Source: Tricharina praecox
Lineage: Eukaryota
NCBI RefSeq assembly: GCF_024521635.1
Contig: NW_026250429.1
Location: forward strand, 186,001 to 250,000
DNA: 64,000 nt
Reading direction: 5' to 3'
Each line of letters starts with the position of its first letter. The first letter of the stretch is position 1. The position numbers were made by a program, and so were the translations under genes. The notes below the pieces were generated by a model that saw only the letters and a list, made by a program, of their open reading frames with translations, was not told the DNA's origin and did not search any database. This document shows, piece by piece, positions 1-64,000 of the stretch.

Positions 1-1079
1 AAACTGTTGACACAACCAAAGGAGACACTGATGGCCCACAACCGGGTGGACTCGACAATGCGCTCACTGATGACCGTATTACCAGTTTCGAAGCTCAGCA
101 CCGCACCAGCACCTCTCGCCATGCTCCAGTGCAGATCGTATTGCGGGTGCGATTTCAGCCCAGGGTATCGGACCTTGAACCCCTGGTTCTCAAGGAACTC
201 GGCGATCGCTTGCGCGTTCGCCTGCTGCTTCTCCATGCGCACGCCGAGGGTCTTGATTCCGCGGAGGAGCAACCAGCAGTCGAAGGGTGCCAGTCCGCAT
301 CCCGAGGCGTTGATGGTGAAGTATAGTTTCTCGCCGAGGGAGAGGTCATTAACGGCGAGAACTCCGGCCATCAAGTCGTGGTGACCGGAGAGGTACTTTG
401 TGCCGGACTCGTAAACGATATCGGCGCCAAGTTCGAGAGGGTTCAGCAACCACGGGGAAAGCATCGTGTTATCCACCGCCACCACGGTCTTCGGGTTCGC
501 ATCGTGTGCAGCCTTGGCAATCGCGGGGAGGTCGACGATCTTGATGAGGGGGTTGGTGGGGGTCTCCAGTAGCACCATTGCTGTTTTCTCCGAGAGCACG
601 GGTAGCACCGCGTCCACGGAAGTGGTATCAACGTGGTGCACGATGATCCCGCCATGCGTGGACAGGTACTTCAGCAGTCGGTTAGTACCACCGTAGAGAT
701 CGTCGCCAGCAATAACTTCATCGCCCGGCTTCAGCATGCGCGAGATGACATCCATGGCTCCCATTCCCGAGGAAACGACTAGGGCCCGGTTCGCCCGCAT
801 AATCTTTGCGAGGTGCTTCTCGAGGTGCGAGCGGGTGGGGTTGCCGGATCGTGTGTAGTCGTATTCGCCGCCGCCGGATCCAGAGGTCTGCTTGAAGGTG
901 GCGGTCTGGTACAGGGGCATCGACGAGGCGCCATATTGATCCGAGTGTTCGGTGTAAACGAGCTCTGTTGCCAAAGAGTAGACCTTCCCAGTGCGAGGAG
1001 AAGACGGCGCCGGGGATGGGGGGAGGTCATGGCCGGAGAGGTCGAGCTTACTGAAAGCTTTGAGCGGTGGGGAGGACAT
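1..1079 (-). CDS. STR3: Cystathionine beta-lyase (PLP-dependent, Cys/Met metabolism family); 3' end lies beyond the window start
   Basis: Manual translation from ATG 1079: MSSPPLKAFSKLDLSGHDLPPSPAPSSP...GASSMPLYQTATFKQ...YDYTRSGNPTRSHLE...GDDLYGGT...LLETPTNP...VDNTMLSP...ESGTKYLSGHHDLMAG (PLP lysine motif)...AISVSFGCVNS. The frame is open to the window edge. Confidence 0.95.
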   Translation of the reverse strand, partial: MSSPPLKAFSKLDLSGHDLPPSPAPSSPRTGKVYSLATELVYTEHSDQYGASSMPLYQTATFKQTSGSGGGEYDYTRSGNPTRSHLEKHLAKIMRANRALVVSSGMGAMDVISRMLKPGDEVIAGDDLYGGTNRLLKYLSTHGGIIVHHVDTTSVDAVLPVLSEKTAMVLLETPTNPLIKIVDLPAIAKAAHDANPKTVVAVDNTMLSPWLLNPLELGADIVYESGTKYLSGHHDLMAGVLAVNDLSLGEKLYFTINASGCGLAPFDCWLLLRGIKTLGVRMEKQQANAQAIAEFLENQGFKVRYPGLKSHPQYDLHWSMARGAGAVLSFETGNTVISERIVESTRLWAISVSFGCVNS

Positions 1080-1656
1080 GGTAGTGGTGGTAGTGGTGGA
1101 TGCGGGCGCGAAGGCGGGGTATCGACGAAGAAGTGCTGTTCCGCGGCGGTGGAGCAGGAGGGAGAGGAATTGCACACGGAGATTGGGCGGTTGGGGAAAC
1201 AATTTTAGCTTCTAGCTTTCGAGCTCGGTGCAAGTAGGGATCGGTGATGCTGGAAGTTTCGTTCCTCCTTTCTTTCGATGAGTATGAGTGGTGTTTCGGG
1301 AATTCTGTGGGGAAATCGTTTTTGAATGGCTCGGTGACCCTGCCACCCACTAACATTGATCCACCAGTGACCACGCCCTGCTTGATTGCCGTTTGAAGAA
1401 GATCGTTAGTTAAGCACGCAATTCCTTGGACAAAATCTGAATAGGCTGGTTGCCGGGTGTGCGGTTGTTGCCATCGCCAAGCCCACTATCGGCCATCCAA
1501 TCACCGTCCCTAAACCTGATCGAACCAAGGCCGCCCGCGATAGTCGAGCACTCACCGTGATACCGATCAACCCCACCATCATCACCACTGCCGTACCCGC
1601 CCCGCAGGCCAACAAACGAAGTCCGCCCTCCTCCGCCTGCCTGCCCCTCTGCCGCG

Positions 1657-2039
1657 ATGGCCTCCTCCTCTCCCGCCCTCACATCCGCCGCCGTCCAGGG
1701 TCCCACCGAAAAGTCCTTCTTTGAGCAGCAACGCGACCAGCTTCGCGGCGAGATCGCGCTCGCGATGGAACACGTCTTAATGAACATGAACACGCTCAAT
1801 CGGAACATGGAGAGCATTATCGCTGTACGGCCCTACGCCCCGGTTTCTCCCCATCCACAGAATCTCCTGACACGCGTGTGCAGGTCGGTCGCGAGTTCGA
1901 GAGTGTCGAGGCGTTGTGGAGCCAGTTTGAGGGCGTCATGGGTCGGAATCCGGGGGTGTCGAAGCAACCCGAACAGCCTGCGGAGGAGGAGCACAGGGAA
2001 GAGGCGGTTGATCGCGATGCTGATGTGACGATGGGGTAA
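1657..2039 (+). CDS. DAD1: DASH/Dam1 complex subunit Dad1 (exons 1657-1824, 1884-2039)
   Basis: KSFFEQQRDQLRGEIALAMEHVLMNMNTLNRNMESIIA|VGREFESVEALWSQFEGVM is the Dad1 signature. A GT..CTGAC..CAG intron at 1825-1883 restores the frame. Confidence 0.93.
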
Positions 2040-3139
2040 ATGGGTACTGTGGGCGGTGGGCTACATTCGGTGTTTTGGCGCTCGGGGATAATTGCGGGTT
2101 TCTGTTTACGGTGTCTTAACGCGATCACGATTCTTCTCTTCTTCTTCTTTCATGCCATTACTACTATAGGTGGTCGATTGCCCGAGTTCCCTACTCAAAC
2201 TCACGCCTATCGAACGACCGCCCAGTCACCACATCCACGTTCCGCACCTGTATACCACCAAGCCTCGGGAGTCGGGACCGAGCTTCTAGCCCAGACGAGG
2301 CGACGTACGAGGTCATTCACGCAAGGGAGTGATTAGACCGGGTCCACGAAGCTTGATTGGATACCGTCGGGGGGATACCGTTACCAGTAGAGGGCTGTGA
2401 TCTAAGTACTCGACTAAGCCTTTAGTCGGACGCGAATCAGTGTGCTGCGTAGAGTCGACCGAGTAGGTTAGACACGAATTACCCACCTATATCACAATGA
2501 TTGCTATCATCCGGTCGGTGCAACAGCTCATCCTCGCGAATAGCTGAGCGTGGTCCTTTACTACGACCTCACTTGACGAGTTTGAGATTCGGGAACGGCG
2601 AAATTCTATCCTACTACCACAGGCGGTACATGTGAGAGCACTCGAGTCACTTGGAGCCCCCAGCAGTCACGGTTGCATCTACAACTGTCTTCTTGTATAT
2701 GTGACGCTCTACTCTACATATGATACCTAAATACACGGTTCTCGGCATTTGGTTGTGATATGTGCAGATTGGTTGAATCCACAGCGTGTCGAACCTGTTG
2801 AGTACACATGTGACCGGTGGGACAAGTGGATTGCGCCGATTCTCGAGCACCAGGCAAGCCAATTCTCGAGTTGAGGCAAGCAGGCACGTAGTTCTATGCT
2901 CACTGTAGTAGCCCTACATTGAATTCGTGACGTGGAACTCGGCGGAAGGCCCACAAACGTCGCCCCACAAACGTCGCCCCGTCTTCCTCAAATACCACCC
3001 ACCCACCCACCCACCCACCCACCACTTCTTCTTCTTCCTTTCACTACACAACATCAACAACATCCTCAACACAACTTAGCCATCTTTGGCAGAGATATAT
3101 TCCAACCGATTCGAATTCAACAATAATCGGACTCCATGA

Positions 3140-4273
3140 ATACTCCGATCCTTTGGTTTGTCGCCCGCTTCTCCTTCTCCTTCTCCTTCTCCTTCGTCGG
3201 CTGAACATGCATCCCAGCGTACGATAGACAGCGCCGAGGATAGCGGTGCAGAGCAGATTCTGGCGAAATATGGCATGAGCCCATACGTGAGTTCCGCCAA
3301 ACTCCTCCATAACCTCACAGGCTAACAGACGTAGGCCTACATCCTAAGCTCCAATGTTGATGCTGGTCATCTTGCCGCTGAGGAGTACGAAGAGTACTCC
3401 GATATTGGGTGGTGATCCTCAGAAACTTATGTTTCGAGATCCCAACCATGCCACGAAAGTGTAAGTCGCTTTCCGGATTGCTTTGGTTGTATGTAGCGGC
3501 GCTGACTGTGGTTTCCTGCTAGGTGGCGAAGTCGAAGTACTTCCCTTGGAGTGGTAGCACTGCCTATCGAATTTCCTGCCATTGTCGAGATCGAGAATCT
3601 CGAGGGCCTGTTGGGCGCCGTGTTGCGCCGTGTTGGGCGCCGTGGAGGTCTCGCTAGATCGAGATCTTCCACCGATTAAGGCGCCGCGGAGGGCGCCCCC
3701 CGACCTCCCCCACAGGGAGGAACTTTCGGTGAGTTTTTCACTCTCACCATACTCTACAATATGACCTTTATCATGTTCCGACTTCTAACACGGTCAGACT
3801 TCTTCTACTGCGGTCGTACCAGATCTTCCCATAGATCAGTCAGCCGCACTTTTCTGCGGTTGCCCCACGCTCCATAAGAAGACCATTTCCGACCTCCGTC
3901 ATGAAATCCATATGGATACCGATGACGCGCGGAAGCGGCTACACCCTGCGGAGTCTGGCCTCGACGAGAACTACCAGGAGATCGCCACCCTAAGTATCCA
4001 ACAGGGGTGTTATCGACAGATAATGCGCATCAACAGGCTCTCCATCCAGAGACCTGGGTACCGACGGGAGTGGGCAAAAGGATTGCCGCAGTTGACAGGG
4101 AATTTGAAGACATGAAAGCATCTAGGACCCTGCTCAAGAACATTCTCGAGAGACTTGAGAAGAAGATCGAAAGCTGTGGTGGGCGCCCCGTTGGGCGCCG
4201 TGTTAGGCGCCGTGGAGGAGCCGCGGAGGGCACGGTGGAGGTCTCGCTGGGTCGAGATCCCCCACCGGTCTAA
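3140..4273 (+). pseudogene. Degenerate spliced gene relic with a coiled-coil-like C-terminal fragment
   Basis: Two canonical-looking introns (~3288-3334 GTGAGT..GCTAAC..TAG; ~3729-3797 GTGAGT..CTAAC..CAG). Protein-like segments such as KRIAAVDREFEDMKASRTLLKNILERLEKKIES are broken by stops and frameshifts. Confidence 0.3.
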
Positions 4274-6753
4274 CCACCGCAGAGAGCTAATAATGGGCCT
4301 AATTCACCAGTTCCGCGGTGTCCACCACTTCTGTGGAAATGAGTACTGTGACCGGTTTCATTACGTGTGGCAGAGGCCCAAGGCCTTTGCCCCCACAATG
4401 CACATTTTGTGCATTGTAACGTAGCCGGAGACGTTATGGTCAGCACTCGGCGCAGTTGCGCTTGGTGGGCGGTTTCACCGTCGCTGGACGGTGGCCGTGG
4501 TGGGCGCCGTGGAGGACTGTGAAAATCGGCAGTCCGGATACGTTTCTACCATATCTACAGTAGATTGTGTCCGGAATGGAGCCTGAGGCATGTGTCTGCA
4601 GGAGCTGTACACAGTGGTATGTGGGGGTGGAGCCTAAATAGGGCCTTACAATAAGCCATCATATATACTTGCTACTTACCTACTGAGTAATGAAATGATG
4701 CAATGATACTATGATTGTAATTTCTGAGTTCCTAGTGCGGTATTCTACCTGTAGTTCGCAATGATTTTGCCTCGTAGACGTGACTTGCAGACGTGACCCA
4801 GTATCAGTATCAGCATCAGTGTTCTGGACGTAGATAGGATCCTTCCGCACTCGAAGGAGATAGGTAGGTGGTTGAAGGTATATAGTTGAAGATATCCCGC
4901 CCCATCTGTATCGTTGCGCACTGACACTGTCGCATCCGGCATCACTCACCATTGGCACCCACTATTTGAACCCACTATTCGTCACTATCCGTGACTATTC
5001 GTGCCCACTATTCTCGCCTACTATTCGCTCAAAATGACCAGTGCACCGTCAATAACTACCGTCGATACTCAACCCACCTCCAACCACCGTCCGGCGTCCG
5101 TCCCCGTCTGCAGAATACCGGTAGCATCGGTGGGTAGGTACCTACCTCCCATGATATGAAACCCACATCGCTCGAACTCCACCTTCACCATTCACCCTCC
5201 CCTCCAACCTATCTATCTACGATAGTACGTACTTATCTACAGTATACCAAAAACCCCCCCCTCCTCACCAAAAACCCGCCTGGTCTATTCACAGATTCTC
5301 ACTCTTCTCCCTTCCACAAAAACACCCCCAACCCAACCCAACCCGGCTAAGCGGCACCAGCCACGGCCCACCCGACTCCTCCCCGCCCAACCCGTCGTAG
5401 CCCGTCGTATATAGCCCATCCCTCCCCGCCCAGCATATCCCTCCCCGCCCAGCCCGCCCATCCCTTCCAGCTCACAGAGCAAGAGCCCGCAGTATCCCGC
5501 AGTAGCCTATTTCACATATCCACTGCCACCCCGGTTGCCCCCTCTGCCCCCCCAAGTAGTAAGTACGAGCCACAGTTCTACTCTACACCACTCTACTCTA
5601 CGTCACACAAGCAGTCGCTTAGACTCCAGTCGACAGGACAACTGGTAGCGAGGTTGTGCAGCTTGGGGGCCGAGTTGCGAAAGTAACGAAAAGTTAACCA
5701 GCAAGGTACTTGCTCTCGCTCTGCTGTTTGCTGTTCTGCTGTTTTGCTGTTTTGCTGTTCTCCACCACCACCACCGTCGGCAGCAGCAGCAGCAGAGCAG
5801 AGCAGACTTTCTTTCTTTTTGGTTATGTATGTGCCGAGGACGAAATCTCTCTCGCTGAATCGCTGAATCGCTGAGTCGCTGACTCGCTGTGGGCACTGGG
5901 AACGAACAAATGATGTATAGACGCCACGCCACGTAGGTATTCCCGCCCGCCGCCTCAAGCCAGCCTAGAATACAGCCAGACTTTTCCCTTCCCTCCCCAT
6001 CGCTTCACTTCACATCGCTTCCCATTCAACTCCGCAGCTTCGCTAGAAATTTCCTCAAACCCTCTCCATACGAAAAGCAAGGTTAGAAAAGAAAAGTAAA
6101 AGTAAAAGTAAAAAATAAAAAAAACCTTCCAATTTTTCAGCCCTTCCCTCAAGCTTCGTCCTTCTCCCTTCGCCCCCACCTAGGTAGCACCTGCACGCAC
6201 GCAGAAAAATCAAACCGGCCAACCCAACCCATTTGAACCCAAAGTTACCCAAGTTATCCAAGTTACCCAACTAACCAAAAACCGAGAAAAATATAATGGA
6301 AAAAAAATAGACAAATAATTCCTGACAGGAATTTAAAACCTAAAAGGCCACAAAAAGCTCAAAAAATAGAATAAATGATGGAAACGCCATGTAGAACGCC
6401 AACCCCCACCCGCAACCGCAACCCGCAACCGCAAAACCCATCCTCCATGACCCATCCCCCCCGCCCACCGGCCAACCGAGGCCTGTCTGTCCCCCCGTTC
6501 CCCGTTCCCGCTTAAAATTCCCCACATGAAAAGAAAAAGAAAAAAAACAAAACAACACCCGTGATGGAATAGAAACGTCCGTCCGTCCGTCTAAGGAAAC
6601 AAACAACGATGGTGGTTTATAGAGATATATGTATCAGAGAATCCGAATGTCGAAAGCAAAAAAAAAAAGAAACCGAGTGTCGTGTCGGTGGCCACAGACC
6701 TACGGTGGAGTGTGGAGTGCGTGTGTGATGTCGAATCCCGAACTACCGCCCAA

Positions 6754-8181
6754 TTACCCCCTTCCCTTTCCTTTTGCGTCGCCGTCCATTAATCGTGGAG
6801 GAGGAGGAGGCAGTACACCTCGTGGTTTCGGCTGCGGACATGATTCTGTATCACGACCGCCGGACGCCGACGCGGACCCTGACCCCGACGACCCCAACCC
6901 CCCCTCCGCCTTCCTCTTCTTCTCCTTCTCCACCTCCTCGCCTAGTCGCTCCGGTAAAGTAGGGTCGGTACTCAAGAATTCAATGTACCTCCGGTAGCCC
7001 CAGACCGAGTCGTCCTCGGCGCGGGCATCATGGCGGATCTCGACGCGCCCACTGAAAGCCTCTTGCAGCTCCGTCAGATCTCCCAGCGTGAGGCGTTCGC
7101 AGCCCTCAACGTTCAGGACCTTGAGGTTGCTGGAGGTCGGCAGCTTCATCAGATCGTATAGCCACGTGATCTTGACCTCCCGGAGGCCGCGGAGAGATAA
7201 CGTCACCAGGCAACCGGGAAAGCGCTTGCACAGAAAGTTCCGAATGCTTGTGCGAGAGACCGACGTGCACGACGAGATGTCGAGAGTATGCAGGACCTTC
7301 GCCGTCGAGACCGCGCGCAGTGTGCCATCGCCGATGGCGGTGTGCGAAAGGTCCAGCGTGCGGAGTGTCCCCCGATGTCGGTCCATCAGTGCTACCACGG
7401 CGGGAGTAGTAACGGGGGAGTGCGATAAATCGACGTGCATCAGACACCGCGATTGCGATACGCGGAAGTGGTGCTCGAGCGAGTGAGAGTTCAGCAGGGA
7501 GCCCATCGACTGCAGGTACAATCGCTCCAGCAGTGGCGACCCAGCCAGGAAATGCAGCAGCGCTGTCACATGCTGCTGAGTCAGAGCTTTCGGCTCCTTG
7601 AGCGTGAAGGTGCGACACGATTTTAGGCGTGCTGTCAGTGTGGTTGCGGTTTTGGGGTTGAAGAGCTTGCTCTGCAGCAATGAGAGATCAAGTGTTCGCC
7701 ACAATAACGGATCGGAGGCGATGAAGTACCACTATTAGTTTTCCAATCACTCGCCGGTCAGAATTGCACATTCGCATAGAGTGGACGTGGGGTTTCGGGG
7801 AAGAAGAAGAAGAAGTCTCACCTCGCGGCAACAAGAGGCGCTCTGCACCAGCTCGTGTGGAGTTAGGTGGGAGAGTATCCGCACGACTATCTCCGTGGGC
7901 AACGTTCTGAATAGGTTTTCGCTTGGTGGCAGTAGCGCCTCCCTTCCCTTCCCTTTATCCTTATTCCCGACCGCCGCCACCGCCGCCGCCACCGCCGTCC
8001 CCGCCGCCGCTTGCGAACCAACTTCCGCCTCATCATCACGACCCACAACCTTGTCCTCCCTCGTCACCTCCCCACTCGTCCTCCACTTGTCGGCACCCGC
8101 ATCCTCATCCTCATGCCCGACTTTCCGTCGTCCCAGGTCCTCATTTTGCGTGGGCATTCTATATTCCGTCGCCTCCGCCAT
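6754..8181 (-). CDS. F-box / leucine-rich-repeat (RNI-like) protein (exons 8181-7822, 7731-6754)
   Basis: F-box motif LFRTLPTEIVVRILSHLTPHELVQSASCCRE|WYFIASDPLLWRTLDL is split by a GT..AG intron at 7821-7732. LRRs follow (LRTLDLSHTAIGD, LHTLDISSCTSV, LKVLNVEGCERL). Confidence 0.9.
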
Positions 8182-9147
8182 TTTCCCGATGAATCCCCGG
8201 TCCAGACGGGAGAGCTTTCGCTGCGAGATCGTTGCGTCGTGATATCTATCGTGATTGGGGTGTGTGGGTTATCGAGTTGGCGAGATGGACTACTTTTGCG
8301 ACTTTTGCTGGCCGGGTGAATTTATCGACCTCTTTAGTTTCTAGTTTTTTTTTTTTTTTTTTTGCGCCGTGATGAAGCAGAGCGGAGCGGGGAGAGAACG
8401 GAGACGGGGGGTAAGGTAAGGTCGTCTTGGGTTGGTACGGAAGAAGTGGCTTGCTTCTTCTTCGCACTTTCCTCTTTCTCTCAACGCTTTGCGCGTCTCG
8501 CTCTTCGGCTGCGCCGACGAACTCTAGCGCACTCTCACACCCCGTACTCGCCCACACACGGAGGAAGGATAATCGAGAACGACACAGTTATTAACAATCG
8601 CCAGGTGATACTGAGAGGATCGTCGTGGGGGGAAGGGAGCAGTCGAGCAGCAGGTGCGGAAGATTGGCAGAGGAGGAAGAGGAGAAGGGAGATTGATGGA
8701 GGATCGCAGGAGTGAAGGATCGCAGGATCGCAGAACAAAGCAGTAGTAGTGGTGGCGGTGGTTGGTGGAGGTTGGTAGAAGAGGTAGTGGAGAAGGTATG
8801 TAGTAGAGTAAAGGTGGTGGAAGGGGCTTTCGGAAATAACGTGTTCAAGATTTCGTAAATACACTCAAGAGCGTACAGACAGCATACCCAGTCCGGCCAG
8901 GATCGCTACTTCAGATAGTAGGGCAATATGAGTATGTGGTTCAAGTTTCGTTCAGTCGGCTAGGAAGTGAGAAGAAGATACGGAAGGTCGTGTCGGTGGT
9001 GTCGGTGGTAGTGGTGGTAGTCGTAATGGTGGTAGTCGTAGTGGTGGTGGTGGTAGGAGGTAGGGTAGGTGTTGAAGGTGAATGGAGGTGGTGGACCGTA
9101 ATGGTGGTGGTGGTGGTGGTCGACCGTAGTGGTGGTGGTGGACCGTA

Positions 9148-9217
9148 GTGGTGGTGGTGGTGGTGGTGGTGGTGGTGGTGGTGGTGGTGGTGGTGGTGGT
9201 GGTGGTGGTGGTGGTGG
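9148..9217. repeat. (GTG)n microsatellite
   Basis: More than 20 consecutive GTG triplets within a wider GT-rich low-complexity tract (8990-9245). Confidence 0.95.
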
Positions 9218-12200
9218 TTGTTAGTAGTGGTGGGGGGGGGGGTGGTACGAGTGCTTTAAAGGACGATGCATTTCGTCGTGCAGCGCGAGGATGTTATTTA
9301 GAGCAGAAGGGAAGGTGTCTCAGATGGGCGAGCGACACCAATATGCGGCCACCCACGAAGCCACCCAACCTAAAAAGAAACGAGAAAAAAAGAAAGGAAA
9401 GGTAAGAAAAAGGCAAAAAGCGAGGAAAAGAAAAAAAGAAAAGGAAAAAAGGAAAAAAAGAAGAATCGGAATAATGTGTGTGTGCGACCTAAAAAGAGGA
9501 TTGGGCGATGGTGGAAGCGGAGGAAAGTAGAGGACTGGTTTCGAGTAGGTACCGTACTATACACACATACCGATACCACTCGACTCGCCCATTTCGCGGC
9601 TGTTCTTCATGGCCAACTTTGATTCCGCCTCTCAACACACGCTTGTAACGTCGATTGATATAAGGGTAATGTAATATGGTGTTCATTCGGGTCACGAATC
9701 CAATCCAATCCCCTTTCCAACCTCTGACGGCAGCAGCAGCTTATTTGCTTGCGTTCTTGCGTGCTTGGGGAGAGCACTCAGCACTCTACGTGACGGCGAT
9801 TTAGACGCGAGTATGAAAACGGGCAATCAGATGTATGTACTCTACATACTTGTGATATATGGGCGTTTCACCGGCGTGTGCACTGTGCACTGTGCAGCCA
9901 GAGGCGAGAGGCGAGAGACATGGTGGTAACGATCATCTATGTGCTGATGTTTCTTACGGCCGAACATACACAGGTACCTACAGTCTACTTACTACACCTA
10001 TACTCTACTCGAGTACATACATTGCTGCCGAGCAAAGGCTGAAGGCTGAACCTGCCCCCAGTCCCCACCGTGTGCTTCTTGATCACCAGCTGAATCCACT
10101 GCGCACTGGCTGGCTGGCTGGCTCAACATACCCCACTCGGGCATGTCCAATGATTCCAATCCCCTCGAGCCGAGAACCATCAGCAACAGCAACAGCCGCA
10201 GGCGTTGTCCCCCCATCCCCATCCCCATCCGCATGTGCATCCGGCGAACGAGTTATGACCGACTAAACAATCGGCAATCAGCAATCAGCAATCAGCCCTC
10301 CCACCCAGCTTGACGCCGCGTTGCAAACTTGCGACGGTAGTTGCTATATCTACCGACGAGGCTCCGGAATCTTGGCATGGTGGGAGGGGGGAGGGGGATC
10401 CGGGAGAGCGAATCGTGTGGATGGATGGATGGACTGTGTGGATGGACTGTTCTTGGTGGGTGCTCTACTTATTACAGCCGCTCGTGATGGTCATGGTCAT
10501 TGGTAGAGCTTCCGTCCGTAAAAGTAGAGGACGTATGATACCCGGGTCCTATGTGGATCAGCGAGGGAGGGACGAGGGAGGAGGTACGGTTGGTTGATCC
10601 GTTGGTCAGTCGTTCGGTTGGTCGTTCGGTGGTCGGTCGTCGGCCACTGAAACGAAGCAAGGGACGGCAAGACGGAAGGAATGAAAGGTTCTAGGTAGTC
10701 CAAGGAACAATTCCTGGCCACGGCGCCGTGCCGCGCCGCGCAAGAATGTAGAAGCTTTCGAATCTTCGAATCTTCGATTCCGAAAATACAACGTTTCCTA
10801 CTACGGTCTACCTGCTAGAGTAGAGTGTCTAGCCCTCAAGCGGGTTAGTCGGTTATCTACCAACTACGGTATTCTCCATAGCTCCCATCCTCGCTTCCCG
10901 ATATCGCATCCATCTAATCTACGGAACTCACCACCTGCTCGAGTGTCCTGGCTGTCAGATCCGTTGGCTCTAGGTTGGTTCCTTCCTTCCTGGGCGTCGA
11001 CGATGACAACGACCGAACGATACATACGACACCTCCACTGAGTACCAGCAGGTAGGTGGTCGCAATCCCGAAAACCGGTCCACACGGATCGGGCGCGCCC
11101 CAAAGTCCCCAAAACTCGCCTCCCAAGATCTACGCACATCACCAGCAGCAGCAGCACCACCACCATCACCATCACTACCACCACCAGCTTTGGGTTAAGG
11201 AAACAGCACTGCAGCCAGCAGCCGCCTGAACATTACCAGCAGCACATTACCAGCAGACCCGAGCGCCACCAGCACCCCCATCCCTAAGCCAAGAGGCCAG
11301 CCTAGTGTTCACCACGTAAGCTCTCCTCTCCACTGCTCTCCTCCACTTTTCTCTGGCTCTCGCTCGCAAACCCTCCAGATTGGTGGAGGCATTTGATTCG
11401 CAACACCACAGTCCACAGTCCACTGTCGGTCGGTCGGTCACCACACCCACTCTTCTCCCACCACCCCTTCCTCATTTGCCCGTCAAGCGAAGGGGGCTGC
11501 ACGCTCGGAAGCGATTTTGGCCAGGGATTGGTCGCACACACCATAGAGAGTGTAGAGCACGCACACCACCACCATAAGGGAGCCGTAAGGGAGCCACACC
11601 TCCGACCGCCTGCTGCTGCTGCTGCTGCTCCGTCCGCCAGCACCAATGGTACTCGAGTAGATACACCAGCACCAGCATCAGCACCAATGGTAGAGCAAAC
11701 CGCCGGCAGCATCAGCATCAGCACCACCGGCAGCACCACCACCACCACCACCACCACCACAACTACCCTGGACATGGCTGCGGTGCGGTGCGGATATGTA
11801 AGCCACATTGCGCTGGTGTGGTGGCGTATTGTACCGGGGGTGGCTACGATTATCTACATTTCCTCTATACCAGTGGTCCAGGTACGGTAGCATAGGCGTT
11901 CCCTGCTCTTTCGCTCTCGGTGTAGAGTATGTATCTATCAAAAGAAAGCAGCCACTCCTCGCGGTTCTTGAGACACTGGTCCGGCTCCGCGTACTCTACC
12001 TGGAGTACCATGATTATATTTATCGCCAGAAATGCCCTTTCGTGTCGGTCGGCCTATGATACCAACGATGCGACGCCGCGACTGACGGAAGCGAGAGGTG
12101 AGAGGCGAAAGGTGAGACGTCGCGGGTGAGGGTGGGAGGGTGGAAGGGTGGGAGGGTGGAAGCTCAGTCAGCAGGTCAGCCAGCCAGCAGGCGAGTAAGC

Positions 12201-14581
12201 CAGCCAGCCAGCCAGCGCAACAGAGTTGGTAATCCACCATCAACAATCAACACATCAACCATCAGCCGCGCGGCGCCGGCGGCGGTGGGGTGTTGGACGA
12301 GGCGGTACGGTGCGGGGAAGTGTGAAGGGTGAAGCAGATAGAGCGCCGGACCCATCAGCGCGCGCGAGAGGGAATCCACCCTGTTCGTTCGGCGTAGACT
12401 GCCCTCTCCGGATGGTGAGGATTGACCCTACATGAGTACCGTGTATTTGGGTATGTGGGTATGTGGGTATGTCATCGACTCCCGGAGCCCACGCTGCGCA
12501 CACGGGGCAAACGACCAGAAACGTGAAGACTCGCTCGCCTCATCACACGCGGCGGATGTATGATGTACTCTACATACTCTTACTGGTACCTTTTCGCAGC
12601 TGCACCGGGGGGGGAGGTAGAGTACTCTACATGCAGGAGCGGTGTAGATATCTCCATAGAGTGAGTATACGGGTACTTTCCTTAGCCCACAGCACACAAA
12701 GTAGTGGCCGTCAGTTAGTTGGTCGTCGTCGTCGTCGTCGCTTGTGGCTGCGCTCGTACCACCGTCGCACAAGAGGCAGGGATGGGACTCCATGGGAGCG
12801 AAGCGGGAAGCACCGCTGATTGGCCGGCTAAACGAAACGAACAGCGGAGAGCTCGCTCTCCTCCGAAGCTCGGAGGGAGGGCTCAGGGATGGGCTGGTGC
12901 TTGCGGTGCTGGGTGATGATCTATGGGTCCGGGGGGGGGTGGCTTTTTCTTTTCTTTTTTTGATTTTGATTTTGGAATTGTTTCTTCGAACGACGAACGA
13001 GAATGCGGAGAGATGATTGGATTGGATTCAACTGATTGGATTCCACTGCTACCGTCCAACCGAAGACGAGAGCAGAGGAAGCGGAGGAACAGGTAAAACA
13101 TGAAACATAAAACATAAAACACGGAGATCTCGTAAGGAAATTTTATTCCTCGTCAATTATCACCATACAGCTCCACCACACACCTACTACTACTACTACC
13201 ACCACCACCACCACCACCACCACCACATAAACCATCTCCGCTACGGTATCCAATCCAATTCACCGGTGATGGCTCGGCACGCCGACCGAACCACTCACGC
13301 GAGGCACGCACCGGTTCCGGCCAGCCGGCCACACGCTGATCATCAGCTCCACGTCGACGCCTCGATGCCTCTCCGGCTCGATATCCTCGGTATCCTCTCT
13401 TCTTCTCTCAAGTCTCTTCTTCTCGAGTCTCGACTTCTGCCGCGCCCACAGTCCCACTACGAATCTACGATCGCTGGAACACTTGGACTAGGTAGTCTAG
13501 GTACGGTACGGTCCGGTACGGTAAAACGACTAGAACTACCAGAACTACTCGAGTAGAGTGTAGTACTATAAAGCTCTGGGCATCTTCTCCCCATGGGTCC
13601 ATGGGATAACCATCATGGATGGGATCGGTCTGCTCGCAAACCGGCAAGGTTTGAGGAGCTCTACTATATCCTCTACATAGAGTCTATGTGTGTATGTAGG
13701 TACGAATCACGATTGGATTCCCGTTCCGAAGCACAGCGCACACATACACACACACACACACATCATATACCTACGCACACACATACCTAATATACGCACA
13801 CACGGATGGACTCCACCGAGATACATGGAACTAGAGTAGTTAAGCAGCCAAGTGATGAGCAAAGTGGTGGAGTGGAGTGGAGTGGATGGTGGAGTGGTGA
13901 AATGGTGGAGTGGATCATGATGACCTTTCCCTTCCTTTCCATTCCCTCCGGCTCTCCTCCGGCCTGGCTCCGGGCGCGCTATCTATCCACCATCGAGCAT
14001 CCATACTGTTTTTTTCGTTTCCCAAAACCCCACAGGGCCACAGGATCCGCCCTTAAGCTCAAGCTTGGAGAAAGCTTCTCCCCACCCCCACTAACTACGG
14101 TACACACTACGGTACCACCCACTACATATCCATGAAATCATTCGCCCGCTCGCCAGCGCAGCAACACACTTACGACGACGCTTGCATCTTGCATATCTCG
14201 CTCGCTTGCTCGCGTCCCGCCATCCACTTAACCTACATATGAATCATGATGCAGATACAGGCGGGCAGGGAGGCTAGACGGTTGCTCTAGTATGATAACT
14301 TTACTCGATCTTCCGTCAGCGAGACCGTAGAGGGAGCGGAGTTGGATGGTAACTATGGTACAGGACAGTATTACAGGATGATACAGGATGCTGTAATAAC
14401 TGCAGTGTCATCAGTTTCCATGTCTGTAGTCCGTGCTACGTTTTACTAGTAGTTCTGCCTCTTCTTCATCTTGATCTTCATCATGATCTTCTTCTCACCC
14501 GTACCAGTACAAATATCCCACTTTCAATCCGCTTTCCTCGTGTGCACTACAGTAGATACTACCAGTCCTCCACTCGACTAA

Positions 14582-16153
14582 CTACCAACCCCATCTCACG
14601 CCCAAAAACTTTTTCTTGCCTCCCTCGCCTATCCTCTGTGTATCATCTACATTTTCCAAGTACACTCTGCTCCTCCCTGCAACACCAGTGACCGTGGTTT
14701 TAGCTTCTTCTCCACAAAAGACAAAAAACAAAAACAAAAACACAAGTGTGAGAATTGTGAGCCGATAAATCCTCCTGCTACTACCACCCCTCACCAGTTC
14801 GCAAACCTGACATATCCTGATGGGTGGGTGGGTGCGGTATAAATGATATAATGATATATCGGGGGTCATATGGGTGAATTGTGTAGGAGCGGGCTTGGGC
14901 AGTTACAACATAGACATACCTGCAACGTCAAGGTATAGATATTTGTACTCGTACTCCTTCTGGCCCGGCCGTTTGATTAGGTGGAGGTTGACCACGCCCT
15001 TGTCCAGATCGCCCTCGACCTTGAGAAGTTGAGCGAGATGTCATGTCAGCCTGCGCACCACATAATGGAATAGGCAAAGTACGACGGGATGCATGATGAT
15101 GATGAGGATGATGAAGGGCGGGCCACAAACATTGAAGTGTACCCGAAGGTGCTCCGTCCCGGACCGATCTGTGCTTACGCTTGCTCTGTTTGTCCCGTAT
15201 GCGTTCGTCAGAACCAGCTGCTTTAACCTCTGGAAGCAAAAAACCCCCATCCCCGCGCGCCCCCTCCCTCGAGTTTTTCTCGCTTGTGTATGTGTGTATG
15301 TGTATGGGTGTGTGCACCCATCAAAAACTCACGCAATCGGTCTATTCCTTGCCCAGCGATTCCACGTCTCTTCACCGTAGGCCTTTATCGTTCCCGCACC
15401 CAGAAGTTGCACGCACTGCGGATCGCTCTTGACCCGTGCGTGCGCGCGATTGAACCAGTTCGTGACCGAGTCTGGCGCTATCACCTCGAGGTAGACAAAT
15501 GTGAAGACCGCTCCCTGCAGAGGCAACGTAACGCAAACAGACCGTCAGCGATGCGAGAACAGAACAGAACAGAACAGAACTAATTGGGACACGGGACGGG
15601 ACACAGGACGGATGCTCAGACACGCCTGGCCGAGTGGTGATCCACTCCAGAGCTCGGCAATCAAAGACACCACCACCATCCTTTTCCACTAGTACTGCCG
15701 GTGCTGCTGCGTGGAGAATGAAGATGGAGGTAGTGGTGGCAGTAGCAGTGGTGGGGGTGGTGGAGGACGACGACGAGGAGGAGGGGAAGCAGCAGCAGGA
15801 GGAGGAGGGTGAGCACCTACCGTCACAGCCAGTCCGACCAGAATCGTGGCAGCACTCGCACCGGTGCTCGCCGTGCGCACCGCCCTCTGGCCTCTCGACA
15901 GTTCGGCCCACTTCTTCACGCTCGGATCACCACGGTTCAAAGATATTTGCTTCTTCGGGGACGACTGCTGCTGCTGCTGCTGTGCAGCACGTGTTGCAGC
16001 ACTAGAGTGGATCCCATACGCCGGTGCCGAAGGAAATAGGCGAAGGCTCTGGAGCTGACTCGACAGGAACGTGCGACGAGCGGTGGTTCTGGCGAGGGAC
16101 ATGTGCGTTGCGATTGGCGAGAGGAAGCGAGCTGTGCTGGAGAGGCAAGGCAA
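14582..16153 (-). CDS. TIM21: Mitochondrial import inner membrane translocase subunit Tim21 (exons ~16153-15821, 15514-15333, 15185-15131, 15019-14920, 14676-14582)
   Basis: Arg/Ser-rich presequence, WAELSRGQRAVR, then a TM segment ILVGLAVT|GAVFTFVYLEV. Then NWFNRAHARVKSDPQCVQLLG..IKAYGEETWNRWARNRPIA..GTEHLRVHFN|VEG..GVVNLHLIK..EYEYKYLYLDVA|GRSRVYLE..KKFLGVRW. All introns are GT-AG. The start could be a downstream Met. Confidence 0.92.
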
Positions 16154-16700
16154 GGGATTGGGAATTTCCGTGTGTGTGTAAAGTACACTCTATTTTTTTG
16201 GTTTGGGTGGGTGTGTGTTGTATGTTTGGGGTCGGTCGTCTGCAGTTGGAGGTGACGTGAAGTTGGTGTTGTGGGTTCGCTCGCCTGTGGACTTTTTTTT
16301 TGTCGCTGGTTATTCGAGATCTCTGCAACTTTGGGTTGTTGGGTGTTTCGTCGGAAGATAGCTGGGGAAGGGCGACGGTAGATGCCGAGCACGTGCGATA
16401 AGATCGGGTGTCAGATGATGCATTGAATGGATATCTCCGGGCAGGATCTAATCTCCTCAATCTTATCGCAGCCATCATCACATGTCCCAGCGGCCAGAGT
16501 ATTAGTCATCGTTCATTTCCGGTTAGTCGCTGCTTCACGGGCGATTTTAGGACAAGTCCCAGAGTAACAGTCTGTCCCCTCAAACCTCTGCCTGTTGCTG
16601 ATCAGCCAGCTATCACATCCACCACCACCGACACCCTGCCACAAACACAACAAAAAATACTAACCCCCCTACACCTACACGCACAGCTACGATCGTTACA

Positions 16701-18492
16701 ATGAGTCTAGCATCGAAAACACAGTCGCAGAAACTGTTTGAGAAGCTCAAGTCCAGCCGGTCCAACAAGGTGAGTGAATCGGAAGGGGGAAGGGGGAGGG
16801 GGGAGGATAGGGATGAGCTGGCTGGGCGTTACCTGCATTGGTGCCTCCCGTGCTCTTGTTTCTCCGGCGCGTCGTCTGTGATCTGTCTGGCTGACACTAT
16901 CCTCGAACACAACCGCAGGTCTGCTTCGACTGCACTTCAAAGAACCCAACCTGGGCCTCCGTCCCGTTCGGCATCTACCTATGTCTCGACTGCAGCTCGC
17001 ATCACCGAAACCTCGGTGTCCACATTTCGTTCGTTCGCTCTACCGTGCTTGACCGTAAGTTTGACACCACTGCCGCTCGACGCTACTGGGCTCATGTGGA
17101 TGTACGACAGAGTGGCAATGGGACCAGCTTAGGATCATGAAGGTCGGTGGTAACGAGTCCGCCACCAAATATTTCCAGAGCCACGGCGGCTCTGCAGCCC
17201 TGGTATCGAAGGACATGACCGTCAAGTACAGCTCGAACGCGGCGACCAAGTACAAGGAGGAGCTTAAGCGGAGAGCTGTGGAGGACGCTAAGCAGTAACT
17301 CGCCCCCCCTTACTTCTGCATCCCACCGCCGGACTCCACTCACATGTGTTGGTTGTGTGCAGACATCCGGAAGAGGTCGTCGTCGACGGCGGCGAGGAAG
17401 TTGCCGCTACACCGGATAAGGACGAGGATTTCTTTTCGTCGTGGGATAAGCCCGCCATCAAGCGCCCGACACCCCCGCCGTCTCGTACCGCCACTCCTCC
17501 CGTCATCGGCAGAACCGCATCTCCGCTCAATCCGCAAGCCGCTGGCAATGGTGCCGCCGGGAACGGAATCGCACGATCGAAGTCGCCACTCACCGGTACC
17601 GCCACCCCTCCTGCCGCTCCTCGAACTACCACATCCTCCGCGCTGCGTACCAAGAGCGGTACCACCGGTCCCCGCAAGAGTGGTGTATTGGGCGCAAAGA
17701 AGGGTAAGCTCGGCGCAAAGAAGCTCGCCGGTGAAATCATCGATTTCGACGAGGCGGAGAAGAGGGCAAAGGAGGAAGCGGACCGTATTGCCAAGTTGGG
17801 CTATGACCCTGATGCCGAAGAGGACCAGAAGGACAAGGGAAAGGTTGTGGCGTCGACACCGACACCGGCATCGGCGGCCAAGGGACACCAGAGGAACAGC
17901 AGCGACACCGAGAGGTTGGGCCTGCAGATGAACAGATTGGGCTTCGGTCAGGTTGGCGGTGGTGCTGGGGCGGCTGCAAAGGCTGCGCCGAAAAAGATGG
18001 GTGGGTTCGGATCTGTTGGAGCTTCTGCTGCTCAAGGTATGCTCATCACATGCTAGCTCACATGATGTGTACGGATACTAACCATGACCTTCAGACGATG
18101 ATGAATCCTTTGCCCGCGAAAAGTTCGGCCAGCAGAAGTCCATCTCTTCGGACGAGTTCTTTGGTCGCAACAACTTCGACCCACAGGCACAGTCCGAAGC
18201 TCGCACTCGTCTGCAGGGCTTCGACGGCGCCACTTCCATCTCGAGCAATCAATACTTCGGACGTCAAGAGGAGGAGGAGCCTGTCGATTTGACCGATATG
18301 AACAACCTCGAGGGCACCGCGAGGGAGCTCGCCCGTAGGCTTGCGGGCACTGCTGGCGAGGATCTGGAGAATATCACGATGGCGCTGGGACAGGGCGCCG
18401 ACAAATTGCAGAATGCTCTGAAGCAGTAAGGACCCACAATTCCTCAGCAATGCTGGCTCGAATCTAACACGTGCACCAGGTACCTTCGATAA
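16701..18492 (+). CDS. GLO3: ADP-ribosylation factor GTPase-activating protein, Glo3/ArfGAP2-3 type (6 exons)
   Basis: ArfGAP zinc finger [57 protein letters not shown], a basic [10 protein letters not shown] region, and C-terminal Glo3 motifs [11 protein letters not shown] and SISSNQYFG. Introns at ~16770-16918, 17055-17110, 17295-17362, 18038-18094, 18426-18479. Confidence 0.96.
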
Positions 18493-18571
18493 AGAGCTAG
18501 GTAGGTAGCCATGTGGGTAGGGCAAAGGTTGGCGATGTATGATCTGTTTTATCGCGTGCACTTTTCTTGAA

Positions 18572-18643
18572 GATCGGGATCGGGATCGGGATCGGGATCG
18601 GGATCGGGATCGGGATCGGGATCGGGATCGGGATAGGGATAGG
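18572..18643. repeat. (GATCGG)n hexanucleotide microsatellite just 3' of GLO3
   Basis: About 10 perfect copies plus GATAGG variants. Confidence 0.95.
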
Positions 18644-21109
18644 GGGAGCGCAAAATGGTATTCCTTTTGTTCTATATTCTACATGTTCCTGCTCGCGTCT
18701 GGTTATGCAGTTTTCTTCTTCTTTTCCTGACTCCTGAGCCCTATATCGTGTGTTCTATATTTACCTCGTCCCCTACGTACTAGAATGATAATCTCTGTGC
18801 AATGTGCATTTTTTTCTTTTCTTTTCTTTTCTTCTTGTAAACGTACTTTTCATACGCCGTACTCTACGGGTTCAAGGTTGAAGAATCGAAAATGCACATA
18901 ATCCCAAGTCGCAAGAAATTGACGGTTTTGGCGTTTGGGCCGGAGCTAGGTGCTGCGGCCGCGGAGCTGATGGCGTAACCTCGTAGGCGATTGGCGGCTG
19001 CGTATATCGTGGGGAGGGATGGGTAGGGAGGGGTGGGAGCTGGGAGGGAGGGGTGGGTGGAGCTTTGGAAATTGATAGCTTGTTTCAGCATTCATGCTCG
19101 TGTTTCGGCTGAAATAGGTATTTGGATGGATGGGTGGATGAATGGACGGCTATACTAGTTGTACCCTCTCTGTACTCCGTGGGGCAAATGGCAAATGTGC
19201 GCAGGCGCGGAGAATGGGAGGATATGCGAGCGAGAATTTGTGATCAGATTGCTGATAATCGGATAGGATGGGCTGGGATTGGATGAGCTGGGGAGGGACG
19301 GGCTTAATTCGGTTCGATAAAGTGCTGCTGCTGCAAGGCCGGGGTTCCGAGCCTCCTTCCGCTCCGAGTTTTTAAGTCACAGTGAGCACGGTGAGCCGGA
19401 TACTATCGGCTCGGGCTTCTCCGGTGCTGACTGCTGCTGTCGCTGTAGGCTGTGGTTATACGGGCAAGATGCCTCGTGGACGATTACTGGCTGTGCTGTG
19501 GCCTGTGGGTTGGGAGGCGAGGGGGGGGGTGTGGCTAGAAGGTGAATTGGGCTGGGTGTCAACGTGGCTGCAGCGTGGTAGACGTGGACGGCAGGCTTCA
19601 TGGACGGATATACTGGTCTTAGTGGTATGTCGGCAGGCTTGAGAGCACCGGCTGGTCGCTGGACCGTGTGGGATACATACAACACAGAGTCGTAGAGACG
19701 GGGAGCTATCATCGATTCATAGGCTATCAGCCTTATCTAGCAGTGTATAGTATGGCCGAATTACCTAGGCACCTCAACTTTCAAGGGCAAAGCTACAGCC
19801 TACAGGCAGTCTACCAACTGTGAGGCCACGGCTGGGGATAGTTATGTATCAGTCTGCTTTGCTCATTCACCGCAAGGGCAGCCGATTAGCCTACCGAATG
19901 ATAGGTTTTATGAAGCAGGATCTAAGATAGAAGCGATTTGGAGAGGGTATGAAGTCTGTTCGAATAAGGAGACACTAATATCGGTTCGAATAACGAGATA
20001 CTGATACTGGCTCAAGTAACGATATACGTGGGCACAATTTCAATTCCCAGCAAAACATTAACTAGATTATCTCCCACCAATCCACCACGTCTACGGTCTA
20101 CCACCTGCTTCCGGAGCAGATCTAGATTCCAGAAAAGCCAAGCAACTGCGGCTGTAAATTGCGCAGATACTCGGTCGCTCCCCATCACCTACTCTGCTGT
20201 ATGTACATTGGCAAAAACAAATAGACCTGCGAGGAACACCCTTCCCACTCCCTCATATTCCTCCCTGTCTAGTCTGGTCACCCCATGATGTCGACGGCGA
20301 ACGATATCACTTCCTCTCCGCACACACCATCCTCCTGCTTGCAGTGTTCTGGAGTACATGGTCCGATCTGGACTGGATTGGACTACCTATGTAGAACATT
20401 GGCGGGCTACGAGCCTACGAATTACGATGACAGGTAAATATCTGGTACCTAACTAAGGTGCGTCACGACGAGCTCGAAAGGATACAAAGTCATTGAGGAT
20501 GCAGTTATCTGCGATAAAATTGAAAGCAACAACACGATCTCATGCTCCCTGTCAAAGATTGCACCCATCTGTTCTTAGATGGCTTCGTCTCCTTTCAAGT
20601 AGACAAGAAAAATAACAACTCCTTCAGCTCTAAACCTCCTCCTCTTCGTCCTCACCGTCCTCACCGTCCTCCTCCTCCCTGACTTCCATAGCCTCCTACA
20701 GAATACTGCAGTCTTGGCTTAGTCCTTACTCCTCCGTCTCTCTCGTAGTTCTCATCCCCCCCCTCCTTGCCTTCCATCAGCCCCTTCTCCTCATTGCCTC
20801 ACTTGCGGCTCTTGTAGCTCTTCTGTCCCTCCATCTCCTCCTCGGCGGCGGCGGCAGCATCGTTGTCGACGGTGTCAACGGTGTCAACGGCGTCGACGTC
20901 ATCCTCGACCGCGAAGTTGGCGGCGATGGCCAGCTTGGAGGCTGGGGTGATAGTGGTGGCGGCCATGGTTTCCGTTAATGTGTGATTTGTGGTGGGTTCG
21001 AATGGTTTTTAGTTGCGACTTGTTGAGCGTTGGGAGGTTATTGGCCGATTGATGGTGGGGTAGGAATAAGGCGGCGGGGCAGGTGACATGGCAAGAGGGA
21101 GAGAGAGGC

Positions 21110-21200
21110 GGAAATGGGGGAGGTGGAAATGGGGGGCAGATGGAAATGGGGGAGGTGGAAATGGGGGAGGTGGAAATGGGGGAGGTAGAAATGGGGGGAG
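21110..21200. repeat. ~15-bp degenerate tandem repeat (GGAAATGGGGGAGGT)
   Basis: About 6 visible copies. Confidence 0.85.
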
Positions 21201-22321
21201 GAGGAATCCCACGGGAAAAACCCTAGGCGGTGCAGGGAACTTAATCGCCGTTGCGTCGTTATTGACGCATGTCGCTGCCGTCGAGGCATGTCGCTGCCTT
21301 CGAGGCATGTGATGTCACTCACTCATTGAGTGATTGTGAATTGCTGCCCGAGAGCCACAGAACCAGTGTTCTACATAGTCCGGACTATGCAGAACACTGC
21401 CTACTTATTTCTTGGGCCGTCCGACGGCACCAAGCTGTTGGGACAATACCGGTGATGATAGTGATGGATGTATCAAACATGACCGGACGGAGAGGTAATC
21501 GATGAGACAGAGCCGTTTGATGTAGGGAGCGATGTAGTGAGAGTGCAACGAGGGAGGACTTTGACTAGAGGAGTGTATTGAAACATAGAGTGAGATGTGC
21601 TTGTCGAAGAGTTATGACGGATGGAGCTGGCGGTGGAGCGAGCGATTAGACGTGGGGGTATATGCCACAGAGGGCTGACAGGGATGTGTGATTGTGACAG
21701 CGAAGAAGGAAGAGCGAGGAGGGAGAGGAGGAGGGAAAGGAGGAGGGAGAGGAGGAGGGAGCAGTGTTTGGCAATGTTACACGGTGTGTAGGCCGCGACA
21801 TGATGGTGCGTGGATCAAACAGTCCGGACAATTCTATCCCCCGACCCCACCGTGTGAACCCCACTCTCCTCCCTCTTTCTACTTCCTTATACTCATCTCA
21901 TAGCAAAACATCAACTTCTATTGTTAGTCCTCTCCAGCCATCCTTACGCTACAAAGCCGATTCCTCTCGACACCTCCCGCTTACCGCGTATGGTTGACAG
22001 TGTTTTTGATATCTATATTCTACGATCTTCTACTTCTACTCTCTTTCCATACAATCTCCGTGTGAGACGATAGCCACAGCGCCTCCCCACTTAACCCCAA
22101 AGGCCACCATGGGCCACATAAGTAAGTAAACCACCACCGATGGGCAATTGGGTCAAGCCAGATGCTAACGGCCTAGATTTGAGCGGGGCATCCTCGCAGC
22201 AATCAAGGAGTACTATGATTGCCAATGGACGGCTCGAAGACGAGATCATCAAGGGCCGAGCTGAGCAAGGCCGAGGGAGAGAAGACAATGCCCACTCTCC
22301 TGCTGTAAGAAGCTCTCCATC

Positions 22322-22468
22322 TCGCTCGAAGACGAGATTGTCCAAGGCCTTGTGGGCAAGGCCCAAGGGGAGAAGACAGTGCCCACTCTCCTTTTGCACA
22401 GTGCCGAGGGACTCAAGCTCTTCGAGGGCATCACATACCTCGATGAGTATTACCTCACCAACACCCAA
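22322..22468 (+). pseudogene. N-terminal fragment of a histidine-specific SAM methyltransferase (Egt1/EgtD family); best-preserved of three copies
   Basis: Translates as SLEDEIVQGLVGKAQGEKTVPTLLLHSAEGLKLFEGITYLDEYYLTNTQ, matching the fungal Egt1 motif LPTLLLYxxxGLxLFExITYLxEYYLTN. Confidence 0.85.
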
Positions 22469-22779
22469 GCTTCTCCCGCTTCCTTTATTTGCCGTTGTCG
22501 GCAACCAACTAAGTGAACCATCACGATGGAAGATTGAGTCAAGCCAGATGCTAACAGCGCCTAGATTCGAGCGAGGCATTCATCGCCGTAATCGTGGATC
22601 TCGACCGGGACGCATACAGCTCACGCAACGGAATCCCTGACTGCTACGACCTCTTCGACTTGCACGTCCACCGGCACCTTACCAGCCTCTCAGCGCGCAC
22701 CATCTACGCCCTCTTCGAAGCCGTCTCCAGCCTATGCGGGGCCGGCCGAGAGCCGCGGGCTCTATACGGATGTATCGTA

Positions 22780-22913
22780 GAGATAATCAAGGGCCTTGTG
22801 GGCAAGGCCGAGGAGAGCAGACATTGCCCACCCTCCTGCTTTACGGTGCAGAGGGACTCAAGCTCTTCGAGGGCATTACATACCTCGAGGAGTACTACCT
22901 GACTAACACCTAA
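22780..22913 (+). pseudogene. Frameshifted Egt1-type methyltransferase fragment
   Basis: EIIKGLVGKAE / (frameshift) EQTLPTLLLYGAEGLKLFEGITYLEEYYLTNT*. Confidence 0.85.
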
Positions 22914-23294
22914 GTTGCTTCCGCCCACACCTGCCCCCAGCGAGCCCAGCGACACCACCAGCAGCTTCAACCTTCAACTTCTACTCTCTTTCCATACAAT
23001 CTCCATGTGAGACACGATAGCTATAGCGCTTCACCACTTAACCCCAAAGGCCACCATGGGCCACATAAGTAAGTAAACCACCACGATGGACGAATGTGTC
23101 AAGCTAGATGCTAATAGCGCCTAGATTTGAGCGAGGCATCCTCGCTGCAATAAAGGAATATTTTATTTGCCGTTGTTGGCAACTAAGGTCGCCCTATGGG
23201 AGCAAGCTGCTCCCTCTTCCTTTATTTGCCGTTGTCGGCAACCAACCAAGTAAACCACCACGATGGACGATTCAGTCAAGCCAGATGCTATTAG

Positions 23295-23396
23295 CACGAG
23301 GTTGGGTTGTTTGCCGACGGTGCGACGGTGAAGGTCGTGGGAGAGGAGACGTTCAGGCTGTGTAAGGAGCATGCGGATGAGGTTATTCAGGTCTCG
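23295..23396 (+). pseudogene. Internal fragment of biosynthetic threonine deaminase (Ilv1/IlvA)
   Basis: Translates as [34 protein letters not shown], matching the IlvA motif VGLFADG(V/A)AVKxxGxETFRLC. Confidence 0.85.
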
Positions 23397-23669
23397 GCAT
23401 CCTTGCAGCAATCAAGGAGTATCTACCCCCTGCCCCCGCCAGCGAGCCCAGCGACACCACCAGCAACTTCAATCTTCAACTTCTACTCTCTTTCCATACA
23501 ATCTCCATGTGAGACACGATAGCCACAGCGCTTCACCACTTAACCCCAAAGGCCACCATGGGCCACATAAGTAAGTAAACCACCACCGATGGACGATTGA
23601 GTCAAGCTAGATGCTAACAGCGCCTAGATTCACGCGAGGCATCCTGGCGGCCATAAAGGAATATTTCAT

Positions 23670-24170
23670 TTGCCGTTGTCGGCAACCAACCAAGTAAACG
23701 ACGTGCCTGAGGATATTTCGTACTGGCTCGTCGTGAGAGAGGTCAGGGTCTTTGGACATGGTGCGGGTTTCCCGGAGGAAGACATTGCGGCCGGAAAAAA
23801 GGTTGTTGCTAGCAAGAAGGATACCGCTGGCAAACGCAAGAAGATTTCCAGGACCGGTCGCCCGGCGCGCAAGAAGGCCCGCCAGGCAGCTCGGGATAGC
23901 ACGGATTCAGAGTCGGAGAGCGACTCCGGATCCGTGCTGTTGGGTGGTAAGAAGGCTTTGGCCATCAAGCTGTGCAAGGTGGAACCGGAGCTGGAAATGA
24001 TGAAGAAGCAGTTCCAGAATGAATACAGAGTCAACCATGACTCTGTCGCCTCCGAGTAACGGAGGGTCAACATGGACGATCTACGGACGACCTTTGAGCA
24101 CGGAGATGGGGAAGGAGGACGGCAGGCGGCCGGGTGGAGGATTTTCTTTGTCAGGTTCTGCTTTCTGCTT
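23670..24170 (+). pseudogene. Unidentified Lys/Arg- and Ser/Asp-rich coding-like fragment
   Basis: Open frame with an NLS-like KRKK..RKKAR, an acidic DSTDSESESDS and a helical tail. It has no ATG start, and a protein-like frame continues past the stop at 24059. Confidence 0.3.
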
Positions 24171-25284
24171 TGCGTACCTGTTTCTGTTTTTGCTTTTGGT
24201 TGTTGTATTTCCTTTCTTTATCGGCCATAGCCTTAGTGCTCCAAGCTGTATGAACAATAAATAAATAAATAAATAAATACGGACGACCTTTTTAAGGGAC
24301 GGCGACACTGCAGGAACACAAGCACAACTTGTTAGCTGAGGACGACAAGCTTCGAGCAAAGCTCGACGTCGCGAGTTATCCCGTTTAACCCGATTACTTA
24401 GTCGGTTAGTTCTGAGCAGTGCAGTTGGTTTGGTGGATTCGGCTTATCATGTACTGACGTCAACTTTCAGGACTCGTTGTCAATTCCGGCCATGACATTT
24501 GAAGAAATGTGGGATAAGGTATGACACGCAATTGGTATACGCAATGTGGAATGAGACAGCTCGAGGATGGAAGACAGATGTGGTTCTGTAGACTGTATGG
24601 CACTGTATCTCTTGTTTTTGTTCTGTATAAACCGCCCATGTTGCCCGCTCTTTATAAATGTCAAGTAAAACAGTCGATTCAATCCCTTGTTCTACATCTC
24701 TCTCTCTCGAGTCCCTCTACCGCATCCTCTGCCCGTACGATCCGAAATACCGCACCACTTAAACGACAACATCGAAACGGAGAAGCATTTTCTCCTCTCT
24801 GAGTGCAAGCGGATCGTCACAGATGACCGTCATTCACTGCTCTCTGATACGATTGATACGGTCGAGGCGTTGGATTTCCGAAAAGGTATGTACTGGTACC
24901 GCAAATAAATACTACTGTTCTTCTATAGTATCCTGAGTTCACTTCTGCATGCCGTCCATATATCGTGTGATCACCATGTTGCCATTTATTAAGTTTGGCC
25001 AGTTCTAACTGGATGTTTAAACTGGCTCTGTACGCAGTTCGGTTCAGTGGTTCTAACAAATCTTCGAATCAGTTTGCACTGTTGGCAGGTCTGGGTTGTA
25101 CATACTTCGATGTTCAATCACAATATAGGGTGTGATAATGAACATTGAACTCGAGTGTTCACAAGTCCAGGATGAGGATATCCCAGGTGATATCTATAGC
25201 CGATGCTCTTTCGGTACCTCACGCCATCAGCCTACCTGCACGACTCCAGTCGACGTATCTACGCCTTCCAACTCTCGTCACTCA

Positions 25285-26632
25285 CCCACACGGTGGTCAA
25301 AGCACGCGATATCACTCGCCACCTACCACCGCTGCCACGATGATCGCACTGGCGCGGTCGTAAACCGTATTCCGTGCTCGCATACCCCCACAGAGCGTGC
25401 TCGCACCGTCAGCCATCACGTCGCCCGCCTCACGCCTATCCGTGCGTGCGCCGTGCGAGATCGGAGAGTGCCATGAGTCGTAGGCCATGACATGCCGTGG
25501 ACGGTGGAATCGTGGACCGCCGCTTTAGGCAACGCAACGCAACGTAGATTGCGGTATTAACTACTAGCGATACGATCCTTTCTATCGTCGCCACTCCTGC
25601 TCCGCCTCTCACCCACGACCGTCGACGGGGCGCGCTAGCTCGCTCGCTCGCGGGACATGATGATACATCTCGTCCGTACTAGGTAATACACCCACTGCTT
25701 CAAGGCTCGAATCGGCAGCGGAAGCCTCAAGCTCGAGTTTGAGCTTGAGTTCGGCCGCTTCTGGACTCTGGATACTGTACCTCCCGTGTTTGGACTGCGG
25801 TGGCGGACGGCGGTGGTGGACGTTGACGGCGACGTCAGTGAGCATCTCGCACCGCTCGCCGGTAGGTAGGTAGGCTGGAAGGCTGGAAAGTGTGGCAGGC
25901 AGGTAGGCAGGCAAACCAGCGTATGGCGTGAGCGGAAACGAAAAAGCACCGGTATGCACAGGTACAGCCTGGGGCACACGCTGCGTAGTGGGGTTGTGTT
26001 GTGTCTTTTCCCCCGCGATGGTGTTCTCAGTTTTGTCGTGCAGGCTGCAGCCTGTGCTAGGGGTTGGTGCCTACCAGAAGGCTGCGACTCTGCGAGGTTG
26101 GCTGATATGCGGCCTTCTCGTATCGTATTCTTCCATGCAGGGTGGCAGATCGGATGGATCATGGACCCTTATGCTTCGCTGCGGACCCGCAGACCTGCTG
26201 TGTAGAAACACATCTTCTCTATGTATTTCCCAGCCGAGGGCTTCAACTTTCGAACTTCGAAGCGTCTGGCTGCCTGGCTGCCTGGCTGCCACTTCGGATC
26301 CGAGGGTGTTGTGCTTCTGCGCTGGACAGTGTATGTATACGGTAGACTCTAGAGCAGTAACATTGACGCTGGACCGGACCGGACACACACGCCGATAGGT
26401 ACTGTAGAGTATGTAGCTGTAGCTGTAGCGACTCATATCTTTTATCGACGCCGTTAGATAATGATTCGCATACGTAGAGTACCCTGCGGGATCTTTTCTT
26501 TTCTTTTTCTTGTTTCGTCATCCTACGGCTGTCTATTACTGGTACTACTCTATGTTTCACGCTGCGCCCACATGACGCACGATGAGCGAACACCCGGACA
26601 GTGCACGGGGAATCACTCGGCATACTATCCCG
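25285..26632 (+). repeat. Left arm of a ~1.35 kb diverged inverted repeat
   Basis: Colinear with the reverse complement of 48240-49625. Shared blocks include CACGGTGGTCAAAGCAC, GAGTTCGGCCGCTTCTGGACTCTGGATAC, GCCACTTCGGATCCGAGGGTGTTGTGCTTCTGCGCTGGAC and ACTCTATGTTTCACGCTGCGCCCACATGACGCACGATGAG. Confidence 0.93.
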
Positions 26633-28432
26633 TGGTGGTGTTGGAATAATAGAGTAAGATGTGGTGGTGAACAGTGTAGTATTGAAGTATGAGGCTGTAG
26701 CCTTTTGAGAACAGAAGATATATGGGAATAGGACTAAAAGCCCGTGCCTTCTACCATGACTAATCTAGACAGATATTGCAACAGATGGGTCGGTTGCGGT
26801 TCATGGAATCATGGGGAGTCACCCATCCGTGCAGGCCGTACGTGTGGAGGAGGATGATGACAGCGGGCGCGGACGCGGATACACATTCTAATTACAGCTG
26901 TGGCCCTGTGGGTCGAGGGATCCACCCAGGTACTCGTACATAAGCCCCTCATGCTGGAGCCTGGGATCAGGTATGTGTCTTATACGGTTTACTGGCTCAG
27001 ACGAGGTGCTGTGTCCCCTCCCCACCACCACTGGCAGGCACGACGGTCATCTGATCTCAACTACGGAATTATAGTCACTGTACTACAGTCTACCTATAGA
27101 TATTCTCCCGCCTCGGCCACCGAAGATGGTGGAATGCCATCAGCCATCCCCAATTGCAGCTTCATATTCGTCCGTATCGGGGCTTTCCCCTGATCGACCT
27201 CGAATCCGGCGAGTTGGCGACCCGCCAGCCAGTCATACTCATACTCATACTCATGCCGGCTGACAACTAGATGTCCAGAACGATCTCCCCAGATCCCACG
27301 TCCCAACACGATCACCCCCGGCACGCAGTGCCGGTGTCAGTATCGGTCAAACGAATCTCTCCGACGTCGCGTCGTTCAAACTTCAAACTTCACGCCAAAC
27401 ATAGCACAATCCGATTCTGCGAGTTTTCATTCGGCCTGGGGTGGGTTGCACGCACAAACACTGTAGGTACCTATATAGTAGTATTGCAATCTACCCATCG
27501 ATCTCCCTGTCGGTGGGTATTCAAACTTCTTCGATCGGATTGAGCGACGAGAAAAGTTTCCGTAGAACCGGCCAAGCCCGCTGGCTGATACGGTGATACC
27601 GTGCTCGGCACCACACAGGCTGCGATCGACGGAGGTGAAGGTACCCAGGGTTAGTGAGCAGCGGACGTCATAGCAAGCAGTAGGTAGCCAGCCAGCCAAC
27701 CAGTGCACCACCACTCACCCACCGCGTCACGGCCCTGGTGCGTTGTCACGACTCACAACGCAGCTCACTCCTACTCCTCCTCCGACGAAGTTTGACGTCG
27801 GGGACGCTGCAGGCCGTATGTACGGATCGGGCGCTGTGCGGTTCTCGCTTCCCCTGATCGCCAGCTGTTTAAACTTTGAGTTTCCCCTGCCGATCACCCC
27901 CCCAGTTCGTTTTTTTCCCAACCGGCGAGTCGGCGACCGTCATCGTGGTCGTGGTCGTGGTCGCGGTCGTGGCTTTGGCCGTGACTTGTCGACTGGGGAC
28001 GGAAGGGGAAGGGGCGAGGTGGGGATCGGAGGTGAGTGACTGGTCGAGACTCGGATCGGCGGGAGACGTCAACTCGTCGACTTGACCGTAACTAGTTAGT
28101 AGCTGCTGTGGTTACGTCATAGCCACTCTTCCGCAAACCGGTTCGCGATCGACGTGGATGATGGATGATGATGAAACCTCTCCGACGCGCAGCGTCGCAG
28201 GCTGCAGCAAACAGATCCGCCAGCGGCCGTCGCCAACGCCGCAACGCCGCTGCGCTTCGAGGGTTCGTCGCCGCGTAGACACGCTCGCTGGAGAACGACG
28301 CCGGGGGTGAAGGGGTGATCGTCGCGCTTGTCGAAGTACCTACCTACCGTACTCGGTGTACGCTGCACTGCGCTACGCTCCTGCTGCTGCGTTTACCTTG
28401 ACCACATTGACAACTGCCGACCGCTCCTTCGT

Positions 28433-28491
28433 CGCTCGGTGGATCGCTCGGTGGATCGCTCGGTGGATCGCTCGGTGGATCGCTCGGTGGA
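28433..28491. repeat. 12-bp tandem repeat (CGCTCGGTGGAT) x~5
   Basis: Directly visible. Confidence 0.9.
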
Positions 28492-31400
28492 GGTCGCGAC
28501 GTGGTATGTGTGTGGGGGAGGGGGAGGGGGAGGGGGCCCGCCAAGCATCGCTGCCTGCCGGCACAGACAGACACAGACGCAGTGCGAACGCTGAATCCTG
28601 ACACGTCCCCGATGCGAATTGAAATGTTTATTCGTGCCTATGCTCATGCCGATGCTGATGCTCATGCGTGGAGTGCAGCAAAGCACAGCACAGCGCGCCG
28701 CATTCCTCGCTCCCTCCCCCGCTCCCTCCCGACGAGCCGGCGTGCGGCGGCGGCGGGCGCCAAGTGTACTGGTACTGTGTCGTCCCTTCCCCGGCGAAAA
28801 AACGGAAAGGACGACATGGGCGCCGAAGCGATTGCTGGGTCCGGGGTCTACATATGCAAGCTGCAGCTACGGCCCGATCGGTTTTACCGCGGGGGAGAGA
28901 TAGCTGCCGTATCCAAGTGGAAACTCTGCATACGTGGTGTGCGGAAGGCGGGGATGGGTGCCTATCTGGACTCTGGAGTAGAGAGTGGAGTGGATAGTTA
29001 CCGTACCTAGTAGCTACGGGTTGAACACATATCATAGGTTATGTAGGTTTGTAGATCAATGCATCTAGTCTAGCTGAAGAGAAAGAACGAAAGAGAAGAA
29101 GAAAACTTCTTCTGTTCCGGCCAATTACCTAGACAACGGAAGTAGGTCTCTACCTACACCTATGAGGATTCGAGTTCGCAAGTGGGGGCCGGCCAAGCTG
29201 GTGGATGCCACTGAAGGGAGGTGGGGAAACCACTGGCTGGGGATACGAACAAGTGGCCACGGACGAGCTCAGCTTCACTACCTAGAGTCTAGATACTCCC
29301 ACTGCGCGTTTGCCAACGGCCGCTGTTCCCCCCGCCCCCCGCATCAAGAACACTATGTACGTACTCTACAGTAACTTACATACGTAAGCAGGTCCCGCCG
29401 TCCCGGCCTGCGTTCCGTCCGCTCGTTTATCCGTTCGCTCGTTGGTTCAAGCAAGCTTATCGATTGTTTTGCAGTACGTACCTACCCACTTCCACTTACT
29501 GCTTACCTACATATGCACCTATGCATATGATATGTGTACATACCACGGGTGGTTGAGGAACAGAATTTTTCATCCGTTTTTTCACGCGGGTGCAGCAGTG
29601 GTGGTGAAGGTTTTGCTTTGCTTTGCGTGGCGGACGAGGCATTTGATACCGGCTCGAACACCGGTACGTCACTCGGTGCAACGGTGCCGACTCCGGGGGC
29701 GGCCGGTCGGAAGTACGTCCGGCGATTTGGTTCGCTGGTTCGCTGGTGGTTCGCTGGTGGTTCGCTGGTCGGGCGGTGGAGATTAACGATCTTCGGGAAA
29801 CAGGTAGGGATCTCGGAAGATGCCTTTGCAATGTACATCCATCGCCGCTGTTCGGGTGAGATGATGGATGGGGCAAACGGGGATGGCTACTATAGAGTAC
29901 TCTACATACTCTACATGGTCATGAATGCATGGAGAAACCGCTGAAAGATAAAGATAACAAACAGGCCACTGGCGGACCACAGGCCGCGGACCACAGGGGG
30001 GAGGGGGAGGGGGAGGTTGTTATCACTATCACTATCACGACATTCATCACACATCACGGAGAACAGAACAAAGTCTGCAAGCCCTGTAGACTCCAGAGAG
30101 GATAAGCGCCCATCCCCCCCGTCCCAGCGAGTGCGATCCCATGTCGCGCACGCGCGCCGCGCATTGCCAGCAAACTCAATCTCACTCCCCACGCAAAGTC
30201 AACAGAGCTCGGTAAAACAGCATCCGATTTCTTCCCTCCCCCCCCCTTCCCCCCGTCCTTCCCCCACACCCCCGCGGCAACGGCAACGGCAATATGTAGC
30301 AGGCAGGCAGAATCCCATCCATCTACATACGCTGGCTGGCTGGCTGGCTGGCTGGCTGCAAGAACCCACGCATCGCAGCGCATCGCATCGCAGCGGGCGG
30401 AGCGGGCTGCGGAGCGGACCTCCACACTCCGCTCATTCATTATTTTCGCTGCAAGAGACGGTGCGCTACCTACCCGAACGACTCGGAATGCTCCTCGATA
30501 TCGGGGCCAATCGCAACGGTCCCGTCAGCGGCGGCGGCGGCGATGGGTTTGGTAAGTCGTATGGAAAGGAGAGGAGGAAGATGAAAAAGAAGAGAAGAAG
30601 ATGAAGAGCAGCAGCAGCAGCTACCCGCGGCCCGCACTACATACCTAGAGTAGAGTACTTGCCGGCATCTGAAGAGTGAAGAGTGAAGACTAGATCCAGA
30701 CCCAGACCCAGACCGAGAATGTATAACGGCCTGCTGCATGGAGGTACTTGGGTAAGGTACCTGCTGGGGCCTGGGTAATAGGTATCGTCGTTCCCGTAGT
30801 CTGTAGAAGAGTCGAGTACCTACTATACCGTACCCTGTCAACACGACTCTCTAATGTCTATACCCAGTACCTACCTTATACCCGTACCGGCGCACCGATA
30901 GATACATATCGTGTATGGTAAGGAAAATCGAGCCACGGAGCCACGGAGTCGAGTCATCATTCTCATCCGACTTTTTTTCCTACCATTTTTCTCCGCGCAA
31001 TGCGCTGGCCATCCATACATCCATCCATACACCAATCTAGAGTACCAATCCATCCATCGATCATCCCACCTCCCCCCAAAAGGGCCAAAGGCTCTTTCTC
31101 AATCGATCCGGATCCCAACCTACCGTACCGTACCGGTGGTCTACGTACGACGCAGGTCCGTATTGCGCAAATAACTAGGCGGAGGAGGAGGCTGAGGGAG
31201 ATGGAGGGGGGAGACCCCAACGAATAATCACCGGACCTATCCCCATCCATTCATGATTCCCCGCAAAACACCGAACGTTCCGATAGTTTACCTAGTTAGT
31301 GGCTGGTGGGGTGAGCACTGAGGGGTGTGTGGAGAGTAAATACCTACTCGGGGTATCTATGTAGATACCAGGAGTGGTGGTGGTGATGGTGGTATGTACT

Positions 31401-32741
31401 CTACACCACGTTCTCGAAGCCGGCTCGAAACCCGCGCGCCGCGCCGTGAGGTGACGTGCGTCAGCTGGTCCATGATCTTCCAAGTTCCAGCTCGAGCGAG
31501 CGAGTTCATCCGCGAGTTCATCGATATCGAAGGATCCGCGTCTTCTAGAAGCCTGAACCCTTCAGTGAAGCCTCGGAGGCCGCCGAGGCGTCACGGGGAC
31601 TTGGGGGCGGGGGAGTGTCCGAGTGTGTGTGGCTGTGAAAAGGCAAAGGTGGTGTGGTCACGGCTCACTGTGGTGTCGCGTCGCGGGGAGTCGGGGAGTC
31701 GGGGAGTCGTGGAGTCGGGGGCGGACGGAGGTGCCCAGCCGACGGATGGATGGATGGATGGATGGATGGATGGATGGATGGATGGATGGACGGATGGATG
31801 GGATATGGATGGACTCGTGGGGTAAAGACGAGCTGGTGACAGTGCTGGTGGTGGTGGTGGTGGTGGTGTAGGACGGGCAACCCGAGATGGTGGGACGAGA
31901 TGGGACGAGCATGAGCGGATGATGCTTCGATGCTTCGATGCTTCGACCATCACATCTGTCGACTGTCGCTCATGCTCGAAACGGGGAGGCGAGGCTTGGA
32001 TGTCGGATGGAAAACAAGATCTCTGAGCTAAATGTTTATGTTTCCCGCGCGCCTGCCTGTTTGGCTGCCTATCTGCCTCGTGGAGAAACCACCAGGCTGG
32101 GATGGGATGAGCCTGGATGGGATGGGGTGGGCTGGGGCGGGGATGGCCCATGGGGATGGGGGGAATTCGAAATCAAACCGGTGTTGGAGTAATAGAGTGC
32201 CGCATCTACTCCAGACTCCAGAGTCTATTACAGTACTACCCCACACTTTCCTTCAAACCCCCCATCGTAATGAAATAAGGTAGAGTGGAGTAGAGTGGAG
32301 AAATCGAACGCTGAACGTCCGATCCACGATCCAGGAACTTTCGCCCGTCCCCGTCCACGACCTCAACCTCACCTTTCCCCATCCACGACATATTGCGTAC
32401 ACGAATCCACCAGCACCATCCAGCCATGACCATCGTGAAAGTGAAGCTGCACTTGCGTGCTGGCATTCTGGCTGGACCGCGAACTGGGAATAGAGTAGAG
32501 TATTTACCGTAGAGTGGAGCCGCTCATGTCGGCAGAACCAGAACCAGAACACAAAAAATCTCACGATCATCCTCATCTCACACCGAAACCCTCAAACCGT
32601 CGGGTCGACAGTCGGATCGTCGGTTTTCCAGGAGCGCTGGGAGCGCTGGGAGGGCTGGAGATCGGGGAGCTCCTCCCAACGATCGTAAAAATTTTCAGCG
32701 GGGGGGGGGGGGGTGAGGTCGTACATAACTCTACTGGCTGC

Positions 32742-32800
32742 TGGCTTTGGCTTTGGCTTTGGCTTTGGCTTTGGCTTTGGCTTTGGCTTTGGCTTTGGCT
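32742..32800. repeat. (TGGCTT)n hexanucleotide microsatellite
   Basis: About 9 perfect copies. Confidence 0.95.
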
Positions 32801-33787
32801 CTGCCCGACCAGTAGTCTGTAGATGCACCATGGCACGGCAACCAGCAGTCGTACACGCCCACCGTACATACCGGCACTCTCGTTGCGGAATGATTCCCCT
32901 TCCACGCTCCCCTCCGCAGCTCCCCTCCGCAGCTTTGCAGCTCTGCTTCCCGGGAAAGAAAAAAAAAGGCATAAAAAGGACACCGTTAACCAACTATCTG
33001 CCGGAACGAGCATGGCATTGGTATGAACTAGAGTAGATACGTCAACATGCAGCCGGCTGGTCGATCAGGAAAAGAAAAGGCAAAAGAAAAAGAAAAAACA
33101 ATTAAAAGGAAAAAACAAATGATGGGGTAAAAAAAATTGAGCGAGCGAGCGAGCTTGATTCAATCGGAGGCTATTTTTCTCCGTGCGTGTGTGTGTGTGA
33201 GGGGGAGGAGGAGGGTGTCGACTCGGTTGTCGGTCCAGTCGTTGTCGAAGTCGCGGATGTGGATGTGGTGGATGTGGAACATTTGTTGTTGTTGCGAAGC
33301 CGACCGGCCGACCAACCGGCCGGCTCGATTCGGGCTAACTGACTACGTCGTGGCCGTTGAGTGCTGCCAGCAGAGCCAGCCAGCGAGATGGACTCCTGAC
33401 AAGCATCGACCGTCGACCGTGGAAACCAGTTCAGGCACCCACCAACACCAGCGTTTACCTAAGAAGTATGTATGCTTGGTGCGCCTGCGATGAACCACGA
33501 ATCTGTTCGTTTTCATTCGGAAGTATGCACATGGTGACTTATGTATGTACACGGTTCGGAGTTAACTTTTAAGTTAGTTACCTCTGAAGGGGATAAACCC
33601 ACCGCCGGTCCGAAGTTTCTACTCTATTCTAATGCGCTCGACGCTTTCTTTACATATTCGCCGGCGCCGGCTTTGTCATTCCGAGAAGATGACGGACTGA
33701 CAGACGTACGGACGGATGGATGGGGGTTGTTCCTGCGGAATTCGGAAGTCAAAGTCATGGATGATGATGGTGATGATGGTGATGATG

Positions 33788-33819
<32 letters not shown>

Positions 33820-36800
33820 GAGAGCATTGGCGGGCGTGCGGGCCCATCATCGAAGCCCCCAGAAAGAATGCTCTGTCCTCTCCGCTCCTCTCCGCAGTTG
33901 GAGTAATACGCATAGGTACGCATACGCATACGCATGCTGTAGGCAGGTAAGCGGACCGCCGGCCGCCTAGGAACTCTACATATGTACTCCAAGTTACCGC
34001 AGTCCACCGTACTCTACCGTTCTCTAGTTGTGGTAGCCAGTCTCACCGCCGCTTTTGGTGGGTAGTTATCGGCATTGCCATCTTGTACCTACCCCCCGCG
34101 GCCTAGAGTAGGAGTGGGTGTTAGCCAGGTGGGAAAGCGGAAATAGGGAGAGCAGCTCAGCAGAGGAAAAAAACAACAACGAAGACGACGACGCTGGACT
34201 GGGCTGTGCCTTACGCCTATGTAGAGCTCGGTGCTCGGAGCTGCAGGCTGGGTATACATATTGGCTATACTGACTATGGTAGTACTACGGAGATCTCGAG
34301 AAAAAATCCCAGAATGTACATATTCGTGATTCATCGGCGCTGTCGGTAGATGGATTGCTGGGGAATACCGCATGTATGTATGTACCAGTACATACCGGTC
34401 ATACTGTAATGCGCTGTGCGGCACAGTTCGTGGTAGGTATCCGCGACCTACCTGCCTTTGTACCTACCTGGGTACATGCCTTTATGGTCATCCCGGATCG
34501 GCAATAGCTACTCTGGTTACTCGATGGCGGGGCTGCAGTGTGCAGTTTTAGGTAAGAAGTTCTCCGGGGCTCGAGATCTTTGTATGGACGGACGGTAGGT
34601 ATGCATAATTCTTGGACCCGTGGACGAGTTGATCGGTGGAATTATTCGCACACACGTGTGACGGGACTTGGCCTTTTGCTCTTTCATTCCATCGAGCAAG
34701 CCTCCGTGAGTCCGTGATACCGGTACCGGTATTTGTTGCATTTTCTTCTTCCCTCCGGAGTCCGAGGTAGGTAGGTAGCCTTCCACATTCCGTCTGGAAG
34801 AGTATGTACCTACTCGAGTACCTACCCAAGTACCTATGATATGTAGGTCGGTGAATATCTTATACGGTACATACACATGTAGAAAAGCTTCGTCCAGCAA
34901 AGCCGCACCATTAGTTATGTACATATCCGAACGGGTATGTACTAGGTGCCTAGCACTTGGCAACACGGCTGTTACTGATAGTTATGCACACGAGGCACCC
35001 GGCCTTGACTCTTGAGACCGTGAAGATCAACGACCGACCACGGGGGCGCTTTCCCGTTCCGGATTATCTAGTTAGTTGGGCTAGGTTGTCACTAACAACG
35101 GAAGGGCTGTGGAAGGGCTGTGAGGCTGGAAGGGCTGTGGAAGGGCTATGGAAGGCTTTTAGCGAGGCGAGGCGGTGGTGGGCGGGCTGAAAGGCTGGCG
35201 GAGGAAGGGAGCATGACTGGTTATGGGATACGCATCGAGGGAAGAAACAGAATGCTCATGTTCGACTAACTATCTTCAAGTTCTCCGTGGCGTTCAGTAC
35301 TCTATCCAGCATCACGGAAACTCCGCCCTTATACTAGATAGTAGTAGACCGTGGCAGCAGAACAGAATATTGAAGAGTATCATGGTACTAGGTAGTAGGC
35401 ACTAGTTAGTAGGTACGCCTCTCTGCTGCGCCTTCAAGTTTCAACTTTTAACTTCGGGAGGAGCCCTGGACTCCCGGAGTCCCGGACGGCGTGCGGCGTG
35501 CGCAGCTCGGAAGCTATATACTCAGCCTACATATTCGCGGCCCGCTAAAATCTCCTATCTAGCAGGCTATGTACTACTAGTATTATCGTATAGACAGAGT
35601 ATGAACCCCTTGGGCCTTGGGTGAGCGGTGGCACAGTTTTCGCCCTGTTCGAGATATCGGATGTACGAGGTTTGGGTCCGGTTGCTTCAAGCTCGTACGA
35701 GTCTGCGAGGTTGCAAATAATCGATGGGTTCATTGGAGCCTCGAACTTGGGGCTAACTAGCCTATCCTCGAGGTAGGTATGCATAATGTGTGTGTGCGGC
35801 AATACCGATTATGTATTACCACACGGTACACAACTACCGTCGACCTCGAACTTGAACTTGACGGACGGGCCTTTGGCTTTGCATGTACGGTAGTTACAGA
35901 GCAGCAGCAGCAGCAGCTAAAGCCGTGCTGCCGTGGTCGTAGTCGTAATCGTGGAGAAGGTAAGGGTGATAATTTTATACCCAGGGGCCGGCTGTTGTGC
36001 GGAGCCGTGGAGCAGGCCTGAGGCATGATTAGAGTCATCCGGATCCCGCCCCATTGTCCGATCAAGTGTGCAGCGACGACGACCACCATCGAATGTCGGT
36101 CACATGATATGCTTTTTGGATATACCTATCGGTACTCCAGCTCTGAGCTCACGGTTTGAGCCTTCAAGATGGCGGAAGCTATGTACACTGTGCATATTCC
36201 CACGGACCATGGCCACGGTATGAGCTGAGCAGCATTAGGGTTGCTATCAAGCTACATACGTGAGCTGCAACCAAGAAGTTGGTTGGTACGGTAGACCAAC
36301 ACGTTCGAGGTCCTTGGAGACGAGAAGCGGGAACTTGGAGGCGAGCGGATCGGAGCTACCGTAAGTTCGTAACCTTAAACCGAGGAGTGGCCGATAAATC
36401 TTCAATCAACGCACAGACTCACTCTGGCCAGATTCGGGGAGTTGATGGTCAAAGTTGTGTACGTACTAGTAGTTGAAGGAAGCCACGGGAAGGGAGAATG
36501 GAATATGTCCAGCCGCGGGATTCACGTCACCGTACGATTGCGTATATAAAGGACGCCCCGGCGGAGAGACAATGAGACATGCACCGCCGAGGACTCAGGG
36601 CTGAGACAGTGGAATCGTGTGCCGTGGGGTTGTTGCTCTACGTACTCGATGCTTGAGTAGATCTAGAGCACTCAACTGAGTGAAATACCCGCATATCTAG
36701 AACATCCAGAGCATCTAGAACGTCCAGAACATCGACGAGAATACTATATAAATAGTGGCAACTGTGCAGTGTGCACGGTTTCCGGCGCGCATCTGTTCGT

Positions 36801-39800
36801 TTGGATCGTTTCTTTCCTTTTTGTATATAAGTATGCATACGTGTGTACAAAATCAACATCGGACTACCGTAGACGATTGCACACGCGAGCTCTCTCCGCC
36901 ACGGCGCCACGGAGATCGGGGGCTCAGGGCTGATTAATGTCAGCGATTCGGCGACATGAGTAGAGCACCCAAGCAGGTATTCTGTGAGTGTGAGAATCAT
37001 CCGGTCGATTCCAGATTCCCAACAGCGGAGGGTCAGCGTATTATAGTAGCTGGTCGAGTAGAGTTGAGTTCAGTTGAGTTGTCTTCCGTAATGCTGTGCT
37101 TCTATGAAGCTTTTATGATGCTCTGCTAGTATTCTACATACAGAGCTACTAGTAGAAGCACTATTCCTATCCATCCACATAGAAAACATAGATCCAATCG
37201 CGGAATTCCCATTCCCCAACAAGTCCCAATAAGCCCAGAGGCCTCGTGTTATCGAGCCAGTCGCTCAATCGAATCGAATCATTATCGACATGGGCCCACC
37301 ATTCACCGTTCACCATTCACCATTCGCCGCTCACGGACGTACTTACGAAAGTTGAAACAAAATAAGGAATCAAACCAGTACGGGGCACGGACCAGTCGCT
37401 GGCCCCGCACCGTCCCGTTCTGGTTCAGCCGTCGTTCGTTCGTTCGTTCCTTACGGGCGCGCGGTCGCGCGCGCTCGCTTGCGCGTGGATCCGATTTCCA
37501 CGGAAACAATCAAATCTGCGCGGACTACGATCTACCTAGCAGAACTAGTTGGTACCGAGAGGGACGGAGGCAAAACTCTAGGGATCTTTGGGGGATCTTT
37601 TGGGGATCTTTTGGCTCAAGGCTCGAGCACGGCCTACGGGACGTGCGACGTTCCGCGAAGGTTTTCTTGTTCTCGAGATCGGGCTTGGGAGTCGAAATTC
37701 AGGGCTGTCGCGACTCTCGCGCCAGGTAGTACCAGTAGGTCTAAGGTGGGTAGGATCAAGAGTCAAGAGTCACAAGGCCGGCGGCCGACTCCCGAGCCCC
37801 GCCCCGAGGCGAGCAGCTGGCTGCTGAAGCTTGAAACGCCGAGGGGGAAACGAAACAAATGCAGCCTGCACAGAGTTACTCCACTCTCAAGTCTACCTAC
37901 CAGCCATGGGCGGGTGTGCGGTGTGTGGTGTGTGTGGACAAGGCGCTTGATTACCAGGAGGTGACACCCGGTACGACCATAAAGTCCCGCACGCAGGCAG
38001 GCAGGCAGCGATCGCACCAATCACCGGTTTCGAGGGCCTTGCAAGATGTTCGAGGTCGGTGGGAGGGATGGAGGGGCCAAGAAACAAAACAGAAAAACAA
38101 AAACAAAACTCTGCAGTGTGGTTGGTTGGAGGGCATGCAGAAACAATTGCATTCAAATGTTATATACAGATTGCCGGATGCGCCCTCCGCCAATATGGAT
38201 ATAGCTGTAGCCTCATGTAGGCGCTCGCTCAGCGCTGACCCATATATCGAGGGCTATATCTATCCATCGAGGTCTCTGAGCTCATAGTAGAGCTATTATG
38301 CTATAATATAGTCCGGTATAGTATAGTATAGTCGCGACTTTTGTTCTCGATTACACGATTCACGATTACACGCCTCGCACCGGAGTTCGACGTGCTTATG
38401 TAGATTACTTGGGCACTACCTACTACCTGTAGTGTGCGGCCGCGCGCTGGTTACCAAAGGTTTAAGGTCCGAAGGTCCGAAGCCAGGCGGTCATCTCGCG
38501 AAGCCCACCGTCGCTCGGCGGGGAGCCCGTCGTGCGGGGCGCTGGCCCGCTGACATGGACTGGTGACCGTGACGTTGCCGCCCGCCCGCCCGCCCGCTAC
38601 TGCACCGGTAGTAGAGCATGTCGGGCGGCGGCGGAGAGGGAGGAAGCGCGGGTAGTTACTAGTGGTTCGATCCGCACATGCTGCCGTGTCCTACGCCGCT
38701 ACGCCGCTGCGCGGAGACGTGGGGGGGCGGGGGGGGCGGGGGGGGAGTTCCTCGAGCGGGCTAGCTATCGACGATTCTCGAATCACGAGTGTGACGTCCA
38801 AGTGAAGTAACCATCTGCGCTTGAAGCAAGCAAGCAGAAAAAAGGCTCGGTGCATCAGTGTGATTTGTGCCTACGATGAGCTTGAACTTTTGTGCTGGTG
38901 GGGGGTTAGTTTTGGTTGCTATCACTACCGTATGTATTGACAGCTGGGTCGCTCTAACCGTGGGGGGGTATGGTCATGGTATGATGCTGATGATGGTCAG
39001 CCAATAATTTCCCGCCGGGCCAAAAATACTAGCGGGTGGTTGGCTGCGACGAGTGGTGCGTAAGAGCATGAGCCTTGATGATGCCGGGCAAGGATCGAAA
39101 ACAATTGCTGGCCAAGGAAAAGAAACGCAGTTCCACGGCGGTCGGTTGGACAGATTCAACGGGGATCGTGGACGGGAGAATAATCTCTAGGTATGCAAAG
39201 TAGGTAATTGATTAATCCATGGCCATGGCACGAGAATGCGAAGGGTGGGACACCAATATCGGCATGACGAGGCCAGACAGAAAATGGACCGGGAAGACGG
39301 GAGGCGACGGAGGGGAAGGGGGGATCTGTGAGTGGAGACTGGAGCTGAACGGCAAAAGAGGCGTTCGTGGGCGAGCGAAAGCCGTGAGACGCGGACGGAG
39401 GCTCCGGCAAAGGCAGGCGGGCAGGCGTGTGCCCGTGTGGCAAGGGAGGAGGCTGAGGAGGTGATGGGGGGGCCGAAGGGCATGAGGGCATGAAGGAATG
39501 AAATTGGGTCGATTTGGGTAGCTTTGGTTGGGGGGGTGGGGGGAATGGCCATAATGCTCTCTCGCTAGCCTTGAGCCCACCGAAAGGCCAAATCGAAATG
39601 GATTTGGCCTGACCGACTAACTGGCGCACAATGCCTGGAGAGACCGCGGCGCCACCTGATTCGCTGACCCGATTCTGAATTTCTGCCTCCACGAAGGGGC
39701 AGGAGGCATCAGCGGCGGGGGTGAGAGGACACCCACCCAGCTGGAGAAGCGCTTCCCAGCACACACGGAGGCAGAGTAGAGTAAGTACAGTAGGTTACAC

Positions 39801-40751
39801 TCGCAAACGTTCCCACTTAACCCTCAGCACTGCCTAACCCTTTCTCCATCCCCCCCTCAAAAAGGTCACCATCGCCGCTTCTTTAAGGACGCCCGAATGA
39901 CCGCGCCGATTACAGAATATTAGAAAGAATCTCACCACCACTATCTTCATCATCAGCAGCAGCAGCAATACCATCATCACTATCGCTATCACCATCATCC
40001 AGCATCGCCACACTCCCCCTCCTAACCACGGCCACTCTATTCGAGCCACCACCATTCTATATTCTGCAACCTTTGATGTGGGATCCTTTACAACCGCTGC
40101 CTCCGAAACCATTACATACAGCCACGCAGAAAAACCCTGACATAATCCCCTCCCGACACTCCCGTCAGAATCGACTCTAATTCTCATGATCCCGCTCGGC
40201 ATCACCGACCGCATCGATATCTCTGCTTTCTGCTTGCTTGTTATTCGTCTAGCCGTCTAGCTTCGTCCGTTCCCTTCGCTTCGCTTAAAAGTGGCTCGAT
40301 TTCCACCTTCACACTGCTCTACTGCTCCTGCTACTGCTCCTACTCTTCAACGGGACATTCGCACATACGACCCTTACGACCCCATACATCGCAACTCTCC
40401 ATACAGACCCTACACATCTCAAAGACACCTCACCACTGAACTCGCCCCTGGAAAACAAACAGCCAGTTGACATCTCGTTTGTTCAAGAAGTTGCCACTTG
40501 CTTCCGGAAACCACTTAATAATCCGTCATCCCCCCACCCCGTGAAGAATATCGCCTTTATAATCTCAATATATTCCCGACTTTCAACATTCAACACACCT
40601 TCACACACCCTACCACTACCACCACTATCACCATTACCACCACTACTACCACCACTACTACTACATACAACCCATCGCCTCCGAAACATACACCTACAAT
40701 AGCTACCCACTACGACCATCACAAGCTGTTCTCCAACATACTTCGCCCGCA

Positions 40752-42112
40752 ATGTTTTCGACGTATCTGCGACATGGTTCCGACGACGACAGCAGTAGCA
40801 TGTCTTCGTCCACCTACGATAGCTCGCGTCAGAGCTCAGTGCCCGATTCTGTCCCCTCATTAGACCACCACTCGGCGGGAACGAGTTTCGATACCCCACA
40901 AGAGTCGGAATTGTTCGACTCGGCCTCGGGTGCCTCGTTGAACACGTACTGCACCACCGTTGCTTCCATCAACGAGGACGACGACGATATCTACAACTGC
41001 TACGAAGACTACACAGACGAGCCTTCCCGGAGTAAAGCCGTTCCGGCAACACCGCAAGAGTTCGCCGAACACTTTCCATCCACCAGACGGCTCATCATCA
41101 AGCACGACGACTCGACGCTCGACGGAAACATGAACGTGCGCGTCGATTGCGACGCGCCCACGAGACGCGAGCACGACCGACGCATCACACTCTTCCACCT
41201 TCGCATGTACGACCTCAGGGATCGCGACTTTTCTGTCCGTCGGTACGGACGGGATTGTGGACGTGAGGTGGCTCACGTGAAGCGGAAGGTCGCCAAGACG
41301 GTCCTCCAGCGACCGGTCCTCCGCAAGGCTCTCAGCAGTTTCCGCAGCAAATCCTCGGCCGACGAGCTGAGAAAGGTTGAGCGCGTGGATAGTGGCTACG
41401 GATCCAATCCCGACGACGAGGAGGAGCCCGATGTCAGCCCCACTACACCTGGTGGCACAAAACCGACCAACACTTGCACGCTCGAGTTCTCAAACTACGC
41501 ACACGTGGACCTGACCCGCCGCGGCGCCAAGTCCGGCAAGAAGTACGATTTTGAGTACTGGGGAAAGAGTTATTCTTGGCGGAGGCGCATCGCTGCTGGG
41601 ATGTCCGAGGAGGTGTCTTATGAGCTCCACAACAATGCCACAAACAACGTTGTCGCTTACATCCGACCCGACATTCTGACTCCCGCGATGGTCGCGATCG
41701 AGGAGGCAAAGGGCGGATTCGTACCGCCGTGTTCCTTGTACTTTAACGACTCAAACACCGATCCCATCAACAGTAACACAGCAGATGTTGCAGAGTGAGT
41801 AACACCTTATCCTGCCGTACCTAGTAAACTCTACTGACACAGCCCCGCAGTGTCATCATCACCACTGGACTAGTCGCCTTGGTGGACGATTGCATCAAGC
41901 GCAAGTACCACAAGAAGAAGTCGGTCCGACTGGTATTGCCCACGACGGGCAAGACACCACTGAAGATGAACATGGAGTACGTGGGGCCGAAGCGGTTCAT
42001 CGACGAGATGTTCCACCGCCGACCAATCATCAGCCGGAGTCAGTCGGTACAATTCGGGCGCACTGCGCCGCCGACGTCGCCGACACCGCCACGCAGGATG
42101 TTCACGAGTTGA
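40752..42112 (+). CDS. Conserved hypothetical filamentous-ascomycete protein (exons 40752-41794, 41851-42112)
   Basis: 348-codon ORF with a protein-like core (FPSTRRLIIKHDDSTLDGNMNVRVD..ITLFHLRMYDL..FSVRRYGRDCGREVAH..LEFSNYAHV..YDFEYWG). A GTGAGT..CTGAC..CAG intron at 41795-41850 joins it in frame to DVIITTGLVALVDDCIKRK. Confidence 0.88.
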
Positions 42113-45100
42113 TTTCGTCCGCGCGTCATCCTCTTGTGCTCTTCCTTTTTTGCTTGCCACATTACCACATTACCCCACCACCTAAACGACAGCACATGCG
42201 GCGACATCACATCGTATCGTATCGCATGGACTCTGTTGCGGTTGGCGGAAACCCACGCTTTGCAGTTGCGTTTCCGTCGAAGCCGGTATATATATATCTG
42301 TATTTGTGCATATCTTCATCTTTTTCTTTTCATCTTTTTCTTCTTTTCATCTTTTTCTTCTTTTCATCTTCTTTTCTTCTTCTCCTTCTCCTCCTCCTCT
42401 TAGTACGTGATGCACTACCGTCATCACCTGAGTTCCGGCGTCTTCATCTTTGCTTTTACATACCTACGCGGGGGATTTATCGCGCACTTCTTCCGGGCAA
42501 GAGGTTACGCTTTTTGGGTTGTTCCTGTGCTTTCTTTCTTTCTTCCTTTGCTTTTTTGTTGGTTTTTTTTATGGGGTCTGTTTTTTTCTCGGAGAACTAC
42601 GATATAGGGAAATCCCGCGATGGGGGTGGACGGAGTGGTATTTACGGAGCAGAGCGGGGCGCGGCGGCGGCAGCGGCGCTGGATTGGTTTATTGGGCTCG
42701 GTTTAAGTTTGGCCTTTGGGGATGGGAACAGTGGTTGGTGGAAATACAGGACAGGACAGGACAGCAGAGGAGGGGAGGGGTGGCTATGGCAGTGGTTGTA
42801 ACTTAGGGTGGGACTGTGATGGGATTGTGACGGTTGTGATGGTTTTTCTTTGGTTTTTCCTGCTTGTTCTTGTGACGGATTATGGCACTGGATGGGGCTC
42901 TGTGTATGGACGGTGGATGGATACTGGATGTATGGATGGAATGGTCAATGATGGAATGTACTCTACAGGTCTCGTAATACCTCAATTTTTTATCACTCAC
43001 TCGCGCACGGGACGTCGTTTCGCCATGCTATGCCATGCCATGCTCTGGAGTCTGTCGCGACTCTCCTGACGTCGAACGTCGAATACTGGGCTATGCTTGG
43101 GTACTTGGGTACATACCCACTTTCTTTCTTTTCTTCTTGCTTTCTTCTTGCTTTCTTCTTCGTTCCTTCCCCCTCGCCACATATTGGCCCGTATATTGGC
43201 CGCGCAGTGCAGCGCCGCGCAGTTCAGTGGCTGCAGTACAGTACAGTGGGTGGGTGTTTTATCATTTATCTTGTACGCCGCTCGAATCGAAGATCGAAAA
43301 TCGAACAATATTTCATCTGCGACCGGCGACTGACTGGCGACTGGTGACGGAGATCATGTTCTGTTCCGGACCGCCGCCGCCGCCGTTCTCCCATGAACGG
43401 CCACGATGGCCATGACCGGCGACGAACGGTTACGAGCTGCCACGGACGGCCACGAGAAGAAAGTACCGTGGCCGTGGTTTCCGCGGGACTGCAGGACTCT
43501 GCGGATAGGACTGCAGCGGACAGGACAGTAAAACCTAGGCCGTGATCGCGACCGTGGATGATGTCTATACTGTAGGTAGTATAGGTACATAGGCCCATAC
43601 GAGCGATACCTGAGCGACCGATAGACCGATAGACCGACTGAGCGACTGAGCGACTGAGCGACCGAACGGCGAGGACCATAGACCGGCGACAAATGACCGA
43701 ACGGCGAGGACGACAGACCGGCGAGGACGGCGGGCGGATGACCGAACGGCGAAGACCGTAGACCACAGACCACAGACTACAGGCCGAACGGCGAGGACCA
43801 TGGTCCATAACTAGACCATAGACCACAGACAGACGACAGACACATACAGCGCCACCCCACGGCGGACGCTGGTTCGTCCGAACCCACCGGTTCTCACTGC
43901 TCACCGCCGACTGGATGTATATAGTACTAGTATCCTGTTTCCTGTGCCGTATCTTGTGTCTTGTACCGTATCTTGTAGAGTATCATGTACGGTAGCTATC
44001 CTGGACAGAAGTAGAGTACATAGAGTAGAGTACTCTACCAAGAGTACCTATCTAGAGTATCTACTGGACAGAAGCAGAGTATCTAGAGCACCCCCCTACC
44101 TCCTCACCGTACTCTACTTAGAAGTTAGAGTACGGCGCGAGAATTATTATTTTTCTCACTGTGCGGGCGGGGGGCGGTGGGGGGTGATCGTCTCACGGTC
44201 TCAAGCGGGGGTTGCCGTCTCAAACTCCCAGACTTTTCAAATTCCCAGACTTCTCAAATTCCCAGGCTCGCAAGCGGGGGTCTTCGTCTCAGTCGTCTCG
44301 GCGGGCGGGGAGGGGCACGCAGTGCGTACCGACGATCCGTGCTTCTTACTTTCTGCCTCTGCCTGTGCCTCTGCCTCTGCTTGTGATTGTGATTGTTTTT
44401 TTCTTCATCACGCAGTATTCAGACTCGCTCGCGCAGTTTCATTCCGGGCTGGAGGACTCGCTGTGTCGCGGTGTGGACTCGCTCACTCCTCACCCCCAAG
44501 TTCCAGGCCGATTGCGGACTCGACTGCATGAGCGAGCGAGCGAGCGAGTTCTTTGTTTTTCTTTCCTGCGTGTCGCTCACTCGCGCAACGAGACGCAACG
44601 CACAGCATGGTAGGTGAATGGTGGGTATGGTAGGTCGTATGGTAGGTCGTATGCAAAAACAAACCCTGCTGCGTCGATGCTGCGTTGTTGTTCTACTAGG
44701 AACTGTACGGACCACGGACCACGGACCACGGTAGGTGGATACCGTGCTCGACTGGGAGTCGAGAGCTATCTGGCGACTGCTACATACACAGATGGGTGTT
44801 GGGGTGTTGGTTGTTTCGCTGGCGAGGAATGTGGAATGTGAAATGGAATGTGAAATGGAATGTGATTGTGGAATCATGCTTCTGGCTGCTGGCTGGGGTT
44901 GGAGGGGGGGGGGGGGGGGGGGGGGGGAGGGGGAGGGGGTGCGACGGGGGAGGGCCGAGGGGGAAGGGGGAGGGGAGACGGGGGGTGCCGACTGACTTGA
45001 CTTCCCCGCTCTCCTGGTCTCGCCAACTCATGCACGCAGCACGCAGCACGCTCACTCCATGCTACATAGGTGCGGGGTGACCGGTCGTGAAGGAGGGGTG

Positions 45101-46934
45101 CACTGTGCACTCCTACATAGGAGCGGCTGGATATTTGCAGATTCACAACTCGCAGCTCGTGGGAGAGGGAGAGTCGAGACGGGACCGAACACGGGAGGGG
45201 AGGGGTAACCATGGTGTACATATCAGCTATGTAGTAAGCTAAGCAGCCCTACCGGTGAACCGTGACGATCCGGAAGCTGGAGCGGATAAAGATAGATCAT
45301 AGTTAGAGGTTACATAGAAGTTAGAACTGGCTGGAGACGGGGTCGCGGTCGCGGGGTGGCTTAGGTATGAGGGGTGGCTTACTCGTAACTCGGATGTGGC
45401 TGGGGAGTTTGAGTTTGGCTTTGAGTTTGGCTTTGAGCGTGCCAGACTTGTAGTGCGGTGTGAAGGAGTCAAGTATATCTGGAGTTTCGGGACTGGGCTG
45501 CGCTGGGAAAAGTTACCGCCCAGCCGCTCAGCACAACACACCGCAGTACAGCGCATTGGTGAGGCCTCAGGCGCAGGCGGGCGTACGTGAAGTACTGAGG
45601 CGGCTAGTTACTATACATACGCTCGGGTGCGGGTGCGGTGTGGGGGCGTGGCCTGGCCGAGCTTTCAGCGCCTCAGGCACCTTCGTCCTAGGCATGTACA
45701 TGGTTACCGGGCGTAGATAGTCAGGGCCCAGGCAGCACTGCAGCGAATGTGCCGGCTGGTGGACTAACTAAGCTCTGGACGATGGACGATGGACGGCAGA
45801 CGATGGACGGTGGACAATGGACAAGAACATGGCAACAAACAACCGTCGAGAATAGTTAAGAATATCTGAATAAGTCGTTGCCGCGTCGTGATGCGAACTG
45901 TACAGCTGTACAATACAGCTTTACCGATATACCCAGTACAGATGATACTTCTGACGCTGAATCCTGATTGCAACCGTCCGCAGTCACCAGTGCGCACGTT
46001 GGCTGGAGCCGAGGGTGAGATTTCAGCCCTACGGCCATGTTGCGAGCTTACGAGCTTACGATACAGCTACAGCTACCGGTATGTTTATTGTTGCTATGTA
46101 TGATACGTACATGGATTTCAGAATACTTTTGCATTCCGGTGCGGCGGTGCCTGGTAGGCAGGTATCCCCGCTGTCACCACTCACCTCCAGGCTTCCGGTC
46201 TGGAGGTGGAAGGGTGGAGGCTGGAGGCTGGAAGCTGGTCTGGCGTCACTTCTAAATCTACACTTCTACTGTTCTACACATGTATGATATGTACTCCGGA
46301 GGCTGGAGCCCGAGTTGGGTCTCTTCAAGCCTCAATCCTCAAGCCCGAAGGTCTAGAAGTGGCGCAAGAGTATGCACTATTACATATAGACGGGCCTGCT
46401 ACAGCCTGCTCAGAGCTCTATGTAGGAGACTAGGGACGAGGAAAGATGTGTTTCTGAATCGTCCCTCCAATGCCCGCATAAACACGTTCCAAATTCCCCT
46501 CAGTCCGCAAGGCTGGAGTCTGAAGTCTGGACACTGGAGCGACCGGCCGGGATGCGTCGAGACTCGACAGTTGTCCTTCCTGCACCGAAGCTTCCATCTC
46601 GCCTTGCGGGGGAAAGCTGCCCTATCCACGTCTCGTCTGGGGCGCAAGGCTGGCACCCATGCATACTTAGGTAGAGTAGGTACACGACCGTGGCATAACG
46701 GCGATACGGAACGCAGGAATGCAGGAATGCAGGAATATAGCCTGCAGCCTGTAGCAGCCGTGGGAGCCTGCGAGCCTGGGGGGTGCGAGGGTGCGTGTGA
46801 TCCACTCATCCGGCGCATGCATAATGATGGGGCAAAGCTGCAAGATGATAGATCTGCTCTTTAAGCTTTAAGCCTTTAACTGGGACACGCGGCAGCCACA
46901 GTGCCACTGTCTGCCACGCGACGACGTGAGGCGT

Positions 46935-47153
46935 GGCTGCGTGGCTGGATGGCTGATGGCTGCGTGGCTGGATGGCTGATGGCTGCGTGGCTGGATGGCT
47001 GATGGCTGCGTGGCTGGATGGCTGATGGCTGCGTGGCTGGATGGCTGATGGCTGCGTGGCTGGATGGCTGATGGCTGCGTGGCTGGATGGCTGATGGCTG
47101 CGTGGCTGGATGGCTGATGGCTGCGTGGCTGGATGGCTGATGGCTGCGTGGCT
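46935..47153. repeat. Perfect 23-bp minisatellite (GGCTGCGTGGCTGGATGGCTGAT) x9.5
   Basis: Nine identical full units and one partial unit, with no spacers. Confidence 0.97.
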
Positions 47154-48239
47154 ATATACTCAAAAGGCGAAGCCTGACTGAGCCTATGTATGACATATGT
47201 AGAGTACCCACGTCAGTACTGAGGTCGGCCTCAAGGCTCACCCCGCGCCTTGCTATAACACTGCGGTTTATTGTACACATAGTGCACACGGCTGGGCGTC
47301 GGAGTCGGGGCCGTTGGCTAGTAGCTACCGGTACTGACGTAAGAACAGCAAAGACACACTACACTCCCAAGGTTGCAAGGCTGCAAGGCGGGAAAGGGCA
47401 CATCGAGACTTGGAGTCCGGACGTGCGAGTCCAGTGCCCTACATATCGTCGTCCTGACTCTTGACTCCTGACACCGCACTCCAGTCTAGTCTCGGCGGAG
47501 GCGGAGGTGGAGGCAGACACGGGAAACCTTTCGTCCCGCCGCCCGGTGCAGCGGTGCAGCCGGTGCTCAACAAACTGCGCAGGTGCCAGACCTCAGGGGG
47601 GTGTGTCTGATGTCAGTAGCTGATTGTGTTCAACAGAGGTCGTCCAAGCATACAAGCATAGGTAGACTGCAGAGTAGGTAGCTGCGCCATCCGCGCGGCG
47701 CGGGGAGGATTGAAACTTGAAAATTGTCTTCAAGATTGATTCATGATTCATGATCCTCGACTGCGCAAGGTCGATCAACCCCCGAGTCTCAACTCGCAAG
47801 GTCCAGGTCAAGGATCCCACCGAAGCACGAAACACTGTAGGTAGACTGTGGCTGTGCCGCTGTGAAATGAGGCTGCACTGCTGCACTACCATAGTCTACA
47901 ACTACGGGCGTCGGGCGTCGGGAGGAATCCACTATCCATGTTGAGTGAACAGTGAACACGGCAGTTGCCAGTTGCACTGCATTACACGAAGTTGTATTCC
48001 GTCACGGTGTCACGGCGTCACCGTGTAGAGTATGCACGCGAATCGAGGTGAGAAACAGACGGCGGTACCAGTAGTAGCAGCTGGGAGCCTTGTGCGCACG
48101 CAGGCAGACAGGATATACAATCGTGTGACGAGCAGAGTAGCATTGAAGAGACGAACAGTAGCACGAACGAGATCCCCGAAACCGACGAATGCGCCGGATC
48201 GGGGAATGAATGGCAGCCCGACAGCCTCGCCGCGGGAGT

Positions 48240-49625
48240 CGGGACAGTATGGCGGGTGATATCCTGTGACGATGTGCGGGGCATTCACTCATCGTGCGTC
48301 ATGTGGGCGCAGCGTGAAACATAGAGTACGTCGTGCCAGTAGTAGACAGCCGTAGGATGACGAAACAAGAAAAAGAAAAGAAAGAAAAAAGAAGGAAAGA
48401 AAAAAGAAGGAAAGAAAATGATCCTGCAGGTTAGGTATGCGAATCATTATCCAACGGCGTCGATATGAATAATGAGTCGCTACAGCTACAGCTACAGCTA
48501 CATACGGACCAGTATCGGCGTGTGTATCCGGTCCGGTCCAGCGTCAATGCTAAATACTAGAGTATACATACACGGTCCAGCGCAGAAGCACAACACCCTC
48601 GGATCCGAAGTGGCAGCCAGCCAGCTATGGTAGGCAGCCAGACGCTTTGAAGTTCTAAGTTCGAAACCCCCGGCTGGGAAAAAGAGAAGATGTGTTTCTA
48701 GTACCTATCTACACCGCAGATCCGCGGGTCCGCAGCGAAGCATAAGGGTTTATCCGATCTGCCTGAGCATCCACCCTGCATGGAAGAATAAGATCTCTCG
48801 GTGCAGCAACTCTGCGACTCTGCGAGAAGGCCGCCTATCAGCCAGGCAGCCAGGCTCGCAGCCTTCTGCCAGGCGCCAACCCCCAGCACAGCAGAACTGA
48901 GAACACCATCGGTCTATTGCGGGAAAAAGACACAACACAACCCCACTACGTTTCCGCACACACCACACGCTGGGTTTCCTACCTGCCTGCCTGCCATACT
49001 TCCCAGCCAGCCAGCCAGCCAGCATGTCTACCTATCGACGAGCGGACCGCGGTGCCAGATACCTACTGACGTCGCCGTCCGCCACCGCAGTCCAAACACG
49101 GGAGGTGCGGTATCCAGAGTCCAGAAGCGGCCGAACTCGAGCTCGAACCGAGGCTTTCGCGACCGCCTCGAGCCTTGCGGCAGTGGGTAATAGGTATATT
49201 ACCTAGTACGGACGAGACGCTTCGGTGGAACAGCCAGCCAGCTAATGCGTGCATTGCGCGCCCCGTCGTGGGCGAGGGGCGGAGTAGGAGGGGCGACGAC
49301 GGAAAGGCTTGTACCGGCGGTACCGCTACTACCGTAGTCTGCGTTGCGTTGCGCTGCGCTGCGTTGCCTAAAGCGGCGGTCCACGATTCCACGGCAAGTC
49401 ATGGACTCATGGCCCATGACTCATGGTGCTCTCCAATCTCGCACGGCGCACGCACAGCTAGGCGGCAGGCGGGAGGCGTGCTGGTGCTCACGGTGCGAGC
49501 ACGCTCTGTAGGGGTGTGCGAGCACGAAATACGCACGAACACGCCAGTGCGATCATCGTGAATTCGTGGTGGCGGCGACGAGTGGCGAGTGGTGGGTGAT
49601 ATCGTGTGCTTTGACCACCGTGTAG
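48240..49625 (-). repeat. Right arm of a ~1.35 kb diverged inverted repeat
   Basis: Reverse complement aligns colinearly with 25285-26632, with substitutions and indels. Confidence 0.93.
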
Positions 49626-50975
49626 GCGTCGATAATGTAGCCTGTACTATGTAGGCGCGTTGGATGCAGGTCAACTAGCAACAAACACGCAGTGGAGTAG
49701 GAGCGGTAACTTGCACGCCAGACTCCTGTGCCGCCACCGCGTGGCTATGCTCAGTGCGGGACCCACTGAGCCTGGGCCCTGGACAGACTACAGTTGTGAA
49801 GCTTGAACGGTGGACCGTGATCTCGCCCACCGAAACTTTAAACAGTGGCTCGTGAGGAAAATTAGGACCCTCTCACTGGACAGGAGTAGTGGGAGGAGGA
49901 GGAGGAGGACTCATGGGTCTCGAACCATAATCCGGCGTGTGGGGCTCCTGGCCATCAGGGACCGTTGGACCGTTGCGTTCCGGGAGGATGGGGATGGGGA
50001 TGAACGAGTGGGACGGACCCGTGTCTATTATGTATTGTATGCAAGTTCGTATCTCATGGATCATGCGTGGCTGCCTCGAACATACCGATTCTACTACACC
50101 CCGGGTCCAGGCTCTCCCTGTTCCTCGCCCGTACTCAATAGCCATCCTCACAGAATCACAGAATACAGACAGGGACGGCAGGTCGAGGCTGTGCTGTTCT
50201 CAGTGTCCAGGCTGGTCGATCTATCGTCATAGTATATATCTGAGTAGAGTAGAGAATTCACCCCTCTTCGGCGTCGTTGTTTGGTTGTTTATTGATTCCG
50301 TGCAGCCTACTGTATCTGGACTATGGTCATACCTATATACACTCAGAAACTCTTCCTAATCCTGTCTGCAGCCCCTGTAGGTAATGGGCTCGGTGCAGCA
50401 ACTTTGTCTTGTTTGTTTTTATTCGATCATACGGTCATACGATCATACTCGCATCTAGTCCGTCTAGACTACAGCGGCACTGTCGTTGGTCATCCTCTTC
50501 GGTGTCTCCTCTCCTTTACAGACGCTACTCGATAACTACCATAAGGTCAAACGAACGAGAGTTAATGAGCATTGCAGTTGAGTCGGAGCTCTTGCTTTGC
50601 GACACACGGATAGTGTCGGTGGTGCTGTACATTTCTATCTGGCGAGATTCAACGATATCCCACTGTTCCTTTCCTGCCGGTGAAACCAACGTAATCGATC
50701 AAGCATAGGTACTCCTTCGTGATGGCAGGCAGGTGGACACTCTGGTTTGATACTCAAGAGCAACATCAACTCTACCAGATCGATTCACGAGTATTCGGAC
50801 AGCCACCCTACTACCAAGTACCACCCAGACTGTCCGAATAGCCATGCAATCATCCAGGTAGTAAATGTGATTTCAGTCCGTCAACTACCCGATTACAGAC
50901 GGGTATAGAACCTAGGAAACAATCCCTCTGTTCCCCGATTCCCCGATTCCCTCCCGCCATTCTCATCCATTCCCC

Positions 50976-51959
50976 CTACATCTCCACAACCTCCACAACC
51001 TCTCTTCCCCGCCCGATAACCACCTTCAAGTGCCTTCCCCTCTCCTTAAACGCGCCCTGCCTCAGTGCGGACACGTAGAGTTCATACGCGGGCATATCTA
51101 TCTCCGTCAGCACATTCCCGCCCGGTTTAGGGAAGGGAGATGATACGCACATCCATCCACAAAGGCCACCACCTGCTCGTCGGTCATACCGCGCCCTGTC
51201 GCCGTGTGCAAGGCATGTTCCTGCTGCAGCCGCCACGCGTAGACGTAGTCGATATATTCGGCGTCGATGTGGATGAGGACATCGAGTTGGCTTTTTAAGT
51301 TCCCACACTGTCAGCGCGAAGTTGGCGTGGAAGGAGAGGGAGGGAAAGTAGTACTCGGTGATTTCATCGTATCCCTCTAGGGCCGTGTTCATAGCCACCA
51401 GGTTCTCGAGTAGATGTTTCCCGACGACTCCCGTACCACGCGTGTGTCTTGCCTCGAGCTCGTCTGGGGCGAGCGCACGGAAGCCGACGCACCAGCCCTC
51501 GAATAGCACCACGTCGACGCGGCCCGGCACGTTTTCGCCGGCCTCAGCACGGTCTCCGGCACCCGAGAATGCACTCTTGTCGTAGACCGGCAGCGTCACC
51601 TCCGAGCCGTTCTTCAGCGCCGAGAAGACACTGCGCGCGAGGGGAAGGTCGTGGGTTCCGGGCACGCCCCGGTGCTGTAGCAGCGGGTTGTGGGGATTCG
51701 AGGCGGCAAGCGCGGTTTGCTGCGCATTGGTGAGGTAGAGGTCGTCGATGCTGAGGACGGCGACGGAGAGCGAGTAAGGTGCGCTGCGGAGGACGGAGGC
51801 TAGGGTCGTCACTACGGTTGTTTTACCGCTGCCTTGGGGGCCCGAGAGTGCGATGAATAGCGGGGTGGTGCGCTCGGGGAGGGAGGTGAGATGTGGCCGG
51901 AGGAAGGCAAGAATGTGCGTGAGCAGCGGTGACGATGTCGGCGGGGGCATTGTTGTCAT
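50976..51959 (-). CDS. TDA10: P-loop kinase, Tda10 / D-glycerate 3-kinase-like (exons 51959-51355, 51290-51151, 51097-50976)
   Basis: Walker A motif LSGPQGSGKTT, then LSIDDLYL, HRGVPGTHD, LPVYDKSAFSGAGDR and VVLFEGWCVGF. After splicing: YVYAWRLQQEHAL..GMTDEQVVAFVDG|YMPAYELY. Confidence 0.92.
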   Translation of the reverse strand: MTTMPPPTSSPLLTHILAFLRPHLTSLPERTTPLFIALSGPQGSGKTTVVTTLASVLRSAPYSLSVAVLSIDDLYLTNAQQTALAASNPHNPLLQHRGVPGTHDLPLARSVFSALKNGSEVTLPVYDKSAFSGAGDRAEAGENVPGRVDVVLFEGWCVGFRALAPDELEARHTRGTGVVGKHLLENLVAMNTALEGYDEITEYYFPSLSFHANFALTVWELKKPTRCPHPHRRRIYRLRLRVAAAAGTCLAHGDRARYDRRAGGGLCGWMCVSSPFPKPGGNVLTEIDMPAYELYVSALRQGAFKERGRHLKVVIGRGREVVEVVEM

Positions 51960-52182
51960 GGTGGGGAGCTTCGATGCCGGGGTTGGGACTGTGGGCGGAA
52001 CATGCTGAATTGTCTCTATATGTGTCTACGGAGATGTTGTGGTGGGGGAAGTGGGGTGCAGCACAGGACGCCAAATGGAAGCGGATCTGGGATTACCGAG
52101 TCGCACGCCCGAAAGGTGGGGTGGAAACAAGCGATCCAAAAGCCACCCGATTACCGAGAAACCCATAGTGAAATCCCATCCC

Positions 52183-52387
52183 GTGCTCGCATCCGAAGAG
52201 CTTCACCCCCACACAGTCCACGGAGTCCAGGCTCACATCCAAAGTGTTTCACCCCACACGCAGTCCAGTGCTCATATCCAAAGTGCTTCACCCCCACCCA
52301 GTCCAGTACTCACATCTAAAGTTCTTCACCCCACACGCGGTCCAGTGCTCACATCTGAAGAGCTTCATCCCACACCCAGTCCAGTGC
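52183..52387 (-). repeat. ~39-bp degenerate tandem repeat x5, derived from the last 13 codons of the adjacent gene
   Basis: Unit GCACTGGACTGGGTGTGGGATGAAGCTCTTCAGATGTGA plus four diverged copies. Confidence 0.88.
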
Positions 52388-53832
52388 TGCCTCCTCGGCC
52401 TCCCCCACCAGTGGCCGAACACTGCGATCCCAGCTGGCGAACGACTTCTGCACGCTTTCGGCCTCGGCAGACCAATGATACCTGTCAATCGCGTCGCACA
52501 TTAGCCCTGCACCATCATCCAGCGGGGACGGAGAAAAAAATCTAACCCATCCAGCGTCGTTTCCGGCCTCGCATCGGTCAACGCGAACGCATCGACGAAC
52601 GCCTTCCTTCGATGTTTCCACCTCCTCGTCTCCTCATGCATCCATGCCCGCAACTTGTCACTCCTATCTCGTCCGTGGCCTCCCTTCTCGAAGCACGTAA
52701 CGGGTTGCACCACGCTCGTCGTTGCCCTCACGACCACACGCGTCTCGTTCCCCCATAGCGCATCCACCTCATCAAAGAACCTCCGATACTCCTTTTTCAT
52801 CTCCCACTCATCGTTCCCCGGCATCCACAGGCCAATATTATACACCACGAGGCCTGGTGGCGTCTTCGTCCTCCGTATCTCTTGCAGAGCGGATCCACTC
52901 AGCCCTTCCGCGCCGAGGAACACGAACGAAACATCCACCCTCCGCCCGGTCGAGGGATTGTGCCATGCGCCATACCGATTACCATGCCTGCCTCCGTCGC
53001 CCTCACACCCGTGACCGAATAGCTGCGGCCACACGATGGAGCACACATAGCCCCTCGTCACCGAGTCGCCTAGGAACAGCACGCTCTCCACCCCGAGCTC
53101 ACCGAGCGCCTCCTTCACCGTCCGATGCGGAATCTTGCAGTTATGCGGAACATAGACATACCCTCCGCTCTCCGTCCACCCGTACATCTCCTTTACCTCG
53201 CCCTTCACCGCATCGGCCCTTACCCACCTCGCATCGACCGCCTGCGTAAACCCATCACACGCCCTATACCCGTCCACCCGTCCCCTCCCGACGACCAACA
53301 ACCTCGCTGGCGCACCCCTCGCCATCCGCCTGTACGCATGCAACTCGTCCTTCACGCCCGCATCCTGCTGCCTTGCGCACGCCAACGCGTTCGGCCACGC
53401 ATACACCATGTAATCCCCCGGATCCGCGATCGCAAACGTGGCGGTGACCGTGCGGCCGTCGGCCGAGACACGGAACGCGCGTGCGGGGACGCTCCCCGCT
53501 GTCGGCCCGTAGTACTGGATGTAATAGCTCGCCGGACAGTCGGCAGAGTACACGGCGGTGCAGGCGATCGACAGCGTGAGCGGCCGGCCGGCGGTTGCCG
53601 CCAAGGGGGACGTCAGCGTCCATGGTCCGTGGTGTAGCCGCGTGCGCTGCGAAAGCGGGTTTGTACTGGGGCTGTAGGGAGGTGCTGCGCTGGTGGCGCC
53701 CGGACGGAAGATGCTGTTCGGATCTTCGGCGGCGGAGGGCGAGGTGCGGAGATGGTAGAAGCATAGCAGTGATAGCGGGAAGAGAAGGAGGAGGCGCCGC
53801 GGTGGGAAGTATGCGAAGTATGGGAGTAGCAT
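52349..53832 (-). CDS. Type II membrane SGNH/GDSL-like protein (PC-esterase / NXPE-like; candidate O-acyltransferase or esterase); exons 53832-52547, 52481-52349
   Basis: N-terminal RR plus a hydrophobic anchor, a beta-rich Ig-like region, VLFLGDSVTR (GDS nucleophile motif) and VVYNIGLW. Removing the intron at 52546-52482 (GT..CTAAT..CAG) yields TTLDG|YHW, a DxxH catalytic motif. Confidence 0.82.
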
Positions 53833-54869
53833 GGTGATGCTTTGCAGTCTCACGAGACAGAATCAAGATTCAGACAACATGTATGTATGATGTATGTAGG
53901 TCGTTGGCCGGTGGGTAGAGTTGGTGGTGTGCACTCTCCCACCATGTATACCTCGGCACCCCGGGGCCGTGCATACGTACTTGTTGCATGGTGTCATGGC
54001 CCTGCTGCGGGGATTAATATATCCCGTACATGAGATCGGAGACACTCCTTCGTCCCGCATGAAACCATCCCCCCTCCCCACCATTTCGCCGCGCGTTCGC
54101 TGGCGGCTACAAATTCACAGCTGCTCACGCAGCACCATCCCACAGTAGTAGTCGGTATTGGACATTCATTCCCACTCCCAAGCAAGATGAACCACCGGAT
54201 AGATATCGATACAATATCCCCCCGCCCACCCGCCCACCAGCTCTTCCGCTGCCCTCGTCCCCCACCACGTATTAGAACCACCGCCCTAATCCAGCTGAAG
54301 CCCATCCCAAATTCCCAACTAACAGTCACTATCGCCAAGCAGAAAGCACAAGTATATATGTAGAGGACAAAAAAATGCCCATCCCTCAGGCCATTACAGA
54401 AAGAAAGTAAGAACAAGGAAAAAAAACCCCGCCGTATATGCAACCAAAGCACAGAAGAAATGAAGAAATGAAGAAACACAAGTAAAAGCGGTATTGAAAC
54501 TCCCAGGTATCATTTAATGCACAAAAGAAATGCTCAAGAATCGAGTTGAAAGGGGGAAAAATGAAGGGGAGAAAGCGAGTGAGAAACAAAACCATTGAAC
54601 CATGAACACCGCAAGCAAGAAAGGAAAGAAATGCGCCAACGAAAGAAAAGAAAAAAGTAGTAAAGAAAGGGCAAAAAGTATGGTTGTAGAAGGAATCAAA
54701 CCCAAAGCAAGTCAAACCACAAGCACCCATTCCAGTTCCGCGCCCATTCCGCCACGCCAGTAGTACTCCGTCCGTGTATCAAAAGCAAACAAACAAAACG
54801 AAAAATGAATTTGTGTATTACGTCCTCGTATTGAGGGCCCCAGTTCAGACAGGTAGATTCTTGGAAGAA

Positions 54870-57585
54870 TCACATCCACTGCTGTAGATCCTGCTGCGGG
54901 GTTCCTCCATTGTGGAGCTGCATATTCGCCTCGTTCATATCGCTGTAAGGCGGCGGCGCCATGACCTGGGCCATATGCTGCTGCTGGTATTGCGGTTCCT
55001 GCGGACTATCCATTGACGGTGGCGAGACTCCGCTTCCCTTCGAGTCCAACCTCATCTTCATCATCAACGTACGAATCGCCTTGACGTCCTCTCTCTGCGT
55101 ATCCCGTGGTATCTCGGCATCACGCATGTCCACCAGCTGGCGGATGGTCAAGCCGATTGCCGTTTCCGAGTTGTTGAGAACCCAGGTATGTTTCAGCTGA
55201 GGATTTTCCCACATTTCCGAGATTCGTGTGCGGAACGCAAGAGGGAACACAAAACTGCGAATTGAAATGGTCAGTGAACTAATATCTATCGGTAACATCG
55301 GCAAGGATAACTCACCCCATCTGCTCCATCTTCGCCAACTGGTACTGCATCCATCGACGGTAATTGTGACGGTTCGGTAGCCACAGGGCGGCGAGTCCGA
55401 TCGGTGCCTGAGCGGCCAACAACGAACCAGCAGGTGTCTCGGTGTAAGCCTCGATGGCTGCAAGGACTTCGCAGATCTTGATCGCATACTCTTGGAGTGA
55501 CGGATCTAAAGTTGGATCATGGCCGTCGCTGCTGGTAGATGCTATCTGGTGCTTGAGGACGATGATGATGCCATAGTAATCCAGTATCAAGAAATTGACT
55601 GCCCATCGATCTCCCTTGTACAACGGCGCAGGCTTGAACGGGCAGACGGGAATGTCCGCTACGACCTTCGAGGAAGCTTGGATGGGTTCGGATCCGTCCA
55701 GGATCGATGGATGCAAATCATTCCACCAATCGTAGCATTTGTTCAACATTTCCTGCGCAAGTTGTCCGAACTCTTCTATCGACAAGACACCCGCGGCGCG
55801 GTCCGCTGTCATCTGAGAGATATGAAGCGAGAGAGCCCTGAACGCACACATCGCTTCCTCGAGCATGAGACCGAGGTAGTCCGGCTTGGCCTGCTGCAGG
55901 GTCACGACGACTTCTCGATTCCACCACGACCATTCGGGACCGCAAGTCGGCTCGTGTCCGGCCATCAACGCTGCGAGCAGATCGAAGTGCATGAACCAGT
56001 TGAAAACCGTCCGATGCTCGCTCGTTTGCGCCATCGTCTCCGGAGTCCACATGGTTCTGATGATCCTCGAGGCTGCATTCCGATGTTCCATCAGACTGAC
56101 CCAATCACCCAAATATTCCTACAGGCCATACAGTCAGAAAACCCAAGCCTCGGAAGGGGGCACCGCCGCACGTTACCTCAAAACTCGCAAGCTGCAAGAT
56201 GGTTATGACGGTGTCCAGTGAGTGCTCCTTGTCCAGCGAAATTCGCAGCAGAGCGATCGACTTGTTGTAATACTCGAGGAAAGTTTGGAACGCGCCTGTG
56301 GTGTAGAACACGCTGTAGTGGAAGGAAGCAAATGCTGTAACGGCATACAGCAGTGCTTCGTTCTTGACGGCATGTTCGAGCAACGAAGTCTTGAAGAAGC
56401 TGTCGATGTCGTTCTTCAGTAGGTAGTGGTGGCACGTGAGCATCTGGTTGTGGTAATTTAAGTAAAAGGCCACGTCCCGTGGAAGATGCGCCCAATCTTG
56501 GGAATTGATCAGGCTGTATGTCGAAGCCGTCCGTCTCAGCGAGGCGGCGGGGGAGGTCGGTACCGATGAGTCGGCGTCGCGTGGGGACGGGCTCGGGTCG
56601 GCAGAGGACGTCGTCTTTCTACTCTTGCTCCGGCGACTCTGTTCCGAGGACGAAGGCCACGATTCTCTGCGCCCATGCACCGACCCCTTGAGATAGCTCG
56701 TGCTGGCTGACTGTTTCAATGGCGGGCCACTCTCCGGGGGACTGAGACCGTCCTGGTACTCATCATCCTCCTCCTCTACATCTTCCAACGATGAACTTCC
56801 TTCCCTCGCACCCTCGGCAGGGAGCTTCTCCGAGCGACGCTTCTGGGCCGATGCCGATTTAGCCGACGAAACGACTTCCGGATATTTACATTCCCTACCA
56901 CCCTTCTGGCATCCTAATAGCAGGCCATGTTAGCAGTCGGGCACTACGTTTGTTTGTTCGTTCGGGGGAGCGTGGGGAGATGGGGGTCGTTACGTTCGCA
57001 GATCGGATGGGTCTCATCGCACTAGTTTGAGATGGAGCGTCAGCAGCCGTGCATAAAATTACAAGTGCAACGGGAGGGGGGAGGGGGGTGGAGCAGTAAT
57101 AGCAGTTCCGAGCTCACCTTGACTCTACGCGTCCTGCATGTAAAGCAGCCCGACCTCGTCCGGCGATGCTTGACAGCGTCAGCGCCGGCAGCACTCCTCC
57201 TCCGCCGCGGCGCCTTTCCAGTGGCGACGTTCTGAACCTGTCCCCCGTCCGGCATCACGAAAAAGTTGTTCGTCATTGGCGATTGAGCGTAGCGCGGTGT
57301 GTTTGGGTTTGCACTAAGCAATGGTGAGTGGGATTGTCGCGAGATCGCGGTGTCCGAGATCTGGCCAAACGCCACCGGTGTCGGGTCGTGGTGTTGGTGC
57401 AGTTGCTGGCGCAGGTGCAGGTGCAGGTGTTGGTGTTGTGGTTGTGGTTGATCGTCTGGGTGGAAGCTGAACGAAGCGGCGGTTATCGATGACGTTGGGA
57501 AAGCGCCGATGTCGAGCGAGAGATGTGGTGTCGATGACGACGGAGCATCGTCTGGGTTTGTCGACGGCGCCGAGTAATGCATCAT
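54870..57585 (-). CDS. Zn(II)2Cys6 transcription factor with fungal-specific C-terminal domain (exons 57585-57118, 57021-56994, 56913-56177, 56118-55316, 55254-54870)
   Basis: Spliced binuclear cluster KHRRTRSGCFTCRTRRVK|CDETHPICE|RCQKGGRECKYP. C-terminal domain LLYAVTAFASFH..FLEYYNKSIALLR..TILQLASFE|EYLGDWVSLMEHRNAA. Confidence 0.94.
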
Positions 57586-60500
57586 CGAGAACGTACGTGA
57601 GTTTGTTACGGACGTTTGATACTCGGAACGATTCACGTGGGCGTGGGGGGGTGGGGGGGGTGGGAGGGGAGGAGGAGGGGAGAGTCCTGTCGTTTGGTTG
57701 TCGGTGGTGAACGCTGGCTGGCTGGCTGGCGTGGGAAAGGAGCAGGAGGGAAGGAAGGAAGCTCTTCTTAGTCGTCCTCTTCGTCGGACCCACTAGAGCA
57801 GAGAACCCTACGGGTAGGCCTGTAGAATGCTAGGAGGCTGGACTTTTGACTTGGGGATGGGTAGAGTAGTGGGGTCCCGTCGTGCGGATTACTCTAGAAA
57901 TTGGACGGAGGGAACCAAGTTGATTGTTGGGTACATCTGTCGTTGTAAGTGAGTCTCAGGGCCGGCCAACCCCCGCTACTTCTATGCCGACTGAGGGCTA
58001 CCTATGCCTCAAAATCGGCAGATATGTACTCTGGATGTCGGCCTAAAGTTCGGTGGCAGACCCGGGACAGGGAGCATAGAAATGTGTAGGAAAAATGAAA
58101 GAAAAAAATTCGACTCGAGGGGAGTCTGTCGTCTCTCGTGTGGCTGCTGAGGAAGTGTGGAGATGTTGTGGGGTGGGGGGGCGATCGGAGGGAAGTCTGA
58201 GTGAAGTCTGACGGTAGGCCAAAAGACGGGCCGTCCGGAGAGGGGCGCAGATGCGTAGAGGAGGTACAGACAGACTGACTGAGCGTGCTCGATGCCAGCT
58301 GCACAGGCAAGTACTCGCTCACCTTCTGGTCCTGTTTTTTTCCAGCAGCGGAGTGCAGTGCAGTTGCAGTTGCAGTGCAGGAGTAGTCAGTTAGCTGCTT
58401 GGGATGCAGATGGTGTTTCCAGCAGGGTCAGCCCTAGTCAATTCCAATCATTGTCGCTCCCACGTTAGAAAACCCCCGGTAGGCCCAACAGTGTCACACG
58501 TTCCTTCTACATCCCGTATATAGAGTACCATCATCCATGTGGAGCGGCCACAGGCTGGATGCCCGCAAAGACACGCACAGTTTGTTCGCGGGGGCCAACC
58601 CCCAGGCAATGCCGCTCTAGGTATTCTGTGAAGAGACCGCCCCTCGTGTTGCTTCGGCGTCGGAGGGAGTGTCGGTGCTTTTCACCGCCGGCCGCTTCAT
58701 GTTGGTGTCGGCTGTTCGGGCGCTGGCTTCTGCTCGAATACCTATCTATTCTGTTTCAATATGTACTCGACCTATTCTGAGCGAGTACCAATTCTACCCG
58801 AATACGATACCGGTACCTATCCTATTCGACCGAATAGTAGTCGCCTCGTCGACGTGCATTTGGTTCGCCGCCCATCTGGCATCGCCATCTGTGCACTGCA
58901 GAATTATTGGTGATGCTTTGTTGTACCTAGTACTAACTTCTCTACCTATACCGTACCCAATCGTCCCGACTTCTGTCAGCAACCACATCCTCCTCCTCCA
59001 GTCAGAGCTCACGTTACCGATTCGGCGCCGCCGTGAGAGGCTTTCTCGCCCAGCCCGCCGCATCTCCGATCAAAGAAAACACTTCGCATCGCAACCAAAA
59101 AGCCAACCATCTGGCCGCCTGAAGATTCAAACATCTGGTAACCAATCAGTTCTAGATCGCCATGCCAAGGGGGCAACACGCGCTAATAACTTTCTGGGGT
59201 TCGCAGCCTCCACCAGCTAAACCACTAGATATCCATCTTCTCTCTCGTCTGATCATACGGAGCTTGGCCAACCCTTCCCTGCTTGGATTCCCCACATGTT
59301 ATTCGCAGCTGCATCTCTTCTCAGACTCCTTTCCACCTCCTATCTCCGTTCCAGGATGCAGAGCTGTCAGAATCCAAAGAACAACGGCGCCGTTGATGAG
59401 GCATGCACCGGCCCGTCCTGGAACGGAGTAGGCGCAGGTCTCCTCCATATTTCGCTGCGTAAGCTGAGCTTAAAGGGGTGGAAAGCACAATTGCGGCATA
59501 CCGAGTCGGTTGGTTAGGGCCTGGCACATATAGTACTCTGCATAGGCACTTTTATGACTGTTGACACCTTGCAGTTCCAGTCCCAATCAGACCCCGTGAA
59601 TCCCATGCCTGTGCAGTGCAGTGTCTTCCGTGAAGGAGGCCTTTCAAGTTATTCCTCCCTTCCCGTCCAGGATGAGAAAAGCACCTATGTATCATATCAT
59701 ACGGATTCTTCATGCATTATTCTTCCCGCTACCACATGGTGGTTGCGGTAGTGATGGTGATGGTGTGCCCACCTACATACGGAAGCGAAAGCATATCCAA
59801 TCATCGATGCAGGAGCCACAATAACCCCCGAACACGAGGCCTCTCCCTTCTCGAGTCTCCTCTCTCTCTGAAGAATCGAGGCATAGAACACAACCTTCAG
59901 GCTTCTGCACACTAGCACTCGCACCAATGATTTCGTCCAGCTGCCTGATCCTTTTCCAGAGCTCATCCCTCCCTCCATCCATCCATCCATCCACACCTTG
60001 CCATTCTTACTTGCTCCATCTTCTTCTGCTCTAGACAGACTTCTTTCCTCGAACTCCTCGCTATGGAACCCCCTGCATGAGATGGTTGCTCGACTTGCCG
60101 GCTGTTTGTAATTTGTACAGGTGAGTGGTCGTGAGATGTCTCCTACTACTTCGTCTACCACTACTACGACTACTGCCACTTACTCTGCACCTAGGTACTA
60201 GGCATATATATGGCCATGATCGTTGGAATTCGATCGATTTGCACGTACGTACATTCGTACCCCGAATTCCAATATCTGGAGTCTTTGAAATAGACATGCT
60301 AGGAAAGCCACCCACGTACTTCCTAGGTACCTACACCTACATATCTCCACTCTACGGCGGTTAGACCATCAGTATAGTACAGTAGGTACTAGTACTTGGG
60401 TACATAGGTAGGTACTCAGGCTCAAGATGACCCGATGCCCCTGGGCCCCTGGCGTTAGTATTCTCCAAGGACGGGAGAAGAAAAGAATGAATGAACGTAC

Positions 60501-63500
60501 TTGAAAGTGACAATCAACACCCCCATCCCTCCCATCATCTCATGTGGGACTTGCCGCCGTACCGCACGGCGCAAACTGGAAGAATATCTAAGAACTGGTA
60601 TGTAACCAACAGGATCTGCCTTTTCCTCCGGATGAATTTGAATCTTTCCCGGCGTGCATTCCTAGGTAGAACTACAGGTAGATTGCATGGCTAACTAACC
60701 ACGGCACTGTTCTGATTAAAATCCTGAGATGAAATACACACCTAGAGTGCCGCTCTACAGACTACAGTACTATATACCGTACTATAGTAGAGTATAGTAC
60801 ACAGTACAGATCCTCGCCCCCGATTCTATACATACGTATAGTACTTATATACATACGCATTCGCCAATTTGTAATTAACGGCCGCTACATATGTGGTATG
60901 GAGAGTACTTGTTGGGGGGGAGGGAGGGGGAGGGGGAAGGGGGGAAGGGGGGAAGATTTGCCGCGGCGTCAGATGTTGGCGCCTATTGCCAGTATGATAG
61001 TAGGTATTTGCAAGTTGGCTAGAACTCTACGGTCTACGTCCGGCGAAACTACTGTTAAGTAGCGTTCTGTTTGTTGATCAGCGCACGCCTCTAGATCCCT
61101 CCAAGTGCGGTCTCTAGCATATCACAGGACTCTCTACCATCGACGGGCTACCTATACCAACATCGCACCACATCCCGATGCCCCGTCCCTCCCACCTCCG
61201 AGTCTCCGACCCCACACGAAAGGAAGAAAAAGGAAGCCAAAGTAAGATCAGGTGCGGTAATGAGAGGGAACTATAGTACCTAGTACCTATGCCTGACGCC
61301 GGACGGCAAACAGGCACTATGTACGTATGATACTAGTACAATGTAGTACCTAAAGCAGCTATGCTGGACGTGAGTCGTGACTACTCTTGATCCCGGGGGA
61401 TCGTCACGTACCGGTGGGATCGTGAATATGTATGTAGATATGTACTCTACCTATGGATGTATAGATCGTATGCGTGTCTTCTGGCTCCCAGGTGAAGTTG
61501 GTGAAGTTCGAACAAGCCACGAGCGTCGAGCCATGACTAATGTAGGTAGATGTTCTACCACACACACTCTCTCCAGACTTCCAGTAGGAATTCGATAGGT
61601 ACTCTATAGTTACTCTATCACTTCCTCCTCTGTTTCTTCTTCTTTCGCCCATCACACACATAGCCATCTCCTTCAAAGAAAGAAAAATGAGAAATAACTT
61701 GAAATCGAGAATCTCCGTGGCAGATGGTGAAAGTCCCGCGTGCAAGCAGCAAGTTCAGCAGTGATGTTCAGATTGCGATGGGCAAACGTGTCCAAATATT
61801 TTCTGCAGTTGCCATTGCTTCCCACGATTGATTTCCAGTTTTCGATCTCGCCACTCGTCACTTCATACGTACCTACGTGCACTGCAAGGGAATTCTTCAC
61901 AGATTTTGGCCCCAGGTTACGGATACGATCGCTACAGACTTGGGGGGGAGAGAGCCAAAACCAAACCAGGTTCAAGTCCATCAGCATGCCAGAATATCCG
62001 TAATCCGTATTCTCCCCTTCCGCCCCCAACATGCTGTCAGTCGTCCCGACCTTATGGCTCCTTTTTTCGGCGAAACAGTAAGGCGATCTGTGCGCCCCTG
62101 AGACAGTCAGGCAGATGTGGGGATGGGGGAGGGAGGAGGGGGCACGATGTTGCCGCTGAAAAAATCTTCAGGAAATAAAATGAAAAATAAAATGGGAAAA
62201 CGGGTGGAGTTGCGATAGCCATGAGATATCACTCGGGCGTTTCTTTTCTTTTTTTTCCAGCCACCAGTCTCACCGGCTGATGGATGGGGGATGGGGGATG
62301 GGCGGAGATACAAGGATACCTACCTACCTAGCTCACCGTCTCGGAACCTCGAATTGGGACTCACTACTACTGCTAGTACATAGGCCTGGGAAGTTGCGAT
62401 GGGATATTTTGGGCCCTGATGATTCACGATCACTCTAGGTACCTTTACTAGGAGACATGCTCGTGCGCGCTGGGGAGCACTGGGGCAGCTTGCTTCCTTG
62501 CTGGATCGCAGCAGTCGGACCAGTGTAACCGTACACAACACCGTAATCGCTACTCTATCTCGGACGGACGAACTACTCAGTCACTGGTCCACATCGATCG
62601 GCCGCTCGCCGGTCGGCCCATTGACTAGGGAATAAGTAAGAAATATTATTGGCCAAGACTCTCGTGAGTGAGTGAACGAGAGAGAATGCGAGACAAAAAG
62701 CAAAAGGAAAAGGAAAAAAAGCAACTGGTCGAGACTCGAGAGGAAGACGAAATCGACAAGATACTCTTGCGCTGTCTACTTCTGGGGCGCAAAGGAACGA
62801 ACGACCTGCTTCGGGATTAGCTAGGGCTGGAAATTGCTGGCCGGCGGCGGCGGCGGCGGAGGCGGAGGTTTAACCAAGCAACCAAGCAAGCTTGTGCTGT
62901 GCGACGCTTCCAGGTTGCTTGTTCAGACTGCATAGATGGAATATCTTCATAACTGCAATATGTACTGCTTGCTACTTGCCGCCTCGAGACCTCTCATAGC
63001 AAAACACCTACAAATACTACTACCTCCTAGTATGGCTGGGTATTCAAGGCTAACCCGCCGTGCGCAGTGCTGTGGTGCCCTCCATACATCGGCGCAACGG
63101 TTAGTTACGGTTGAGAATCTCTCACTTCCTCTTTCTACCGCTGCTGCTGCTGCCTGCCCAATGCCTGCACGGGCGCCGGTAGGAATTGGATGTACAATAC
63201 ATGTAGATATATCCACTGATCACGTCAAGAGTGAGGAGTGCGTATTTTATTTACGCACTGCCGCGCCGCACCGCGCCCGCAAGTTGCAACAGCTCATCGC
63301 TAATCCCCGGCAAAATAACGGGCAATCATACGTACTTTTAGGTAGTGAGTGACGCGCAATATGTAGATAGGCAGAACGGCTTCATCCGGGCGGCGGGGGC
63401 TCTTCCAAGTGCCTACCTCCTCCTCCCAAGTATAGCAACCCGATCCTCGGGGCTCTCGGCGTATATGCTCCCGCAATGTTTTTTGTCCGAGAGCGGCGTG

Positions 63501-64000
63501 CCCTCGTGATGAAAAAGATAATGTTGGTTCCTCCTCCTCCTTTACTCCCCCTCCCTCCCTTCCTCCTTCTCCTCCTCCACATCCACACCCTCCTCATCCC
63601 TCATTCCTCATCCTTCCCTTCCTCTTGACTTCTCGATAACGGATTCTTCACGCCATGCCAAATCGGGGGCGTGCTGAAACCAATGCGCCCTCCTGAGTCC
63701 TCAACCTCAAGTTCAGAACACTCCGCCTCGAAAGCGGATGTCCGCGTGTCTACATATCATATCAGCGTACACCTGCCCTGAAAGTGATCTCCAGCGTGGA
63801 TTTGGGACGGTGCGATCGGAGTTTCCTTGCCACCGTAGGTACATACCTACACCGTCCACCGATCCACTCGGTTTTCCGCATCGTCAGCGACGACAGTGGC
63901 GGCCCGGTTCCACTCCGTCTGTCCCTGTCCCCCACTAAAAATGGTGGTCGTTCGCAGTCATGTATGTAGGTACATACACAGCATGGAAGGATAATGCCTG

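Follow-up and report, generated by a model that had tools for sequence, protein, structure and literature searches.

Positions 22025-24095 of the window, by which we mean the whole 64,000-nt stretch of Tricharina praecox DNA analysed here, are a patchwork of about 2 kb made of short host-gene pieces, lying in gene-poor surroundings of ordinary GC content on contig C25, one of the 104 that make up the 38.4-Mb genome. The nearest named relatives of the host's Egt1 and trehalase belong to Geopyxis, Sphaerosporella and Trichophaea, which places the host in the Pezizales. The pieces trace to at least five unlinked genes, namely egt1 on C19, threonine deaminase on C1, an orphan ORF on C39, an orphan gene X on C10 and probably neutral trehalase on C17. 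The account that we lean towards, although with slightly less than even confidence, is that this single-copy array was built in place by stepwise template-switch capture and local re-duplication, and that an older core of it was once translated under selection. An earlier note on this DNA had proposed a mosaic spanning 22030-24170; the patchwork is real, but its limits are those given above, and 24096-24278 is a separate dispersed repeat (Table 1).

Table 1. Features of the array and of the elements beside it, in window positions.
Feature	Position	Strand	Details
Family Z copy	20368..21382	-	5' block with 19-bp repeats, variable middle, conserved 3' core; adjoins mosaic
Palindrome, 36 bp	21364..21399	.	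1 mismatch in 18 pairs; Z 5' end; two Z-type end motifs head to head
Module copy 1	22025..22212	+	leader, intron 22122-22176, exon 2 with trehalase-like piece 22187-22213
egt1 piece A	22233..22301	+	56/69 nt to C19 gene; one 1-nt insertion
egt1 piece B	22308..22465	+	132/158 nt to C19 gene; codons 35-87; frame open
Linker and partial module copy 2	22466..22579	+	intron 22513-22564, exon-2 stub
C39-type orphan-gene internal piece	22579..22778	+	138/200 nt (69%), gap-free, frame open
egt1 piece C	22780..22911	+	84% to C19 gene; one 1-nt deletion
Linker and module copy 3	22912..23186	+	intron 23069-23124; trehalase-like piece 23135-23165, 27/30 nt to C17
Linker and partial module copy 4	23203..23294	+	truncated intron 23250-23294
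Threonine deaminase (ILV1) internal piece	23295..23396	+	91% to C1 gene
Module exon-2 scrap	23396..23421	+	fourth trehalase-like copy
Module copy 5	23429..23700	+	intron 23571-23627
Orphan gene X 3' end	23699..24095	+	stop codon and beginning of 3' UTR; donor C10
SINE-like repeat, 5'-truncated	24096..24278	+	(AATA)n tail; TSD 24083-24095 / 24279-24291

A search of 21800-24300 against the genome contigs returned 18 matches out of 15 candidates, and the origins that the note had read from the letters largely survived it. Its three Egt1-type fragments match the single egt1 gene at 81-84%, two of them with a Pfam hit to Methyltransf_33; its internal threonine deaminase fragment matches a PALP-family gene at 91%; and its two unidentified coding-like fragments can now be placed, one in the orphan ORF and the other in gene X. 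All five donors contribute in sense on the + strand, as claimed, an arrangement with a chance of 1/32 (1/16 without the trehalase), and their dispersal over several contigs bears out an origin elsewhere and excludes a single decayed, colinear parent locus. Overlap at the junctions between pieces is 0-2 nt. Pfam confirmed the donor families but gave no match to the 33-residue ILV1 piece, the identity of which rests on the DNA match. The egt1 pieces span codons 35-87 and leave the start codon outside. The C39 donor is an ORF of 481 codons, and gene X is an intron-bearing gene whose captured 3' end aligns at 331/451 positions with gaps (73%). Both orphan donors (L003 on C10 and L015 on C39) look intact, belong to no Pfam family and gave no usable match in the ESM Atlas; gene X also contains short lysine/alanine-rich repeats, which are contracted in the captured copy.

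The blocks that recur between these pieces are copies of a module with a leader, an intron and a second exon. Three copies are full (22025-22212, 22972-23186 and 23472-23700; 87-92% identical to one another in a self-comparison) and two are partial, both beginning within the intron (22484-22579 and 23221-23294), which agrees with the five copies previously counted; a 26-nt scrap adds a sixth trace. The module introns are 45-57 nt long with GT, branch site and TAG all present. The module is itself composite, in that its exon 2 holds 30 nt matching the neutral trehalase gene. A degenerate form of the exon-2 pattern, searched genome-wide, picked up nothing beyond the four copies at this locus and the trehalase gene, with zero control matches, and all three differences in the 27/30-nt match to that gene are silent. 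The likeness is limited to nine residues, and flanking residues that are invariant in 115 of 120 homologs are lost, so that the C17 gene is a probable, though less than certain, donor of the exon-2 piece.

The manner in which the pieces have diverged, which the earlier note does not mention, is what points beyond simple decay. For a piece that has been neutral since capture, the expected silent fraction of its differences from the donor is 0.41; between array copies it is 26%, the share of random changes that are silent in these pieces. Against the first value, egt1 piece B differs from the host gene by 18 silent and 8 replacing changes (p 0.004; per-site divergence 0.44 silent, 0.07 replacing) and piece C by 14 and 6 (p 0.009), while B and C differ from each other by 12 silent and 8 replacing changes (p 0.0014). 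The four trehalase-like copies, compared over 27 nt, encode the same nine residues, and all 8 of their extra alleles fall at third positions (p 1.5e-4); this segment was picked after inspection, and the whole of exon 2 in three copies gives 12/21. Such almost wholly silent differences between repeated pieces are unexpected for dead DNA. The C39-type piece departs from its donor at 33 of 66 third positions and 11 of 67 second positions, and four of the six differences in the ILV1 piece are silent.

Gene X supplies a control at the same locus: its captured copies show 11 silent and 30 replacing differences, or 15 and 29 relative to the gene, and Fisher tests separate it from the constrained set with p 5e-4 (X copies) and 1.4e-3 (X versus gene). 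Since the X copies drift as neutral expectation predicts, local mutation bias and RIP are unlikely causes of the silent bias, and RIP was rejected as the source of the substitutions, which bear no RIP signature. One could nevertheless regard the array as neutral junk from the host's own genes, with the silent bias a product of chance or local mutation bias. The silent-site counts are small, the frames are broken, and a young hexosaminidase piece elsewhere, in a unit of the dispersed family Z described below, is also silent-rich (6/3, not significant); but this reading must dismiss two independent within-locus tests, those between egt1 B and C and among the trehalase-like copies, along with the X control and the lack of a RIP signature, and we regard it as decidedly improbable. 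We infer instead that the egt1, trehalase-like and C39-type pieces diverged for the most part while they belonged to translated sequence distinct from the present genes.

How such a history could have unfolded is suggested by the layout of the array. Short sense pieces of unlinked genes have been joined with almost no junction homology, and array blocks have been re-duplicated locally with shifting breakpoints. The joining would have come about by template switching during gap or fork repair; capture or template switching had already been proposed as the builder, and the unlinked sense donors and minimal overlaps fit it. The same process probably fills the middles of Z, whose 5' end abuts the array. 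An older core, consisting of the module, an egt1 piece and a C39-type piece, may for long have been part of a spliced, translated chimeric gene. If purifying selection acted on this gene while it was present as several copies or repeats, its copies would have come to differ at silent sites, and patchy gene conversion, which is an extra assumption of the account, would have held leaders and introns closer together. The core would then have been broken by frameshifts and by the later arrival of ILV1, X and egt1 A, and would now be drifting, at about 4-5% per lineage. The SINE-like repeat landed last.

Traces of such a gene can be sought in the frames. Spliced from the canonical donor, the leader is in phase with the constrained exon-2 frame, the ATG going unused; the frame of egt1 B continues across intron 2 into the constrained exon-2 frame, as does that of egt1 C save for a single stop; and the C39 piece shares its frame with the start of egt1 C. 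These in-frame joints, 3 of about 10, are at chance level and are at most a faint sign of a former chimeric gene. At the remaining seven or so joints the frame is broken, and with three small indels in the array a long product is impossible now. Translation from the module ATG with the canonical GTAAGT donor runs into a stop within nine codons of exon 2 in two of the three full copies and carries on beyond that only in full copy 1. To judge from the sequence, most likely no functional protein is made today.

Other observations sit less easily with a lost chimeric gene. Module introns differ between copies by 3-7 positions per ~55 nt and leaders by 6-9%, an overall range of 5-13% against 35-60% at the adjoining silent sites, a gap not given by any single genealogy. 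The leader lacks coding bias (6 silent and 10 replacing changes in its best frame) and relatives, a phmmer search with its 44-residue frame having returned two matches, both to unrelated repeat proteins. The chance level of in-frame joints also counts against the idea, and the silent-rich hexosaminidase piece hints at a more general cause of the bias. Alternatively, in an array built in the same way, the templates of the constrained pieces may have been working but diverged orthologs in related fungi, the DNA having arrived by introgression or horizontal transfer; some copies would have been re-templated by homology, and none ever translated here. Foreign donors would explain why silent divergence is confined to pieces with conserved donors, why leaders and introns have diverged so little, why the leader has no donor, and why the C39 match is so poor and biased towards third positions. 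They would also suit a genome with only one egt1 gene, and two sites at which the pieces, unlike the host gene, carry the residue that is common among relatives. On the other hand, egt1 B and C share nearly the same end point and are followed by the same linker, which would call for repeated replacement; the host gene matches the egt1 B protein best (44/53 residues, against at most 41/53 in the best 12 of 120 homologs); and ILV1 and X are consistent with host donors. A lost chimeric gene, itself a tentative explanation, is favoured over diverged foreign donors, which we consider possible but rather unlikely.

Two further ideas would give the silent variants a use. The array could be an RNA-level device, transcribed into small RNAs against conserved host or competitor genes, with the silent variants recording its targets. 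Its pieces do come from conserved stretches of metabolic genes, and small RNAs linked to gene capture have been described in maize, as far as the consulted part of that report goes (10.1101/777037). Against this, all pieces are in sense, no hairpin is present, Rfam gave 0 matches over 20000-25000, no better foreign match was found, and the recognisable pieces are necessarily the conserved ones. We give this reading hardly any weight. As for silencing of the parent genes, which the earlier note had raised, perfect 21-nt matches to the donors should be few at 81-91% identity. Barely more credible would be an acquisition archive, in which Z-linked capture takes in short conserved coding segments of several related fungi and re-templates copies already present by homology, yielding a synonymous egt1/trehalase bank that could guide non-self silencing while sparing host genes.

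The assembly might itself be chimeric at the joints. Misassembly would hardly produce pieces 9-31% diverged from the host genes with codon-patterned substitutions, which are unlike read errors, and 55-95% of 417 words sampled from 21000-25000 are present in four runs from three studies (the richest of which may be the source sample, two runs with a share below 0.2 having been set aside; the runs listed include no RNA run). An assembly artefact is accordingly the explanation to which we attach the least credence.

The module had been cast as a mobile carrier, with the proviso that a single-copy module would argue against it, and the module indeed proved to be confined to one locus. No copy was detected outside the 2-kb array when the genome was searched by DNA, twice by pattern and twice by protein, searches that give lower bounds; the module-donor search produced one weak match on C39 (E 0.17), and the module pattern had 0 matches in JGI metagenome contigs. 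A Helitron1 3' end (GC-rich hairpin 10-12 nt before CTRR) is absent from the + strand of 21301-26500, the sole minus-strand hairpin-CTRR match in that interval being the 36-bp palindrome (9 such matches occur across the whole window). No TIR pair longer than 10 nt surrounds the array, the longest exact inverted words between its flanks being 10 nt (2 cases); no target-site duplication was found at the mosaic edges, and no Z-type asymmetric terminal inverted motif around the mosaic. A mobile carrier for the array is not supported. With no second module locus, no ends, and a SINE-like repeat that has its own TSD, we conclude that the array is single-copy and grew in place, by capture and then local re-duplication.

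It could still be argued that a non-autonomous Helitron or Pack-type transposon carried the array as cargo, moved with it as a unit and has since lost its ends. The cargo itself is of Pack type in comprising several unlinked, co-oriented gene pieces with introns kept and short junction overlap; the palindrome and a possible Z-type stump lie 640 bp upstream; and the asymmetric inverted motifs seen in 5 of 31 Z units loosely resemble the Helitron2-type ends described in the accessible part of PMC5148889. But the missing ends and single copy speak against such a transposon, Helitron_like_N (PF14214) had no match in the genome, though that search's own control matched nothing either, and the silent bias would be left unexplained. 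We think it improbable.

The SINE-like repeat at the 3' end has a history of its own. Its 183 nt sit between 13-bp TSDs within the 3' UTR of the X piece, and it is SINE-like in belonging to a dispersed family (37 matches), in its (AATA)n tail and variable TSD, and in being truncated at the 5' end; a clear TSD was seen for the window copy and for 1 of 8 other loci. Family members are about 345-400 nt long (L004:1343-1700), and several of the best copies lie close to contig ends. Because the TSD encloses the repeat alone, the repeat did not carry the remainder of the array, and its insertion is later than and separate from the mosaic pieces. Non-LTR retroposons, through 3' transduction or template jumping, form a natural comparison class: the array is like their products in its sense-biased cargo and in the tailed repeat with TSD at its 3' end, and unlike them in that the TSD surrounds this repeat only and that introns are retained in the cargo.

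Shared termini with different cargo had also been predicted, and although the array lacks them, they do occur in the adjoining family Z. Its 3' core was found in at least 38 other places on 12 contigs (C25, C51, C39, C47, C15 and 7 more) among the 64 matches listed, with 40 of 58 candidates scored. In 40 stretches chosen around 3'-core matches, plus the window, profiles pair a conserved 5' block with a 3' core in 31 units, the middles of which span 0.24-1.5 kb and are largely unrelated. The 5' block has up to ~20 copies of its 19-bp repeat, with a small variable-loop palindrome upstream. One subfamily has middles made up of tandemly arrayed short acidic ORFs, and another has gene-fragment patchworks; internal direct repeats occur in 10/31 units. 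The middle of the window copy holds a 55-codon acidic ORF (20966-20799), and imperfect inverted motifs of 16-19 nt lie near both of its ends. These motifs, taken from the window copy, which is itself among the 31 units, recur at the 5' end in 9/31, at the 3' end in 13/31 and at both in 5/31, as against 4 and 2 of 300 controls. No TSD was found at Z, the five units inspected sharing words of only 0-5 nt.

In one Z unit a start-plus-intron block occurs twice, and the same unit holds part of a C39 gene with its intron retained as well as a hexosaminidase piece of 202 nt that matches C21 at 193/202 nt (96%). The hexosaminidase piece is absent from a sister unit and is a young capture in one of the two; the sisters (L066:3283-4700, at C25 13.3-14.7 kb, and L065:3837-5150) have the repeated start-plus-intron block in common. 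Shorter fragments of gene X lie inside two Z units, at C25 102 kb and C51 23 kb. Recognisable housekeeping cargo is rare in Z: in a scan of 19/31 units that set aside the window copy and 11 acidic-ORF units, Pfam matched one of the 90 sense frames and none of the 70 antisense frames. Z is thus put together in the same manner as the mosaic. The link is circumstantial, and no Z 5' or 3' profile match flanks the mosaic. The right arm of the palindrome may represent what is left of another Z-type 5' end, one facing the mosaic; the comparison scores 35 against a shuffle maximum of 30, most of it contributed by the palindrome itself. A head-to-head second Z promoter at 21824-21829 was rejected (score 45, below the shuffle maximum of 58, with no profile match).

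Plant transposons routinely capture fragments of several genes, and Pack-MULEs, a close point of comparison here, carry gene-fragment cargo within TIRs and a TSD. In the consulted part of a study of Pack-TIRs (PMC8277862), single-copy elements are proposed to form by gap filling or FoSTeST, with a median junction overlap of 2 bp; the array resembles them in its short unlinked gene pieces, kept introns, 0-2 nt overlap and single copy without transposition, and differs in lacking TIR and TSD, in having donors on other contigs rather than nearby, in its heavy internal re-duplication and in its fungal host. Gene-capturing Helitrons of maize gain several gene fragments stepwise, according to the portion of PMC3288121 available to us, much as one Z unit has an inserted piece that its sister lacks, whereas the array has no hairpin-CTAG end. 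In the sections consulted of PMC4289320 and PMC5148889, Pleurotus and Fusarium Helitrons are described as capturing host fragments little or not at all. The Helitron2-type FoHeli elements, as partly seen in PMC5148889, are like Z, though not the array, in their asymmetric inverted motif with the 3' one inset and in their clustered arrays; unlike them, Z has both motifs in just 5/31 units, blurred ends and no autonomous partner that we could find.

Among the records listed in literature searches there was no report of such a locus in Pezizales. Fungal multi-gene fragment capture is seen here both at one dense locus and in a dispersed family with fixed ends and swappable middles, and the silent-site pattern suggests that pieces passed via working genes other than the present host genes. 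Either a chimeric gene was born, selected and lost, or DNA of related fungi was taken up repeatedly, and either reading bears on how orphan genes arise in Pezizales.

Further repeats were noted in passing. A ~1.5-kb repeat at L066:7851-9390 (C25 17.9-19.4 kb), whose ends match on opposite strands over ~340 nt, has copies on C24, C39, C40, C8 and C48 and is probably a long-TIR, Mutator-like non-autonomous element. Just past Z 3' ends lie two other dispersed repeats, L058:6180-6806 (~630 nt, >30 matches) and L066:4776-5003 (~230 nt, >15). The window also contains minisatellites at 46934-47153 (23 bp x 9.6, 100% identity) and at 52219-52388 (39 bp x 4.4), the latter within a possible reading frame.
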